Source: an uncultured virus (IMG/VR IMGVR_UViG_3300020204_003072) (lineage: Duplodnaviria > Heunggongvirae > Uroviricota > Caudoviricetes). Taken from it: a stretch of DNA of 64,000 bases. Position 1 is the first letter of the stretch. Every line of letters begins with the position of its first letter. This document shows positions 1-64,000 of the stretch, one piece after another. The stretch spans positions 62,001 through 126,000 of IMG/VR virus record IMGVR_UViG_3300020204_003072, one strand, 5' to 3'. The notes under the pieces are model-generated. The model ran no database searches. It had not been told where the DNA came from and saw nothing but the letters and a program-made list of their open reading frames with translations. The position numbers were made by a program, and so were the translations under genes.

Positions 1-1
1 A

Positions 2-295
2 CCTGTAAATAAATTAGTAAATGTTGCAAATAAAACTGTTGATAAATTTATTAATTCGTTAAACGAAGAAAGTAAAAAAATTTTAAATAAAATTTTATCT
101 GAAGATGAAAATAAATTGAAACTTAAATATGAACTTCTAAAAGAAGATGTTATTGATAAGTTAGAAACTATGAAAACTTCTGAAACAGATTCAGAAGTTG
201 TTAAGACAATTTATGAAACTATAAACAAGGTCGAAAAAGAAAATTTTGATAGAATTTCCTTTTTTAAATTACAAGAATTAAATAGAAGTCTTTAA
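2..295 (+). CDS. Hypothetical protein, 5'-truncated by the window edge
   Basis: Open frame PVNKLVNVANK...LQELNRSL* read manually; its TAA overlaps the bS21 stop (convergent TTAA). Confidence 0.8.
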   Translation, partial: PVNKLVNVANKTVDKFINSLNEESKKILNKILSEDENKLKLKYELLKEDVIDKLETMKTSETDSEVVKTIYETINKVEKENFDRISFFKLQELNRSL

Positions 296-477
296 TTCTG
301 GTTCATAAATTTTTGTCGGTGAATTGCTTTTTGTAGAACTTGTCTTCTTTCTACTGATTTTTTTGTAAATTCTTTTCTATAATTAAGATTGGAATTTTGT
401 CTGGTTTTTATAACCTTACCTTTTAATTCTTTAAGTGCTTTTTCGATGTCGTTTTTTTTTACTTGTATTATTAACAT
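292..477 (-). CDS. rpsU: Phage-encoded ribosomal protein bS21
   Basis: 61 aa basic protein; MLIIQVK..IEKALK..K.K..K......RKEFTKKSVERR matches the bS21 pattern; lies antisense beside the head genes, as in described bS21 phages. Confidence 0.9.
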   Translation of the reverse strand: MLIIQVKKNDIEKALKELKGKVIKTRQNSNLNYRKEFTKKSVERRQVLQKAIHRQKFMNQN

Positions 478-507
478 ATATGATTTTATTTTATTTGATA
501 TATATTA

Positions 508-515
508 CAAAATTA
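508..515 (-). promoter_or_regulatory. Bacteroidota-type -7 promoter element (TAATTTTG) upstream of bS21
   Basis: Matches TAnnTTTG about 30 nt upstream of the ATG; no clear -33 element. Confidence 0.4.
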
Positions 516-559
516 TGTAAATTTAAATAAAATAAACATCGAGACTATGAAAAATTTTT

Positions 560-1027
560 ATGAAAAAGGGAAAAACCTCAAAAATTAATGGATTTCGTAC
601 ATCCAAAGTAACTTATGGAACTGTAGATTCCAAAAATTTTAAATCACTTTATTTAAACATCCAAACTTGGGTGGAGCCAAAAAAAGAATCCGAAAACTGG
701 AATAGGGTTGTTCTCAATATGAATAGAAGTGTTAAACATTCCGTTCATAATCACATAAGTAAAGAAATTTTTGATGTAAAATTTATTGTAGATTTAGACC
801 TTAGAACAAGTGGTTTACAGATAAAGAAAAAATCTTTTATGAATTTAGAAATAACTTTATTTTTAAATCAAGAAATAGACTTTAAATCAACGAAATTAAA
901 AAAATATCTTAAAAATCTAACAAAAGAAATTTATTCAGATGTATTTCTTGGCAATGAGTATTTCAAATTTTATTTCACAAAAAATGGAAATACTAAACCT
1001 TTAAAAGTAAAAACCGAAAAAGTTTAA
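560..1027 (+). CDS. Hypothetical phage protein
   Basis: 155 aa ORF between bS21 and the prohead protease. Confidence 0.8.
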   Translation: MKKGKTSKINGFRTSKVTYGTVDSKNFKSLYLNIQTWVEPKKESENWNRVVLNMNRSVKHSVHNHISKEIFDVKFIVDLDLRTSGLQIKKKSFMNLEITLFLNQEIDFKSTKLKKYLKNLTKEIYSDVFLGNEYFKFYFTKNGNTKPLKVKTEKV

Positions 1028-1048
1028 TATTTATAATAAAATTTAAAT

Positions 1049-1765
1049 ATGAAAATTTTAGGACCAAACGAAACTGGAAAAGGAATCCTTATCGAATATG
1101 ACGCTGGGTATATAAACCCAAGAAGTCAAAATAATCATTACATAATGGAATCCCAAAATTTTTTGGACCATTCAAAACCATTTGAATTTTACGCTGTTCT
1201 ACAAAAGTACGATACCCCGAATAGAAACGGTAGAGTGTATCCAGAAAAGATATTAAAAAGGGAAGTAGAAAATTATAAAAAAATAATTGAAAAGGGAACT
1301 TCACTTTCTGAACTTAATCACCCAGAATCTTCATTAATTGATCTTGATAGGGTATCACACATTATTACTGATGTGTGGTGGGATGGTCCGATATTACTTG
1401 GTAAATTGAAACTATTAACATCACCTGGTTTTCACGAAAGAGGAGTTTGTTCAACAAAGGGAGACTTAGCTGCAAACTATTTAAGACAGGGAGTCACACT
1501 TGGTATTTCTTCTCGTGGTGTTGGTTCGTTAAAAAAGGTTGGTGAACAAAACGAAGTACAAGATGATTTTGAATTAATTTGTTTTGACCTTGTATCTTCA
1601 CCGTCAACACCAGGTGCTTATCTTTTCTTAGATAAAAATGATAGAATAAAATTTGATGAAAACTTGGAAGAAGAAAAAAGAATGAACGTGGAAAGAAATG
1701 TTGGTGAAAGTGGTAACAAATCTCTTGACTTAATGAAAAGATTATCCGATTATTTGGGTAAATAA
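1049..1765 (+). CDS. Prohead core protease (T4 gp21-like)
   Basis: NRNGRVYP, ELNHP, VSHII, GISSRGVGS and DLVSSPSTPGA motifs. Confidence 0.95.
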   Translation: MKILGPNETGKGILIEYDAGYINPRSQNNHYIMESQNFLDHSKPFEFYAVLQKYDTPNRNGRVYPEKILKREVENYKKIIEKGTSLSELNHPESSLIDLDRVSHIITDVWWDGPILLGKLKLLTSPGFHERGVCSTKGDLAANYLRQGVTLGISSRGVGSLKKVGEQNEVQDDFELICFDLVSSPSTPGAYLFLDKNDRIKFDENLEEEKRMNVERNVGESGNKSLDLMKRLSDYLGK

Positions 1766-1773
1766 AAAAAATT

Positions 1774-1989
1774 ATGGAACAAGGAGAAAAATATTTTGTA
1801 GCAAAGATTACATCAGATTTGTTAGATTCGGAATCTGGAAGAGTAAAAAAACAAAAAGAAGAAAAATTAGTTTTGGGTTACACGCCGACGGATGTTGAAG
1901 CTAAAGTAACTAAAATCTATGAAAATTACACAATGGATTGGAGAATTACGTCAATCACAGAAAGTAAAATTGATGAAGTTATAGAATAA
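1774..1989 (+). CDS. Small protein, DUF4494-like
   Basis: FVAKI...GRVKKQKEEKLV...TDVEAKV...ITSITESKIDEV resembles DUF4494 from memory. Confidence 0.55.
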   Translation: MEQGEKYFVAKITSDLLDSESGRVKKQKEEKLVLGYTPTDVEAKVTKIYENYTMDWRITSITESKIDEVIE

Positions 1990-2010
1990 AACCCAAAATA
2001 ATAAAGATTA

Positions 2011-2044
2011 AAAAAGGGAATGACAATAGTTGTTCCCTTTTTTT
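2011..2044 (+). terminator. Intrinsic terminator
   Basis: AAAAAGGGAA...TTCCCTTTTTTT hairpin followed by a U-tract. Confidence 0.75.
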
Positions 2045-2106
2045 ATTGTCAAAAATCAAACTTTTTCAAAAATCAATGTATTTATTTGAATAAAGTCAAA
2101 AAAAAA

Positions 2107-3744
2107 ATGGCAAAAAATCAAAGAGAAATCGAAGACGCGTTATTCCAGATTAAGAATTTGGAAGAGTCTTTACAAAGAAATGCACAAGGAATACTTTCTT
2201 CAACAATGAAGGATGAAATCAAATCATTAGTAAAAGAATCTCTGACAGAACAAGATGAGGTTGAGGATGACGAAGTTGACGTGGACGTTGAGGACACAGA
2301 TACTGATAATGAAGAAGAAGAAACTGATGACGAAGTATATGCTACAGATGATGTAGATGATGAAGAAATGATGGGTCAACCAGTTATGCCTTCTGATGAT
2401 GACACAGTAGATATGACCGGAGCTTCTGATGCTGAAGTTTTAAGAGTATTTAGAGCAATGGGTGATAACGATGGTGTTATTGTAAAAAGAGACGATAATA
2501 TGATACATTTATCAGATAACGAAAACGATACAGAATATATTATCCAACTTTCTGAATCGATGATGGATGATAGTGAATTGAAAGAATTTGGAAAATCTGA
2601 ATTTGATATGTATTCACATCATTCTGATGGTGAAGATGAAGATGAAGATGAATTTGAAGATGACGATGATTTCAGCTTTATGTCATATGATGAAGAAGAT
2701 GATGACGACTATATGCCTATGAACAAATTGGATATGGGTATTAGAAAAAAAGGAATGCTTAATCAAGATCCTATGGGTGGAAGATTTAAATCTAATGATT
2801 TTGATTTCGAAGAAGAAGATGATTTTGATTTCGAAGAAGAAGATGATTTTGATTATTCAGAATTTGGGGAAGATAAAGAAACAATCACTATGGATAATGG
2901 TCAAGAATCTTCTAGAGAACGAACTGAAAACATCTATGAATTAGAATTGGATGATGATATGATGGATTTTGAAGATTCTGAAACCCCAATTGAATTTATG
3001 GAAGACGATTTTGAAGATATTCGTAACCATAGAATGATGGAGTCAAAAGGATTCAAAGCAAAAGGTGTTGGAATGGGTAATGCTTCTAAGTATAAAATGA
3101 GTAAAAAACCAAATATGGATGGTGGCTTTAAAACTGTTAAGAAAAATGCCAACAAAACTATGGGTACTGGTAAAGCAAAATTTGAATACAAAGAAGGTGA
3201 AAACTTAAATGGTGAATTCAAGGTAAAACCAACTTCTAGAAAATCAGAATTTAAAGAAGCTTCAAGAACTTTAGGTAATGGTAAGTCTTGGGGTGAAGGT
3301 GGTGTAAATAAAAGAAGAACAGCACCAGCTAACCTAAGAAAAGAAAGTACAGAAGAACTTGAATTGTTAAGAACTAAGAATGACGAATACAGAAAAGCAC
3401 TTGATTTATTTAGAACTAAATTAAATGAAGTTGCGGTATTTAATTCTAACCTTGCATACGCTACAAGACTATTTACTGAGCATTCAACAACTAAACAAGA
3501 AAAGATAAATATTCTTAGAAGATTTGACAATGTTGAAACTTTAAAAGAATCTAAAAATCTTTACAGAACATTAAAGTCTGAATTAGGAAATGTAAAAACA
3601 AGTGAAAATACGATTACAGAATCGGTACAGAGAAGAGTTGAAATTACTCCATCTACTGGATCTGCAGTAAATTTGATTGAATCAAAAACGTATGAAAATC
3701 CACAATTTTTACGAATGAAAGACTTAATGACGAAAATAAAATAA
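2107..3744 (+). CDS. Prohead core scaffold protein (T4 gp22-like), highly acidic
   Basis: Lies between protease and capsid; D/E-rich; many I/L-x-E motifs; coiled-coil C-terminus. Start moved to ATG 2107 because the track's 2020 start lies inside the terminator. Confidence 0.8.
   Translation: MAKNQREIEDALFQIKNLEESLQRNAQGILSSTMKDEIKSLVKESLTEQDEVEDDEVDVDVEDTDTDNEEEETDDEVYATDDVDDEEMMGQPVMPSDDDTVDMTGASDAEVLRVFRAMGDNDGVIVKRDDNMIHLSDNENDTEYIIQLSESMMDDSELKEFGKSEFDMYSHHSDGEDEDEDEFEDDDDFSFMSYDEEDDDDYMPMNKLDMGIRKKGMLNQDPMGGRFKSNDFDFEEEDDFDFEEEDDFDYSEFGEDKETITMDNGQESSRERTENIYELELDDDMMDFEDSETPIEFMEDDFEDIRNHRMMESKGFKAKGVGMGNASKYKMSKKPNMDGGFKTVKKNANKTMGTGKAKFEYKEGENLNGEFKVKPTSRKSEFKEASRTLGNGKSWGEGGVNKRRTAPANLRKESTEELELLRTKNDEYRKALDLFRTKLNEVAVFNSNLAYATRLFTEHSTTKQEKINILRRFDNVETLKESKNLYRTLKSELGNVKTSENTITESVQRRVEITPSTGSAVNLIESKTYENPQFLRMKDLMTKIK
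2797..2854 (+). repeat. 24-nt coding tandem repeat (DFDFEEED x2.4)
   Basis: gattttgatttcgaagaagaagat repeated exactly. Confidence 0.85.
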
Positions 3745-3813
3745 ACATTTTAAAAAAACAGTATATTTATAATATACATAAATAAAAAAATAAAACAAAA
3801 AAAACAAATAAAA

Positions 3814-5655
3814 ATGGGAGCATTATTAGAATCAGGTCTTGTTGGTAACATAGGTCTAAAACACCTAAAAGTTATCAAAGAAGATACAATTAACAAATGG
3901 GATAGATTAGGATTCCTAGAAGGTCTTAGAGGACATTTAAAAGAGAACGTTGCGCAGTTGTATGAAAACCAAGCGTCTCACCTAATTAACGAAGCAACTT
4001 CTGAAGGTTCAAACGGAGCTTTCGAAACTGTTGTTTTTCCTATCGTTAGAAGAGTTTTTTCTAAATTATTAGCTAACGATATCGTATCTGTACAAGCTAT
4101 GAACTTACCAATTGGTAAATTGTTCTACTTTGTACCTAAAATCCAAGGATATTCTACTGATGTTGCAGCAGGTGACGCAGCTCATTATCCACCAGTTGGT
4201 TCTCCAGAAGCTGTTAATTTAACACAAAATAGTCCAGGACAAGGTTATGATACTGGGTATCCTTATGCAAAAAATCTTTATGATTTATTCTATGAAGGTG
4301 CAGAACCAGGATTAGATCCTGCCGGTTTATTTGACTACTCAAAAGGTCGTTGGTCAGCAATTACAGCTCCAGCCACAGTTGTTGTTTGGTCAAATGGTAA
4401 TTTAGCTGATGCAATAGGAACAACAGTTAATGCTTATACTGGTAACACAAGAAAAGTTCTTATCAAACTTTGTGGATGGACTAACGTACTAGGTGCTGGT
4501 AAATTAATTGGTCCTGATGGTAATGAAATCGATTCTGAAACTTTCCTTTCTGATTTGAAAATCTTACCTAATACAGGTCTTGCGTTTGCGGCTTCTAACG
4601 TATGTCCATTACCTACTGCATCTACACCACTTTTATTTAGAGTTGTTACTCAAAAATATGGTAAAGGAATCGTTCAATACGGTAGTCAACAAGGAACAAC
4701 TTTCCCAACAACTGGAAATGGTGGATCTTTCTACGATATCTGTGATGCGGATGGTTGTATCTTCTTAGAAGTTGACCTTTCTTGCCCTGCTTGTGCATCT
4801 TGTGGTTCTGATTCACTTGACGGATACACAGGTTCTTCTATTTCTGCAATTACTTCTGGAACATCATTTACTGCTGTATGGAGAAGATATGAAGAATTAG
4901 AATTCGAAGAAAAAATCGGAGAAGTTTCTTTTGATTTGGAATCTGTAACAGTTTCTGTAACTGAAAGAAAATTAAGAGCACAATGGTCTCCAGAGCTTGC
5001 TCAAGACGTTGCTGCGTTCCACAACATCGATGCTGAAGCTGAACTTACAGCATTACTTTCTGAGCAAGTTGCTGCTGAAATCGATAGAGAAATCATGAGA
5101 GATTTGAGAAAAGGTGCTGCTTGGAACTTAAGATGGGATTACAACGGATGGAGAAGATTGTCTTTAACAACTTCTTATACTCAAAAAGATTGGAACCAAA
5201 CTTTGATTACTGCAATCAACCAATTGTCTGCACAAATTCACAAATCAACTTTGAGAGGTGGTGCTAACTGGATTGTTGTATCTTCTGAAGTTTCTGCAAT
5301 CTTTGATGACTTAGAATACTTCCACGTATCTAACGCGTCTCCTGAGCAAGACCAATACAACATGGGTATTGAAAGAGTTGGTACTTTAGCTGGTCGTTAC
5401 CAAGTGTATAGAGACCCTTACTTCCCACCAAACACAATCTTGTTGGGTCATAAAGGTACTTCTTTATTAGACACTGGATACATCTACGCTCCGTATGTAC
5501 CTCTTCAATTAACACCTACAATGTATAACCCATTCAACTTTACGCCTATCAAAGGTATTATGACCAGATATGCGAAAAAAATGGTAAATAACCGCTTCTA
5601 TGCCCGTGTTACCGTTGATGGAGTTCGTACATTTGATTTAAGAGAATTGAGATAA
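3814..5655 (+). CDS. Major capsid protein (T4 gp23-like) with a large insertion domain
   Basis: IVSVQAMNLPIG, RKLRAQWSPELAQD, AEIDREI, YAPYVPL and GIMTRY motifs. Confidence 0.97.
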   Translation: MGALLESGLVGNIGLKHLKVIKEDTINKWDRLGFLEGLRGHLKENVAQLYENQASHLINEATSEGSNGAFETVVFPIVRRVFSKLLANDIVSVQAMNLPIGKLFYFVPKIQGYSTDVAAGDAAHYPPVGSPEAVNLTQNSPGQGYDTGYPYAKNLYDLFYEGAEPGLDPAGLFDYSKGRWSAITAPATVVVWSNGNLADAIGTTVNAYTGNTRKVLIKLCGWTNVLGAGKLIGPDGNEIDSETFLSDLKILPNTGLAFAASNVCPLPTASTPLLFRVVTQKYGKGIVQYGSQQGTTFPTTGNGGSFYDICDADGCIFLEVDLSCPACASCGSDSLDGYTGSSISAITSGTSFTAVWRRYEELEFEEKIGEVSFDLESVTVSVTERKLRAQWSPELAQDVAAFHNIDAEAELTALLSEQVAAEIDREIMRDLRKGAAWNLRWDYNGWRRLSLTTSYTQKDWNQTLITAINQLSAQIHKSTLRGGANWIVVSSEVSAIFDDLEYFHVSNASPEQDQYNMGIERVGTLAGRYQVYRDPYFPPNTILLGHKGTSLLDTGYIYAPYVPLQLTPTMYNPFNFTPIKGIMTRYAKKMVNNRFYARVTVDGVRTFDLRELR

Positions 5656-5676
5656 TCAAAATCTTAACTAAATAAG

Positions 5677-5707
5677 AAAAAGGAGACAATAAATTGTCTC
5701 CTTTTTT
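5677..5707 (+). terminator. Intrinsic terminator after gp23
   Basis: AAAAAGGAGACAAT-AA-ATTGTCTCCTTTTTT. Confidence 0.85.
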
Positions 5708-5761
5708 ATTTTTATTATGGGAACTATAGATTTTTAGATAGAATAGTTCATATTTATTAAT

Positions 5762-6439
5762 ATGAAGAAATATGTACCAACACAAGAAATTATTGATGTA
5801 ATACTTAAAATGTATAATGATGAATTATTAGGTTCTAAATCAATTTCAAAAGAATTAAATATAAACCAACAAATCATTTTAAGAATTTTGAAAGAAAGTG
5901 GTATTCAAGTTGGTCCTTCTGGAAGAAGATTTATAGGTGGTAAAAAAATTGCAGATAAAAAATATAGACAAAAAAATAAAGAAAAATTAGATTTAAATTC
6001 TAAAAATTGGTATGAACAAAACAAAGAACATAGAAAACAATATTTAAAAGAATACCGCGAAAAAAACATAGACAAAATTCGTGAAAATAAAAGAAACTAC
6101 GAAAGAACCCGTAAAGCAAATGACCCAATTTATAAATTAATTAATAATTTTAGAACGGCAATCTATCAAGTATTAAAAGAAAACCAAGTTCAAAAAAACG
6201 GACATTATTTTGATATATTAAAATATTCACCAGAAAACTTAATAGAACATTTAGAAAGTAAATTCAAAGATAATATGACTTGGGACAATTATGGTGAGTG
6301 GCACGTAGACCATATAAAACCAATATCATCTTTTAAAATTACAGAAATTGGTGATAACGAATTTATGTCTTGTTGGTCATTAGACAACCTACAACCATTG
6401 TGGGGTGATGAAAATATCCGAAAATCAAATAAATTATAA
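5762..6439 (+). mobile_element. Free-standing HNH homing endonuclease gene
   Basis: N-terminal HTH-like region, basic helical repeats, C-terminal WHVDHIKP...NLQPLW..EN..KSNK HNH domain; has its own TATTTAT motif at 5751. Confidence 0.8.
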
Positions 6440-6453
6440 TCTAATTAAGGAAG

Positions 6454-6924
6454 ATGAATAGATGGGATATGTTTGAAAGGTTGTTCACATCGTTTTTGGC
6501 GTTAGCACAACCCTTCATTGTTTATTTCCTATACGGTGACAATCACGCAATATCAAGAGTTTGGGACACACCACTACAACCTTTATTTATTATCACAAAT
6601 GCTCTTGTTAGTTTTTTCTTTTTTAAAATACCTAAATGGAGAATCCCAGCGTTACTTCTTTTATTATTAACATCGTTTCCGGTTACAGATTATTTTGTAT
6701 TACATAATATTTTTGCAATACTATTTTTTATATTTTCTGGTGTGTCACTCTGGAGTATAAAAAAATTCAGATACTACCTTGGGATATTTTTAATTTCGGC
6801 TTTGTTTTTGTTTCATGGATTGTTCTGGGCTGAAACTTGGGGAATAATTACTTTGGTTGCGTATCACACACACGTTTTACTATATTCACTTAGCCTTACT
6901 AGAAATCGTTCTAATAGCCTTTGA
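6454..6924 (+). CDS. Multi-pass membrane protein
   Basis: Five to six hydrophobic segments. Confidence 0.75.
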   Translation: MNRWDMFERLFTSFLALAQPFIVYFLYGDNHAISRVWDTPLQPLFIITNALVSFFFFKIPKWRIPALLLLLLTSFPVTDYFVLHNIFAILFFIFSGVSLWSIKKFRYYLGIFLISALFLFHGLFWAETWGIITLVAYHTHVLLYSLSLTRNRSNSL

Positions 6925-7104
6925 AATTACTTCAACTTCACCTATACTAAAAGCACCTCTTTTATGTGCTGCTTTTACTGATTCAATTAAATAATAAATT
7001 GAATGTTCTCTATCCATAGTTGTAAGAATTACATCGAGATGATCTTCACTTAAAAGGTTAATAGAACCAAATAAATTACCGAATAGTTTATTTTCATTTT
7101 CCAT
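6886..7104 (-). CDS. Hypothetical protein
   Basis: 72 aa ORF with phage-like codon usage and an upstream TATTTATA. Confidence 0.75.
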   Translation of the reverse strand: MENENKLFGNLFGSINLLSEDHLDVILTTMDREHSIYYLIESVKAAHKRGAFSIGEVEVISKAIRTISSKAK

Positions 7105-7112
7105 AAATTATG

Positions 7113-7128
7113 ATATTTATATAAATAT
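7113..7128. promoter_or_regulatory. Palindromic back-to-back late-promoter motif ATATTTATATAAATAT
   Basis: TATTTATA on both strands between divergent genes starting at 7104(-) and 7129(+). Confidence 0.55.
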
Positions 7129-8241
7129 ATGAAAATAGAAGAGATAATAAAGAATGTACTTAAAGAAGCGACTGGTGACTCAACCGGTAGTAGGGGGTCT
7201 TTTGCACCACCATTACAACCTGGAATACGTGATTTTGATAAATCAAAATTAGCACCTTTTACAGATTCTTTAACAAACTATAAAAGTCCTTTAGTTGCAT
7301 ACGATAGTTATGACCACGATTGGGATTTAACTAAAAATCAAAGGCAAAGTTTAGAAAAAACAGCAAGAAAGATATCAAATTTTATAAAAAGGCATCCAGA
7401 AGCAACTAATAGTGATGAAGATGGTAATGTTTTGAACAGAACTCCAAGTGGTAAAGAAAATTCAAAAAAATTAGAAATAGTCCCAGTAAAACATAAAAAA
7501 AATAAATCAAAAATTAACGAAATAACAACAACAACAACTGCTGGTGAATATTCTGGTCCACAAGAACTTGGTTTAAGAAAATGGAAAAAATCAGAACTAG
7601 GTGCTTTTGATATTGAAAGCGATAATCCACCAAATAATGTCTTCAAAAAAAGAACAACAAAAAAAAATGTACATAAAGTAGTTGGTGGTTGGGAACCACA
7701 ACACGGTAACTTTGAGGTTCCAACATATGATGTTGATGGTGAACACGAATCACAATTATCAAAAGGACAACTAACAAATGACCCTATTGAATGGTATAGA
7801 CCTTTAAAAAGAAAACCAGTAACAAAAAAAGATATTATTAAAAAACAAAAAATGAATGAAGATCTTGCTGTATGGTTTGGTAAAAAGAAAAAACCAAAAG
7901 GTTCTTCAGAACCAAAAGGACCTTGGGTTGATATATGTAGAAAAGTAGATGGTAAACATCCACCTTGTGGTAGATCAGACGCTAGCACCGGTTCTTATCC
8001 TAAATGTAGAGCGGCAGGTGTGGCAGGAAAAATGTCAGATTCACAAAAAAGAAATGCTTGTCAACAAAAAAGAAGAGCCGAAAAAAATGACACACAATCT
8101 GGAAAAGGTCAAAAACCAGTAATGGTATCACATACGAAAAAAACGAATGAAAATATAAAAAGAAGAATTATCACATTAACAGAAAATGATTTAACAAGAA
8201 TTGTTAAACGTGTTTTAAATGAAGATACAAATAAAATTTAA
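7129..8241 (+). CDS. Modular putative internal head protein with a Cys-containing basic domain; frame stays open to 8652 past one TAA
   Basis: N-terminal IIKNVLKE, internal INE/MNE linkers, EDLAVWF..WVDIC..CGR..YPKC domain, C-terminal LTENDLTRIVKRVLNE motif. Confidence 0.75.
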   Translation: MKIEEIIKNVLKEATGDSTGSRGSFAPPLQPGIRDFDKSKLAPFTDSLTNYKSPLVAYDSYDHDWDLTKNQRQSLEKTARKISNFIKRHPEATNSDEDGNVLNRTPSGKENSKKLEIVPVKHKKNKSKINEITTTTTAGEYSGPQELGLRKWKKSELGAFDIESDNPPNNVFKKRTTKKNVHKVVGGWEPQHGNFEVPTYDVDGEHESQLSKGQLTNDPIEWYRPLKRKPVTKKDIIKKQKMNEDLAVWFGKKKKPKGSSEPKGPWVDICRKVDGKHPPCGRSDASTGSYPKCRAAGVAGKMSDSQKRNACQQKRRAEKNDTQSGKGQKPVMVSHTKKTNENIKRRIITLTENDLTRIVKRVLNEDTNKI

Positions 8242-8652
8242 GGTATTGGTAGGTTAGATTTAAAATGTGTCAACTATTTAAATGGTAATAAAAAAGAATA
8301 TTTAGATTATACTTTTTTTAGTGAAACAGAACCAGGACAATTTTCTATAAAAAAAATAAAAACTAGTGCAATACCAAATGATGGGATTCAAGAACGAACT
8401 AATGAATTATTATTTTTAACAATATCACAACCAAACCAAGAAATAATGGACTTTATTAAAAGTAGGCTTCCTAATTTTTATTGGAATGAGGCGTTAAAAT
8501 ATATTATTTATTTGTCAACAACAGCAACACCGTCATATTTTTGTAAAGTAATGCAAAACGGTGTTGACGCAGGCGGTCAAACTTCAGAAAAATGGATTAC
8601 TTTTTTTGAAAATAGCTCGGTTGCTTATAACTTACCGAATTCAATTTTCTAA
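8242..8652 (+). pseudogene. In-frame continuation of the previous ORF (136 codons): readthrough extension or nonsense-separated domain
   Basis: No stop between 8242 and 8649 in the same frame as 7129; first ATG only at 8446. Confidence 0.5.
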
Positions 8653-8939
8653 TCTTTTTTTTCTGGAACACCACTATCAACTAGTAGATATTTTTTTATA
8701 AAAACTAAAAGTTCTTCATCTGACATTTTGTTCATTGCAAGAGCTAAACTCTTTTCACCATCGTGAGAGTCACTAAAGTCAACACCATTAATATAGAATT
8801 TTTCTTTATTAACACTTACCGTTTCAATATTTGACCTTTCAATCGGTTTTGGCTTTGGCATTACAGTTGGGTAACCTTCTTTTTGACCAAAAGAATTAAA
8901 AGAAAATAATAAAGTTAAAACTAAAACTAACTTTTTCAT
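8649..8939 (-). CDS. Secreted protein with signal peptide
   Basis: MKKLVLVLTLLFSFNSFG|Q: Sec signal followed by Gln, typical of Bacteroidota. Confidence 0.75.
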   Translation of the reverse strand: MKKLVLVLTLLFSFNSFGQKEGYPTVMPKPKPIERSNIETVSVNKEKFYINGVDFSDSHDGEKSLALAMNKMSDEELLVFIKKYLLVDSGVPEKKD

Positions 8940-8949
8940 ATTATATAAA

Positions 8950-9381
8950 TTATTGGTTATTACTATTTGAAATTCTTTCTAATACATTATGTAACGAATT
9001 TTTAATCTGAGAGTTGATTGTTTCTTCGTATTTTAATCTTCTTTTTTCTGTTTCCATATCAAAAATATATGTGACTCTTTCCCAATCTCTACCGGTAAGT
9101 TTAACACTATAATGATATATGTGATTTGTTAAATCGATTCTACCATAATCCATAGTAATAAAAAGGTCGATTTCTTTATTTTCAATATACCTTTTATTTG
9201 ACATTGGTGCAATCATAAATTTGGTTGATGGGTGTTTTATCACTTGAAGGCAAATTTGGAAACAAGTTTTCTCATAAGATGAAACTTCTTCTTCATATGT
9301 TTTAAACATTTTACCTTTTTTACTTAATAAGTAAAATCTTAATTTTAACCTCCTAAAAAATCTGACTATTCTTTTTATCAT
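8950..9381 (-). CDS. Hypothetical protein
   Basis: 143 aa ORF downstream of a host-type promoter. Confidence 0.8.
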   Translation of the reverse strand: MIKRIVRFFRRLKLRFYLLSKKGKMFKTYEEEVSSYEKTCFQICLQVIKHPSTKFMIAPMSNKRYIENKEIDLFITMDYGRIDLTNHIYHYSVKLTGRDWERVTYIFDMETEKRRLKYEETINSQIKNSLHNVLERISNSNNQ

Positions 9382-9399
9382 ATCTTTAACTTAACTCCA

Positions 9400-9432
9400 C
9401 AAAGATATAAAAAAAATAATTATACTTCCAAA
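9400..9432 (-). promoter_or_regulatory. Bacteroidota primary-sigma promoter (early)
   Basis: TTTG-N21-TATCTTTG on the minus strand, 18 nt upstream of the 9381 ATG. Confidence 0.65.
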
Positions 9433-9448
9433 TTATTTTAAGTTATTT

Positions 9449-9910
9449 TTAACAATATGCCCCAGAACATCTTTTTTTACCATCAAGACCTGGTTTTGTT
9501 CCTTTACAAACTTGTACGGCGTAACCATTGGCGTAAGCACTAGGATACACGTCAAATTTTGCTTTGGCCGCTGCCTTTCCTCTGGCACATAGTTTTGTTC
9601 CAGTTTTTTTTCTTCCTTCAGCCATCACCATATCTTTATCATCAATATTCATTGACATTTCAATACCATCTTTTTTTGATTCATTCATAATAAAATCAAA
9701 TACTTGATCCATATTGTTTTTTGCTTCAGCTATGTGATCTTGGGCCCAGTCATGTCCATTTTCTAAAATTGACTCAACCATTTCTTCATCTAAATCAAGT
9801 AATAAATCACATTGTCTTCTCATTTGTTGTAGGTTTGAAAAGAACATATATCTTGACGACCCGTGTTCTTCTTCTCTTAAAACCTTTCTAATTATTCTAT
9901 CTAAATTCAT
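9449..9910 (-). CDS. Putative internal head protein with C-terminal KFDVYPSAYAN domain
   Basis: N-terminal IIRKVLREE motif and a basic Cys-containing C-terminal domain; start could be 9928. Confidence 0.7.
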   Translation of the reverse strand: MNLDRIIRKVLREEEHGSSRYMFFSNLQQMRRQCDLLLDLDEEMVESILENGHDWAQDHIAEAKNNMDQVFDFIMNESKKDGIEMSMNIDDKDMVMAEGRKKTGTKLCARGKAAAKAKFDVYPSAYANGYAVQVCKGTKPGLDGKKRCSGAYC

Positions 9911-9920
9911 ATCTAATATG

Positions 9921-10538
9921 TTAAGCATTTAATCCGTTTGGTCCTCCTAAGACAACCATATTTAATTGTGTTACAGGTGTTCCATAACCATCTGTCCATA
10001 CTGGGTGTGGTGGTGTTACAGCTGTTGATCCAGTAAATTCACAATCTGGAATACAAATAAAATTTTCTGTATTTGCACTTCTTGGTGGTGATGTAGTAGT
10101 TGTTGTAGTAGTACAATCACAATCATCGTAAATTGAGGAATCGTGTGAGCTGTATCCTTCAGTAGGGTCATCACTAATAGCACCAATAAGTTGAGCACAA
10201 ACTGTGGTATCATCGACTGCATAGTCGAATAAAAAAAACGGTGGTTGAAATTCTGGACAAAAAGCTTGTGAATTTATAATAAATTCTGTTGGTTCCTCTT
10301 CCTCTCCACATATTTGAAATACTAAATTTAATTCGTTTTCTCGAAAACATTCACAACAAGTACCATACGTGTCCCCAAGGACTGAATCGGAAGAATCTAT
10401 GGTTTCTTCTACTACTACTCCGCAATAAATGGCTTCTCCAAAATATAAACTTATAAAGTCACCTAGATTTAAGGTGTCACTCGAAGAAACAATAAATGTA
10501 TCTTCAGTAATACAATTTCGTACTAAATAATTTGTCAT
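9921..10538 (-). CDS. Cys-rich acidic putative virion protein with a poly-Thr linker
   Basis: CCEC and DCDC motifs; TTTTTTTSPP. Confidence 0.7.
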   Translation of the reverse strand: MTNYLVRNCITEDTFIVSSSDTLNLGDFISLYFGEAIYCGVVVEETIDSSDSVLGDTYGTCCECFRENELNLVFQICGEEEEPTEFIINSQAFCPEFQPPFFLFDYAVDDTTVCAQLIGAISDDPTEGYSSHDSSIYDDCDCTTTTTTTSPPRSANTENFICIPDCEFTGSTAVTPPHPVWTDGYGTPVTQLNMVVLGGPNGLNA

Positions 10539-10550
10539 ATTTTTATTTTT

Positions 10551-12008
10551 TTATTTTTTATTAACTATTTGAAACTTTATCTGTTTCTTATAAGTATTTA
10601 TCTCTCCCGATGAAATCACTTTAATATCAATAAAATATTCATTAGGTATTTTATCTCTTGTATCAAATATAAAATAATATTCATTTGGTGTTCTATTTAG
10701 TTTAGTCCAATCCTGGACTTGAACTTCTGTTTGACCCTCCCTAACATATATTCTATAATAAGATTCTATTTTTGGTAATTGTTGGTTTTTTGTATAAGCT
10801 TTTTTAATTATTACACCAACTTTTCTGATATCAGTATCTAATATTTTTTCATCTTGTTTAATCCCATAAAAATCAAATCCATAAATTGATGGGTCATTTG
10901 TCGTTGTTCCAAACTGTAATGAACTTTCCAATGGTTTGATCACAAATTCATTAACAACATTTGGTAATGAAAAATTATTTAATTTTATATTTGACCAAGT
11001 ATCTGTAAAAATACAAGGCGAATGATAATTTAATAATGGAGGAATTGCAATTTCATAAACACCTTTTGTTCTTTGGCAACTATCTAAATTAATAAGTCCA
11101 GGTATTGGTGTACCAGTTTGGTCTGAAATTGTTACTTTTGGTATTTCATCTAAATTAACAAAATCACCATCTTCATATGTATAAAGATATAATTTATTAA
11201 CTTTTCCCAAAGAAAAATTATTTCTATCATCTTGGATTAAATCATCGTATATCGTTTCAAGCCTCGGTTCATAAAATGTTTGAGTGTGTCTTGAAAAGAA
11301 ACCAACATAATATGATTCTGTTGTACCAGTTAAATTTTCGAGTTGAGGCAAAAATGATATCCCCCAACCCACCGGATTTACAAATGAACCATCTAAAATG
11401 GCTTCAATTTCACTTGTCATATCAATTTCCAAGTCTTCATTACCAAATTCAAAGTGCTGTGTACCAACAATTGTTAAAGCTGAAAATGGAAAATTTCCAT
11501 AGTTTTCATTGTTGTACACACCTTTTTCTTCCCAAGGTGTAAGTGTTTGTCTCAAATACCAATTTGATGGTCTTGTTGAAAAGTTTCTGTCACCAGGTAC
11601 CGAATCTATGTCCGTAAAATCATAACCAACACCCTCATCCCAATATTGTGGTAATGTTTCGTTGAAATCTTCATAGGGTATTCTCCAGACAATTAAATCA
11701 AATGATGTTGCCCTTTCTTTTTCTTCAGATGTCTTTGTGTTTAAAAAATCACGACTGAACGATGAAGTGTTAATCATACGTAATATGTGTTTAATATTCG
11801 TTGTACAACCAGTTGAAATAATTTTTTGATTATATTTTTCTTGTAATTCTGATAAATCAATATCAAATATACATCTTGAAAAACCAATAGGTACTTTTAC
11901 ACCACCATCAGCATAATATAGTTCTATTATTGGATTTCTACCAGTATTTGTTTCACCACTATAAACAATAGTATTGTTTCTACTAAAATAGGAATTATGA
12001 ATTGACAT
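10551..12008 (-). CDS. Putative virion structural protein (beta-rich)
   Basis: 485 aa, TATTTATA at 12021-12028, located among baseplate genes. Confidence 0.65.
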   Translation of the reverse strand: MSIHNSYFSRNNTIVYSGETNTGRNPIIELYYADGGVKVPIGFSRCIFDIDLSELQEKYNQKIISTGCTTNIKHILRMINTSSFSRDFLNTKTSEEKERATSFDLIVWRIPYEDFNETLPQYWDEGVGYDFTDIDSVPGDRNFSTRPSNWYLRQTLTPWEEKGVYNNENYGNFPFSALTIVGTQHFEFGNEDLEIDMTSEIEAILDGSFVNPVGWGISFLPQLENLTGTTESYYVGFFSRHTQTFYEPRLETIYDDLIQDDRNNFSLGKVNKLYLYTYEDGDFVNLDEIPKVTISDQTGTPIPGLINLDSCQRTKGVYEIAIPPLLNYHSPCIFTDTWSNIKLNNFSLPNVVNEFVIKPLESSLQFGTTTNDPSIYGFDFYGIKQDEKILDTDIRKVGVIIKKAYTKNQQLPKIESYYRIYVREGQTEVQVQDWTKLNRTPNEYYFIFDTRDKIPNEYFIDIKVISSGEINTYKKQIKFQIVNKK

Positions 12009-12028
12009 TTATCTTTTTAATATAAATA

Positions 12029-13570
12029 TCAATTAATTCGAATATTTGGATTCAAATATCTTTTTCTTTCTAATTCAGCTCTTATCTGTTCTTTACTAAT
12101 TCCAGAACTAGTTTTTTTGGCCGGCGGTCTTAATGGATTATGAACGTGATCTGTCATAAAAGTAACAATCTTATCAAGTAGTTCATATAGTTCATCACCT
12201 CTAACCATAGCATTTGTCCTACCTTTCAAGTAATCAGTAAATGTTGGTTGTTCAATACCATATAAAGTATTTTTCAAATCAATTGTAAAAACATCATCGG
12301 TAGTTTGATGTGTTAAAAAGTAAAGAAAATCACCACCCATTGTTGCGTATGTAACTGGGTTTGACTTATATTCAGATTTTTCAACATCAACGGATGTTTC
12401 AATATTTTGTGGCCCAACGATATTATAATCCCAAATTACAGCAAATCCAGGTTCAGTACTTGAATCAAAAAGTTTTATTTTATTATAAATGTTAGTTACT
12501 ACATTATTTTCTGTAAAATCTGTTGTTGGGTTTATATCTAAGATTTTTGAATTAGTTGACACACTAGGCCCATAAACAAAAGGAAACTGGTCAATTAATT
12601 TTCCAGAATTTGGGTATTTGTTATACCCTTCAATATTAATAACACCTTTATTGAAACCTCTAATGTATGTATTAATAAAATTAATCGAATCTTCGATACT
12701 TAGTCCAGTAAAAACATATTTTGAATTAGGAATTAGATTAAAATTTACAGTAGTCCCAGTATCAAAATTAAAATTATATGTTGTAACATTTTTTACAGTA
12801 TTTATTTGTACATAACCATCAACAGTATTTGCAGTAATGTTTATGTTTGAAATGTCCCATTCAACAAAATTTTTAACTTCTTTATCGACAAACTTTGTTA
12901 TATCAATAGTTTCAGTACCAGTATCAACTAATTCTTGGTCAAAAATAGATAATTGTAAGAATGATCTTTTATCATATGGTCTTACATCTGGTTGTGTTAT
13001 TTGGCCAGTATCAGTAAAATCTAAATCAAATGTTTTTCTATATTTTCCAGCACGTAATAAAACATCAGTTTTTTTTAAAACTAAGTCTGTTGATCCACGA
13101 CTTAACAATGCGTTATCACCAGGTAACGGATAAATATCCTTTACAATTTCTTGAACATTACCAGTTTTACTATTTCTTGTTTCGTAACTTTTTTGAAGTG
13201 GTGCACCATTATCTAAGACTGATTGTGCGTTATTATAATTTTCACGAACATTATTCCAAGGTCTACTGATTGGTCCTTGAATATAGAATTTATTACTAGA
13301 TAAAGGTTCAACTCTTGTTGAATACATAATGTTGACATATTCACCGACTTCAGGTACTTGACTAATGTAATAAGGTAATAAAGGTAAAAAAATGAAAGGG
13401 TCGTCAGATGTCCAAGCGTATTCACTAACTGATTTTGGTGTCCCATCTGAATTTGTGGGGATAGATTGATTTTCAAACTTTGTTTGGGGTTCAACTCTAA
13501 TTCTACCAATCATAAGTGGATCAGTATTATCTAAAACTTTACCAGGAAGTATTATTCTATTATCTTGCAT
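12029..13570 (-). CDS. Baseplate hub/spike protein with gp5-like OB fold
   Basis: DPLMIGRIRV...PLLP...PEVGEYV N-terminus; C-terminal VRGDEL...HVH spike-tip motif. Confidence 0.7.
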   Translation of the reverse strand: MQDNRIILPGKVLDNTDPLMIGRIRVEPQTKFENQSIPTNSDGTPKSVSEYAWTSDDPFIFLPLLPYYISQVPEVGEYVNIMYSTRVEPLSSNKFYIQGPISRPWNNVRENYNNAQSVLDNGAPLQKSYETRNSKTGNVQEIVKDIYPLPGDNALLSRGSTDLVLKKTDVLLRAGKYRKTFDLDFTDTGQITQPDVRPYDKRSFLQLSIFDQELVDTGTETIDITKFVDKEVKNFVEWDISNINITANTVDGYVQINTVKNVTTYNFNFDTGTTVNFNLIPNSKYVFTGLSIEDSINFINTYIRGFNKGVINIEGYNKYPNSGKLIDQFPFVYGPSVSTNSKILDINPTTDFTENNVVTNIYNKIKLFDSSTEPGFAVIWDYNIVGPQNIETSVDVEKSEYKSNPVTYATMGGDFLYFLTHQTTDDVFTIDLKNTLYGIEQPTFTDYLKGRTNAMVRGDELYELLDKIVTFMTDHVHNPLRPPAKKTSSGISKEQIRAELERKRYLNPNIRIN

Positions 13571-13769
13571 TTCTAGACTTATATTCTTTAAGTATTGTGT
13601 TATATGTTATTTCTAACTTGTCCAGATGGTCTGTAAGTTTAATAAGATTTTCTTTTGTTTTTTCAAATTCAGTATTAATAAATTCAAGGGCAATTTCTAA
13701 ATCTTTATTAGATTTTTCTTTATACTTTGAAACTATTTCTAAAATTTGTTCTTTTGTTACCGTTTCCAT
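13560..13769 (-). CDS. Small coiled-coil hypothetical protein
   Basis: 69 aa, translationally coupled to its neighbours. Confidence 0.75.
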   Translation of the reverse strand: METVTKEQILEIVSKYKEKSNKDLEIALEFINTEFEKTKENLIKLTDHLDKLEITYNTILKEYKSRNAR

Positions 13770-13771
13770 AT

Positions 13772-15727
13772 TTATAATTTTTTTCCAAAAGCAATACTAG
13801 GTAATGTCGTACCAATTGGTGTTATGGATAATGGATCAATTGCGATTTGTACTTGATTATTTTCAGCGTCTTCTTTATCCATACCATCAATTATAGCCTT
13901 CATTGCTAGTAAGTATTCATTTGGAGAACCGTCAGGTAATGGACCTGTCGGTATCCCAAGTTTTTCTAATTCTTCAATAACATTAAGATAAGCTCTTGTT
14001 GAAGAAAATCCACTTAAAAATCTTGTTGCTAATAACAAAGGAAGTGGTATTTGATTTCCGAAACCCCTAGATGCTAATTTTAATAATTTTAATAAATTAT
14101 CTATAACACTTTTACATTCTCTAACATCAGTGATGATATCTGCAATTACTAAAAGAATTTGTGTTAAAGCAAATATAACCGATAATGTTTTTTTATTTTT
14201 TTCAAGTTTAATATCAATTGTTATTGTTGATATTAATTGCTTAATGTCTTGAACGACTAAATCAAAAATAATTTTTATAAATATTCCATATATTTTTGAA
14301 GTTACATTTACAGCAAAATCTTTGAATTTTTTAAAAAAATCAACGTATGATTTTACTAAATTGAGAGTTTCATTACCTAAAGCCAACAGCACAATTGCTA
14401 ATGGTAAAATAACTTTAGGTGACAGTACTGAAAATAAAACCGCCTTTGGAAATTCCTTAATCATTGATTCGTCAATGTTTATTTGTAATGGTAACCAATC
14501 TGGGTTTTTTGTTAATGAATCGGTAATATTTGTTGCATTATCTATTGTATTATTATTATTTGATCCGGGTACAAAATTTAAGTTATTTATACTAGTTATT
14601 ATTGCGGAAGTATCTACAGGTAATTTTATTGTTTGACATTCTTCAAACTCTACAACACCATTAAGTGTGTCTGAAATAGATTGGTCAATAAATAAAGTGT
14701 CTAATTCATCAAATTCAAAAAAAGAATCGTCAATATTGTCGTTTTCAGAAACTTTAGCACTACCAGAAACATCAATTTCTTTGTTGCCGTCAAAACATAA
14801 ACCAAGTATTCTCTGTACAATTAAAGAGACTTTATAAAAATCACCAAGGTCATTTTTACCATCACCTTTTTCTATCGAAATCGCCCCAGTTAATATATTC
14901 ATTAAATTTGCAAAAATTGCTTTGAAATCTATAATTTCAATGGACTTATAGTAATCTTTAATAAATTCTTTTATCTTTTGACCAGAAACTCTTTGTTTTG
15001 GCGTTACCTTAAAATAGTTACCTGAAACACCATTGTTATCTACTTCGGTATAAGAAATATCAAATAAATCTTGTAATGAAATACCTTGAAAGTTAGAAGA
15101 ATATTGAATTGAAAAATTTTGATTTATATTTTGAATTCTTTGATATAATTCTTTATTCATTGGGAATGGGTTGGAAGGGTATGATAAATTTTCATTTTCA
15201 TATGAAATTTTTCCAATTTCAGTTGTGGGATCAATTTTTAATAAACCTAAAAAATCGATTGATTTTACATTAATATATAAATCTTGATTTGGTTGGTATG
15301 TCTGGTCGTCTGAACAACCAGCAGTATTTAAAACTTCTTCTTGTAGTAAACTAAGAATTTTAGGTTTTAATTCATTTAATGCTGTAATAAATTTACCAAT
15401 TATGTATTTTTTAACATCACCACCCTTTTTATATTTTTCTAATTTATTTGGGTCTAAACTTTTTAAACCATCGGTAAACTGGTCATCAGCAGATAAAAAT
15501 TTTATCTTCAACAATTCGTCTAATTGACTATTTTGTTTTTTTTGCCATTTATTAAATTTTGATTTTTGTTTTTGATATCTTTTGGTTATTTTAGATTTCT
15601 TTTTTTCAAAAGAAGTACCAAGCTTCTTTTTTAATTTTTTATAGTCTCTAGAAAGTTTTTTATATGTTTGATTTTTTTGTATCGAACTACCAATAGTTTC
15701 ATATCCTTCTTGAATATCAATTGCCAT
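13772..15727 (-). CDS. Large hypothetical protein, probably structural
   Basis: 651 aa ORF in a late operon. Confidence 0.75.
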   Translation of the reverse strand: MAIDIQEGYETIGSSIQKNQTYKKLSRDYKKLKKKLGTSFEKKKSKITKRYQKQKSKFNKWQKKQNSQLDELLKIKFLSADDQFTDGLKSLDPNKLEKYKKGGDVKKYIIGKFITALNELKPKILSLLQEEVLNTAGCSDDQTYQPNQDLYINVKSIDFLGLLKIDPTTEIGKISYENENLSYPSNPFPMNKELYQRIQNINQNFSIQYSSNFQGISLQDLFDISYTEVDNNGVSGNYFKVTPKQRVSGQKIKEFIKDYYKSIEIIDFKAIFANLMNILTGAISIEKGDGKNDLGDFYKVSLIVQRILGLCFDGNKEIDVSGSAKVSENDNIDDSFFEFDELDTLFIDQSISDTLNGVVEFEECQTIKLPVDTSAIITSINNLNFVPGSNNNNTIDNATNITDSLTKNPDWLPLQINIDESMIKEFPKAVLFSVLSPKVILPLAIVLLALGNETLNLVKSYVDFFKKFKDFAVNVTSKIYGIFIKIIFDLVVQDIKQLISTITIDIKLEKNKKTLSVIFALTQILLVIADIITDVRECKSVIDNLLKLLKLASRGFGNQIPLPLLLATRFLSGFSSTRAYLNVIEELEKLGIPTGPLPDGSPNEYLLAMKAIIDGMDKEDAENNQVQIAIDPLSITPIGTTLPSIAFGKKL

Positions 15728-16095
15728 TATTTTTTCATTTTATAATTTTTATCTGAAGTATCTTTTTCTATTAATGACTTCATAACGTCATCATCTAAAT
15801 CTAAGTCTGAAAGAGTAAACTCTTCTTCTTTTTCTTGTGATTTTTGCCAAATTTGGGCTTGTAGTTTCGATAATGAAAGTTTCTTTTCAACACAATCGTT
15901 TATAATTTTTTGTTGTTTTTCAATAACAGGACCAATTAGTGTCATATCTTCTGGTTCTTTCATCATTGTTAACATTTTATTTTGAATCCTAATAGCTGTA
16001 TTTCTTTGTTCAACAAGTTCATTATAAATTTCTTGCATCAAAGATAACATAGAATCTTTTGTAAGATTAATTTGTTTTTTTTGTGGTCTTGGCAT
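15727..16095 (-). CDS. Hypothetical coiled-coil protein
   Basis: 122 aa; TATTTAT upstream. Confidence 0.75.
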   Translation of the reverse strand: MPRPQKKQINLTKDSMLSLMQEIYNELVEQRNTAIRIQNKMLTMMKEPEDMTLIGPVIEKQQKIINDCVEKKLSLSKLQAQIWQKSQEKEEEFTLSDLDLDDDVMKSLIEKDTSDKNYKMKK

Positions 16096-16106
16096 ATTAA
16101 TAAATA

Positions 16107-16862
16107 CTAATCTTTTAAAATATCCTGTAACAATTCACCATATAATTTTTTATATCTCTTCATAGATGCCCTAATTTCTTTAGTTGTTAAATTAGTCATC
16201 TCCCTCAATTCAAATAAAATAACATTTTTATTGAACTTATTATTGTTGTTTGTTTCAATAAAAAGATTTTTATAATTTTCAAAAAGGTCAAAAAGTGATT
16301 GACCAAGTTTTTGTTCTTGTTCAGTTATTTTTTTATCTTCTAATGAAGTTTTAAGTTTTTTAAGAAATTTTTTCATAATTTCTTCACTTGTAATTTCTTC
16401 ATTGTCGATATAGTAAACCATATCTGGACTATTTTGTAAATCAGTTGAAATGTCTTGATAAGAAATTTTTCTATTCATTTCTTTTTGATCTTTCATTATT
16501 TGACCCATCAAATAATTTTTACAAATAGTTCCAAAATAGGAATACGCTTTTTTTTCTTTTGATGGTTTAAATTTATCAATTTTGGTCATCAAAAATGAAT
16601 GTGTGTCAATATGGATTTCTTCGTAGTCCATATCTTTTCTATATAATTTGTATCGTCTAATTATTGACGATATCATTTTATCTAAAGGATGTTTCAAAAA
16701 ATCATTATATATTTTGTTTTTTTCTTCAAAAGTAGTTGCTTTTAGATAGTTTCTTACCGCAATTTCTTCTTGTTCGGCAAAATAGTTTTTTACTTTTGGT
16801 TTTCTTCCTTTCTTTTTCTTATCATCACATTGTTCACAATTTTCTTCATTAATTAACATCAA
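16107..16862 (-). CDS. Sigma-factor-like protein (T4 gp55-like late sigma)
   Basis: KIDKFKPSKEKKAYSYFGTICKN resembles the gp55 region-2 motif F(D)P.K..NPFAYFTQI. Confidence 0.65.
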   Translation of the reverse strand: MMLINEENCEQCDDKKKKGRKPKVKNYFAEQEEIAVRNYLKATTFEEKNKIYNDFLKHPLDKMISSIIRRYKLYRKDMDYEEIHIDTHSFLMTKIDKFKPSKEKKAYSYFGTICKNYLMGQIMKDQKEMNRKISYQDISTDLQNSPDMVYYIDNEEITSEEIMKKFLKKLKTSLEDKKITEQEQKLGQSLFDLFENYKNLFIETNNNNKFNKNVILFELREMTNLTTKEIRASMKRYKKLYGELLQDILKD

Positions 16863-17665
16863 ACTTCTTGTGGTTCATATTTTATATCTCTTTCTTTAAT
16901 AAAAAGATATTCTCTTTTAGCGGAGTCAATCCAGAATTTAACTTCATCTTCAGATAATCTATCATCACCATTTTTGTAATTCCAGAAAATTGACCCATCT
17001 CTTAAATTCATATGTTTGTAACCGATTCTTGGTATTGTCATAATTTTAACATTGTTATTTGTCATTCTTAACAAGAACTCATAACCAAACGTGAGTTTGA
17101 AAGAATCTTTTAACATTCCAAAATCAACGAAAGATTTTTTTCTTATGACCATTCCAGATATTTGGAAATTTTGGTATGTAAGTAAAGTTTCATTATCCAA
17201 GTAACCCATTTCAGTTGAAAAGTTTGCAGCAAAAGTTGCTTCATTGGTAAAACCCACAAAAACACCTTTATAGTCCACATCAACAACTATTGGTAAAAAT
17301 GCGTCAACATTACCATAAATGTCCATATAATTTTTTGCATTCTTGAACCAAATTTTGGAGTATTCATCGTCAAATTCCAAAATAGAAACCCACTCAGATG
17401 TTGCTTTACTAACACCATAATTTACCTGGTTTGCAAAACTTGGGCTTCCGTCAAATTCTTCTATAATTACATCTAATGTTCCAAAATCAAAACTTGAAAC
17501 AAAATTTTGAAAATAACTTTCTCCTACGTGAACAATAATTAATTCACTAACTAAACCTTCTTGGTTTTTTACAGAAGTTATTGCCTTTTCAAAAAATTCT
17601 TCAAAGTCTACTGCTTTACCAGATTTTATTGGTAATATAACCGATATTGTGTTTTTACTTTCCAT
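16859..17665 (-). CDS. Glycosyltransferase, GT2 family
   Basis: ISVILPI...SV..Q...N.GV..A.SEWVSILEFDD GT-A pattern. Confidence 0.8.
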   Translation of the reverse strand: MESKNTISVILPIKSGKAVDFEEFFEKAITSVKNQEGLVSELIIVHVGESYFQNFVSSFDFGTLDVIIEEFDGSPSFANQVNYGVSKATSEWVSILEFDDEYSKIWFKNAKNYMDIYGNVDAFLPIVVDVDYKGVFVGFTNEATFAANFSTEMGYLDNETLLTYQNFQISGMVIRKKSFVDFGMLKDSFKLTFGYEFLLRMTNNNVKIMTIPRIGYKHMNLRDGSIFWNYKNGDDRLSEDEVKFWIDSAKREYLFIKERDIKYEPQEV

Positions 17666-17666
17666 A

Positions 17667-18728
17667 TTAATCAATTGTTTCAAATTTATTTAGTTGTTCT
17701 TCAAATGTTTTCATTCTTGTTTCTATCATTTCTGAAAAAACACTAATAACATTTTTTTCAAAGTTTTCGATGTTTGAGTATTGCTCAACAGTTTTATCCA
17801 TAGCATCAAAAAGTTCTGGGTTCAAATTATCTTCTAACCAGTTCTGTGTAAAATCGGCAACAACTTCAACCAATGAATTTTTATTTGCTAACCAAATTCC
17901 GTTGTCTTCGTTCAACCATTCTGGTTGTAAATGTGGTAACATACCAATAACTGGAACACCAGATTTCATTGATTCTAATGGGAATGTACCAAAACCACTT
18001 GTTTGATCAATCCATACCGAAACAAAACTTTCTTTAAGTGCTGTTGCAAATTCTTTTTCTGTTAGTCCTCTTAAATCTCTAAATGTAATCCATCTATATT
18101 GTGGAAACTTAACATAGAATTGTTTAATTAAATTTACAGTTTCCCTTTGATCTCTTGAATGGATTGAAATGATAGTTTTTGCTGGGTTTTCACTTTTAAC
18201 AAAACAATCACTTATTATAGGTTTTATAATTTCGAAAGAAACTTTTCTCATAATTTGTTCAATATGGGTTTTTTGTGTTTCGGAAGTTGTGATACATTTA
18301 AAAAACCCTAATTGTTGCCAGTTTTGTCCAGGTTGTAGTGTTTCAAAAATATGGTCATAAGCTTGTGCTATAACAACTTTTCCACAAGGTAACTTTTTTA
18401 CTTGGTCCATAACATATCCAAAAATTTCTGGTATAATTAAAATATCATCTGGTGAAATTTCTAAATTACCATCATCAATAGATTTATGTTGTAGTTCATT
18501 CATATATTCTTCACCTAACCATTCACCAACACCAATATATTCTTTGTTTTCGTGTAATATTATAGGATTGTGACCATCTTTTTTTAAGACCATAGCGATT
18601 TGATAAGTCAGTCTAACTGAAGCTTTCGCATTTCCTTTAGTATCCTGGACAACAAAGTATAATCTGGATTTTTTGTCCTTCATACTTTGAACTGCTTTTT
18701 CTAATTTTTTTATCTGTTCGGCATTCAT
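17667..18728 (-). CDS. Glycosyltransferase, GT-B/GT4-like
   Basis: SGFGTFPLESMKSGVPVIG nucleotide-sugar-binding motif. Confidence 0.8.
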   Translation of the reverse strand: MNAEQIKKLEKAVQSMKDKKSRLYFVVQDTKGNAKASVRLTYQIAMVLKKDGHNPIILHENKEYIGVGEWLGEEYMNELQHKSIDDGNLEISPDDILIIPEIFGYVMDQVKKLPCGKVVIAQAYDHIFETLQPGQNWQQLGFFKCITTSETQKTHIEQIMRKVSFEIIKPIISDCFVKSENPAKTIISIHSRDQRETVNLIKQFYVKFPQYRWITFRDLRGLTEKEFATALKESFVSVWIDQTSGFGTFPLESMKSGVPVIGMLPHLQPEWLNEDNGIWLANKNSLVEVVADFTQNWLEDNLNPELFDAMDKTVEQYSNIENFEKNVISVFSEMIETRMKTFEEQLNKFETID

Positions 18729-18733
18729 ACTTT

Positions 18734-19036
18734 TTATATTTTATTTATTATTTTCTTAATTAATAATGAATTAAATGCAATTTTAAATGGTATTGAAACT
18801 TCATTTGATTTCATACCTAAATCTTCATCAACTTCATTTGATTCTGTTAATACTGTTTCTAAAAAATTTTTAATTAATTCATATTTTACTAAATGAATTT
18901 GTTTTTCTTCCTTTTTTTCTGTTGCCATATCAACGTCGCCACCATCAAGCTCTTCTTTAAGTTCAGCCGTAAATTGTACATATTCATCAACTGCATCAAT
19001 GTCAATGTAATAGTTTTCATTAAATATTTTAAACAT
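18734..19036 (-). CDS. Hypothetical protein
   Basis: 100 aa ORF in operon. Confidence 0.75.
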   Translation of the reverse strand: MFKIFNENYYIDIDAVDEYVQFTAELKEELDGGDVDMATEKKEEKQIHLVKYELIKNFLETVLTESNEVDEDLGMKSNEVSIPFKIAFNSLLIKKIINKI

Positions 19037-19691
19037 ATTCTTCTTTTATTTTTTTTAATAATAAGTTAAAATCAGATAAAGTGGATATTTCAAAGTCACA
19101 ATTAATTTCTTTATTATATTCACGAATAAATTTTATAACAGTCTTATTTTCTGGTTTATTTTTAATTAAATCTGGATTCGATGTTATTAATATGTCTACT
19201 TCGTCCCACATTTCAGATTTTGTAACTTCACTATAAAAAACAACCTTTTCTAATAAACATCCAAATTTTGCTAAAAAAAATAATGATGCTGGCTTTGATT
19301 TACCAATTTCATCGGAAACAATCAAAAGTTCGAATTCATCTCTTAATTCGTAGTACAAATCATTTAATATGTTAAATGTGTTCATTTCTGTTGATGGTGC
19401 GTGACCAAATAATTCCATTGTATATTCTTCATACATAAATGAATATAATTCTTCTTTATTTTGAAATGAAAAATGTTTCATTAAATCTAAAGAATTGACA
19501 TCACTAATTATTTCATAGTTAAATGGTTCTGGTGTTGTTTCTTCTTCAGTATTTCCAGACATATCAAGTTTATATGTTTGACCTATAAATTCATTTTGGT
19601 TGCTATAAATTAAATGTTTTTCATAAACTTGTTTAAATTTTTCTATGGTGTCTCTTAAAACACCATTAATTTCAATCCCTATTCTCTTCAT
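19029..19691 (-). CDS. HAD/5'-nucleotidase-like protein with degenerate motif I
   Basis: IGIEINGVLRD in place of IxxDxDGVLxD. Confidence 0.6.
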   Translation of the reverse strand: MKRIGIEINGVLRDTIEKFKQVYEKHLIYSNQNEFIGQTYKLDMSGNTEEETTPEPFNYEIISDVNSLDLMKHFSFQNKEELYSFMYEEYTMELFGHAPSTEMNTFNILNDLYYELRDEFELLIVSDEIGKSKPASLFFLAKFGCLLEKVVFYSEVTKSEMWDEVDILITSNPDLIKNKPENKTVIKFIREYNKEINCDFEISTLSDFNLLLKKIKEEYV

Positions 19692-20403
19692 ATTTTGACA
19701 ATATTTTACCTATTAATGGGTTACGAACATTTTTTGCACCTCTAAAATCAAAAACACCAATATTTGGAATATCAGTAAATCTTTGTATTGCATCATAAAG
19801 ACCTGATTGTTTTTTATCTTTATATCTGTCAGTTTGTTCTAAATCACCTGATATAAAGAATTTACTATTGAAACCTATTCTTGTCAATAAAAGTTTCATT
19901 TGATTTGGTGTTGAATTTTGTGCTTCTTCAAAAATTAATATTGAATTATCTATGTTCATACCTCTCATATATGCAAGAGCAAAAACTTCTATAATTTCAG
20001 CATCCTTTAATTTTTCTCTAGCTTCCTTACCGATAATTTTATTCAATAAGTAGTAAGAAGGAAAAATATAAGGATCTAACTTTTCTTCTAAATTACCAGG
20101 TAATGAACCAAGTTTTTCTTCAGCTTCAACAGCTGGCCTTACAATTATAATTTTTTCATAAGAATTATTTGGATCCATAAGTAAATCAACAGCTGCTTTC
20201 ATTGCTATATATGATTTACCAACACCTGCCGGCCCTGAAGCAATTGTTATTTCGTTTGATTTTAAAATATTATAATAATCTTCTTGGTGTTCAGTTAAAA
20301 ATTTATTTTTTTGTTTTTTCTTAATTACGGAATTAATGTATTCTTTTCTTGAAAACGGTTTTGATTCGGAATCATCATTCTGTGTAACTTTCTTTCTGTT
20401 CAT
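19672..20403 (-). CDS. phoH: PhoH-like ATPase
   Basis: GPAGVGKS, RPAVEAEEKLGSLPG, AYMRG, EEAQN and GDLEQTD motifs. Confidence 0.95.
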   Translation of the reverse strand: MNRKKVTQNDDSESKPFSRKEYINSVIKKKQKNKFLTEHQEDYYNILKSNEITIASGPAGVGKSYIAMKAAVDLLMDPNNSYEKIIIVRPAVEAEEKLGSLPGNLEEKLDPYIFPSYYLLNKIIGKEAREKLKDAEIIEVFALAYMRGMNIDNSILIFEEAQNSTPNQMKLLLTRIGFNSKFFISGDLEQTDRYKDKKQSGLYDAIQRFTDIPNIGVFDFRGAKNVRNPLIGKILSKYEENRD

Positions 20404-21379
20404 AGTCTTTTTTTAATTTGTTTAGCCAATAGTCTATCATTTCGTCTAACATCGTTTCAAATGTATAAGTTGGTTCCCAACCAGTTGTAGACTTTAGTTT
20501 TTTTGAATCGCCTTTCAAATCATTTAATTCTTCGGGTCTAAAAAATTTTTCATCTGTTGTAACGTATTTTTTCCAGTCCAATTCTAATTTATTAAATACA
20601 TACTCAACAAGTTCTTTTACAGAATGTGAAATTCCTGTTGAGCAAACAAAATCATCTGGTGTTTCTTGTTGTAATATTAACCACATAGCTTCAACGTAAT
20701 CTTTTGCATGCCCCCAATCTCTTGTTGCCTCTAAATTACCAAGTTTTAATTGATCAGATAAACCTAATTTAATTTTTACAGCTTCTTTACAAACTTTGTT
20801 TGTTACGAAATTTGTACCACGTCTTGGCGATTCGTGATTAAATAAAATACCATTTGATATAAACATATTGTAAGAATTTCTATAGTTTCTACAAATGTTA
20901 TATGAAAATACTTTTGCACATCCATAGGGTGATACCGGAGACATCGGTGTCGATTCTCTTTGATACCCATCATCATCAATGTTGTTTCCAAACATTTCAG
21001 AAGAAGACGCTTGGTATAATTTAATTGTTGGGTCAACAAGTTTAATAGCTTCTAACATATTTAGTGTTCCCATCCCAGTTGCGTTAGCCGTATATATCGG
21101 TTGGTCAAATGAAATTCTTACATGTGATTGTGCTGCCAAATTATATATTTCGTTTGGTTTTGTTTTTTGTATAACACTAATTAGAGATGATAAATCTGTT
21201 AAATCGCCGTAATGTAATTTTAATTGGTTATAAATATCATCAAGTCTTGATGTTTGGTTTTCTGAAACAGAATTTCTTTTTAATGTTCCGTGAACTTCAT
21301 ACCCTTTATTAAGTAAAAATTCCGCAAGATATGATCCGTCCTGACCATTTATTCCTGTTATAAGCGCTATTTTTTTCAT
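20375..21379 (-). CDS. gmd: GDP-mannose 4,6-dehydratase
   Basis: ALITGINGQDGSYLAE, AAQSHVRISF, SPYGCAK and RDWGHAKDYV motifs. Confidence 0.97.
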   Translation of the reverse strand: MKKIALITGINGQDGSYLAEFLLNKGYEVHGTLKRNSVSENQTSRLDDIYNQLKLHYGDLTDLSSLISVIQKTKPNEIYNLAAQSHVRISFDQPIYTANATGMGTLNMLEAIKLVDPTIKLYQASSSEMFGNNIDDDGYQRESTPMSPVSPYGCAKVFSYNICRNYRNSYNMFISNGILFNHESPRRGTNFVTNKVCKEAVKIKLGLSDQLKLGNLEATRDWGHAKDYVEAMWLILQQETPDDFVCSTGISHSVKELVEYVFNKLELDWKKYVTTDEKFFRPEELNDLKGDSKKLKSTTGWEPTYTFETMLDEMIDYWLNKLKKDYEQKESYTE

Positions 21380-21381
21380 TT

Positions 21382-22296
21382 TTATTTTCTTATAAGATTA
21401 TAGTTTTTTTCAAAATATTCAATAGTTTCTTTTAAACCATTATATATTGGTGTAAATTTGAAATTTGGTAAATAATTTTTAATTTTACTATTATCACTTG
21501 GTTTTCTAAATTGCCCATCTGGTTTTGATGAATCCCATTTTACGGAACCTTTAAAGTTCATAAGTTCAACAATAATTTCAACAACATCTTTAATTGCGAT
21601 TTCTTCTGAAGTTGATAAAATAATTGGTTCATTTTCGGTGTAGTTTTCTAGAACCCACTCTGTAAGTTTTGCAACGTCACGACTAAATATGAATTCTCTT
21701 AATGGTTTTCCAGAACCCCAAATTGTAAAATCAGTTTTGTTTTTTCTAGCCAGATAACATTTGTGAATTAATGATGGAATTACGTGTCCGTTTTCTATAT
21801 TGTAATTATCGTTTGGACCATATATGTTTGTTGGTATTACAGACTTATAATTTAAATCATATTGTTCTTTGTAAGCCCTAATTTGAATGTCCGACATTCT
21901 TTTAGAATAGGCATAAGCATCATTAGAAAAATGCGGTGGACCAAGATGTATTTTTTTTTCTGTTAATGGGTATTCAACATCGTTTGGAAAAACACAAGTC
22001 GACAAAAAAGCTACAAGGTTTTTAATTTTGTATTTTCTAGCTTGTTCAATAACATTAGTATTCATCATAATGTTATCGTAAAAAAACTCACCTTTGTATT
22101 TCATATTACTACCAACACCACCAACTTTAGCAGCACAATGTATTATACCATCAAAATTTGTTTGGTTAAAAAAATTATCAACATCTAAAGTATTTCTTAA
22201 ATCAACATTATTTGATGATATTTTTATATAATTTTCTTTAGTAAATTCAGACCCAACTAAACCATAACCACCAGTAATTAAAATTTTATTATTCAT
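21382..22296 (-). CDS. fcl: GDP-L-fucose synthase
   Basis: GGYGLVGS, HCAAKVGG, YAYSK, PTNIYGPNDN and HVIPSLI motifs. Confidence 0.93.
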   Translation of the reverse strand: MNNKILITGGYGLVGSEFTKENYIKISSNNVDLRNTLDVDNFFNQTNFDGIIHCAAKVGGVGSNMKYKGEFFYDNIMMNTNVIEQARKYKIKNLVAFLSTCVFPNDVEYPLTEKKIHLGPPHFSNDAYAYSKRMSDIQIRAYKEQYDLNYKSVIPTNIYGPNDNYNIENGHVIPSLIHKCYLARKNKTDFTIWGSGKPLREFIFSRDVAKLTEWVLENYTENEPIILSTSEEIAIKDVVEIIVELMNFKGSVKWDSSKPDGQFRKPSDNSKIKNYLPNFKFTPIYNGLKETIEYFEKNYNLIRK

Positions 22297-22902
22297 TTAA
22301 TTTATTCTTTTTTGCCAATTTTCCCAAACAAAGTCAAAATTGTAAGTTAATTTATGTGTTTTAAGTAATTTTTCTTGAAGTTCATTTCTTAAATTTTCTG
22401 CGTCTGGTATAAAATTATGAAACTGAACTTGTATGTCTGTAAAAATTTCTATCAGATTATTTTCAATAAGTGATTTTAATGTTTCGAATTCATCACCTTC
22501 AGTATTAATTTTTATTAAATCAATTTTTTCTATTTTATTTTCTGAAATAAAATCACAAATTGATTTTATTTGACATTCAATAATTTGTTTACCTACGTTT
22601 GAATGGAAACTACTACCATCTTCTGAATAATTTATATTTAATTTTTTAGTTTCATTTGATAAACCAAAATTAAATACTTTAATTTTTTCGTTACCTAAAA
22701 ATTTATTTTTAATTTGTTCTGACAAATGTGGTATTGGTTCAAAAACAAATATATTACATTTATATTTTTCCCATATTCTACTTGTCCAGTCACCAACGTA
22801 TCCACCTAAATCAAACACTATTGAATTTTCATCAAGTTGATAATCTAATCTTAACGTCGAATCTCCATTTGCCGCAAACCATTCATTAATTTGTTGTTTC
22901 AT
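22297..22902 (-). CDS. FkbM family methyltransferase
   Basis: VFDLGGYVG, FEP, IDLIKINTEG. Confidence 0.88.
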   Translation of the reverse strand: MKQQINEWFAANGDSTLRLDYQLDENSIVFDLGGYVGDWTSRIWEKYKCNIFVFEPIPHLSEQIKNKFLGNEKIKVFNFGLSNETKKLNINYSEDGSSFHSNVGKQIIECQIKSICDFISENKIEKIDLIKINTEGDEFETLKSLIENNLIEIFTDIQVQFHNFIPDAENLRNELQEKLLKTHKLTYNFDFVWENWQKRIN

Positions 22903-22904
22903 AT

Positions 22905-23753
22905 TTATTGTATTAAAAATTTGTAATTTTCATAAAGATAATTTTCAGATAAAATATATTTTTTTGATTCATCAAAATTATTTTTTATCCCAGTTTTGTA
23001 CAATTCAAAATCAATTTTTTGAATTTCATTTATAACTTCATTAATTTCTTCAAAAGAGTTTACTATTATCATCCCAGAAGTGTCAAAAACCTCGTCAATT
23101 TTTGGATCCCCCCAATAAATTGGTACAGTTCCTGTTACAAAACAATCTATTAATTTTTCTGTAAAATACCCAGGCACCCTTGAATTTTCAATTGTTACGT
23201 GAAATTTGTAATCTTTTAAAGCTGTTATTTTATTTTCAATGTAATTAAAGCCTCTACCAAAAATATCAATTGGTAAGTTTTCGTTTTTAATTTTATGTCT
23301 CAATTTATGTCCTTCTAATTGTGTTTTATTAGAAATCATCATTGATACTAATTTATTTTTTTGGTATTCACAAGACCAGTCCGAATCACTTACCCAACAA
23401 CCACCAGTAGGTAACCAAAGTGAGTTTGGAATTTTAGGTATAATTTCTTTATCGTGAGTTAATACATAGTCGTATTTTTTATAATTTGATTCTATCCAAT
23501 AATAGTTCATAGGTGAAAAAAACTTACATTCTAAAAGCCAAGCTATTTTTTTAATGGGTAGATTTATTATTGATTGATTCATAATGTTAGACTCTGTAAC
23601 AAACAATGTTTCGTTTTGATTAATGTTTGGTGACCTATCCCAATAAAGATATTGTGATTTTTGTAGTGGAGGTGTTGGGTTATTACTGTATTCACAATGT
23701 GAAAAGGCAGCATCAACAATTTTTAATTTTATTTTATTTAAATTTTGATCCAT
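22905..23753 (-). CDS. GT10-like (alpha-1,3-fucosyltransferase family) glycosyltransferase
   Basis: YKFHVTIENS...YFTEKL.DCF..GTVPIYWG motif; start taken at MDQNL. Confidence 0.85.
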   Translation of the reverse strand: MDQNLNKIKLKIVDAAFSHCEYSNNPTPPLQKSQYLYWDRSPNINQNETLFVTESNIMNQSIINLPIKKIAWLLECKFFSPMNYYWIESNYKKYDYVLTHDKEIIPKIPNSLWLPTGGCWVSDSDWSCEYQKNKLVSMMISNKTQLEGHKLRHKIKNENLPIDIFGRGFNYIENKITALKDYKFHVTIENSRVPGYFTEKLIDCFVTGTVPIYWGDPKIDEVFDTSGMIIVNSFEEINEVINEIQKIDFELYKTGIKNNFDESKKYILSENYLYENYKFLIQ

Positions 23754-24505
23754 TCTTCTAATAATAAATCTTTTATTTCGTGTTTTATTGCTGAACCAAA
23801 CCATCTACTTGGTGCCACAACAATCTTTTCATTGTTATTATTTAACCAGGCACCCCACCAAGAAAATGTAGAATTTGCAATTATATTATTTTTGCACATA
23901 GACATTAACCATAATTCAATATAGTCAGGGTTACCATCTATGTAAATTATTTTATTTTTATAATTTTTAAAACTTTCTTTACACCAATTAATATCGTCAG
24001 AAAAAATTAATAAGTTTTCTGGTTTTATAATATCAATTGCTTTATGATAGTATGACATTTCACATATTGGGTGATGTAATGGTAAATTTTTATAATCGCC
24101 ACGTCTTATATGTAACGATGTAGAATTTAAAAAATCAATATCTTTGTATTTTTCATTAATGTACTTTAATGAATTTTTGTCAATAGAAAATAAATCTAGA
24201 ATTTTATTTCTATTATTTTTGAAGTATCTTTCACTCTGGAAATAACCATTCAATAAAAGATTTTTTATGTGTGGTATTTTTTCATACGTAAAGCTTGTTT
24301 CGTTGTAAAAAAAATCAGGTTTTACTTGTCCAAATTTTAAATCTCTAAAAATATTCGGTATGTACGTTTCTATTTTTTTATGTCCGATTTTACTTGTTTG
24401 TATATCAAAAACACATTCATCATTATTATCTAAAGCTAAAGAATATGCCGCAGAAATCTGAAACATAAAATTACCCAAACCGCCGGCTAAATTTGTGCTA
24501 ACCAT
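23738..24505 (-). CDS. GT11 alpha-1,2-fucosyltransferase
   Basis: GGLGNFMFQ, GYFQSE, SLHIRRGDY and NSTFSWWGAWL motifs. Confidence 0.93.
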   Translation of the reverse strand: MVSTNLAGGLGNFMFQISAAYSLALDNNDECVFDIQTSKIGHKKIETYIPNIFRDLKFGQVKPDFFYNETSFTYEKIPHIKNLLLNGYFQSERYFKNNRNKILDLFSIDKNSLKYINEKYKDIDFLNSTSLHIRRGDYKNLPLHHPICEMSYYHKAIDIIKPENLLIFSDDINWCKESFKNYKNKIIYIDGNPDYIELWLMSMCKNNIIANSTFSWWGAWLNNNNEKIVVAPSRWFGSAIKHEIKDLLLEEWIKI

Positions 24506-24506
24506 T

Positions 24507-25136
24507 TTATTCGTAAATAATTAAATCCCACTCACTATTATTTTTTTCAAAAATTTTAATATATTCGTAATTTACATATTTTGGGTTGTAATACCAATCT
24601 TCATAAGGAAAATTATTACTACAAACGTCAGAAGAAATTAATTCATAACCCATTTGTTTAAATATTTTTCTGGATTCTTTTCGGTATTGATCTCCAAACC
24701 TATATTTGTCATGTTCATAAGTTATAACAGAAAATTCTATTTTATCAAATGGAATTGCTTTTAGACATTCTAGTGTTACATTTGCTGGCTCTAAATCTAG
24801 AGATAAATAATCAATATGATTACTATTATAATAACTTAAAACTTCTTCAAAGTCTAAAGAAGTACAATCTCTTGTTATTGATTTAGTATTTCTATGACTT
24901 GGGTATTTTGATGTTAAACTTTCGTCAATGTCAATTGACAACCCATCCCAACCAAAATCTTTTTCAAGTAAATAGGTGTTGTTTATATGAGTTGGGTGAG
25001 CACAACCTAAATCCAAAAAAGTACCATTTTTTTTCCCTTTCAAACAAGAAAGTACAAACAAATCTTGTGCTGCCTGACTATAGTTATTTTCTATTTTGTC
25101 GTAATCTGTAAATGGTAATTTAAGATTTTTTTTCAT
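24507..25136 (-). CDS. FkbM-like methyltransferase
   Basis: YSQAAQD, FLDLGC, NNTYLLE, IDYLSLD. Confidence 0.8.
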   Translation of the reverse strand: MKKNLKLPFTDYDKIENNYSQAAQDLFVLSCLKGKKNGTFLDLGCAHPTHINNTYLLEKDFGWDGLSIDIDESLTSKYPSHRNTKSITRDCTSLDFEEVLSYYNSNHIDYLSLDLEPANVTLECLKAIPFDKIEFSVITYEHDKYRFGDQYRKESRKIFKQMGYELISSDVCSNNFPYEDWYYNPKYVNYEYIKIFEKNNSEWDLIIYE

Positions 25137-25139
25137 TTT

Positions 25140-25763
25140 TTAAATGTTGAAATTTTTATTTTTGTATATGTAATCACAACCTAAAGTAGTAATCTTTTCA
25201 AAATTTTTCGATTCTAAATAATTAGATATAAAATCTGAATTGTGATTTACTTCGATTGAAATCAAATTTATTTGATTTTTATTAAAATCAATAGTTTCTA
25301 AAATTTTCATTTCTGAACCTTCAACATCTAAACTCATGTAATCTATATTTTTTGGTAGATTTAATTCGTCAAAAGTTATAGTTTCTGTTGTTATAATTTT
25401 TTTATTACCTCCCATCATTCTTAATTCATTTTCTATTCTTAATAAATGTGCTGGATTGTAATTTTCTAATAAACCACTCAACATTTCGGTATAACCCTCA
25501 AGTAATAGAAAATTTTCAGTACCCTTTTTATTCGATAGAGCACAATTAAATAATTTACAGTTTCTATTTTCTTTTAATTTATTGAACACGTTTGGTATCG
25601 GTTCTATACAAACCCCATCCCAACCCAATTTTTCAAAAAAGTAAGTATTACTTAAAGTTATACCGTCGTGTGCTCCTATATCTAAATAAAACCCATTATT
25701 TTTTTCTTTAAAAAAGTTTTCAAATAAAAACTTATCTTGACCATATTGTGAATAAAATTCCAT
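25140..25763 (-). CDS. FkbM family methyltransferase
   Basis: YSQYGQD, LDIGAHDG..SNT, DYMSLDVEGSE. Confidence 0.9.
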   Translation of the reverse strand: MEFYSQYGQDKFLFENFFKEKNNGFYLDIGAHDGITLSNTYFFEKLGWDGVCIEPIPNVFNKLKENRNCKLFNCALSNKKGTENFLLLEGYTEMLSGLLENYNPAHLLRIENELRMMGGNKKIITTETITFDELNLPKNIDYMSLDVEGSEMKILETIDFNKNQINLISIEVNHNSDFISNYLESKNFEKITTLGCDYIYKNKNFNI

Positions 25764-25775
25764 AAATATATTTTT

Positions 25776-26405
25776 TTAATTTAAAATGTATAGTGTGTCG
25801 TATTCAAATCTTTCTTTTATAGAATAACCAAGTGAAAACAAAAGGTTATCTAAATCATCTCTACTCAATGAATTTTCATATGAATCATACTCAAAGGTTT
25901 CGCAATAAATTATTTTTGGTTTTATTCTTTCACCCATACCTTTTATTGCGTAATATTCTGCCCCTTGTATGTCCATGTGAATGAAGTCCACATTATCAAT
26001 GTCATTTTCCTCACAAAAATATTCAATAGTAACTGTTTCAACATCAATTCCTTCTCTATTATATATTAACCCTGGATGGATAGTTACACCTTCTTCTTTT
26101 GTTGGTTGTAATATAGAACCAGAACAAGTCCATTCCATTCCGTTCAATGTTTCAGAATTGTAAAATTTTGTTTTACCTACTTTATCAGATATTGCCAAAT
26201 TAAAAACCTGAATATTGTGATTTATTGCATTAGTTCCAAATTTTTCACAGTTGTTTTTGTATGCTTCAAAAGCGTAAACCGTTGCACTTGGAAAATTTAT
26301 CTTTATGTTTATACTGTCGTTAAAGTTATGTGCCCCAATGTCAAATATTATAGGCGTTTCTTTGTTAATAAAAGTTTTTGCCCATTGATAATTAATTCCA
26401 CTCAT
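25776..26405 (-). CDS. FkbM family methyltransferase
   Basis: IFDIGAH, YAFEA, DFIHMDIQGAE. Confidence 0.9.
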   Translation of the reverse strand: MSGINYQWAKTFINKETPIIFDIGAHNFNDSINIKINFPSATVYAFEAYKNNCEKFGTNAINHNIQVFNLAISDKVGKTKFYNSETLNGMEWTCSGSILQPTKEEGVTIHPGLIYNREGIDVETVTIEYFCEENDIDNVDFIHMDIQGAEYYAIKGMGERIKPKIIYCETFEYDSYENSLSRDDLDNLLFSLGYSIKERFEYDTLYILN

Positions 26406-26429
26406 AATAATTTTATTTTTTTTATTTTT

Positions 26430-27191
26430 TTATTTTATCCAATTCCAAGTTTTTATATGTTCTGTCAATTGTTCTTTAGACATTGACATAACTTTTCTGT
26501 ATTCATTACCATTATGGTTATACATTGGATTTGACCCTGAACTATTGTGTGTTCTATAATGTGTTAAATGATATAACACACCTGGTGTTCTATAAATTTT
26601 GTACCCCATCTTTTCTATACGACCAACTCTTTCCCAATCCTCATGTCCCCATGAAATAAAATTTTCATTTTCCAGTCCAATTTTTGTGTAAGCGTCTTTA
26701 TTAAAAAATATAGCACCCCCCATTGAATTAGGATTAAATAGTGTACAATCATTCAAATCAATTTCATTGAATTTATTTTCAGTTAATAAACTAAAAAATC
26801 TTTGGGGTATATCATAAAACTTACCTCCATATGGAAAAACAAAATCAACTCCCGTGTTTAATGCAAATCTTGTTGCTAAATACTGTTCTATTGTAAATAA
26901 TACATCAACATCATAGTTTGCGATAATATTTGTTTTACACAATTTTGTCATGTCATTTAACATTTTTGTCCTATGAAATAGGTTACTTTCATGCTCTTCA
27001 AAAACGTAATGAATTTTTTTTGATATGTTTTTTACAAAACTTTCGTTTGAGGTTTTGTCAGATTCCATAACAATTATATTTGTGTCAAAATTTTTTTCTA
27101 AAAAATTTATTGTAACAGCAAAATTTCTTTTTCTATCTTCACTATCAAACCGTATTGGTATAATAAATGTTACGTCTTTAAAATCTATCAT
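26430..27191 (-). CDS. GT-A glycosyltransferase with GT7-like C-terminus
   Basis: YDVD DxD motif; GGA...GLENENFISWGHED. Confidence 0.8.
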   Translation of the reverse strand: MIDFKDVTFIIPIRFDSEDRKRNFAVTINFLEKNFDTNIIVMESDKTSNESFVKNISKKIHYVFEEHESNLFHRTKMLNDMTKLCKTNIIANYDVDVLFTIEQYLATRFALNTGVDFVFPYGGKFYDIPQRFFSLLTENKFNEIDLNDCTLFNPNSMGGAIFFNKDAYTKIGLENENFISWGHEDWERVGRIEKMGYKIYRTPGVLYHLTHYRTHNSSGSNPMYNHNGNEYRKVMSMSKEQLTEHIKTWNWIK

Positions 27192-27192
27192 A

Positions 27193-28716
27193 TTATCTTT
27201 TATTATACATAAAATTTATTGTATTGTAAACAAATTCTGGTGACATTGTAGGAGTTTCCGTTGGTGTCATCCCATGTTTTTTTCTATAGTGTTCGGTTCC
27301 TCTTTTAAAATTATCATTCCATTCAGGTGTCCTTGCAATTGTACTTTCTTGAATTGAATTTGGAATATCAGTCAAAAACTTCCAACTATCTTCAATGTCG
27401 GCAAAATACCAGAAAGGTGGGTGGAATTTATTTTTAATTGCCTGGTATGTGTGTTCTACGTGTTCCCATGCGTTTTTAAACATTGGGTCAAACAGACCAA
27501 TTTTATCTAAAACTGACTTGTGATAATAAGAAAATGCACCAACACAGTTTGGATATAAAACAATTTTAATACCATCTGGATATGGAATAACCATTCTTGG
27601 ATTTGGCTCACCGTCAACGTCTTTCCTATCTTCAAGTGTTGTAAACCCAGTAGAACCTTTTTTATTTGCGGGTCCGTGAAGAGCAAAATTTAAGTGTTTT
27701 ATACCAGATAATACTGAATGTTTTATATATTCTTCAAATACCTTTTCATCTTTAATTAAAATATCATCTTCCATTAAAAATATATGTTCACAACCTTGCT
27801 CTAAAAGATATTTCATTGCGGTATTTTTTGCAGCACCAACACATTGGTTTTTTTCGTGTTGGATTATGTGTGCTTGTTCTGGGTACGAAGAACTATCGTA
27901 TGGTGTACCATCATTTACAATAACAAAATTTTTCATCCATTTTGGTACAGTAAATGCCGATTGTTTTATCCTATGCTCAGCTTTATATGTGGTCATGCCA
28001 ATACCAACCTTAGATATATCAAGAATCATCTTTTCTTCTAAAGTTTTATTACTTGTTAATCTAACTGGTATTACTTCTTTATACTTTTCTTCAAACTTAA
28101 TTTTATTTTTTTCCCACTGTTCATTTGTTTGACCTATAGACATATGTGTTACACGAATTTGTGTTGTAACAGCAAGCCTAACATTATTCAAATAGTTTTC
28201 AAGACAAAAAGGAATTTCATAAAAATGAAATCCTTCAAATGATTCATCAAACCTTCTTTGAATCTTTTTCTTATCAACAGCAAAAAATAATCCATCAAGA
28301 ACAACAACTTCTTTTAGTTTATTTCCCTGGTCTTGAGAATATGTATTGGTCCACTTTTTTCCTTCGTGTTTGTGTGAAACAATACCAGTCATAGATTCTT
28401 TTAGTGTCCACCAACGACCATCAATTAAATCAGTTGTTCCAGCAATACCAATAATACCATACTCTGGATTTTTATTAAAAAGTTTTAATAATTTTTCACC
28501 CCAGTTATTTGTGTCAAATTCAATATCATCGTGACAAAAAACAACAATATTATTTTTTGCTTCATTTAATATTTCATTATAAACTTGAGCAAGACCCTTT
28601 TCACCATTATTAACCTTTTCAATAACTTCAATTTTCTTTCCACCACCACAAGCTTTTTTGTAATATTCTATTAGTGTTGGATTATGTTTTCTTGTTGAGT
28701 ATCCTATTGTAATCAT
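27193..28716 (-). CDS. Two-domain GT2-like glycosyltransferase
   Basis: FCHDDI in the first domain; IVNDG...KN....L...HIFLMEDD in the second. Confidence 0.8.
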   Translation of the reverse strand: MITIGYSTRKHNPTLIEYYKKACGGGKKIEVIEKVNNGEKGLAQVYNEILNEAKNNIVVFCHDDIEFDTNNWGEKLLKLFNKNPEYGIIGIAGTTDLIDGRWWTLKESMTGIVSHKHEGKKWTNTYSQDQGNKLKEVVVLDGLFFAVDKKKIQRRFDESFEGFHFYEIPFCLENYLNNVRLAVTTQIRVTHMSIGQTNEQWEKNKIKFEEKYKEVIPVRLTSNKTLEEKMILDISKVGIGMTTYKAEHRIKQSAFTVPKWMKNFVIVNDGTPYDSSSYPEQAHIIQHEKNQCVGAAKNTAMKYLLEQGCEHIFLMEDDILIKDEKVFEEYIKHSVLSGIKHLNFALHGPANKKGSTGFTTLEDRKDVDGEPNPRMVIPYPDGIKIVLYPNCVGAFSYYHKSVLDKIGLFDPMFKNAWEHVEHTYQAIKNKFHPPFWYFADIEDSWKFLTDIPNSIQESTIARTPEWNDNFKRGTEHYRKKHGMTPTETPTMSPEFVYNTINFMYNKR

Positions 28717-29276
28717 ATTCCCGTACTTCCAAATCCTTTATCAGACCTATCTTTGTCTTCAACGCTTTTAACTTCTTTTATTTTAACCCACCTTCCGCTA
28801 ACAACAGGACATAAAACGCCTTGAGCAATTTTTTGACCTTTTTCTATTTTAATTTTACCATTTGTTGTGTTAAATAATATTACTTTGATTTCACCGGTAT
28901 ATCCTTGATCTACAGTTCCTGGTGAATTTAAAACCATAAGTCCCTGTTTTAAAGCAAGACCGCTTTTAGACCTAACCTGAATTTCGTAGTTTTCAGGAAT
29001 ATCCAAACGTAAACCAGTTGGAACTAAAGCTCTACCAAAAGGTTCAATATAGATTTCTTCAGTTGAATGTAAGTCAAAACCAGAATCTGAAGGGTATGCG
29101 TAATTTGGCGTAACAACTTCATCAGTTTCTTTTGAAAACCTTAAATCTATTGTTGGTTGATAAACACCAAGTTCTTTTTCAAGGGTTTCAACATCTATTC
29201 CAAATTCATTTAATATTTTATTGTAATCAATATCTGCGATTGAATCGTCAAACAAATTTTCTATATTATCACTCAT
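28713..29276 (-). CDS. dut: Trimeric dUTPase
   Basis: SGFDL, RSKSGLA, GTVDQGYTGEI and RSDKGFGSTG motifs. Confidence 0.95.
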   Translation of the reverse strand: MSDNIENLFDDSIADIDYNKILNEFGIDVETLEKELGVYQPTIDLRFSKETDEVVTPNYAYPSDSGFDLHSTEEIYIEPFGRALVPTGLRLDIPENYEIQVRSKSGLALKQGLMVLNSPGTVDQGYTGEIKVILFNTTNGKIKIEKGQKIAQGVLCPVVSGRWVKIKEVKSVEDKDRSDKGFGSTGI

Positions 29277-29974
29277 TCTAAACTTTTTAATTTCATTATT
29301 GCTTCAATTAAAACATCCACATCTTTTTCACAATATTCTGTGATTTCTTTCATTTTTTGTTCTTCCCAATATGCTTTGTGTACTGAATCTCCAGTTATTT
29401 CACCATCCTTTGGTGTTGGTATATCTAAACAAGAACATAATAAATCTAATGAACCAATTGATGTGTAAGAACCATATTGCCAAATTTCTTTTGTATCAAT
29501 TGCTTTTATTTCCCAAGGTTTTGTATCATAAGATGGTAAAATTTTTGAAGGACGAATCCCATTTATAATCATTCGTTTTGCTGTCATTGGGATGTCAAAA
29601 TTTTTTAAATTATGTCCACAAAGATAGAATCCAAGTTTTTCACATCTATCAAGTAATGTTCTTACTTCTTTTAATAATTTTTTTTCATCTTCACCAGAAA
29701 AAGATTGTTTTTTTGTTTCGCCATTTTCTAAAACAAATGCAACTGATACACAAACAATTTTTGCAAACTCTGGTACAAGAGCTGCTCGTTTTTTAAAAAC
29801 TTCATCTTTTGATAATCCCAAATCTTCTGGAAATCGTTTTAAAAACCAATCAAAATATTTATCAAATTGATTTGCAATTTCTGGACTAAACTTTTGACAA
29901 GATTCATAATCCGGACAACCACCAACGGTTTCAATATCCAAGAATAATATTTTTGTTATAGGTATGTTTATCAT
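29273..29974 (-). CDS. PolB-type DEDD 3'-5' exonuclease
   Basis: LDIET, GHNLKNFDIP, YCEKDV. Confidence 0.88.
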   Translation of the reverse strand: MINIPITKILFLDIETVGGCPDYESCQKFSPEIANQFDKYFDWFLKRFPEDLGLSKDEVFKKRAALVPEFAKIVCVSVAFVLENGETKKQSFSGEDEKKLLKEVRTLLDRCEKLGFYLCGHNLKNFDIPMTAKRMIINGIRPSKILPSYDTKPWEIKAIDTKEIWQYGSYTSIGSLDLLCSCLDIPTPKDGEITGDSVHKAYWEEQKMKEITEYCEKDVDVLIEAIMKLKSLE

Positions 29975-29975
29975 T

Positions 29976-31223
29976 TTATTTAATTAAAGATTTGTAAAAT
30001 TGTGCTCTTGTTTCTGTCACTCGGTTTAAATCATATTTGTCTTTAACTGTTTCATATAGTCTTTCACCAAGATCTGTAATCATATTTGGGTTTTCAACTA
30101 ACTTTTTAATATTTTTTGCCCAATCACTATGATTATTATTTTCATTTACAAGTAATGCGTTTCCATCTGTAAATTGTCCATTTTTAAGTGCATGTTTTAA
30201 ATCAATAGTATATGGACCAACATTAGAAGCAATTAAAGCTTTTTTATAAAAACCAGCTTCAATAACTTTAAGTTGAGACTTCATTCTGTTAAAAATATGG
30301 TTTTTAATTGGTGCTAAAGAAATATCAAATTTAGAATAGTTTTTTGCATAACTTGTAACTGGTCTTGTCCAAACCCTTACATAGTTCTCATCTAAAACAC
30401 CAGGATAATCATTTTCTGTAAATGTATCTAAATAATCTTTATATTTTGGTGTTATAATTTTATAGTTGTCCGTAAAAATTTGTTCGTATTTAACCCAAAC
30501 AGTTTCTTCTGGTTTTATTGATCTTTGTGTTTTTTGTCCTGTTTGTTGGTTAATTTCTGTTACAGTACCACGAATATCAAAACCACAAACGTAATATTGT
30601 AACTTGTCTTGAATCGTTGATAGTTTTGAAACCATACCATTTAAAAGTTGTAAATCGTGTAGGTGTGAAGAACCACCTAACCAACCAATTCTAATTTTAT
30701 CAGACTTTGGTGTTTGTTCATTAAATTGCGGGTCAGCTGGGTCAACAGCATTTGGTAATACAATAACATTTTTGTTGAACTTTCTAATTTCATTTGCAAA
30801 TAATTCTGTGGTTGTAATAACATAATCAGAAACTTTTAAATTTGCAATAATTTTTTCGTGTAATTTATTTTGAATTATTAATTGATGTATTGGGTGTTCT
30901 TTTGTTGGTAACCAATAATCATCAATGTCTGCAATAACAATAATACCCAATGACCTTAACATTTTAATAATGTTTGTACAATTATCGTAATCGGTACCAA
31001 TACTTCTATGGAAATGAACAATTTGATATTTTTTCCAGTAATTTATATCATTTATTTTTGGTTCGTAATCTATATCCACATGGAATTCATCTGGATACAT
31101 ATTTTGTAATTTAACGTGGGGGTCAACTGATCGGAATTTACCTCAGCCAACCCCCGACTGGTCACTTGGGAGAACCAATACTCTGATTCTTTCACGACCA
31201 TTCAAGGGGCTATTTTCTGTCAT
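29976..31223 (-). CDS. GT-B/GT4-like glycosyltransferase with an in-frame TGA at codon 27 (candidate ribosomal bypass)
   Basis: ATG at 31223 gives MTENSPLNGRERIRVLVLPSDQSGVG*GKFRSVDPHVKLQN, in frame with the 374 aa ORF (IADIDDYW, IGWLGGSSH, KSQLKVIEAG). Confidence 0.8.
31118..31155 (-). other. mRNA hairpin enclosing the in-frame UGA
   Basis: GGGGGUUGGCUGA pairs with UCAGUUGACCCCC (13 bp, three G-U) around a 12-nt loop. Confidence 0.8.
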
Positions 31224-32124
31224 ATTTTTTAATTAGATTATTTATTATGGTTTTATCTGATTTATAATCTGATTCCCAAACCACTTCTAAATTATAACCC
31301 TTATTTTTTATTAAGTCAATCTTGTTTTTGTCGTATTCCCACAATTGTTCAGCGGTCATACCTTTTACTTGATGAAAATATTCTTTACTATATTTGTTTG
31401 GGTTACAATGCCAATAATCACCATTGTATTCTATTATTAAGTTTAATTGTGGTAAAAAAATATCACAAATTTTTGTATCAATTTTAAAAGAATGAATTAC
31501 TTCATATCCTAATTTTTTTATTTTATTTAAAATTTGTTTTTCTGTTTTAGATCTTATTACAGATTTAATTTTTCCCAATCTTTTGGTTTCTTTGATTGTT
31601 TCAGAAAAAATTTTTCTAACGTGTTCCATTTCGCCATTTTTCCATTTTTTTCTAATCATATCAGCTACCTTTTTCCTATGTTCTGGATTTGCCATAGAAT
31701 TATTTTTACCAGTCGCTTTACCTATTCTACTTTTAGAAATTTGTTCTTTTGTCTCTTTTGAATGTTTTTTTCCATAAAATGGATTTCTTTCCCCAACCAT
31801 AACATCACTCAAACATTTTTTACATACAGAATTTTCATTGAGCGCTTTAAAATAGTTTCTACAAGTTGTTGTTGGGTGTGTTGTTGCAACATCAGTTTCT
31901 TTTTTACAATTAGGACAAATCCTTTTTGTTATATACTTTTCACCAACCTTTTCAATTTTTAGTGATTTACACCTATCTCGTTTTTTTGTTACATTATTTT
32001 TTTTTAAAATTCCAAGAATTACTGGTTTTGACACATTAAATTCTTTTGCCAGCCCTAAAGAACTTTTACCTGACAAATATTCTTTAATTACTAAATCTTC
32101 ATCTAAATTAATTTTTTTACCCAT
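31210..32124 (-). mobile_element. Free-standing homing endonuclease (HTH, zinc-finger-like, NUMOD3, Vsr/DUF559-like nuclease)
   Basis: CPNC/CKKC, GERNPFYGKKHSKETK (NUMOD3), D.....LIIEYNGDYWH...VVWESD. Confidence 0.85.
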
Positions 32125-32179
32125 AACTATTTTTATTTATAAATAGTCCAGTAATATCAAAAGGTAATTTATTAAATAT

Positions 32180-32208
32180 AAAAAAACCTCAACAATTATG
32201 TTGAGGTT
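32180..32208 (-). terminator. Intrinsic terminator
   Basis: AACCTCAACA...TGTTGAGGTT plus a T-tract on the minus strand. Confidence 0.8.
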
Positions 32209-32229
32209 CGATGATACGCAAAAACTAAA

Positions 32230-32823
32230 TTACTTCTGTATTTTTTTAATATTTGTTACTTTACCTTCAAAAATATGATTACCAACTCTAAATTTAAAAG
32301 CTTCGTTAGACCTTGTTGTTGATTCAACAAGTAAACCATTTTCTTTCAACACATCTTCTACAGTTTCTCTAACAATATCTCTAATTTCACTATAATCTAT
32401 TTTAGTATTTATTTGTTGTGTTTTTTGTTGTGTAACTGGGTTTTGTGTTTGAGTTTGATTTGTCCCCATTAATCTTGATGCTTTTTCAACAAGTTCATCA
32501 GATAATGTTGCACTACCATTATAAGATGTTGGTTGTTCAATTGGGTGTTCCAACATAAGTCTTTTTATTTCGTCAGGTAACTTTGAATTTTTGATTCTTT
32601 CTTCTGTTGTCCCTTGTGAAACATTATTTTGGATTTTTACTTCACTTTCTAATAAAAATTCTTTTGGAATGTTGTAATTTCCTTGTACTGGTTGGAACTC
32701 GTCAACCTGTGGTGTGTTAAAATTTGTTTGTTGTGGTAAACCACCCCTACCGATTTCATTATGTTTTTCCATTATTTTTTTGGAAATCATAAGTTTGTTT
32801 ATTATATCTTGTTCTGATTTCAT
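32230..32823 (-). CDS. Hypothetical protein
   Basis: 197 aa ORF with an IVRETVEDVLKE motif. Confidence 0.75.
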   Translation of the reverse strand: MKSEQDIINKLMISKKIMEKHNEIGRGGLPQQTNFNTPQVDEFQPVQGNYNIPKEFLLESEVKIQNNVSQGTTEERIKNSKLPDEIKRLMLEHPIEQPTSYNGSATLSDELVEKASRLMGTNQTQTQNPVTQQKTQQINTKIDYSEIRDIVRETVEDVLKENGLLVESTTRSNEAFKFRVGNHIFEGKVTNIKKIQK

Positions 32824-32828
32824 ACAAT

Positions 32829-33209
32829 TTAAAATACTGCGTTTATTATTACTCTTGTCATACTTTTATCTCCAGCTGGATTATAATTTGGTCTTGGTTC
32901 GTCAAAAGTTTCAGTTGTAGGTTTAAAGGTTATAATCTTATCAATTCTAAACATTCTCCAACTCGGTAACGGTTTTTTACCCAGATACGCTCTATGCGAA
33001 GAACCTTCCAAATCCCAAGCCCTTAATACTGGATTACCAGCCTTACTATAACCATAACAAACCGGTTCAATAATTCTTAAACCTTTACCACCTGGTTCAT
33101 CACCATCATAGTAAACAATAACCCGTTGTCGTTTCTTAATAGCATCTACAATTGTATTTATAGACGCTATTTCAACAATAAGATTATTATATACATTGTA
33201 AAGTTTCAT
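32829..33209 (-). CDS. WYL-domain protein
   Basis: AI..R..V...Y.....R.IEP......LRAW.....WRMFRIDKI. Confidence 0.8.
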   Translation of the reverse strand: MKLYNVYNNLIVEIASINTIVDAIKKRQRVIVYYDGDEPGGKGLRIIEPVCYGYSKAGNPVLRAWDLEGSSHRAYLGKKPLPSWRMFRIDKIITFKPTTETFDEPRPNYNPAGDKSMTRVIINAVF

Positions 33210-33496
33210 TAAGCCGTTGGAGTGGTGTATGGTTTGTCTTTTTGATATTCATTAATCTTTATTTCGTTAATCCTTTCAAAAATGTCGGTAGACGAACCAC
33301 CATTAGCGGTATCCAAAAAAGTTCCTGTACCTTTTCCAAATTCATCACCATCAGATATTGCATCTTTATTTGTTGCTGAATATGAATTTGTTGGTTTATA
33401 GTCATTTTTTGGGATTAATTTTTTTCTTTGATCTTCACCAATCATACCAAGATCATTCATTGGTTGACTAAAATCTAATCTTTCACTTGTTGCCAT
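33209..33496 (-). CDS. Hypothetical protein
   Basis: 95 aa, coupled by TAATG overlaps. Confidence 0.75.
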   Translation of the reverse strand: MATSERLDFSQPMNDLGMIGEDQRKKLIPKNDYKPTNSYSATNKDAISDGDEFGKGTGTFLDTANGGSSTDIFERINEIKINEYQKDKPYTTPTA

Positions 33497-33966
33497 TAGA
33501 GTAATTTTTTCATTATTTCGTTTATCCTTTTAAGGTTTTCTGTTATTTTAATATCATCTTGGAACTTACTATGTTCTTTTGATGGTCTATTCATATCTGC
33601 TAACCAACCCATATCATCAACTAATTTATTATCAATTGGTTCTGGATGATAGTCTTGCCTTATTTGTTTTGACATTTGATCCCCATTTCTAATTGAGTCA
33701 AGTGTTCTGTCAACCCAACTTTTCATATAGTCAGCACCATTTAATATGTATGGAGCATCTTTTCCGTCACCACTATAATTATCAAACCAATTTTTTATTC
33801 TACCAAGTTGTTGATAAGTTACATAACCCGTGTTTCTTAATTCTTGATTTCTATTGTGCCCTTCTGTGTTTGCATCAGAGTTACTAACGTGGTTAAAACA
33901 AGTTTCAAGATATTCAGTTATTTCTTTTGGTAACTGGATTGTTTTTCCGTATAAATCTTTATTCAC
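33496..33966 (-). CDS. Hypothetical protein
   Basis: 156 aa, ends ITENLKRINEIM. Confidence 0.75.
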   Translation of the reverse strand: MNKDLYGKTIQLPKEITEYLETCFNHVSNSDANTEGHNRNQELRNTGYVTYQQLGRIKNWFDNYSGDGKDAPYILNGADYMKSWVDRTLDSIRNGDQMSKQIRQDYHPEPIDNKLVDDMGWLADMNRPSKEHSKFQDDIKITENLKRINEIMKKLL

Positions 33967-35074
33967 TTTTTTCTAGGTGTTTTATTAATTTATCTAAACT
34001 TATTCCTTCTTTATCTGCTAGTTTTTTTATTGATTCTAAATTTCTCATCAAAATTTTATTAATTGGAGAATCGTCTTCGCTATCTTTTGTTTTAATGTCC
34101 TTATCCTTTGATTTTTTACTTAAAAGAAGTTCATCAATCATTTGTTTCATTTTTTCTTTCCTCAATTCAACAATTCTTTGTTTTCCTTCTTCGTCTAATT
34201 CTGGGTCAAAACCAAAAGACATACATCTTTCATATCTTTCGAACGGGTCTTTGATTTCTAAATTTTTAAAAACACTAATACACCCTTTAAATGTTTTTAT
34301 ATTGTCATCATCAATTTCTTCATACCCATATGCGTCAGAAAAATCTTCTTCATCTAATATATTTTTATTTTTTTTACCTTCACCAAAATAAATTCTAGCT
34401 TTAAATGGAAAATTACCACTGGCCATTCTAGTAAGAGTTGCTCTCATATCTTGTGTCCATTGTGTGTGTTGACCCATATCTAAAATTGGAATGTTAGAAC
34501 TTGACATACTACCGTCAACGTCAACAAATTCTTCAATTTCACCACCTTCTTTTTTAGATTCTTTTTTATATTTTTCTGGAATTTTACTGGTTAACTTTAA
34601 ACCAACTTTTTCAGCTAATGCGATAATAAATGGTGTTGCAATAGTAGAACCAGGTACAACTTGAAAAACAACAATTGGTAAAATTTTTAATAAATCTTTA
34701 GATTGTGATTTTATAAATGTAACATCATCATCATCTAAATTTAAATCACCTTCTTTAATGTATGAGTTTAAAGACTTAGCAATTATTTTAGCCAAAAGTT
34801 TTGTTTCGCCTACTTCTTTTTTTGCATCACCCAACAATTTTTTAAAAGCATTTTTAATTGATGATGCAGTAAATGTTTTGTCACTTTTAAGAATATTGCC
34901 AACAATATTTTTAACTTTTTTTTCTTGTGTTTTCGGTATATCGATTTTTTCATCTTTTTCCTTGGCTTCATTTAATGTGTTAGAAACCGAATAATACAAT
35001 GAAATTTTACTTCCTTTATCTTTCAAAAAGAAATAGTAAGGTTTTTTAAAATATTCTTTATCTAACTCAATCAT
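33959..35074 (-). CDS. Hypothetical protein with a LETM1-like hydrophobic segment
   Basis: QSKDLLKILPIVVFQVVPGSTIATPFII. Confidence 0.6.
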   Translation of the reverse strand: MIELDKEYFKKPYYFFLKDKGSKISLYYSVSNTLNEAKEKDEKIDIPKTQEKKVKNIVGNILKSDKTFTASSIKNAFKKLLGDAKKEVGETKLLAKIIAKSLNSYIKEGDLNLDDDDVTFIKSQSKDLLKILPIVVFQVVPGSTIATPFIIALAEKVGLKLTSKIPEKYKKESKKEGGEIEEFVDVDGSMSSSNIPILDMGQHTQWTQDMRATLTRMASGNFPFKARIYFGEGKKNKNILDEEDFSDAYGYEEIDDDNIKTFKGCISVFKNLEIKDPFERYERCMSFGFDPELDEEGKQRIVELRKEKMKQMIDELLLSKKSKDKDIKTKDSEDDSPINKILMRNLESIKKLADKEGISLDKLIKHLEKSE

Positions 35075-35126
35075 AAAACAGTTTTAATATAAATACTTTG
35101 ACTTGTTGTATTTATTAATAAAAAAG

Positions 35127-37991
35127 ATGTCCCAACAGAATATTAATCAATATGTTTATAAAAAAATCAATATAGATTTAGTATCTGATAGTATGGATAT
35201 GTCCTTAGCTTCGGACGAAAGAGACTATAAAGAAGAGGTTATTTTTTCACCATATATTATTGCACAAACATATGGTAATAAACTTCCTTTTTATTTTGAT
35301 ATAAACGACACCCTAACAGCGCAAAAACTTAATTTAAAATATAAAAATTACAATAAAAATAATATTTTTGTTTCACAAAATTATTATAATCCAGAAAATT
35401 CAAATTTTTGTTTATTAACAGCCTCAACATCTTGTGATATTGGTTTTACTGGAATTGATAACGGATTAGTTGATACAATGAGCGGTCAAACAATATATTT
35501 TACAAATGGTATCTTTGAAGATAGCGTTAAGTTTAATCGAATGTATTATGATAGAAGATTAAAATTATTTCAAGTTACAGGACACACAACAAATTTAAAT
35601 AGGTTTGAAGCTTTTAGTGCTCAAACATTATACGAAGTAATAAGTAAGACTGGAATAACAGAAGGTGTTTACCACGAATTATATGGTGGGTTCTATCAAG
35701 GTTTTTATAAATTATTTGGTTTTGATTATGATATTTTTCCAGAAAGAATGAATAAAGGTTGGAGCATTGAATTACTTTTGAAACCGAGATTATGTGACGA
35801 ATTTATTCCTAATTCTGGTGAAACCACATTAAACGAATTATACCCAAATAATAAAAACACTTTTTTTTATTGGGGGACCAGAGCTGAAAATAAGTTTTAC
35901 CACTATGCCGATGGGACACCAAGATGTTTTACTGGTTATACAAGAGTTACAACACCACTTGCTAATTGTTTACAGACTTGTGCTTGTTGTAATTTAAATA
36001 TTACAAATAGTAGGTGTATATATCTTTATCCACCACGTTCGTTAAATGGTATTCACGACCCACATATAAATTATGGTTGTGGTACTTGTAAAGGTAATCC
36101 TATGAGTGCGGTAACTTGTGGATGTGGTTGTAATCAATTTGCTTGTGAAACTTGTGGTTGGGAATGTCAGACACATTATTGTGGTGATGTAATACAACCA
36201 ACACCCACACCTACACCACTTCCTAGTCCAACACCAAGTTGTGATACACCACTGCCAGAATGCACACCAACTTGTACTACTTGTGAAAAGTGTGTTGATT
36301 GTTTAGATTGTCCAACATCTGGGTTTACTTCAGTAGAAGATACTTGTGAAAAAAATCCGTTATTTGATTCGATGTCCAATAACATTTCATTCAAATTATC
36401 TGGTGACCCACAAAATCCAGGAATTGGTATTAAAGTTTTAAGATTTACTGGTGAATGTATGACAACTGGAAATACAATTACTGGTACTGGAACTACTTTT
36501 GTTACTGGTTACACAATACAAGAATGGTGTACACCACCAATATATTCTTATTGTGAACAACAAAATCCAGCTTTTATAGAACAAGAACATTGGTTTTTAT
36601 TAGATGTTATTTGGAAACGAAATACAAATTTAGATAATTGTGATTTGTGGTGGTACGGTGGTTTAGGTGATATAACAAAGAAATTTTATTTAGAAAGTTT
36701 AGCAAATAATACATTTAGTTTAATTAGTCCACCATATTCAAATGATAAAAAAGATGCGGAACAAATAGAACTCGTAAATTTAAATGATACTTGGGTTTTA
36801 GATGAAAAATATAGAAAAGGTAAACTTTTAATATATGTGAATGGAAAATTAATTTATACAATAAAAGATTTCGAAGAAATTATACCAAGAGCTTTATCAA
36901 CAGATAAAGAAAAACAAATTGGTGTTCCTTTTAATATTTCTTGGGGTGGTGGAACACAAGGACTTCACGAAAATTTAGTTCCATCAACTTGTGAAAATTT
37001 AAGTAGTGATTTTATTCAGGACCCTGAATTATTCCCAACATCTGTTTTATCTGGCACATCATTGTCTGGTCTTACAACAAATATATTATTGGAAAAAGAA
37101 TTTGGTGGAACATTTGAAGGTGCTATTTCACAATTCAGAATGTATGTCCAACCACTCGATTCATCAGAAGTAAGACATAACTTTAATATATTAAAAGATA
37201 AATTCAGATTATTTAATCCTTTCTGTCCAGATTGTGATACAGAAATTTGTTTAACAAATGATTTTACATACACAATAAGTGGTGAAACTGAAACACCACC
37301 ATTAAGTTCAACAACAATCCCATTTGAATTAGGTAGAATCTATGTTGAAGATAAAAGAGATTTAAATTATTTAATAAAAAATAATCAAAGTGTAATTAAA
37401 TCGATTTCATCAAAACCACAAATATTAACACAAAGATTTTGGGATGCAAATGGTTGGTGGGGAAATCAAGGTAGCCTACCACAATGTGTTGGGTATTCTT
37501 GGGCCCATTGGTTAGAAGATGGTCCGGTACAACAATCTGGAATACCGCCAGTTGTAAAACCAAGTACAATTTATTTTAACGCACAAAAATTAGACCAATG
37601 GCCTGGTGAAAATTATAATGGTACTTCAGTTAGGGGTGGTGTAAAATATTTACAACAAATTGGTAAAGTAAAATCTTATTATTGGGCATTTGATTTACCA
37701 ACACTTGTAAATACAGTTTTAAAAGTTGGTCCAGTCGTAGTTGGTACAAACTGGTACAATGGAATGTTTTACCCAAATAAGTCTGGAAACATAAAATTAA
37801 CTGGTAAATTTGTTGGTGGACATGCTTATCTTATAAATGGTGTTGATTTAACAAAAAAAGTTTTTAGAATAAAAAATAGTTGGGGAAAATCTTGGGGAAT
37901 TGGTGGTCATGCGTATATATCATTTAATGATATGACAAGACTTATCAGAGAAAATGGGGAAATTTGTCTTGCAACAGAAATTGGTTCTTGA
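35127..37991 (+). CDS. Putative virion protein: LamG/ConA-like domain with Cys-rich PT insert, fused to a papain-like (C1A) peptidase
   Basis: L.IYVNG...ISWGGG...FEGAISQFRMY; C-terminal NQG...QCVGYS, GGHA and IKNSWG triad motifs. Confidence 0.75.
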   Translation: MSQQNINQYVYKKINIDLVSDSMDMSLASDERDYKEEVIFSPYIIAQTYGNKLPFYFDINDTLTAQKLNLKYKNYNKNNIFVSQNYYNPENSNFCLLTASTSCDIGFTGIDNGLVDTMSGQTIYFTNGIFEDSVKFNRMYYDRRLKLFQVTGHTTNLNRFEAFSAQTLYEVISKTGITEGVYHELYGGFYQGFYKLFGFDYDIFPERMNKGWSIELLLKPRLCDEFIPNSGETTLNELYPNNKNTFFYWGTRAENKFYHYADGTPRCFTGYTRVTTPLANCLQTCACCNLNITNSRCIYLYPPRSLNGIHDPHINYGCGTCKGNPMSAVTCGCGCNQFACETCGWECQTHYCGDVIQPTPTPTPLPSPTPSCDTPLPECTPTCTTCEKCVDCLDCPTSGFTSVEDTCEKNPLFDSMSNNISFKLSGDPQNPGIGIKVLRFTGECMTTGNTITGTGTTFVTGYTIQEWCTPPIYSYCEQQNPAFIEQEHWFLLDVIWKRNTNLDNCDLWWYGGLGDITKKFYLESLANNTFSLISPPYSNDKKDAEQIELVNLNDTWVLDEKYRKGKLLIYVNGKLIYTIKDFEEIIPRALSTDKEKQIGVPFNISWGGGTQGLHENLVPSTCENLSSDFIQDPELFPTSVLSGTSLSGLTTNILLEKEFGGTFEGAISQFRMYVQPLDSSEVRHNFNILKDKFRLFNPFCPDCDTEICLTNDFTYTISGETETPPLSSTTIPFELGRIYVEDKRDLNYLIKNNQSVIKSISSKPQILTQRFWDANGWWGNQGSLPQCVGYSWAHWLEDGPVQQSGIPPVVKPSTIYFNAQKLDQWPGENYNGTSVRGGVKYLQQIGKVKSYYWAFDLPTLVNTVLKVGPVVVGTNWYNGMFYPNKSGNIKLTGKFVGGHAYLINGVDLTKKVFRIKNSWGKSWGIGGHAYISFNDMTRLIRENGEICLATEIGS

Positions 37992-38072
37992 TTTTTTTTA
38001 TACAAAAATCGATACTTTGTATAATTCCTAATATTTATTAAATAGATAAAATAAACAGAAAAAAAATAAATA

Positions 38073-41000
38073 ATGCCAAATTACGTTATTATTACAGATC
38101 CAGTAGGTGGATTAACAACAACAGTTAGAAGTGGACAAACAAATTCTGCTTCAGCTCTTTATTCTACCGTTTCTGGGGGTAGGGGGAATACAGCAAAAAA
38201 AGAATATTCTACAGTAGCCGGTGGTAGAGGAAATACAGCAAACGGTAATTATTCTACCATAAATGGTGGTTACTTAAATCGTACTAACGGATTACTAAGT
38301 AATATTGGTGGTGGGTGTAATAACTTTGCAAATGGAAAATCTTCAGTTGTTAATGCAGGTGCGTTTAACACAGCACAATCAGATTATACAATTGTTGGTG
38401 GTGGTTATTATAACACAGCACTAAATTTAAAATCTAATGTTCTTGGTGGTGACCATAACACAGCAATGTCCGGTTCAACAATTGTTGGTGGGGATAATAA
38501 CATTGCAAGAGGTGTAAATTCTTTTGTTGGTAATGGTCAAGAAAATAAAGTTAGTGGTAATTATTCCGGAACAATTGGTGGAAATTCAAACGTATTAACT
38601 GGTGCAAGATCAGTAATACTTGGTGGTGCTGGTTTAACAGGTACATCCGCAGACACCGTTTATGTTCCTAAATTTAACATTAAAAATGTTGGAGCAACGG
38701 CATCTATTAATAATTTAGGTATTGATGTTCAAGGCAATGTTGTGATTGGTAGTGACAATGATATATTTTTAAGTGCTTCAACATTAGATAATGTTACTGG
38801 TATTTTAACATTAATTAATAGTAATGGTAGTAACGTAGTACAATCTGGTTTTGTTACAGAAGATAATTACGTAACTGGTGGTACATTTAACTATAATGCC
38901 GGTGGACTCACTTTAGAAATGAAAAACGGAACAAATGTTTCAATTTCTGGATTACAAGATAAGTATTTTACTGGTGTAACATTTGACACAAATAATTTTG
39001 ATTTAACTATTGGAAGAAACGATGGGTTTACAGATACAATTAATCTTGGTGTTTTAGCTACTGACTTAGGTTTAACTGGTGGAACTTACAATGCTAACAC
39101 TGGCGTTGTAACATTTATAAATACATCTGGAAATACAGTTCAAATTTCTGGATTTACAACTGGATACACAGACACATATTTAACTGGTGGTACATTTACT
39201 GCTGGTGATTTAACTTTAACAAATACAGATGGCTCAACAGTTCTTGTAACTGGATTCACATCTATTGATACTTATGTTACCGGTGGTACATACGATAATT
39301 CAACAGGTACTGCAACATTTGAAGATAACCAAGGTGGTTCTTTTGTTGTCACAGGATTTACAACTGGTGCAACAGATTATTTTACAACTGGGTTTACATT
39401 TGACCAAGGTACTTACGACTTAACAGTTGAATTAAACAATTATAGTGCATACACAGTTAATTTAGGTATTTTAGCCGGTGATTTAAGAGTGACTGGTGGT
39501 ACATATGATTTAAATTCTGGTACCGCAACATTTACAAATAATTCTGGTGGTACATTTAGTGTAACTGGTTTCTTAACTGGATATACCGATACTTACGTTA
39601 CTGGTGGTTTTTACACCCCATCAACGTCAACACTTACAATCCAACAACAAAATGGTATCGTTGATATAACTGGAATTGAAGATGCTGTAATAGTACAAGG
39701 TGGTGGTGTTTCATCTACGGTTAGAAAAAATACAGCAAACAATGCCAATAATCAATATACTACAGTTTTTGGTTATAATAATAATGCTAATGGTTACGCA
39801 AGTACAATTGGTGGTGGTGTTCTAAACCAAGCAAATAGTAATAGTGATGTTGTTGCCGGTGGTTATGTTAATAAAGCTAGTGGTGGTTATTCATTTGTTG
39901 GTGGTGGTTTTGCTAACAACAACTTTGGATATATGGGTGTAATAAATGGTGGTGCAAACAATTCTATAAGTGGTAATAGTTATTGGTCAACAGTCAATGG
40001 TGGTTGTAATAATAAAACATTTAGTAGTTACACTGTTATAGGTGGTGGTAGAACAAATGTAACTTGTAATTTGGGTGATACTGTTGCTGGTGGTTGTTGT
40101 AATACTGGTTGTGGTGGAAGTATCGCAATTGGTGGTGGATTTGGAAATAAAGCATATGGTTTTGCTTCGGTAATTGGTGGTGGATATTGTAATGAAACAT
40201 ATAATTTACAATCATCAGTAGGTGGTGGTTTACATAACACAGCGTTTGGTTTTAGATCAAATGTGGGTGGTGGTTCATTTAATACATCATATGGCACAAA
40301 CAACACAATAAGTGGTGGATATAAAAATACCGCATCTGGTTATAGATCAACAATTGCTGGTGGTAGATGTAACACAGCGCTTAATTTTGAATCTTCGGTA
40401 CTTGGTGGTGTAAAAAACACGGCAATAGGAAATAGTTCAGCTATCACGGGTGGTGGAGAAAATATAGCAGAAGGTTTATGTTCTATGATTCTTGGTGGAT
40501 ACCAAAACGTTGTAACAGGAAATAGATCAGCTGTAATTGGTGGACAAAATATTACTGGTACAACAAACGACACAATTTATGTTCCACAATTAAATATCCA
40601 AACAGTTGGTGTAACAACACCAGTTTCAAATTTAGGTGTTGATGCGTCTGGTAATGTTGTTTCAGTAGCTTCTCAAACAGATTACTTTTTAACTGGATTA
40701 ACATTTGACAATGGAACATTTGATTTAACAGCGTCTGTTAATGATGGTAACGATTACACAGTAAGTTTAGCAATACTTTCTTCAGATATGACAGTAACTG
40801 GAGGTACTTATGATAATTCTACTGGTATTGCAACATTTACAACAAATTCTGGAAATACATTTAATGTTTCTGGTTTCTTAACTGGATATACCGATATAGT
40901 ACTTACTGGTGCTAGCCTTTCAAATGGCGAACTTACATTATCAAATAGTGATGGATCACAAGTTTTTGTAACTGGATTTACAGATTACTTTGTTACTGGA

Positions 41001-42224
41001 AGTACCTTAACATCAGGAAATGATGATACAAATGTACAAACATCAACTTTAGAATATAATTTAACCCCGGCTGGTGGTCCATATACAATTGTAACTGAAA
41101 ATACATTTGTAACTGGTGGTACATATGATAATGTACTTTCACAAATTACATTCGATAGAAATGATGGAAATTCATTCAATGTTGATTTAGCAACATTAAT
41201 TGATGGTGATAAATATTTAACTGGCGGTACTTATAACCCAACAACTGGTGAATTAGTGTTATCACAGTCAAATGGTGCTACTGATGTAAGTATTCTTGGG
41301 TTCCAAACACAAAATACTTTTGTAACTGGTGGGACATATTCAAATGGAACTTTAGTTCTTGGTCAAAACAATGGTACAAATGTTAGTGTACCTGGTTTCC
41401 AAAATAACGATTTCTTTGTTACTGGTGGTACATATAATAACGCAAATGGTTTAATTACATTAAATAGACAAAATGGTGTTGCAACAGTTAGTGGTTTACC
41501 AGCAGGACTAACCTCTGGAATTGGATTACCTATTATTATTCCAGGTACTGGACTAAATTCAACATTAAGATGTGGAATTGGTACTAGTGCAACTAACCAA
41601 TGGTCCGTTTCTTTTGGAGCAAGTAGTATTTCTTCAGGGGTTGGTTCAGTAGTTGGTGGGGGCGCCTCAAATGTTGCTAACGCTAGTTGGGGTACCGTTG
41701 CTGGTGGTGTTAATAATAGGGGGTGGGGTGTCGGTAATGTTATTGGTGGTGGTCAAAGTAATACAACTTGTAGTTGTTACTCAACAGTAAGTGGTGGATA
41801 TTATAATACAGCATCAGAACCGTTTAGTACAATTGGCGGTGGTAATTGTAACGAAATTGCTACTATAAATAGTTGTTTCACAACAATCGGTGGTGGTCAA
41901 TTCAACCGTATAGCATCTTGTTATGGTACAATTGGCGGTGGTAATTGTAATACAATCCATTTGAGTGTTGCTTGGTCAACAATCAACGGAGGTTGTTCGA
42001 ATAATATATGTGGAACCGCAAACTATTCATCTGCTGTTGGTAGATCAAACATTAGCTCTTTACAAGATACACACGTTTTAGGTTGTGGTATAACAACAAA
42101 CAGAAGTCTTACGACATTTGTTAACAATTTATCAATTATGAGTATACCAGTTAGTGCTTCTGGATTACCATCTGGTGCTGTTTGGAAAGACACCGCAAAT
42201 AATAATGTTTTAAAAATTGTATAA
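38073..42224 (+). CDS. Large fibre/adhesin-like protein with 15-aa GGxxN repeats and VTGGTY repeats
   Basis: 1383 aa, G/T/N-rich; three repeat heads separated by VTGGTY stalks. Confidence 0.8.
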   Translation: MPNYVIITDPVGGLTTTVRSGQTNSASALYSTVSGGRGNTAKKEYSTVAGGRGNTANGNYSTINGGYLNRTNGLLSNIGGGCNNFANGKSSVVNAGAFNTAQSDYTIVGGGYYNTALNLKSNVLGGDHNTAMSGSTIVGGDNNIARGVNSFVGNGQENKVSGNYSGTIGGNSNVLTGARSVILGGAGLTGTSADTVYVPKFNIKNVGATASINNLGIDVQGNVVIGSDNDIFLSASTLDNVTGILTLINSNGSNVVQSGFVTEDNYVTGGTFNYNAGGLTLEMKNGTNVSISGLQDKYFTGVTFDTNNFDLTIGRNDGFTDTINLGVLATDLGLTGGTYNANTGVVTFINTSGNTVQISGFTTGYTDTYLTGGTFTAGDLTLTNTDGSTVLVTGFTSIDTYVTGGTYDNSTGTATFEDNQGGSFVVTGFTTGATDYFTTGFTFDQGTYDLTVELNNYSAYTVNLGILAGDLRVTGGTYDLNSGTATFTNNSGGTFSVTGFLTGYTDTYVTGGFYTPSTSTLTIQQQNGIVDITGIEDAVIVQGGGVSSTVRKNTANNANNQYTTVFGYNNNANGYASTIGGGVLNQANSNSDVVAGGYVNKASGGYSFVGGGFANNNFGYMGVINGGANNSISGNSYWSTVNGGCNNKTFSSYTVIGGGRTNVTCNLGDTVAGGCCNTGCGGSIAIGGGFGNKAYGFASVIGGGYCNETYNLQSSVGGGLHNTAFGFRSNVGGGSFNTSYGTNNTISGGYKNTASGYRSTIAGGRCNTALNFESSVLGGVKNTAIGNSSAITGGGENIAEGLCSMILGGYQNVVTGNRSAVIGGQNITGTTNDTIYVPQLNIQTVGVTTPVSNLGVDASGNVVSVASQTDYFLTGLTFDNGTFDLTASVNDGNDYTVSLAILSSDMTVTGGTYDNSTGIATFTTNSGNTFNVSGFLTGYTDIVLTGASLSNGELTLSNSDGSQVFVTGFTDYFVTGSTLTSGNDDTNVQTSTLEYNLTPAGGPYTIVTENTFVTGGTYDNVLSQITFDRNDGNSFNVDLATLIDGDKYLTGGTYNPTTGELVLSQSNGATDVSILGFQTQNTFVTGGTYSNGTLVLGQNNGTNVSVPGFQNNDFFVTGGTYNNANGLITLNRQNGVATVSGLPAGLTSGIGLPIIIPGTGLNSTLRCGIGTSATNQWSVSFGASSISSGVGSVVGGGASNVANASWGTVAGGVNNRGWGVGNVIGGGQSNTTCSCYSTVSGGYYNTASEPFSTIGGGNCNEIATINSCFTTIGGGQFNRIASCYGTIGGGNCNTIHLSVAWSTINGGCSNNICGTANYSSAVGRSNISSLQDTHVLGCGITTNRSLTTFVNNLSIMSIPVSASGLPSGAVWKDTANNNVLKIV

Positions 42225-42237
42225 AATATAAAAATTA

Positions 42238-42263
42238 AAACCCCCATTTAATAGTGGGGGTTT
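42238..42263 (+). terminator. Hairpin/terminator between the fibre paralogues
   Basis: AAACCCCCA...TGGGGGTTT. Confidence 0.6.
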
Positions 42264-42287
42264 GGACATAAATCAAAAATAAAAAAT

Positions 42288-44768
42288 ATGGCTTACGTTA
42301 TAATTGATGACCCAATAGGTGGGATAAATTCTACAGTTAGATGTGATAATAACAATGAGGCTAGATGTAACTATTCTACAGTGTTAGGTGGTTATTCTAA
42401 TACTGCCGATAAAAATTACGGAACAATTGTTGGTGGTTATTGTAATACAACAACTGGTTGTATGGGGGTGATTACTGGTGGTAAATGTAATACGTCAACT
42501 GGAAATTATTCTTTCATTGGTGGTGGTTATTGTAATACAAACAATGGAACATTTGGTTCAATCACTGGTGGTTATAAAAACACAAATATTGTAAACTCAT
42601 CTTCAGCATTCATTGGTGGTGGTGAATTAAACACAACAAATGGTGATCTTTCAGTTGTTGTTGGCGGTTGTAAAAATACAACATCAGATAATTGTACATT
42701 TATTGGTGGTGGTTATTTAAATGTTGCATCGCAAAATTATGCTTCAGTTGTTGCTGGTTGTCGTAACACTTCTTCTGGTAAATATTCCACAATTAGTGGT
42801 GGTGAAAAAAATACTTCTTCAGGTTATAATGTAACAATTGGTGGAGGATTTTTTAACATAGCCTTGAATGATTGTTCAACAATTGGTGGTGGTACACAGA
42901 ATTCAGCGTACGGTGATTTTTCAGTAATAGCTGGCGGTAGATACAACACAGCTGCCGAATTGAATTCAACCATTGGCGGTGGTAATTCCAACATTGCAAA
43001 TTGTACTATTACTGTAGTTGGTGGTGGAGAATTTAATACTGCCGATTCTTGTGGTAGCGCAATTCTTGGTGGTTGTTGTAACACATCTGATGCAAACTAT
43101 TCTGTTGTTGTTGGTGGATGTAATAATGTAAACTTAGCTTCATGTTCTTTCATTGGTGGTGGTTATTGTAATAGCTCCTTTTCGAATACATCAGTAGTTG
43201 TTGGTGGTTCGCAAAACAAAAATTATGGAGCGTTCGCATCAATAGTTGGTGGTTCATTCAATAAAACATATTTTGATGGTTCTAATATTGCCGGTGGACA
43301 ATGCAATACCGCAATTGGTTTTAATAGTAATATTTCTGGTGGTTTTGGAAATACGGTTTCTGGTTATTGTTCAGGAATTGTTGGTGGGGCTAATAACATA
43401 GTTGTTGGTGATTGTTCGGTTGCTTTTTCTAATAGTTCGAATTTACAAGCAGATAGAAGTGTAATTTTGGGTGGACAAAATATTACTGGAACAACAGATG
43501 ATACAGTCTATGTTCCTTATTTGAATATTCAAAACGTAACAACTGGAACTTCAATTTCTAATTTGGGTATTGATTCATCTGGTAATGTAATTTTTGGTCA
43601 AGATTTGACTGGGTCGACATTGATATATGAAGTAGGAACTGGTACAGACTCGACACAAAGAATTGGGGTTTCCGCTGAAGCATCTGGGGATTATTCATTA
43701 GTTGGTGGAGGTAGTGGAAATACAGCATGTGGGTTTTATTCATTTATTGGTGGTGGCCATTGTAATACATCGGGAGAGTGTGGTGTAATTGGTGGAGGTA
43801 GTGGAAACAGATTGATAAGTCAGTATTCATTTATTGGTGGTGGTTTTGAAAATTATATAGGTGGACCATTTTCAACTATTGGTGGTGGTCAATTAAATTG
43901 TTCTTTTTCTTGGAATTCGTTTATTGGTGGTGGTAGGATAAACGACGTATGTGGGAATTATTCTTCAGTTGTTGGAGGTCAGGCAAATACAGCAAGTGGA
44001 TATTATTCCATTATTGGAGGGGGGGCCTTTAATACAACAAATTCTACTTACAGTATAATTGGTGGAGGTTATTTTAATACAACAGAAGGTTCTTATTCAA
44101 TAATAACTGGTGGTATTTGTAACACAACATTAGACCATTATTCAATTATTGTTGGTGGTTGTTGTAACACATCGGTATCAACAGGATCAACAATTGTTGG
44201 TGGTTGTCGTAACACATCGGTTGATACAATATCTTTTATTGGTGGTGGTAGAGAAAATACTGTAAATGGGTCTGGTTCATTTATTGGTGCTGGTAGAGAA
44301 AACACAACATTAGTAAATAGGAATGTAATTGTTGGTGGTGGTTTTAATACGGTAAATTGTCTTGATTCTTTTGTTGGTGGTGGTACATACAATAAAACAT
44401 TATCTTGTCAATCGGTAATTATTGGTGGTTTTTGTAATACAACAACAAATTCTGCTTATAGTATAATTGGCGCTGGTCAACGTAACACAATTAGTGGGTT
44501 GACAGTAAATCAAGGTTGGAATGTTATTGCAGCAGGTTGTAATAACACAATAATTGGTGAATTTAGTGGTATATTAGGGGGTTGTGAGAGTAAATTAACA
44601 CACAATAATTCATTTATTGTTGGTAATAACATTACATCTTGTGCTAACAATACAACACACGTAAATTGTTTAAGTATTATTAATTTACCAAATAGTTCGG
44701 TTGGTTTACCTTCTAAATCTGTTTACTATTGTCCAACAGATTTAAATAGAATGTATTTTGTTCCTTAA
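42288..44768 (+). CDS. Paralogous Cys-rich fibre/adhesin-like protein with GGxxN repeats
   Basis: Shares the N-terminal YVII.DP.GG...TVR and RSV..GGQNITGT.DTVYVP modules with 38073. Confidence 0.8.
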   Translation: MAYVIIDDPIGGINSTVRCDNNNEARCNYSTVLGGYSNTADKNYGTIVGGYCNTTTGCMGVITGGKCNTSTGNYSFIGGGYCNTNNGTFGSITGGYKNTNIVNSSSAFIGGGELNTTNGDLSVVVGGCKNTTSDNCTFIGGGYLNVASQNYASVVAGCRNTSSGKYSTISGGEKNTSSGYNVTIGGGFFNIALNDCSTIGGGTQNSAYGDFSVIAGGRYNTAAELNSTIGGGNSNIANCTITVVGGGEFNTADSCGSAILGGCCNTSDANYSVVVGGCNNVNLASCSFIGGGYCNSSFSNTSVVVGGSQNKNYGAFASIVGGSFNKTYFDGSNIAGGQCNTAIGFNSNISGGFGNTVSGYCSGIVGGANNIVVGDCSVAFSNSSNLQADRSVILGGQNITGTTDDTVYVPYLNIQNVTTGTSISNLGIDSSGNVIFGQDLTGSTLIYEVGTGTDSTQRIGVSAEASGDYSLVGGGSGNTACGFYSFIGGGHCNTSGECGVIGGGSGNRLISQYSFIGGGFENYIGGPFSTIGGGQLNCSFSWNSFIGGGRINDVCGNYSSVVGGQANTASGYYSIIGGGAFNTTNSTYSIIGGGYFNTTEGSYSIITGGICNTTLDHYSIIVGGCCNTSVSTGSTIVGGCRNTSVDTISFIGGGRENTVNGSGSFIGAGRENTTLVNRNVIVGGGFNTVNCLDSFVGGGTYNKTLSCQSVIIGGFCNTTTNSAYSIIGAGQRNTISGLTVNQGWNVIAAGCNNTIIGEFSGILGGCESKLTHNNSFIVGNNITSCANNTTHVNCLSIINLPNSSVGLPSKSVYYCPTDLNRMYFVP

Positions 44769-44853
44769 TTAAAATACAAAATAATTTTTTATAATAACCC
44801 AAATTCAAAGTTGGGGTTCTTTATTTTTATAAAGTTTTTTTTATTTTTTTTTT

Positions 44854-45597
44854 ATGTTTGTGTCTGTATGTAATAAAGATTATCTCATTGGGTTTGAGGT
44901 AATGTTAAAATCTTTAATTGATAATAACCCAAGAGTTGTTAAAGACAATTTACCATTTGTAGTAATAACAAATGATTTAACACAAGAAGATTTGGTAACA
45001 TCAAGAAAAATTTATAATAATATAGACATAAAAAAATTTGATTCTAAAAAATATTCTGAAATAGAAAAATTAAAAGAACAACAAATGTCTTTTGGTGATT
45101 ACACCAAGTATGAAATTTTTTCCTTGACTGAATTTGAAAAAATTATATTTTTAGATTCAGATGTCGTTGTTTTAGGAAATATAGATTACCTTATTGATTT
45201 TGATGGTGATATTGGTGGTGTTAGAGATTTATATATTGATCAATACAACACTGGTGTTCTTGTAATATCAAAAAAATACTTATCAGAAAAAATTACAAAC
45301 GATTTAATTCATCTTACAATAATTTATGGCATTACAGAACATCTGGACCAAGACATCATAAATAATTATTTCTATGAAAATATAACCGAAATACCAATTT
45401 CGTATAACTATTTGAAAACTTATTCGAAAGAAATTTTTAAAAACACTGGTCTTCCAAAACACATCAAAATTTTACACTACATTGTTAAAAAACCTTGGCA
45501 ACAAAAACCTTTGGTATATTTGGAAGAAGGAACAATATGGCAAGAAAGATATTGGTTTGAATATTACTCTAAAATTTTAAAATACAAAGATGGTTAA
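44854..45597 (+). CDS. GT8 glycosyltransferase
   Basis: KIIFLDSDVVV, YNTGVLV, DQDIIN, ILHY..KKPW. Confidence 0.9.
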   Translation: MFVSVCNKDYLIGFEVMLKSLIDNNPRVVKDNLPFVVITNDLTQEDLVTSRKIYNNIDIKKFDSKKYSEIEKLKEQQMSFGDYTKYEIFSLTEFEKIIFLDSDVVVLGNIDYLIDFDGDIGGVRDLYIDQYNTGVLVISKKYLSEKITNDLIHLTIIYGITEHLDQDIINNYFYENITEIPISYNYLKTYSKEIFKNTGLPKHIKILHYIVKKPWQQKPLVYLEEGTIWQERYWFEYYSKILKYKDG

Positions 45598-46507
45598 AAG
45601 GCATTACGAAAAATCTGAATTGATGAACTACAATGAAAGGGAACCTAATTTAGAAAATTTTGAAGGTAAAGAATTATTATTACATTTTGATTCATTCTGT
45701 TTGGGTGATACAATTTGTTTTTCATCTTTAATGGATGCTTTTATGGATTATCATAAACCAAAATATGTTTGGGTTACAACATTTTTTCCACATCTTTTAA
45801 AATCAAATAGGTCAGACTATGAATTTACAAATGCAAATCAAAATGGTTTTATTGAAATAGACAAGTTACTTGATATTGGTTATGATAAAAATAATATGTC
45901 ACATACATTGGGTGGTATGTTTTATGCCGCGAAGGATACAATGCGTTTACCACAAGATACAAAACCAGGTAAATGTCCCGTAATTCCAAAACTGAGAACA
46001 ATAGACCAAAAAAAAATAACAATAGGTCCAGAAACAATCAAAGAAATTTCACAATGGAAATATAATGGTAATATGGGTTGGCAAGAAGTTGTTGATTCTT
46101 TACATAATGGTGGTTATGATGTTTACAACATTTCTTATGAAGATACGATTAATTTAAAAAATGTTATTGGTTTTCACGGCCACAATGATTTAAATGTTGC
46201 AATTGACCATATTGTCAACTCAAGATTTTTTGTTGGGTTATCGTCTGGACTTTCTTGGCTTGCCTGGGCCTATGGCGTACCAGTTGTTATGATTTCTAAT
46301 TTCACGAAAAGTCAAAACGAATTTGATTGTTTTAGAGTTAGAAACCCTTATGTTTGTAATGGATGTTTTAATATGTTTCCTAATATAAAAACAAAATGTC
46401 CAATATTTTTGGGGACAGAAAGAGAAAACGAATGTCACACAAAGATTACACCAAGTATGTTGATAGATAAAATCAACGAAGCAATTATCTTTACTAACAA
46501 AAATTAA
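45590..46507 (+). CDS. TibC/Aah-like (autotransporter heptosyltransferase-like) GT-B enzyme
   Basis: LGDTI, FFVGLSSGLSWLAWA..VPVVMISNF, CNGCFN..CP...EC...IT. Confidence 0.75.
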   Translation: MVKRHYEKSELMNYNEREPNLENFEGKELLLHFDSFCLGDTICFSSLMDAFMDYHKPKYVWVTTFFPHLLKSNRSDYEFTNANQNGFIEIDKLLDIGYDKNNMSHTLGGMFYAAKDTMRLPQDTKPGKCPVIPKLRTIDQKKITIGPETIKEISQWKYNGNMGWQEVVDSLHNGGYDVYNISYEDTINLKNVIGFHGHNDLNVAIDHIVNSRFFVGLSSGLSWLAWAYGVPVVMISNFTKSQNEFDCFRVRNPYVCNGCFNMFPNIKTKCPIFLGTERENECHTKITPSMLIDKINEAIIFTNKN

Positions 46508-46523
46508 ATTTTATAATCATATT

Positions 46524-47408
46524 ATGGGAAAAAAATATTCGATATTTCATTTAGAAGGTGGATTAGGAAAACACGTTCTATCAACGGCAGTTGCAAAATG
46601 TATAAAAAATAATCATCCAGATAGGGAATTGATAATTGTTTGTGCTTACCCAGAAATATTTTTAAATTTAGATTTTGTAGATAGGGTATATAGAATTGGT
46701 ATAACACCTTATTTTTATGATGATTACATTAAAAATAAAGATAGTTTAATTTTTAAACACGAACCATATTTTACAACTGATCATATTCAGAAAAAATTAC
46801 CATTAATTATGAATTGGTGTAAACTTTTTGGTTTAGAATACAATAATGAAATGCCAATACTATCTTTCAATTTAAGACAACAACAAGTTGCATTTAATAA
46901 ATGGAAACGTGAAAAACCTATAATGGTTATTCAAACAAATGGTGGTCCACTACAAGAACAACCATTTCCATATTCTTGGACAAGAGACATTCCATTTGAT
47001 GTTGCACAAAAAATTGTTGACCAATTTTCACAATATTATCATATAATACAAATTTGTAGAGATCAAACAAATGTTTTACAAAATGTTGAAGCACACACAG
47101 AACCTATGTCTAATATGGAATTATTTTCGTTACTAGCATATGCTCAAAAAAGATTATTAATTGATTCTTGTTTACAACATGCAGCAGCGGCTATGGGTCT
47201 TACATCAACTGTATTATGGATTGGTACATCACCAAAAGTATTCGGTTATCCAATACATACAAATGTTATTGCCGAATTACCAACAACAGTTAAATTACCA
47301 GATAGTTACTTATTTGATTATAACTTCAATGGTACTATTCACGAATGTCCTTTATTCGATACAAACATCTTTAATATAAACGAAATAATTGAAACACTAA
47401 AAAATTAA
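46524..47408 (+). CDS. GT9-like glycosyltransferase
   Basis: GGLGKHV; LIDSCLQHAAAAMG...TVLW. Confidence 0.75.
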   Translation: MGKKYSIFHLEGGLGKHVLSTAVAKCIKNNHPDRELIIVCAYPEIFLNLDFVDRVYRIGITPYFYDDYIKNKDSLIFKHEPYFTTDHIQKKLPLIMNWCKLFGLEYNNEMPILSFNLRQQQVAFNKWKREKPIMVIQTNGGPLQEQPFPYSWTRDIPFDVAQKIVDQFSQYYHIIQICRDQTNVLQNVEAHTEPMSNMELFSLLAYAQKRLLIDSCLQHAAAAMGLTSTVLWIGTSPKVFGYPIHTNVIAELPTTVKLPDSYLFDYNFNGTIHECPLFDTNIFNINEIIETLKN

Positions 47409-47411
47409 TTT

Positions 47412-48230
47412 ATGGTACAAAAAATATTTTTCCAAAGCTCACTCCCCAGAGCTGGATCAACATTACTTCAAAATGTCATGGGACAAAATCCTGAATTTTA
47501 CGTAACGCCAACATCGGGTGTTTTAGAATTGGTTTACGCAGCCAGAGCTAATTACACATCATCTCCAGAATTCAAAGCACAAGACGCTGAATTGATGAAA
47601 AATGGATTCTTAAATTTCTGTAATCAAGGAATGTTGGGTTTTTTTAACGGTGTAACAGATAGACCATACATCTTAGATAAAAGTAGGGGTTGGGGTATTC
47701 ATTATGGTTTTTTAAATTCTTTTTATCCAGAACCTAAAATAATTTGTATGGTTAGAGATTTACGTGGAATTTTTGCTTCTATGGAAAAGAATTTTAGAAA
47801 AAGTCAACATATGGATTCTGGTATTGTTAATCACGCACAGATGCAAGGAACAACAACAGAAAAAAGAATTGATATTTGGTCACAGTCTCAACCAGTTGGT
47901 TTGGCCGTAGAACGACTTTATCAAGTTTTCAAAGAAGGTATTAATCAAAAAATGTTATTTGTAAAATTCGAAGATTTTACTTCGAACCCAAAAAAAGAAA
48001 TGGAAAGAATTTATAATTATCTTGAATTACCTTATTTTGAACACGATTTTAATAATGTAGAACAAATAACTGTTGAAGATGACTCTGTTTATGGAATTTA
48101 TGGTGACCACACAATTAAATCTAAAATACAACCATTAAAACTTGATTATAAAGAAGTTTTAGGAACACCGGCTTGTAACTGGATAAAACAAAAACATCAA
48201 TGGTTTTACGATCAATTCGGTTATTTTTGA
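47412..48230 (+). CDS. Sulfotransferase
   Basis: 5'-PSB SLPRAGSTLL; DKSR; KIICMVRD.R.I.AS 3'-PB motif. Confidence 0.88.
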   Translation: MVQKIFFQSSLPRAGSTLLQNVMGQNPEFYVTPTSGVLELVYAARANYTSSPEFKAQDAELMKNGFLNFCNQGMLGFFNGVTDRPYILDKSRGWGIHYGFLNSFYPEPKIICMVRDLRGIFASMEKNFRKSQHMDSGIVNHAQMQGTTTEKRIDIWSQSQPVGLAVERLYQVFKEGINQKMLFVKFEDFTSNPKKEMERIYNYLELPYFEHDFNNVEQITVEDDSVYGIYGDHTIKSKIQPLKLDYKEVLGTPACNWIKQKHQWFYDQFGYF

Positions 48231-48232
48231 TT

Positions 48233-48688
48233 ATGAAAGAAAAAAAGATTTATTGGTTTACAGGACAACCAGGTGCTGGTAAGACTGTTTTGGCAACAAT
48301 GTTAAAAACAATTTTAGAAAAAGAATATGGAAATAAAGTATTCCATATTGATGGTGATGAATTAAGAAGACTTTTTAATAACCAAAAATACGGTAGAAAA
48401 GGTCGCGAAGAAAATATAAAAAGAGCACAAGACATTGCAAAATTCTTATTAGTTCAAGGATATGATGTGATTGTAAGCTTGGTTGCACCTTACAAAGAAC
48501 TAAGAGAAAGTTTTAAATATGACTTACAAAATTTATTGGTTGAATTTTATGTTCACACAACAGACATACGTGGTAGAGAACATTATCACACGGATGAATA
48601 TGAAAAACCATTAGAAAAATTTATAGACCTTGATACAACTGGTGTTGACCCACAAATAACATTAAATGAAATTATTAAACATATATGA
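48233..48688 (+). CDS. cysC: Adenylyl-sulfate (APS) kinase
   Basis: WFTGQPGAGKT, IDGDELR, R.ENI, VSLVAPY...R, YEKP. Confidence 0.88.
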   Translation: MKEKKIYWFTGQPGAGKTVLATMLKTILEKEYGNKVFHIDGDELRRLFNNQKYGRKGREENIKRAQDIAKFLLVQGYDVIVSLVAPYKELRESFKYDLQNLLVEFYVHTTDIRGREHYHTDEYEKPLEKFIDLDTTGVDPQITLNEIIKHI

Positions 48689-49164
48689 ATTGGGAAAGAA
48701 AAAATTATGGTGGAAGAGCAACAGATAATGAAAGTAAAAAATATGCAATTTTTATAGGCCGCTTCCAACCGTATCATTATGGACATATCGAACTTATTCA
48801 ACAAAAATTAAAAAATGGAAGTCCAGTTTTAATTATGGTTAGGGATATTGAACCAGATGAAAAAAATCCTTTTACAACTGAACAGACGGTTTCTATGATT
48901 AAAAAATATCACCAGTCAAAAAATGACGACGTTAAAGTTATTGTTATTCCAGATATTGAGTCTGTTAATTTTGGTAGAGGTGTTGGATATGAAATTAATG
49001 AGTTCATTCCACCAAAAGATATTGGTGGTATTTCCGCAACAGGAATTAGAAATTCAATAAAAAATGATGACGATTATTGGAAAAAAATGGTTGATATTTC
49101 AATACAAGAAGATGTTTTAAACTATCTAACAAATGAAAACACAGAACAAAACATATCAAATTAG
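48685..49164 (+). CDS. HxGH nucleotidyltransferase (cytidyltransferase-like; candidate minimal ATP sulfurylase)
   Basis: IGRFQPYHYGH and ISATGIR motifs. Confidence 0.75.
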   Translation: MNWERKNYGGRATDNESKKYAIFIGRFQPYHYGHIELIQQKLKNGSPVLIMVRDIEPDEKNPFTTEQTVSMIKKYHQSKNDDVKVIVIPDIESVNFGRGVGYEINEFIPPKDIGGISATGIRNSIKNDDDYWKKMVDISIQEDVLNYLTNENTEQNISN

Positions 49165-49573
49165 ATATAATACCGTATCAAAAAATGATACAGAAAGATG
49201 GAGATTACTTGAAAACGGAAATGAAATCTTGGTTTCAGATATTATAATTGACGGACACACTCAAACAACAAAAGACTGGATGCCAGAAATAAATGATTAT
49301 AAATGGCATATTAGTTGTGTTGGTAATTGTGTTGTAAAAAATAATACTGCATACATTACAACAATAAAAGAAGATTCGGTTGTCATTAGACACATACTAA
49401 AAACTTTAACGTATCGTTTTTTTGCAACACTGACAACAATAGCTACGGCATTATTTCTTGGTGCTTCATTAGAAGTTTCTTCTTTAATTGGTTTGGGTGA
49501 ATTATTAATTAAACCCTTTATCTATTTTCTACACGAAAGAGCTTGGTATAAATTAATTAAAATCAAAAAATAA
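49133..49573 (+). CDS. Fusion with a C-terminal DUF2061-like membrane domain
   Basis: RHILKTLTYR...IYFLHERAW. Confidence 0.7.
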   Translation: MKTQNKTYQIRYNTVSKNDTERWRLLENGNEILVSDIIIDGHTQTTKDWMPEINDYKWHISCVGNCVVKNNTAYITTIKEDSVVIRHILKTLTYRFFATLTTIATALFLGASLEVSSLIGLGELLIKPFIYFLHERAWYKLIKIKK

Positions 49574-49603
49574 ATCTTTTTCATTGTATTTATAAAAAAT
49601 ACG

Positions 49604-49912
49604 ATGAGTCAAATTATAACAATACAAAGTGTAAATTTTAGTGGTGAACCAGCCCAAATCTTATTTAAACCAGATAATAGTAATATTACTATAAATATAG
49701 GTTTAGTTACAGTTCCATATACATTTCAACCTGATTTATTAACACCGCCACAAGAAATTTATGGAACATATACAATATCGACAGATGGTGGTAATTGTAC
49801 AAACTTTTTAGATGTACCAAGACCTACACCTAAAAATACTCCTATAGGAACAAAAACTGTAACCCACACCAAAATTAAGTCTAATGAGTTATTAATATGT
49901 CACACGAGATAA
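49604..49912 (+). CDS. Small putative virion protein
   Basis: Upstream TATTTATA; beta-rich with a PRPTP tail. Confidence 0.65.
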   Translation: MSQIITIQSVNFSGEPAQILFKPDNSNITINIGLVTVPYTFQPDLLTPPQEIYGTYTISTDGGNCTNFLDVPRPTPKNTPIGTKTVTHTKIKSNELLICHTR

Positions 49913-50115
49913 CAATATCTGGAACAACTGGAACACCCCCATATGATGTCTATGTATGTGATATTACAAATACATATTGTTATCTAGTATCTGGTGGTAC
50001 ATACATTTCTACATACACATTTGAAGTTCCACAACCTCTAAATAATGTTGATTCATTAGTTGTAAAACTTATAGATTCAAACGGTTGTGAATTATTTAAT
50101 TTTTATGAGTGTTAG
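49897..50115 (+). CDS. Small putative virion protein
   Basis: GTPPYDVYVCD...IDSNGC. Confidence 0.7.
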   Translation: MSHEITISGTTGTPPYDVYVCDITNTYCYLVSGGTYISTYTFEVPQPLNNVDSLVVKLIDSNGCELFNFYEC

Positions 50116-50131
50116 TTATTTTTAACTAACT

Positions 50132-51376
50132 ATGACAATATTTGTGCAAATAGCATCTTACAGGGACCCACAACTTATACCAACAATTAAAGATATGTTG
50201 GATAAGGCAAAATATCCAGAAAATTTGAAATTAGGAATTGCAAGACAATATCATCCGAAAGATAGTTTTGATGATTTATCAGAATATAAAGATGATAATA
50301 GATTTAGAATTTTGAATATTATTTATACAGCATCCACCGGTGTCTGTTGGGCTCGTAACCAAGTACAACAATTATATAGTGGTGAAACTTATACATTACA
50401 GATTGATTCCCATATGCGTTTTGAAAAAGATTGGGATGTTAGTCTAATTTATATGTTGAAGGAATTACAAAAAGACGGATATAAAAAACCATTACTCACA
50501 GGTTACGTTTCGTCTTTTGACCCTGACAATGACCCACAAGGTAGAGTTAGAGACCCTTGGAGAATGGTATTTGATAGATTCACACCAGAAGGTGTTGTTT
50601 TCTTTTTACCAGAAATAATACCAGAATGGAAAGAACTAAAAAAACCAATTCCATCAAGATTTTATTCCGGCCATTTTTGTTTTACATTGGGTAAATTTTC
50701 AGTTGAGGTTCAACACGACCCAGAATATTATTTTCACGGGGAAGAAATTTCAATTGCTGTCAGAGCATACACACACGGATATGATTTATTTCACCCAAAT
50801 AGAATTGTTATTTGGCATGAATATACAAGAAAGAATAGAACAAAACAATGGGATGATGATAGTGTATGGTATAAGAAAAATGAAAGTTCACATTCGAAAA
50901 ATAGAAAAGTATTAGGTGTTGATGGTGAAAAATTTGAAGGAAAATTAAAATATGGTTTTGGAAAAGAAAGAACAATACGTGATTACGAAAAATATGCTGG
51001 TATTCTTTTCGAAAAAAGATCTGTACAACAATATACAGTAGATAGAAACTATCCACCAAACCCTTATGATTATAAAAACGAAGATGAATGGAAAGGGAGT
51101 TTTTTAAGAATATTCAAACATTGTATTGATGTTCCATTAGATAAAATCCCAGAAAAAGATTATGACTTTTTAGTTGTTGCTTTTCATAATGATAGGAATG
51201 AAACAATATATCGTTCAGACGCTCAAGAAGATGAAATACAAAAAATAAAAAATGATACCGATGGTTACGGAAAAATATGGAGGGAATTTAACGCAAAAGA
51301 AAAACCAAAATATTGGGTTGTATGGCCACATTCGAAATCAAAAGGTTGGTGTGATAGGTTAGTTGGTAATTTATGA
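50132..51376 (+). CDS. GT60-like polypeptide GlcNAc-transferase (Skp1 GlcNAcT family)
   Basis: IFVQIASYRDP, GVCWAR, LQIDSHMRF..WD, FHGEEI...R.YTHGYD. Confidence 0.85.
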   Translation: MTIFVQIASYRDPQLIPTIKDMLDKAKYPENLKLGIARQYHPKDSFDDLSEYKDDNRFRILNIIYTASTGVCWARNQVQQLYSGETYTLQIDSHMRFEKDWDVSLIYMLKELQKDGYKKPLLTGYVSSFDPDNDPQGRVRDPWRMVFDRFTPEGVVFFLPEIIPEWKELKKPIPSRFYSGHFCFTLGKFSVEVQHDPEYYFHGEEISIAVRAYTHGYDLFHPNRIVIWHEYTRKNRTKQWDDDSVWYKKNESSHSKNRKVLGVDGEKFEGKLKYGFGKERTIRDYEKYAGILFEKRSVQQYTVDRNYPPNPYDYKNEDEWKGSFLRIFKHCIDVPLDKIPEKDYDFLVVAFHNDRNETIYRSDAQEDEIQKIKNDTDGYGKIWREFNAKEKPKYWVVWPHSKSKGWCDRLVGNL

Positions 51377-53043
51377 TAACACTTGTAACTGGTTTATGGG
51401 ATATTGGTAGAAGTAATCTTAATGAAGGATGGAATAGGTCTTTTGAATATTATTTAGAAAAATTCAAAGAACTTTTAGAAATAGATTGTAACTTAATTGT
51501 TTTTGGTGATAATAAATTAAAAGAATTTGTATTCAAATATAGAAAAACACATAATACAGAATTTATTAATAGGGATTTATCTTGGTTTAGAAATAACGAA
51601 TACTTTGATAAAATTCAAAAAATAAGAACAAATCCCAATTGGTATAATATTTCTGGGTGGTTAAAAGAATCAACACAAGCAAGATTAGAATATTACAATC
51701 CACTTGTGATGTCCAAAATGTTTTTATTACATGACGCTTCATTACTTGACCCTTTTAATTCTGAAAAACTTTACTGGATTGACGCTGGATTAACTAACAC
51801 GGTTAATGTTGGGTATTTTACTCGTGACAATGTTTTGAACAAAATGAAAAATTTATTTGATAAATTTATGTTTATTGTATTTCCTTATAATGCTGAAAAT
51901 GAAGTTCACGGATTTGATTATAAAAAAATGTGTGACTATACGAAAATGAAAACAGAATTTGTATCGAGGGGTGGATTTTTTGGTGGTACAAAAGAAAAAA
52001 TTGCCGACTTAAATGTTTTATATTATCAATTATTAATAGACACATTGAACAAGAATTTAATGGGGACCGAAGAAAGTATTTTTACAATAATGACTTATCT
52101 TTATCCATCTATGATTGATTATTGTGAAATAGAATCAAATGGTTTGGTGTATAAATTTTTTGAAGACGTAAAAAATAATACAGTTGTAATTAAAAATAAA
52201 AAAAACAAAATTATAAAATCAAACACAAAATCTAATGGTGTTGGTTTATATGTTATAAGTTTTAATTCACCATCACAGTTTGAGTCATTAATAAAAAGTA
52301 TGTTATTTTATGACCCAAATTTTATTAACGGAACAAAGAAGTTTTTATTAAATAACTCAACGGATTTAAACACAACACCGAAATATAATGAACTTTGTTT
52401 AAGATATGGTTTTGAACATATTAAAAAAGATAATATTGGTATAACTGGTGGGAGACAATTTATTTCCGAACATTTCAACAAAGAAGAAGACTTGGGTTAT
52501 TATTTTTTCTTTGAAGATGATATGGGATTTGTGAATAAAAATTCTGGTGTTTGTAAAAATGGATTTAACCGATATGTGGAAAACCTTTTTTCAAAAACAT
52601 TAAATATATTAAAGACAGAAGAGTTTGATTTTCTCAAAATGAACTTTACAGAATTTTTTGGTTCACACCAAACACAATGGTCCTGGTATAATGTACCACA
52701 AGAATTTAGACAAAACTATTGGCCAAAAAAACCTAACTTGCCAGTCCAAGGTTATGACCCAGAAGCACCTTGTTTAGAATTTAAAAATATAAAGTCATAT
52801 AATGGTCTACCATACGCTAGTGGTCAAATATATCTTTCTAATTGGCCAATTCTTATGTCAAAGGAAGGAAATTACAAATGTTATTTGAAAAATAGATTTG
52901 ATTTTCCATATGAACAAACCCTAATGTCCTATAATTTTCAAGAAACTATTAAAGGTAATATAAAACCTGGACTATTACTTATTACACCAACAGAACACAA
53001 CCGTTTTGATTTTTATGATGCTGAATTAAGAAAAGAATGTTGA
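51373..53043 (+). CDS. HtrL/YibB-like glycosyltransferase fused to a GT-A domain
   Basis: TLVTGLWDIGR, WIDAG, GGFFGG; second domain FFEDD. Confidence 0.75.
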   Translation: MITLVTGLWDIGRSNLNEGWNRSFEYYLEKFKELLEIDCNLIVFGDNKLKEFVFKYRKTHNTEFINRDLSWFRNNEYFDKIQKIRTNPNWYNISGWLKESTQARLEYYNPLVMSKMFLLHDASLLDPFNSEKLYWIDAGLTNTVNVGYFTRDNVLNKMKNLFDKFMFIVFPYNAENEVHGFDYKKMCDYTKMKTEFVSRGGFFGGTKEKIADLNVLYYQLLIDTLNKNLMGTEESIFTIMTYLYPSMIDYCEIESNGLVYKFFEDVKNNTVVIKNKKNKIIKSNTKSNGVGLYVISFNSPSQFESLIKSMLFYDPNFINGTKKFLLNNSTDLNTTPKYNELCLRYGFEHIKKDNIGITGGRQFISEHFNKEEDLGYYFFFEDDMGFVNKNSGVCKNGFNRYVENLFSKTLNILKTEEFDFLKMNFTEFFGSHQTQWSWYNVPQEFRQNYWPKKPNLPVQGYDPEAPCLEFKNIKSYNGLPYASGQIYLSNWPILMSKEGNYKCYLKNRFDFPYEQTLMSYNFQETIKGNIKPGLLLITPTEHNRFDFYDAELRKEC

Positions 53044-53070
53044 TTGGTATATTTATAGTAAAAACTATAA

Positions 53071-53619
53071 ATGGAATTCTTTATTAAGAAAAATGCAACC
53101 CTTCCTTTATTAAAAATGCAAGTTGTCAAAGACGGCAGAAGTGATTTTAATAGAATGATGAGTCTTATTGAAGAATCTGCGATATTCTTTTCAATGGTTG
53201 ATGTTGATACTGGGATACCAAAGATTATCACAAGACCAGCAGGATTTGTCGCAAAAGAAATGTTGGACCCAAATGCCGAACCAGAATATTATGTTTATTA
53301 TCAGTTTTCAAATACAGATACAAGAAAGGTTGGTAGGTATGAAGGACAATTTTTATTCAGAAATGATGATGGTGTTTTGATACTACCTTTGAGAGATAAG
53401 TTATATATTGATGTACAAGAAAGTTTTATTGGTGATTCATTAGAATATAACAATTGTTATGTTAGTGAATTTCCTTGTTGTAATACAAGCCCAGTTATTA
53501 CTTCAACCACAACAACAATATGTTATATACCACCAAGTCCATTACCAGAAACATTTTATATACTAACAGAAAACGGTAATGTTCTGTATACAGAAAACAA
53601 TGATAAAATAATTTATTAA
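53071..53619 (+). CDS. Putative baseplate/fibre-attachment Ig-like protein
   Basis: IKK..TLP.L...YQF...DT...G.YEGQF; Thr/Pro linker; ILTENG..L.TE tail. Confidence 0.55.
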   Translation: MEFFIKKNATLPLLKMQVVKDGRSDFNRMMSLIEESAIFFSMVDVDTGIPKIITRPAGFVAKEMLDPNAEPEYYVYYQFSNTDTRKVGRYEGQFLFRNDDGVLILPLRDKLYIDVQESFIGDSLEYNNCYVSEFPCCNTSPVITSTTTTICYIPPSPLPETFYILTENGNVLYTENNDKIIY

Positions 53620-53665
53620 AAGTAAAGAATTTATAAAAATAAAACTATTTATAAAATAAAAAAAA

Positions 53666-56056
53666 ATGGCAGATAAAAGAATTTCGGAATTACCATACTT
53701 AGGTAATTCAGGTTATACAACGAGCGACATTATTCCAATTGTAAATTACTTGGTTAGTGTAACTGGTGAAACAAAACACACACCAATTAGTCAATTCAAA
53801 AACTATATATTGAGTGGTTTTTCAGATAATTTTATTACTGGAGGAACATATTCTAATGGTACAATCACACTTGATAGACAAAATGGTTCTGTATCAATTA
53901 GTGGACTATATACAGGTGGTACAGATTTTTATGTCACTGGAGGAACATATTCTAATGGTACAATCACACTTGATAGACAAAATGGTTCTGTATCAATTAG
54001 TGGACTATATACAGGTGGTACAGATTTTTTTGTTACTGGAGGAACATATGATAATACAACTGGTACACTAACATTAGAAGATAATAACGGAACGTCATTT
54101 GGTATTACAGGATTTACAACTGGTGGAACACCAACACTACAACAAGTATTAGATTTCAATCACGACCTTATAGATGGAAACAATTTTCAAGGAACAAACG
54201 CAGGATTTGGAAATTCAGGAATAAATGTAATTGCACTTGGAACAGATTCAGCCTATTATAACACAGGAGTTAGGGTGATTGCATTGGGAACAAATTCAGC
54301 AAGATACAACAAAGGAGATGATGTAACAGCATCGGGTTATCAATCAGCTTTTTTTAATACAGGAAATACTTTGACCGCATTGGGAAATTATTCAGCATAT
54401 TTCAACACAGGATATAATGTAACCGCAACGGGTTATCGTTCAGCCTATTACAACATCGGAGATAGTGTAACCGCATTGGGTGGAGATTCGGCTTTTTGTA
54501 ACAAAGGAGCTTGTGTAACCGCATTGGGAATACAGTCAGCCCTTTGCAACACAGGAAATAATCTCACCGCGGTGGGAACTCTATCGGCTCTTTGCAATAT
54601 AGGATATAATGTAACCGCATCGGGTTATCGTTCAGCCTTTAGGAACTCAGGAACTACTGTAACTGCATTGGGAACAAATTCAGCGTATTGTAACACAGGA
54701 AATGGTGTAACCGCATCGGGAATAAATTCAGCGTATTGTAACACAGGAAATAATGTAACCGCATCGGGAAATTATTCAGCATATTCCAACACAGGAAATA
54801 ATGTAACAGCATTGGGAAGAAGTTCAGCCTTTATGAACTCAGGAAGTACTATAACAGTATTGGGAACAAGTTCAGCGTATTGTAACACAGGAAATGATGT
54901 AACCGCATTGGGTAATTGTTCAGCCTTTAGGAACTTAGGAACTACTGTGACCGCATCTGGAAATTATTCAGCTTTTTGCAACAGAGGAAATAGGGTAACC
55001 GCATTGGGAATAAATTCAGCATATTGTAACTTAGGAAATGATGTAACCGTATTGGGTTGTAATTCAGCCTTTAGGAACTCAGGAAGTACTGTAACAGCAT
55101 TGGGAACATGTTCAGTTTTTTGCAACATAGGAAATAATGTAACCGCATTGGGAATAAATTCAGCATATTGTAACTTAGGAAATGATGTAACGGCATTGGG
55201 ACCAGATTCAGCCTTTAGGAACTCAGGAAGTACTGTTACCGCATTGGGAACAGGTTCAGCCTCTAGTAACTCGGGAAGTTACGTAACCGCATTGGGGATT
55301 CAATCGACGTGTTACAACACAGGAAATAATGTAACCGCATTGGGGACCCAATCGGCTAGTTGCAACATAGGAAATTGTATAACCGCATTGGGACAAGGTT
55401 CAGCCTCTAGGAACTCAGGAGATGATGTAACCGCATTGGGTTGTAATTCAGCCTTTAGGAACTTAGGAACTACTGTAACCGCATTGGGAATAAATTCAGC
55501 ATTTTGCAACATAGGAAATGATGTAACGGCATTGGGACCAAATTCAGCAGAATCCAACATAGGAAGTTATGTAACCGCATTGGGAAGAAGTTCAGCCTCT
55601 AGTAACTCGGGAAGTTACATAACAGCATTGGGAACAAATTCAGCGTATTCAAACTCAGGAAATGATGTAACCGTATTGGGTTGTAGTTCAGCCTTTAGGA
55701 ACTCAGGAAGTACTGTAACAGCATTGGGAAATTATTCAGCATATTTCAACACGGGAAATAATGTAACCGCATTGGGACAAGGTTCAGCATTTTGCAACAT
55801 AGGAAATGATGTAACGGCATTGGGAACAGGTTCAGCCTCTAGTAACTCGGGAAATAATGTAATTTCTTTAGGTATTAACGCAGGTAATGGTAATGGTTTT
55901 AGTCCTGCATTTATAGTTGCTAATACAGAATTACCATCTTATTTGAATCATGCAGCAGCAAGTGCTGCAATAACAATAGCAGCAGGTGCGGTAGCAGGCA
56001 ACACTTATTTTTATTATAACCAAGGTACTGATTCAATAGGAGCTGTAAGACTTTAA
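53666..56056 (+). CDS. Fibre/adhesin-like protein with 34 tandem 16-aa repeats
   Basis: N-terminal KRISELP, VTGGTY repeats, TLQQV, then NxGxxVTALGxxSAxx repeats. Confidence 0.85.
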   Translation: MADKRISELPYLGNSGYTTSDIIPIVNYLVSVTGETKHTPISQFKNYILSGFSDNFITGGTYSNGTITLDRQNGSVSISGLYTGGTDFYVTGGTYSNGTITLDRQNGSVSISGLYTGGTDFFVTGGTYDNTTGTLTLEDNNGTSFGITGFTTGGTPTLQQVLDFNHDLIDGNNFQGTNAGFGNSGINVIALGTDSAYYNTGVRVIALGTNSARYNKGDDVTASGYQSAFFNTGNTLTALGNYSAYFNTGYNVTATGYRSAYYNIGDSVTALGGDSAFCNKGACVTALGIQSALCNTGNNLTAVGTLSALCNIGYNVTASGYRSAFRNSGTTVTALGTNSAYCNTGNGVTASGINSAYCNTGNNVTASGNYSAYSNTGNNVTALGRSSAFMNSGSTITVLGTSSAYCNTGNDVTALGNCSAFRNLGTTVTASGNYSAFCNRGNRVTALGINSAYCNLGNDVTVLGCNSAFRNSGSTVTALGTCSVFCNIGNNVTALGINSAYCNLGNDVTALGPDSAFRNSGSTVTALGTGSASSNSGSYVTALGIQSTCYNTGNNVTALGTQSASCNIGNCITALGQGSASRNSGDDVTALGCNSAFRNLGTTVTALGINSAFCNIGNDVTALGPNSAESNIGSYVTALGRSSASSNSGSYITALGTNSAYSNSGNDVTVLGCSSAFRNSGSTVTALGNYSAYFNTGNNVTALGQGSAFCNIGNDVTALGTGSASSNSGNNVISLGINAGNGNGFSPAFIVANTELPSYLNHAAASAAITIAAGAVAGNTYFYYNQGTDSIGAVRL
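53837..54034 (+). repeat. 99-nt tandem duplication
   Basis: 53837-53930 is identical to 53936-54029. Confidence 0.9.
54212..55843 (+). repeat. 48-nt coding tandem array, 34 units
   Basis: Core gtaaccgcattggga recurs in an exact 48-nt register. Confidence 0.9.
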
Positions 56057-56080
56057 TAAATAAAAATAAAAAAAACAAAA

Positions 56081-56263
56081 AAGGAAATTAAATTATTATT
56101 TAAGTATGAAGAACCAATCACAATTGGTGAACACAAGGTAATTGCAATTAGACAAGTACCAAGAGGAATTAGATTTAGAACTGAAAACGGTCCAATTCTA
56201 AAAGAAGTCGAGTTTAAAGAAACTTGGGCGGAACAAGAATTACACGCTTTGTTATTGAATTGA
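56081..56263 (+). pseudogene. About 60-codon ORF lacking an ATG
   Basis: KEIKLLFKYEEPITIG...LHALLLN*; an A-rich leader is followed by AAG where ATG is expected; terminator follows. Confidence 0.55.
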
Positions 56264-56270
56264 AAAAATT

Positions 56271-56303
56271 ACCCCCAACTTTAAACTTAGGTTGGGGTTT
56301 TTT
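56271..56303 (+). terminator. Intrinsic terminator
   Basis: CCCCAAC...GTTGGGG followed by a T-tract. Confidence 0.8.
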
Positions 56304-56336
56304 ATTTGACATTATTAGACAATTTAAATATATTTA

Positions 56337-56385
56337 TTGAGGTAAGGTAAATGTCGTTTGATACGACAGCAAATAAACCACTCAA
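56337..56385 (+). promoter_or_regulatory. Structured 5' leader of the DNA polymerase gene
   Basis: Nested TTGAG/CTCAA, GGT/ACC and TGTCGT/ACGACA stems ending 11 nt before the ATG. Confidence 0.55.
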
Positions 56386-56396
56386 AAAAATATATA

Positions 56397-59330
56397 ATGA
56401 TTACAGCAGAAGAAATTAAATCGTTTCTAGAAGGAAACGACACAGAAGAACACATTGTGGCAATTGAGTTTGACTATCAAAAAGACCACATTTATAAAAT
56501 CAAAGAAGTACCAGGAAAAGGAAAATCAATTGCTAGAGATAGTTTAATTGCATTTGCTTGGGTTGGCGATTTAAAAGGTCTTAATTTTTATCAAGGTTCC
56601 AAAGCATTACAAAAAGAAGCTATGACCAAGTATGGAATTATCATAGAAAAATTGAGAACAGATGGTAATGAACAATTAGAAAAAGGTCTCACTTTCTTAG
56701 TCAAATCACTAAAGGGATATAGAGCTCTTACACAATTTTTTAGAGATGGTGGAATTGATCCTTGGGGTGAAAAAGTAAAAGATAAGTTCTTAATGTTAAC
56801 ACCAACAGAACAATTCCTTATTTCAAAAGAAAAAAGATTATTTAAGGGATTTGAAGATTACAACGATATCACAAGACTTGTATTTGACCTTGAGACGACC
56901 TCTTTGGAACCAAAGGATGGTCAAATTTTTATGATTGGAATTAAAACAAATAAAGGTCATAAAAAAGTAATTGAGTGTTCAAATGAAGATGAAGAAAGAA
57001 AAGGTATTGTTGAGTTCTTTAAAATTATTGACGAGATAAAACCTTCAATTATTTCCGGATACAACTCAGCAAACTTTGACTGGTATTGGATTTATGAAAG
57101 ATGTAAAATGTTAAATCTTGATATTAAAAAAGTTGCAAAGTCACTTCACGGTGAAAGATCTATCACACAAAAAGAATCAATATTAAAGTTAGGAAACGAA
57201 GTTGAAAGTTTTACCCAAACTCAAATGTGGGGTTATAACATTATTGATATTATCCATTCAGTTCGTAGAGCACAAGCAATCAATTCATCAATTAAGGAAG
57301 CTGGTCTTAAATACATCACAAAATTTATTGATGCTGAAGCTAGTGACCGTGTTTATATTGACCACGATAAGATTGGTTCCTTATACAAAGAAAAAAACTT
57401 GTATTGGTTAAATATTGAAAACGGTAAATATAAAAAGGTTGGTGTTGATGAAAAAATAGATGAAGTATGTTCAAGAAGAACTGACATTTATATTCAAACA
57501 ACTGGTGATGATATTGTAGAGCGTTACCTTGACGATGACTTGGAAGAAACCCTACTTGTTGATGAAGAGTTCAACCAAGGGTCATTTCTTCTTGCATCTC
57601 TTCTTCCAACAACATATGAAAGGGTTTCAACAATGGGAACAGCAACAATCTGGAAACTTGTAATGCTTGCCTGGTCCTATAAGAATGGACTTGCAATCCC
57701 AGCAAAAAAAGAGAAAAGAAATTTTGTTGGTGGATTATCACGATTACTTAAAACTGGATATTCAAAAGATGTATTAAAGCTTGACTACTCTTCCCTTTAT
57801 CCATCTATTCAATTAACGCACGATGTTTTTCCGGAATCAGATATTACTGGTGTAATGAAAGGTTTATTATCTTACTTTAGGGATACCCGTATTATGTATA
57901 AAAATTTGGCATCTGAATATAAATCAATTGATAAGAAAAAAGCAAAATCATTTGACACAAAACAGTTACCAATTAAGATTTTTATCAACTCTTTATTTGG
58001 TGCTCTTTCAGCCCCACAAGTATTTCCATGGGGTGATATGGATAAAGGAGAACAGATTACTTGTACTGGTCGTCAGTATTTAAGACAGATGTTAAAATTC
58101 TTTATGAAACGAGGGTACACACCACTAGTATGTGATACAGATGGTATGAACTTTTCTTTACCAGATGAAGGTTTGGAAGATAAAAAATACATTGGTCGTG
58201 GATTAAACTGGTTAGTTAAAGAAGGAAAGGAATATATCGGATATGATGCCGATGTGGCCGAATTTAACGACCGGTTCATGCGTGGTACAATGGGACTTGA
58301 TTGTGACGGTACTTGGAATTCTTGTATTAACCTTGCTCGTAAAAACTACGCAACATTAGAAATTAATGGAAAAGTAAAACTTACAGGTAATACAATTAAA
58401 TCTAAAAAGATGCCAAAGTATATTGAATTGTTTTTAGATAAAGGTGTTAAATTATTACTTAATGGTGACGGACAATCATTTGTTGAGTGGTACTACGAAT
58501 ATCTAGAAAGAATATTTGACCAAAAGATTCCACTTATGGATATTGCAAACAAGGCAAAAATTAAACAATCTATTAATGATTATATAAAAAGAAGTAAAAC
58601 TAAAACAAAAGCTGGTGCTGAAATGTCAAGACAAGCTCATATGGAACTTGCAATAAGAGAAGGTCTTAATGTTAATCTTGGTGATGTTATATATTATGTA
58701 AACAATGGAACAAAAGCTTCACACGGTGATGTTCAGAAAGTTAACCAACCTAAAAAAGGATGGACTAAAGAACAAATTGATTTGTTTTTCTCAGATAGTA
58801 AAACATCTAAAGTTGATTTCAAACAAAAAGAAAATTTTTTAAAAAACAATGGTTGGGAACAATCTTGGTCTGACGATAACTGGGTACGAAGTGATGCTAA
58901 AAATAAAGAAGCTAATACGGGTATCCCAACTGACTTAGCGTATAAGTTAACAACCACAGACTCAGTTATACAACTTAATTGTTATCGAATTGACCCCCAA
59001 GAATTAGAAAGTAATCCAGGGTTAACTGGTGAATATAACATACAAAGAGCAATTGCAACATTTAATAAAAGAGTGGAACCATTACTTGTTGTTTTCAAAG
59101 AAGAAGTAAGAGACGGACTTTTAGTTAAGAATCCAGAAGAAAGACCTTTCTTTACAAAAAACCAATGTGAATTAATAAACGGAGTTCCTTTTGAAGAAAA
59201 AGATCAAGACGACATACAAAAAGACCTCATCGATATGGAACAAGGTGAAGTTGTTTTTTGGAAAAATGTTGGTATTAATCCAGAATATATTTATGAATTG
59301 GCTGAAGATGGGTGGGAAGTTTATATCTAA
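56397..59330 (+). CDS. Family B DNA polymerase
   Basis: FDLETT and GYNSANFD exonuclease motifs; DYSSLYPS, KIFINSLFG and CDTDG polymerase motifs. Confidence 0.95.
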   Translation: MITAEEIKSFLEGNDTEEHIVAIEFDYQKDHIYKIKEVPGKGKSIARDSLIAFAWVGDLKGLNFYQGSKALQKEAMTKYGIIIEKLRTDGNEQLEKGLTFLVKSLKGYRALTQFFRDGGIDPWGEKVKDKFLMLTPTEQFLISKEKRLFKGFEDYNDITRLVFDLETTSLEPKDGQIFMIGIKTNKGHKKVIECSNEDEERKGIVEFFKIIDEIKPSIISGYNSANFDWYWIYERCKMLNLDIKKVAKSLHGERSITQKESILKLGNEVESFTQTQMWGYNIIDIIHSVRRAQAINSSIKEAGLKYITKFIDAEASDRVYIDHDKIGSLYKEKNLYWLNIENGKYKKVGVDEKIDEVCSRRTDIYIQTTGDDIVERYLDDDLEETLLVDEEFNQGSFLLASLLPTTYERVSTMGTATIWKLVMLAWSYKNGLAIPAKKEKRNFVGGLSRLLKTGYSKDVLKLDYSSLYPSIQLTHDVFPESDITGVMKGLLSYFRDTRIMYKNLASEYKSIDKKKAKSFDTKQLPIKIFINSLFGALSAPQVFPWGDMDKGEQITCTGRQYLRQMLKFFMKRGYTPLVCDTDGMNFSLPDEGLEDKKYIGRGLNWLVKEGKEYIGYDADVAEFNDRFMRGTMGLDCDGTWNSCINLARKNYATLEINGKVKLTGNTIKSKKMPKYIELFLDKGVKLLLNGDGQSFVEWYYEYLERIFDQKIPLMDIANKAKIKQSINDYIKRSKTKTKAGAEMSRQAHMELAIREGLNVNLGDVIYYVNNGTKASHGDVQKVNQPKKGWTKEQIDLFFSDSKTSKVDFKQKENFLKNNGWEQSWSDDNWVRSDAKNKEANTGIPTDLAYKLTTTDSVIQLNCYRIDPQELESNPGLTGEYNIQRAIATFNKRVEPLLVVFKEEVRDGLLVKNPEERPFFTKNQCELINGVPFEEKDQDDIQKDLIDMEQGEVVFWKNVGINPEYIYELAEDGWEVYI

Positions 59331-59698
59331 CCCATCTTTAGTCCATCACTAGCAATAACATACCAGTTCCCTTCTACAAATTGAAACTGAACACAAGCTC
59401 CTTTTTCTAAAAGTAGTTCGTCCCATTCTTCATCAATAGAACCTACATCTGATTTAACTAAAACATTTGTTAGTGACTTTATTGTAATTTTTGTTGTAAT
59501 TTCAGAATTGAGTAAGACTTCCGAGTTTTCAACATCTTTTACAATTAAAAATGTTTCATCATTTGTTGTATAAGTAGAATCTGAAATTATTTTATAAACT
59601 TCTTTTGGTTTGTCAATAACAACTTGTGGTTCAACAAAAGAATGTGTTTGATATTTTACAACATTTTTTCTTGGTGTTATGTTTTCTACTTTTATCAT
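59327..59698 (-). CDS. Hypothetical protein
   Basis: 123 aa, coupled to the neck gene. Confidence 0.75.
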   Translation of the reverse strand: MIKVENITPRKNVVKYQTHSFVEPQVVIDKPKEVYKIISDSTYTTNDETFLIVKDVENSEVLLNSEITTKITIKSLTNVLVKSDVGSIDEEWDELLLEKGACVQFQFVEGNWYVIASDGLKMG

Positions 59699-60825
59699 AT
59701 TACATAAATTTGTCTTGGCATAGCTCTAAACTTGAGCTGTTTATTTAAGTTTTCTGCAAGTAATGCTTCACGTTCCATAACCTTTTCTGGTTTTAAACGA
59801 GTAAGTCTTCCTTCAGCACCTATAAGTTCGTCAATAAGTTTTGTTTTTTCATCTTTGGCTTCGGTCGCCAGTGATGTATAATCCAAAGTTAAATCACCAC
59901 CTTCGCCAGTTTTTAAATTACCACTAAACTTACCACGAACTCTTGATAGTGTTTCTTTACAATATGCAATAAACCATCTTCTAACCCAAACTTGTGCTGG
60001 ATTATTTAAATCAAACCAACTCATTTTATCAAATGGAACATCAGATGGTAATTTTATTATATCTGGATTATTTGCTAAACATTTATCCCTTTCACCAGGA
60101 CCAACATCATAATACCAATACCAAACTCTACCTTTTGTTAAACTAGCATTACCCCAGTCAAATTTACCACCAGGTGTATTTAATAAATGAATTGCTTTTT
60201 TACCGTCTGGTAATGCGGTAATTCTGTATGTTAAATCCCCAACTATAATTCTTCTTTGTATATTAATTTCTTGCATTCTTAATAACATATCAAAAGCAGG
60301 CATCATAAAATAACTACCACCCATACTACCCATTTGTGCAAGACCACCTCCACCACCTAAACCACCACCTAAACCTAGGGCTCCGAAAGACCAAGGATCA
60401 AACATAGTATTATTTAGCGTTGCTGGTGTGAACCAAAGTAGTTCGTTTATTTCTCTATTTGTTGGTATTTCATAGATTTGTTGTTCTGGTACCAACTGTA
60501 TGTAGTCTTTCTTCAATTCCCATTCACCACCAGCTTGAAGTCCAACAATTTTCGAATAGGCATATGTGTATCTTGTTTCATAGTCCAAACTTCTTGTTGT
60601 GAAAGCTTTTGCCAATGATTGAGTATCCAAATTGAGATTATAAAGTGCTGTCCATTGAGACTCAATTAACCAATCCTGAACATATTGTGAATATTCATCA
60701 ATTGAAAATTCAAGTAAAGTGTCCATTTGTTCATCTTCCAATTCGACACTTCTTAATGGAGCACCAAGTAAATGTCTTACTTTGGTATATAACTTACTTC
60801 TTTCTGGTTCGTCAATAATTGCCAT
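59695..60825 (-). CDS. Neck/head-tail adaptor (T4 gp13-like)
   Basis: LLGAPLRSVELEDEQ; WVRRW..A..KE.L..VRGKF. Confidence 0.8.
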   Translation of the reverse strand: MAIIDEPERSKLYTKVRHLLGAPLRSVELEDEQMDTLLEFSIDEYSQYVQDWLIESQWTALYNLNLDTQSLAKAFTTRSLDYETRYTYAYSKIVGLQAGGEWELKKDYIQLVPEQQIYEIPTNREINELLWFTPATLNNTMFDPWSFGALGLGGGLGGGGGLAQMGSMGGSYFMMPAFDMLLRMQEINIQRRIIVGDLTYRITALPDGKKAIHLLNTPGGKFDWGNASLTKGRVWYWYYDVGPGERDKCLANNPDIIKLPSDVPFDKMSWFDLNNPAQVWVRRWFIAYCKETLSRVRGKFSGNLKTGEGGDLTLDYTSLATEAKDEKTKLIDELIGAEGRLTRLKPEKVMEREALLAENLNKQLKFRAMPRQIYVI

Positions 60826-60855
60826 TGTGATTTTTTATATAAATATCACAATAAA

Positions 60856-62949
60856 TTATTTTAGTATCCTTCTGATGTCAAACTTAAATCTTTCATTTCT
60901 TGAAAGGTTCCTAATAATGTCTTGTGGAATATTATCACCTAATTTACCAACACCATATCTTTGACCTAAACTATTGAATATATCTAAAACTTCTTTTGTT
61001 TTTTCATCACCCAATAAAAATTCTGAATATTCCTGTGTTGATATTTCTGGAAACTTAATTACACCTCTTTGCGGTGATACTTCAGAACCTATTAATTTTA
61101 ATATCTTTGTTGAAAATCTAATTTGTTGTGAATTTTTAGACTTTGGAGCTGTGGTCATACCAGGTAATTTAAGAATGTTTTTAAGAGCATTCTTATCATA
61201 ATAATATAATGATATTTCATAATTGTCTTTTGGAACACCTAATAACATACCATCAATATCACTTAATAAATAACCTATTAAATCTTCAGCAACATTAATA
61301 ATATCTTGGTTTCGACTATTAATTAAATGTGCAATAAAATTAGATTCACCTTCAATTGATTGTAAATATTTTTTATTTTCTTCACTACCGGTATATGAAT
61401 TAATATAATCAGAAAGTGATGCTTTGATTCCTTTCAAAACGGGTGATTCACTTGTGTTTCTTACAATCTTACAAGAAATTTTTAACCCATCTGGTGTTAT
61501 TAAATCATAAGGGGTGTTTAACCCAGATGAAATTTGACCACCAAGTAAACCAGAAACTAAAGCTTCAAAATCTAAACCTCTTGACCTACTTCTAATAAAT
61601 CTTTGATAATAGTTATTAAATCTAAATCTTGTTCTTTCTGAAGTTTCAGATAAATCTAAATTCATAAGACCTTCGATTGTTCTATTAAATTTTAAACCAC
61701 GTTCATCAATTTCAGTTGTTATAATATTATTTATTGCAACTTCAGCAGCTTCAGCATCCAAAGGTATTAATCTAATTTTTTGTAATTCTCTATTCATAGC
61801 TTTTTTAACATCCGGCTCAAATTCTTCACTTTCCAATAGAATTCTTAAATAAGTTTCGTTTAATTTTTTCTTAGATTTACCAACATAAAGTTCATTAACA
61901 AATTCCCAATTTATATGATTCCAGAATTTTTTAATATATTTGTCTCTTTTATTTCTATATCTTAAATAATAAGCGTGCTCCCAAACATCAAGACCTAGTA
62001 ATGGATATCCACCGTCTTTAATAATATTCATAAGTGGGTTATCTTGATTTGGTGTTGACATAATTTTTAACCTATTTGTTTTTGTTAAAACAAGCCAAAC
62101 CCAACCAGAACCAAATCTTTCTTTTGCAACATCATTAAACTCATCTTTCATCTTTTTGATATTACCATATTGTTTGGTAATTTTTTCAAAAATTTCACCT
62201 TTTGGTATTTGTTTTTTTGGTGATAACATTTTCCAAAATAATGCGTGATTAAATGCGCCACCAGCATTATTTCTAACCTTTGTATCGTACTTACTTATTG
62301 ATTTTATAATATCTTCTAAATCAACATCTTTATAGTTCTTTTTAGAAAGAGCGTCGTTTAATTTTTTAACATACCCTTTATAATGTTTGTTATAATGTAT
62401 GTCCATAGTTTCTGGATCAACAAATTGTTTTAAAGCGGAATATGAGTACGGTAATTTTTCAATACCAATTTTTTTCATTTCCAAAATAAATTCTTCTCTA
62501 ATAGTTTGTTTTTCTGTTATTAAAATACTTTCTTTTAAAAGATTTATCTTTTTATTTATACCTTCATACATCATTTCTTCTTTATCTGGAAAATTTTTTT
62601 CAAATTTTTTTAACAAAGAACCAGCTTCAGCATTTGCTTCATCTTCCAGTGGGCCACCAATGTCTTGTTTTGGTTTTTTACCCTTTATATTAATTTGCCA
62701 TTCGTGTACCCATTCGTGTGCCAAAGTTCTGAAAATATCTCTATTCATCCTTCCTTTAGTTAATATTTTTAATTCAGAATCTTGTGTTCTACTTCCAGAT
62801 GTCATAGTACCAAATCTTTCACCGGTAAAAATAATTGTAATATCTTCTTTTAATGGATATTTTTTTTGTAAAAACTTTATAAAGTCATTAGCCAAGTCCC
62901 TATCTTTTTGAGACATATCACATTTATGGTGCTTTACTTTTATTCGCAT
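60856..62949 (-). CDS. Fusion: zincin-like domain, Mn/Fe superoxide dismutase, nuclease-like domain
   Basis: AHEWVH; LPYSYSAL..H..KH..Y, NNAGGAFNH, FGSGWVWL, NQD, DVWEHAYY; C-terminal FE...PYDL...ISCK. Confidence 0.85.
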   Translation of the reverse strand: MRIKVKHHKCDMSQKDRDLANDFIKFLQKKYPLKEDITIIFTGERFGTMTSGSRTQDSELKILTKGRMNRDIFRTLAHEWVHEWQINIKGKKPKQDIGGPLEDEANAEAGSLLKKFEKNFPDKEEMMYEGINKKINLLKESILITEKQTIREEFILEMKKIGIEKLPYSYSALKQFVDPETMDIHYNKHYKGYVKKLNDALSKKNYKDVDLEDIIKSISKYDTKVRNNAGGAFNHALFWKMLSPKKQIPKGEIFEKITKQYGNIKKMKDEFNDVAKERFGSGWVWLVLTKTNRLKIMSTPNQDNPLMNIIKDGGYPLLGLDVWEHAYYLRYRNKRDKYIKKFWNHINWEFVNELYVGKSKKKLNETYLRILLESEEFEPDVKKAMNRELQKIRLIPLDAEAAEVAINNIITTEIDERGLKFNRTIEGLMNLDLSETSERTRFRFNNYYQRFIRSRSRGLDFEALVSGLLGGQISSGLNTPYDLITPDGLKISCKIVRNTSESPVLKGIKASLSDYINSYTGSEENKKYLQSIEGESNFIAHLINSRNQDIINVAEDLIGYLLSDIDGMLLGVPKDNYEISLYYYDKNALKNILKLPGMTTAPKSKNSQQIRFSTKILKLIGSEVSPQRGVIKFPEISTQEYSEFLLGDEKTKEVLDIFNSLGQRYGVGKLGDNIPQDIIRNLSRNERFKFDIRRILK

Positions 62950-62972
62950 ATGATATAAATATAATTTAAAAC

Positions 62973-62999
62973 AAAAAACCCCACTTTTAAGGTGGGGTT
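62973..62999 (-). terminator. Intrinsic terminator
   Basis: AACCCCAC...GTGGGGTT with a T-tract on the minus strand. Confidence 0.8.
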
Positions 63000-63017
63000 A
63001 TGTGAATTAATAAATGA

Positions 63018-63350
63018 TTAATATCCTCTATATTTTTTTCTTCTACTTTCCGTAACATTTGGTAAATTCATTGATGTTGTCTGAAGTGGTGTTTTAGTTA
63101 CATCTGCAATTTCTTGGAATGTTGGAAAAAACTCTTTAACAAAAGTGTTAAACGGTAGTTTATCCATAGCTGAAGATAAACAAGCCGCAGAATTAAAAGT
63201 TTCACTATTTGTACTACATTCCGGAATATCTGAAACACCCTCAATTTCTCCAAGTTTACCAACAGAACTTAAGTTCATTTCTTCTTCATTTATAACTCGT
63301 CTGACAATACGAGCAAAATCTGAATCTGTTAATCTTATTACTTTTTTCAT
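63018..63350 (-). CDS. Putative internal head protein
   Basis: N-terminal MKKVIRLTDSDFARIVRRVINEE motif. Confidence 0.7.
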   Translation of the reverse strand: MKKVIRLTDSDFARIVRRVINEEEMNLSSVGKLGEIEGVSDIPECSTNSETFNSAACLSSAMDKLPFNTFVKEFFPTFQEIADVTKTPLQTTSMNLPNVTESRRKKYRGY

Positions 63351-63388
63351 AATATTTTTATTTAATAAATATATAAAATAAAATGAAA

Positions 63389-64000
63389 TTATCTTTTTTT
63401 ATTTATTAAATTTAAAATTTCTTCAACAACGTCACCAGATTCTTGCAGTTCATCACCCATAACGGTACCAATTACTTTTTTCTTTTTATTTAGTATATCG
63501 TAAATCACGCCTTCGATTGTGTTTTCAAAAATTGGGTAATAAACTAACACATTATTTTTTTGACCATAACGATAAGCCCTATCTTCAGCTTGTGCGTGTT
63601 CTGCTGGAACAAAAGATAAATCATTCATAATTACAACTTCGGCCGCTGTTAGAGTAAGACCAACACCTGCTGCTTTCAAATTACCAACAAAAACTTTAAT
63701 CTTTTCATTTTCCTGAAATTGGTCAACAGCATACTGTCTTTGTACTTTATTACAACTACCATCTAGATATACCGATTCTTTACCAAAGTGATTATGAATT
63801 AGTTGTAGTGTGTCTGTAAAGTTTGTAAATATAATTAATTTTTTTCCTTGGTCTATAATGTTTTGTGCGAACTCAATTGTATCTTTTACTTTTTCATTTG
63901 CAATTACTTTTCTTACTTTCATAAGTTTTGAAAACTGAACTGTAAGGGATGAAGATTCATCAGTTTTATTCTTTAGCCAATGATAATACTCACCCATTAA
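63389..64000 (-). CDS. SNF2-family helicase, C-terminal part (truncated by the window edge)
   Basis: LIIFTNF, LDGS, AAGVGLTLTAA and QAEDRAYRYGQ motifs. Confidence 0.9.
   Translation of the reverse strand, partial: LMGEYYHWLKNKTDESSSLTVQFSKLMKVRKVIANEKVKDTIEFAQNIIDQGKKLIIFTNFTDTLQLIHNHFGKESVYLDGSCNKVQRQYAVDQFQENEKIKVFVGNLKAAGVGLTLTAAEVVIMNDLSFVPAEHAQAEDRAYRYGQKNNVLVYYPIFENTIEGVIYDILNKKKKVIGTVMGDELQESGDVVEEILNLINKKR

Follow-up and report, generated by a model that had tools for sequence, protein, structure and literature searches.

On the minus strand of a lake phage genome, a glycosyltransferase gene is interrupted by an in-frame stop codon shortly after its start, and the gene for a homing endonuclease lies just upstream. 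How could such a gene still give an intact enzyme, and what has the endonuclease to do with the interruption? We addressed these questions by comparing the locus, as found in the window (the whole 64,000-nucleotide stretch of viral DNA that was analysed), with its relatives. The comparison points, with good probability, to a mobile endonuclease cassette that carries a micro coding gap decoded by a programmed stop-hop.

The interrupted gene and its stop codon

The glycosyltransferase gene begins at ATG 31223-31221 (minus strand), within the end of the endonuclease ORF (32124-31210, minus strand; stop TAG 31212-31210). The two overlap out of frame by 14 nt (ATGACAGAAAATAG, 31210-31223, minus strand); the overlap is 8-17 nt in 17 related loci with a full endonuclease. 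Codons 24-29 of the glycosyltransferase read GGG GTT GGC TGA GGT AAA. The first 26 codons (ORF1, 31146-31223, minus strand), delimited by ORF reading, pN/pS and a fold model, encode strand β1 and the Gly-rich start of helix α1, and end with GGC for Gly26 (31146-31148), the putative take-off codon. The TGA at 31145-31143 constitutes the entire 3-nt coding gap, and is followed by GGT (31140-31142), the candidate landing codon; the stop is thus flanked by two Gly codons (GGC-TGA-GGT, 31148-31140, minus strand). Beyond the TGA the frame is open as far as TAA 29978-29976. This second part (ORF2, 29976-31139, minus strand; 387 sense codons plus TAA) encodes the GT-B (GT4-like) body, recognized by its ORF, a weak Pfam match and fold matches. 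Translation across the stop gives ...VLVLPSDQSGVG*GKFRSVDPH.... The initial annotation, made from the sequence alone, had already placed the start at 31223, overlapping the endonuclease stop, and a single TGA between GGC and GGT, and both placements are borne out.

The TGA is not a sequencing error, because in two DNA runs that are not flagged as the source the contigs show no differences over 30894-31500 and 30894-31232, respectively, and TGA stands at the same place in 20 of 20 related viral contigs (the search pattern also permitted TGG). It is an ordinary terminator in this phage, ending 22 of the 80 stop-to-stop ORFs of at least 100 codons, and none of the other long genes in this set has an internal TGA. 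An alternative code, with TGA read as Trp or Gly, was rejected on account of these 22 ORF ends and of the existence of TAA and TAG alleles (see below); selenocysteine was ruled out on the same grounds, the site being the Gly-rich start of a helix. Neither a suppressor tRNA nor a Gly tRNA was found in the window, and the 127.7-kb genome has only tRNA-Arg(TCT).

Removal of six nucleotides at the stop would yield the protein encoded by uninterrupted relatives: SGVGKFRS is carried by about 100 of the 120 homologues that match best, and 57 of 57 uninterrupted alleles have it as well, in agreement with the earlier expectation that a 6-nt hop restores the conserved N-terminal spacing. No homologue compared has extra residues at the helix α1 junction, and two extra sense codons, which the initial annotation had named as evidence against its reading, were found in none of them. 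One homologue (P0118) has the cassette-type N-terminus and is gap-free. When an uninterrupted homologue is modelled with AlphaFold2 (pLDDT 96.6), the site of the gap is the first turn of helix α1, between G17 and K18. R20 is invariant in 81 sequences, and 55 of the 62 distant representatives where the motif was found retain the G-x-[GS]-x-[FY]-R spacing. The fold matches PglA, GlgM, BshA, MshA and PimA (E ~1e-12), and the Pfam match to Glyco_trans_1_4 is weak, under its cut-off; we assign the protein, as modelled, to the GT-B (GT4-like) glycosyltransferases, with two predicted Rossmann-like domains and a Gly-rich β1-α1 turn. At the DNA level there was no match among 50,697 deposited phages, the best protein hits among deposited phages were 35% or less, and no cultured carrier was found in the same 50,697. 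A Phapecoctavirus hit beginning at residue 37 turned out to be an ordinary 315-aa glycosyltransferase.

The upstream ORF encodes a free-standing homing endonuclease of 304 aa, identified by Pfam, PHROG and fold matches. It consists of an N-terminal helix-turn-helix-like region, a Cys4 ribbon, NUMOD3 (Pfam E 1.6e-7; the PHROG is that of a homing endonuclease) and a C-terminal Vsr/I-Bth0305I-like nuclease. PDB sequence searches with the endonuclease and the glycosyltransferase gave nothing significant, and fold searches were needed: for the endonuclease model (AlphaFold2, pLDDT 85.6) the best PDB folds in Foldseek were the I-Bth0305I catalytic domain (3r3p; E 8e-3, TM 0.73 on target) and Vsr (1vsr). 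D221, E232, H239 and a GDYWHCNP block are invariant in 29 relatives. The protein is thus a predicted Vsr-like homing endonuclease of the I-Bth0305I family, much as the initial annotation had described it (NUMOD3/Vsr-like). It resembles I-Bth0305I and Vsr in the fold of its C-terminal nuclease and in being a free-standing nuclease in phage DNA, and differs from them in sequence (identity 16-18%). No second copy was found in the 127.7-kb genome.

Interrupted alleles and the cassette that carries them

Relatives of the locus provided 112 distinct interrupted alleles, with gaps of 2, 3, 4, 5, 6, 7, 8, 10 and 11 nt. A stop codon follows the take-off codon in every one of them (TGA 68, TAA 34, TAG 10). 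Most of these alleles came from scans with a pattern requiring GGGGT and a TRR triplet, and both features were therefore judged only on smaller, unconstrained sets, fetched via the endonuclease or the glycosyltransferase protein alone. There, the stop stood directly after the take-off codon in 27 of 27 interrupted alleles (TGA 16, TAA 10, TAG 1). At take-off, 112 of 112 alleles have GGY or AGY, and the first two bases of this codon are equal to those of the landing codon in 109, Gly/Gly pairs accounting for 95 alleles and Ser/Ser pairs for 12. Ser take-off goes with Ser landing (counts 12, 4, 1, 95; Fisher p 5e-12, uncorrected for kinship). Codon matching has exceptions. In 14 of 112 alleles the landing codon is GGA, which a GCC anticodon would mismatch at the wobble position, and in 2 it is AGA; in three alleles the first base differs between take-off and landing (AGT-taa-GGC, AGC-tgac-GGC and GGC-tgatg-AGC). 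The alleles are related by descent, and all these counts are of non-independent events.

The interrupted frames are maintained on both sides. ORF1 starts with ATG and has 25-29 codons in 112 of 112 interrupted alleles, the uninterrupted counterpart having 17 codons, and in the 71 alleles that the end of the locus does not clip, ORF2 has an open frame of 378-778 codons. In the 13 codons preceding take-off, pN/pS was 0.26 (pS 0.63; 93 distinct segments). For the 13 codons after the landing codon pN/pS was 0.34, and for the following 50 it was 0.49. Leu and Ser remain invariant through all six codons of each. Decay of the downstream glycosyltransferase, an outcome that the initial annotation had set against its own proposal, was not seen. 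Comparison of the alleles thus shows both sides of the gap evolving as under purifying selection, with the gene apparently kept functional.

The extent of the cassette was estimated by allele comparison. Relative to the endonuclease-free allele L103, homology stops at window position 32104 and picks up again at 31193. Other gap-bearing alleles share 95-98% identity with window 31235-31116; with the adjoining stretch 31115-31056 their identity drops to 78%, L103 being 93% identical there. There is a recombination boundary just 3' of a hairpin that surrounds the stop (see below). The mobile unit would approximately span 31116-32124 (minus strand) and comprise the endonuclease, the new N-terminus, the re-coded β1/loop codons, the gap and ~25 nt beyond it.

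The initial annotation had proposed that the gap travels with the endonuclease, and the trees agree. On the endonuclease tree the gap state changes 3 times (shuffled mean 11.6; none of 500 shuffles as low), against 17 changes on the tree of 72 glycosyltransferase bodies (shuffled mean about 19). As far as trees of sequences can tell, the gap follows the phylogeny of the endonuclease and not that of the glycosyltransferase body. The nearest glycosyltransferase relatives of the window are uninterrupted, at 94% identity, and in each lineage the closest relatives of interrupted alleles are uninterrupted ones. By these comparisons the nuclease ORF, the overlapping N-terminal extension, the re-coded stretch and the gap are inherited as one unit, whose patchy presence among near-identical glycosyltransferase genes is that of a homing element. 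The annotation's stricter expectation, that the insert co-occurs only with the endonuclease, did not hold. Among 84 alleles with enough upstream DNA, 29 are without an intact endonuclease (remnant only in 14, absent in 15) and still have the gap and open frames. Conversely, 14 of 38 endonuclease relatives on the tree lie upstream of uninterrupted alleles; some members of this nuclease family can therefore do without the gap.

The same mobility could also be that of a selfish, gene-breaking cassette, with the glycosyltransferase dead in all carriers and the frames looking intact for the sole reason that homing goes on converting new functional alleles. The high mobility of the cassette relative to the gene body would fit this view, as would the uninterrupted alleles found nearest to interrupted ones in each lineage, and homing elements are able to spread though costly, as stated in the part of 10.1101/2022.08.31.505936 cited here. 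However, ORF1, which is borne by the cassette itself, is purified at the protein level while synonymous change is saturated, and this across endonucleases that are only 45-84% identical. The stop and the matched codons are retained in 36 different take-off/gap/landing combinations, and the 29 alleles that have lost the endonuclease retain the gap and a long ORF2. We consider the gene-breaking explanation improbable, though it fares best among the alternatives to the stop-hop.

Decoding of the interrupted gene

For the stop-hop, the course of events would be as follows. The cassette supplies the endonuclease ORF, the micro coding gap, a new glycosyltransferase start, an N-terminal extension of 9-12 residues and re-coded first codons. 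With peptidyl-tRNA-Gly on GGC (31148-31146) in the ribosomal P site and UGA in the A site, decoding would stall; the tRNA would unpair, the mRNA would slip by 6 nt, and the anticodon would re-pair to GGU (31142-31140). Decoding would resume at AAA (31139-31137), giving a product with the normal ...SGVGKFRSVDP... start of helix α1, and nine nucleotides would therefore specify one glycine. In the relatives the same hop would cross 2 to 11 nt, in any frame, between Gly pairs (GGY to GGN) or Ser pairs (AGY to AGY). As in T4, the gap would shield the cassette's own copy against its endonuclease. Comparison shows such a hop to be, on the sequences, the only reading common to all alleles; its occurrence and its efficiency are what we infer from them.

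Slightly less plausible than the gene-breaking cassette is readthrough, where a tRNA near-cognate to the stop (Trp at UGA, for instance) would give ...SGVG-X-GKFRS..., two residues longer than the hop product. Of the bacterial stops UGA leaks most, the gap of the window is in frame, and public gene callers have put W here in 11 of the 120 hits that rank best; in alleles with in-frame gaps readthrough may accompany hopping. The DNA, however, has TGA and not TGG in 20 of 20 loci, the genome is without a suppressor tRNA, and the stop is TAA or TAG in 44 of 112 alleles. The gap is frame-changing in 39 of 112, and readthrough therefore cannot bridge these. The two residues would, in addition, enter the first turn of helix α1 before the invariant R20, where no homologue has extras.

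The protein could instead be split, translation ending at the TGA and ORF2 being re-initiated, with the 26-residue peptide dispensable or re-associating. UGAGGU and UAAGG look Shine-Dalgarno-like, and gene callers take ATG 31100 as the start (P0011). Yet the frame contains no ATG, GTG or TTG from the stop up to codon 42, whose ATG is not conserved: in other alleles the position of ATG 31100 is CTT, TTA or AAA, and no conserved restart codon was found. In the model, a start there would remove β1 and α1, much as the initial annotation had argued for the first β strand and the Gly loop. The codons after landing are under purifying selection (pN/pS 0.34), which also speaks against a split, and we regard it as very unlikely. 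Unlikelier still is that RNA editing, splicing or transcriptional slippage takes out the extra bases ahead of translation, a possibility that was considered since the frame would be restored but found no support: the 2-11-nt gaps lack homopolymer runs in most alleles and lack intron-like features, and a contig from an RNA library, spanning 31102-31273 with 2 substitutions and no gap in the alignment, keeps the 6 nt (a weak point, as the library may contain DNA).

Returning to the stop-hop, the core of what the initial annotation had proposed, a stop between matched Gly codons that is skipped in a mobA/gene 60-like arrangement, is strongly supported by the comparison, namely by a stop that is retained while its identity varies, by frame-changing gaps and covarying codons, by the SGVGKFRS that hopping would restore, and by the trees. 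On a wider proposal, taken up below, wherever a stop and then the same codon again come after a conserved codon, a nuclease could plant a few untranslated bases in its own target while the protein is unharmed; the glycosyltransferase family, with Gly or Ser pairs and gaps of 2 to 11 nt, would then amount to a series of natural alleles at a single bypass site. A generic scan of the 127.7-kb genome for a codon, a stop, a gap and the same codon returned 9 candidates that resemble ordinary gene ends; this filter is too weak to inform.

Candidate stimulators and related systems

Three features near the gap may stimulate hopping. The first is a GC-rich hairpin around the take-off codon, the stop and the landing codon (31118-31155, minus strand), delineated by folding and allele comparison. 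Its arms, GGGGGUUGGCUGA / UCAGUUGACCCCC, form 13 pairs (three G-U pairs among them), with 2 further pairs at the apex. In a 101-nt context the folding energy is -30.3 kcal/mol, compared with -21.6±3.1 kcal/mol for 200 shuffles (z -2.8; one as good). The initial annotation had described this 13-bp hairpin, in AT-rich surroundings (G+C of the window is 25-40%), and had looked to covarying stems for its confirmation. The hairpin is present, but covariation is not: a two-sided change is seen in 1 of 15 pairs, no better than in shuffles. It is lineage-specific, being present in 19 of 23 six-nt alleles, missing in 3-4 and absent from the other gap classes; consensus folding of the 23 six-nt alleles leaves a stem of 3 pairs.

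The second feature is a Shine-Dalgarno-like run, GGGGGU (31150-31155, minus strand), whose last G is 5 nt 5' of the stop. In the sets unconstrained on this codon, 22 of 27 interrupted alleles have GGG as their first Gly codon, versus 1 of 57 uninterrupted ones. The third is the N-terminal extension encoded by the cassette (MTENSPLNGR..., 31194-31223, minus strand), a candidate nascent-peptide element not found in uninterrupted alleles, with a conserved pattern, a Pro and then G/S-R-[EK]-[KR]-I-[RK], in all 83 distinct ORF1 peptides. We infer that the Shine-Dalgarno-like run, the extension and, in the lineage of the window, the hairpin stimulate the hop. On balance we lean towards a wider proposal, that stop-hop micro gaps are a general, evolvable device of phage free-standing homing endonucleases and draw their efficiency from the Shine-Dalgarno-like run and the nascent peptide.

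To our knowledge, efficient bacterial bypassing has almost no natural examples beyond T4 gene 60 and its homologues. The gene 60 bypass reportedly lies within a MobA element, as Bonocora is said to have described in 2011. As in that element, a homing endonuclease, an N-terminal extension, a homologous stretch that has been re-coded and a coding gap together form one mobile unit at the present locus. Also shared are the matched Gly codons for take-off and landing, the stop after take-off and, in the window, the position of both in the 5' arm of a hairpin; in both systems close phages are with or without the element, and the nuclease decays or is lost while the gap is kept. The out-of-frame overlap between extension and nuclease is 8-32 nt for gene 60/MobA (10.1101/2022.08.31.505936, in the part cited) and 8-17 nt here. 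The same work calls the gene 60 cassette 'unique' (Manning & Atkins 2022, in the passage cited). The differences are as follows. The gene 60 gap is 50 nt (20 nt in one clade), whereas gaps here are 2-11 nt (3 nt in the window); the host gene there is a topoisomerase split into two proteins, and here a glycosyltransferase cut at codon 26; MobA is an HNH enzyme, while the nuclease here is predicted to be Vsr/I-Bth0305I-like with NUMOD3 and has no sequence similarity to it; and Ser pairs occur here besides Gly pairs.

The autoregulatory +1 frameshift of RF2 (prfB) also has a stop in the A site, and there the P-site tRNA re-pairs to an overlapping codon. It is stimulated by a Shine-Dalgarno sequence that lies 6 nt 5' of the UGA, as given in the part of PMC10732093 cited, and the G-rich run here lies similarly close upstream, at 5 nt. 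In contrast to the overlapping +1 re-pairing of RF2, a longer hop is proposed here, and the role of the Shine-Dalgarno-like run is deduced only from synonymous-site conservation. In the mitochondria of Magnusiomyces, many short mobile inserts (byp, 27-55 nt, with no endonuclease gene known to be linked) are bypassed between matched codons. Mobility and matched codons are thus common to both cases; mitochondrial location, length and the apparent lack of an endonuclease gene set byp apart. These 'byp' elements are mentioned as a case of bypass in the passages cited from PMC5009743.

Synthetic 'stop-hops' in E. coli were described by Weiss et al. in 1987, in a paper whose title names +5 and +6 events (via PMC5009743, in the part cited); +5 and +6 are the two commonest classes here. 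Those stop-hops were engineered and low-level, whereas the ones predicted here are natural, conserved and apparently needed for an intact enzyme. Of natural in-frame stop hopping, the passage cited from a 2016 review by Atkins and colleagues says that 'no occurences are known' (PMC5009743), and shorter counterparts of gene 60 are there described as long presumed to exist. If hopping takes place as proposed, the present alleles would be such short-range counterparts and the first natural in-frame stop-hops. In the terminase gene of Streptomyces phage Hau3 there are two 10-nt gaps, for which a junction peptide was detected by mass spectrometry in E. coli, with UUA replaced by UAA (PMC10732093, in the part cited). 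According to that part, Hau3 is similar to our case in its short frame-disrupting blocks in a phage gene, in the slow A-site codon at their 5' end, and in the internal Shine-Dalgarno, stem-loop and landing codon proposed as signals; it is unlike our case in its trigger, a rare sense UUA codon, in a proposed regulatory role, in having no homing endonuclease and in being known from few genomes (PMC10732093). In the openly accessible literature we found neither endonuclease-linked micro gaps nor natural glycosyltransferase stop-hops.

With more than 100 natural variants of one site at hand, the rules of take-off, sliding distance and landing become directly testable. A second, unrelated endonuclease family that carries a coding gap would make target-site immunity a testable general principle and not a single case. 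The recoded genes are systematically mis-annotated in viral metagenomes, because gene callers either begin them at an ATG further on, which truncates them, or write W for the stop.

An interrupted glycosyltransferase gene

On the minus strand of the window, the glycosyltransferase (GT) gene starts at ATG 31223, 14 nt inside the end of a free-standing homing endonuclease ORF (32124-31210). Its frame meets a TGA at 31145-31143 (codons 24-29, GGG GTT GGC TGA GGT AAA) and is open from there to a TAA at 29976; the frame, overlap and TGA position described in the initial annotation were all borne out by the sequence. The region shows zero differences in contigs from two DNA runs not flagged as source, which confirms the TGA in other data, and the 6 nt are also retained in a contig from an RNA library that may contain DNA, so that this contig is possibly DNA-derived. 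TGA is an ordinary stop in this phage: it terminates 22 of 80 long ORFs, and no internal TGA was found elsewhere in long genes.

Of the 120 best protein matches, about 100 have a length of 404 aa and the sequence SGVGKFRSVDP. Another 11 read SGVGWGKFRSVDP, every one with a longer N-terminus (...NGRERIRVLV...); one record, P0118, has the longer N-terminus without the extra two residues. A DNA pattern admitting TGA or TGG retrieved 21 viral contigs, 20 of which were this gene. Since all 20 have TGA in the DNA, the W at the stop in public proteins is a gene-caller artefact, and public collections annotate such recoded genes wrongly. After the stop, 378-389 codons are open in all 20; upstream lies a full endonuclease (45-84% identical) in 17 and only a C-terminal remnant in 3. 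In protein records P0011, P0002, P0013, P0022, P0023, P0085 and others, the GT either begins at ATG 31100, which leaves 374 aa, or carries a W at the stop as if by code 4.

The GT family is very large in phages (7743 matches among 8000 scored candidates; 5267 representative clusters). P0004, an uninterrupted protein ~93% identical to that of the window, was modelled as GT-B (pLDDT 96.6), and the closest solved folds are the GT4 enzymes PglA, GlgM, BshA, MshA and PimA. In the model, strand beta1 spans residues 4-9 and helix alpha1 runs from G15; the gap position, between G17 and K18, lies within the opening turn of alpha1, two residues ahead of the invariant R20.

Gap alleles and their proposed decoding

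Loci fetched via the endonuclease protein and via the GT protein gave 23 distinct alleles with a 3-nt gap (6-nt hop) like that of the window, TAA replacing TGA in 8 of them. Endonuclease relatives first taken as other contexts proved to lie upstream of distant GT homologues cut at the same codon with other gap lengths (take-off codon, gap, landing codon: GGT ta GGT; AGT tg AGC; AGC tgaa AGC; AGC tgaca AGC; AGC tgacta AGC; GGC tgaatta GGT; GGC tgaatttaaa GGA). With two broader pattern scans, 224 loci yielded 112 distinct interrupted alleles in all; of 15 new loci missed by the classifier, 4 held additional alleles of this type and 11 were unrelated chance matches. These scans demanded GGGGT and a TRR triplet, so that only the unconstrained sets (L022-L181) can serve to assess those two features. 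In five loci of a distant subfamily (L044, L048, L052, L066, L072), the part after the landing codon has ~770-778 aa and the GT is about twice as long, indicating a fused two-part protein; GT representatives of 700-830 aa were also found.

Across the 112 alleles, gaps measure 2 nt (13), 3 nt (70), 4 nt (4), 5 nt (14), 6 nt (3), 7 nt (1), 8 nt (5), 10 nt (1) and 11 nt (1), and 39 change the frame. The A-site codon is TGA in 68, TAA in 34 and TAG in 10. The take-off codon is always GGY or AGY, and the 36 distinct take-off/gap/landing combinations comprise Gly/Gly (95 alleles), Ser/Ser (12), AGC/AGA (2), Ser/Gly (2) and Gly/Ser (1) pairs; 14 alleles land on GGA, and in 3 the landing and take-off codons differ in their first base. 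In the unconstrained sets, the stop follows GGY or AGY in 27 of 27 interrupted alleles; the same position in 57 uninterrupted alleles holds GGT (35), GGA (19) or GGG (3).

An ATG-started ORF1 of 25-29 codons precedes the stop in every one of the 112 alleles, and ORF2, after the landing codon, has 378-778 open codons wherever the end of the locus does not cut it (71 alleles). pN/pS was 0.26 for the 13 codons preceding the take-off codon, with synonymous divergence near saturation, 0.34 for the 13 past the landing codon and 0.49 for the 50 thereafter. Judged from sequence, ORF1 and ORF2 are probably both translated. A single event would account for all alleles and give exactly the uninterrupted protein: the P-site peptidyl-tRNA would leave the take-off codon and re-pair with the matched codon 5-14 nt downstream. 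The predicted product matches the uninterrupted homologues, in agreement with the earlier proposal that a hop restores the motif spacing of this kind of GT-B N-terminus. Stop readthrough, in contrast, would leave the 39 frame-changing alleles out of frame; re-initiation after the stop would have no start codon to use, as ATG 31100 of the window is not conserved among related alleles; and decay of the GT is contradicted by selection on ORF1.

Three features were considered as stimulators of the putative hop. In the unconstrained sets, GGG encodes the Gly two codons before take-off in 22 of 27 interrupted versus 1 of 57 uninterrupted alleles. The resulting run, GGGGU (GGGGGU in the window), is Shine-Dalgarno-like, can pair with the anti-Shine-Dalgarno sequence and is a candidate stimulator. 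Its final G is 5 nt 5' of the stop; the stimulatory Shine-Dalgarno of RF2 frameshifting, as described in PMC10732093, ends 6 nt 5' of UGA. A conserved N-terminal extension of 9-12 residues, found in all 83 distinct ORF1 peptides, is another candidate. The hairpin GGGGGUUGGCUGA/UCAGUUGACCCCC (31155-31118, minus strand), in a genome of ~30% G+C, folds as initially described (z = -2.8 versus shuffles), with a median of -16.5 kcal/mol in the 23 six-nt alleles versus -5.1 in 51 uninterrupted ones. Alleles of the TGA lineage fold it strongly, whereas in TAA alleles it is weak or missing. The covarying stems looked for in the six-nt alleles were not found, and the hairpin is missing in the other gap classes; it may therefore be at most a lineage-specific enhancer.

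A mobile cassette and its published counterparts

The upstream ORF contains a NUMOD3 motif, and the C-terminal domain of its model (pLDDT 85.6) is closest to the I-Bth0305I homing-endonuclease catalytic domain and Vsr; D221, E232 and the GDYWHCNP block are unchanged across 29 relatives. Compared with L103, an endonuclease-free uninterrupted allele, the window-specific segment spans ~32103-31194. The endonuclease ORF starts where the uninterrupted GT does (window 32104-32124, L103 2501-2518), with similar first codons (MGKKINL versus MEKINVL), and by this alignment the nuclease seems to use what was once the translation start region of the GT. From 31235 to 31116 the window shares 95-98% identity with other alleles that have the gap; 3' of 31116 this drops to 78%, exactly where identity to L103 climbs to 93%.

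The proposed linkage of gap and endonuclease holds in part. On the endonuclease tree (40 distinct proteins of nearly full length, of which 24 precede gapped genes, 14 precede uninterrupted genes and 2 are of unknown context) the gap needs 3 changes (shuffled mean 11.6; 0 of 500 shuffles as low), whereas on the GT-body tree (72 of 74 alleles, two short bodies dropped) the six-nt gap needs 17, on par with shuffled labels. The linkage is not strict: the 84 alleles with enough upstream DNA have a full endonuclease (55), a remnant (14) or none (15), the last with a conserved upstream gene 75-130 nt from the extended GT start, and 14 nuclease relatives stand beside uninterrupted genes. By analogy with T4, the gap may shield the cassette from its own nuclease, an analogy weakened by these 14 relatives. 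A sister endonuclease lineage (38-53% identical; L036-L070, e.g. L036, L041, L054, L068) lies upstream of uninterrupted GT alleles, with no overlap with the GT start and no N-terminal extension on the GT.

The cassette life cycle matches that described for MobA/gene 60 by Manning and Atkins (10.1101/2022.08.31.505936): there, too, the nuclease ORF is overlapped by an N-terminal extension, a stretch of homologous sequence is re-coded, and the gap can outlast the nuclease. Host gene and nuclease differ from those of gene 60, and there is a large natural allelic series here. The same architecture was built synthetically in the 'stop-hops' and '+5/+6' events that a review (PMC5009743) describes from Weiss et al. 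1987; according to that review, no natural in-frame stop-hop is known. We found no description of this gap family in the openly accessible literature, where the nearest published cases are the gene 60 and Hau3 terminase gaps (PMC10732093 for Hau3). We file the locus as putative translational bypassing tied to a homing-endonuclease cassette, in miniature.

Genome and neighbourhood

The whole genome is a single contig of 127,688 bases (29.9% G+C; window, 62001-126000) with a single tRNA gene (Arg-TCT), a family-B DNA polymerase and an HK97-type major head protein. The runs containing the sequence are lake-water metagenomes. No nucleotide match to the genome was found among 50,697 deposited phage records, and nucleotide and protein searches of deposited phages found no cultured carrier of the gap. 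Immediately downstream of the GT (27193-29974, minus strand) are genes for a PolB-exonuclease-like 3'-5' exonuclease, a dUTPase and a 507-aa glycosyltransferase of GT2 type that weakly matches TET-associated glycosyltransferase, a cluster that may act on DNA or nucleotide sugars. On the plus strand, an ORF (53660-56056) encodes a 798-aa protein with no PHROG match; within it, at 54216-55862, a 48-nt unit is repeated ~34 times (72% matches), giving 16-residue repeats and a local G+C of up to 0.40.
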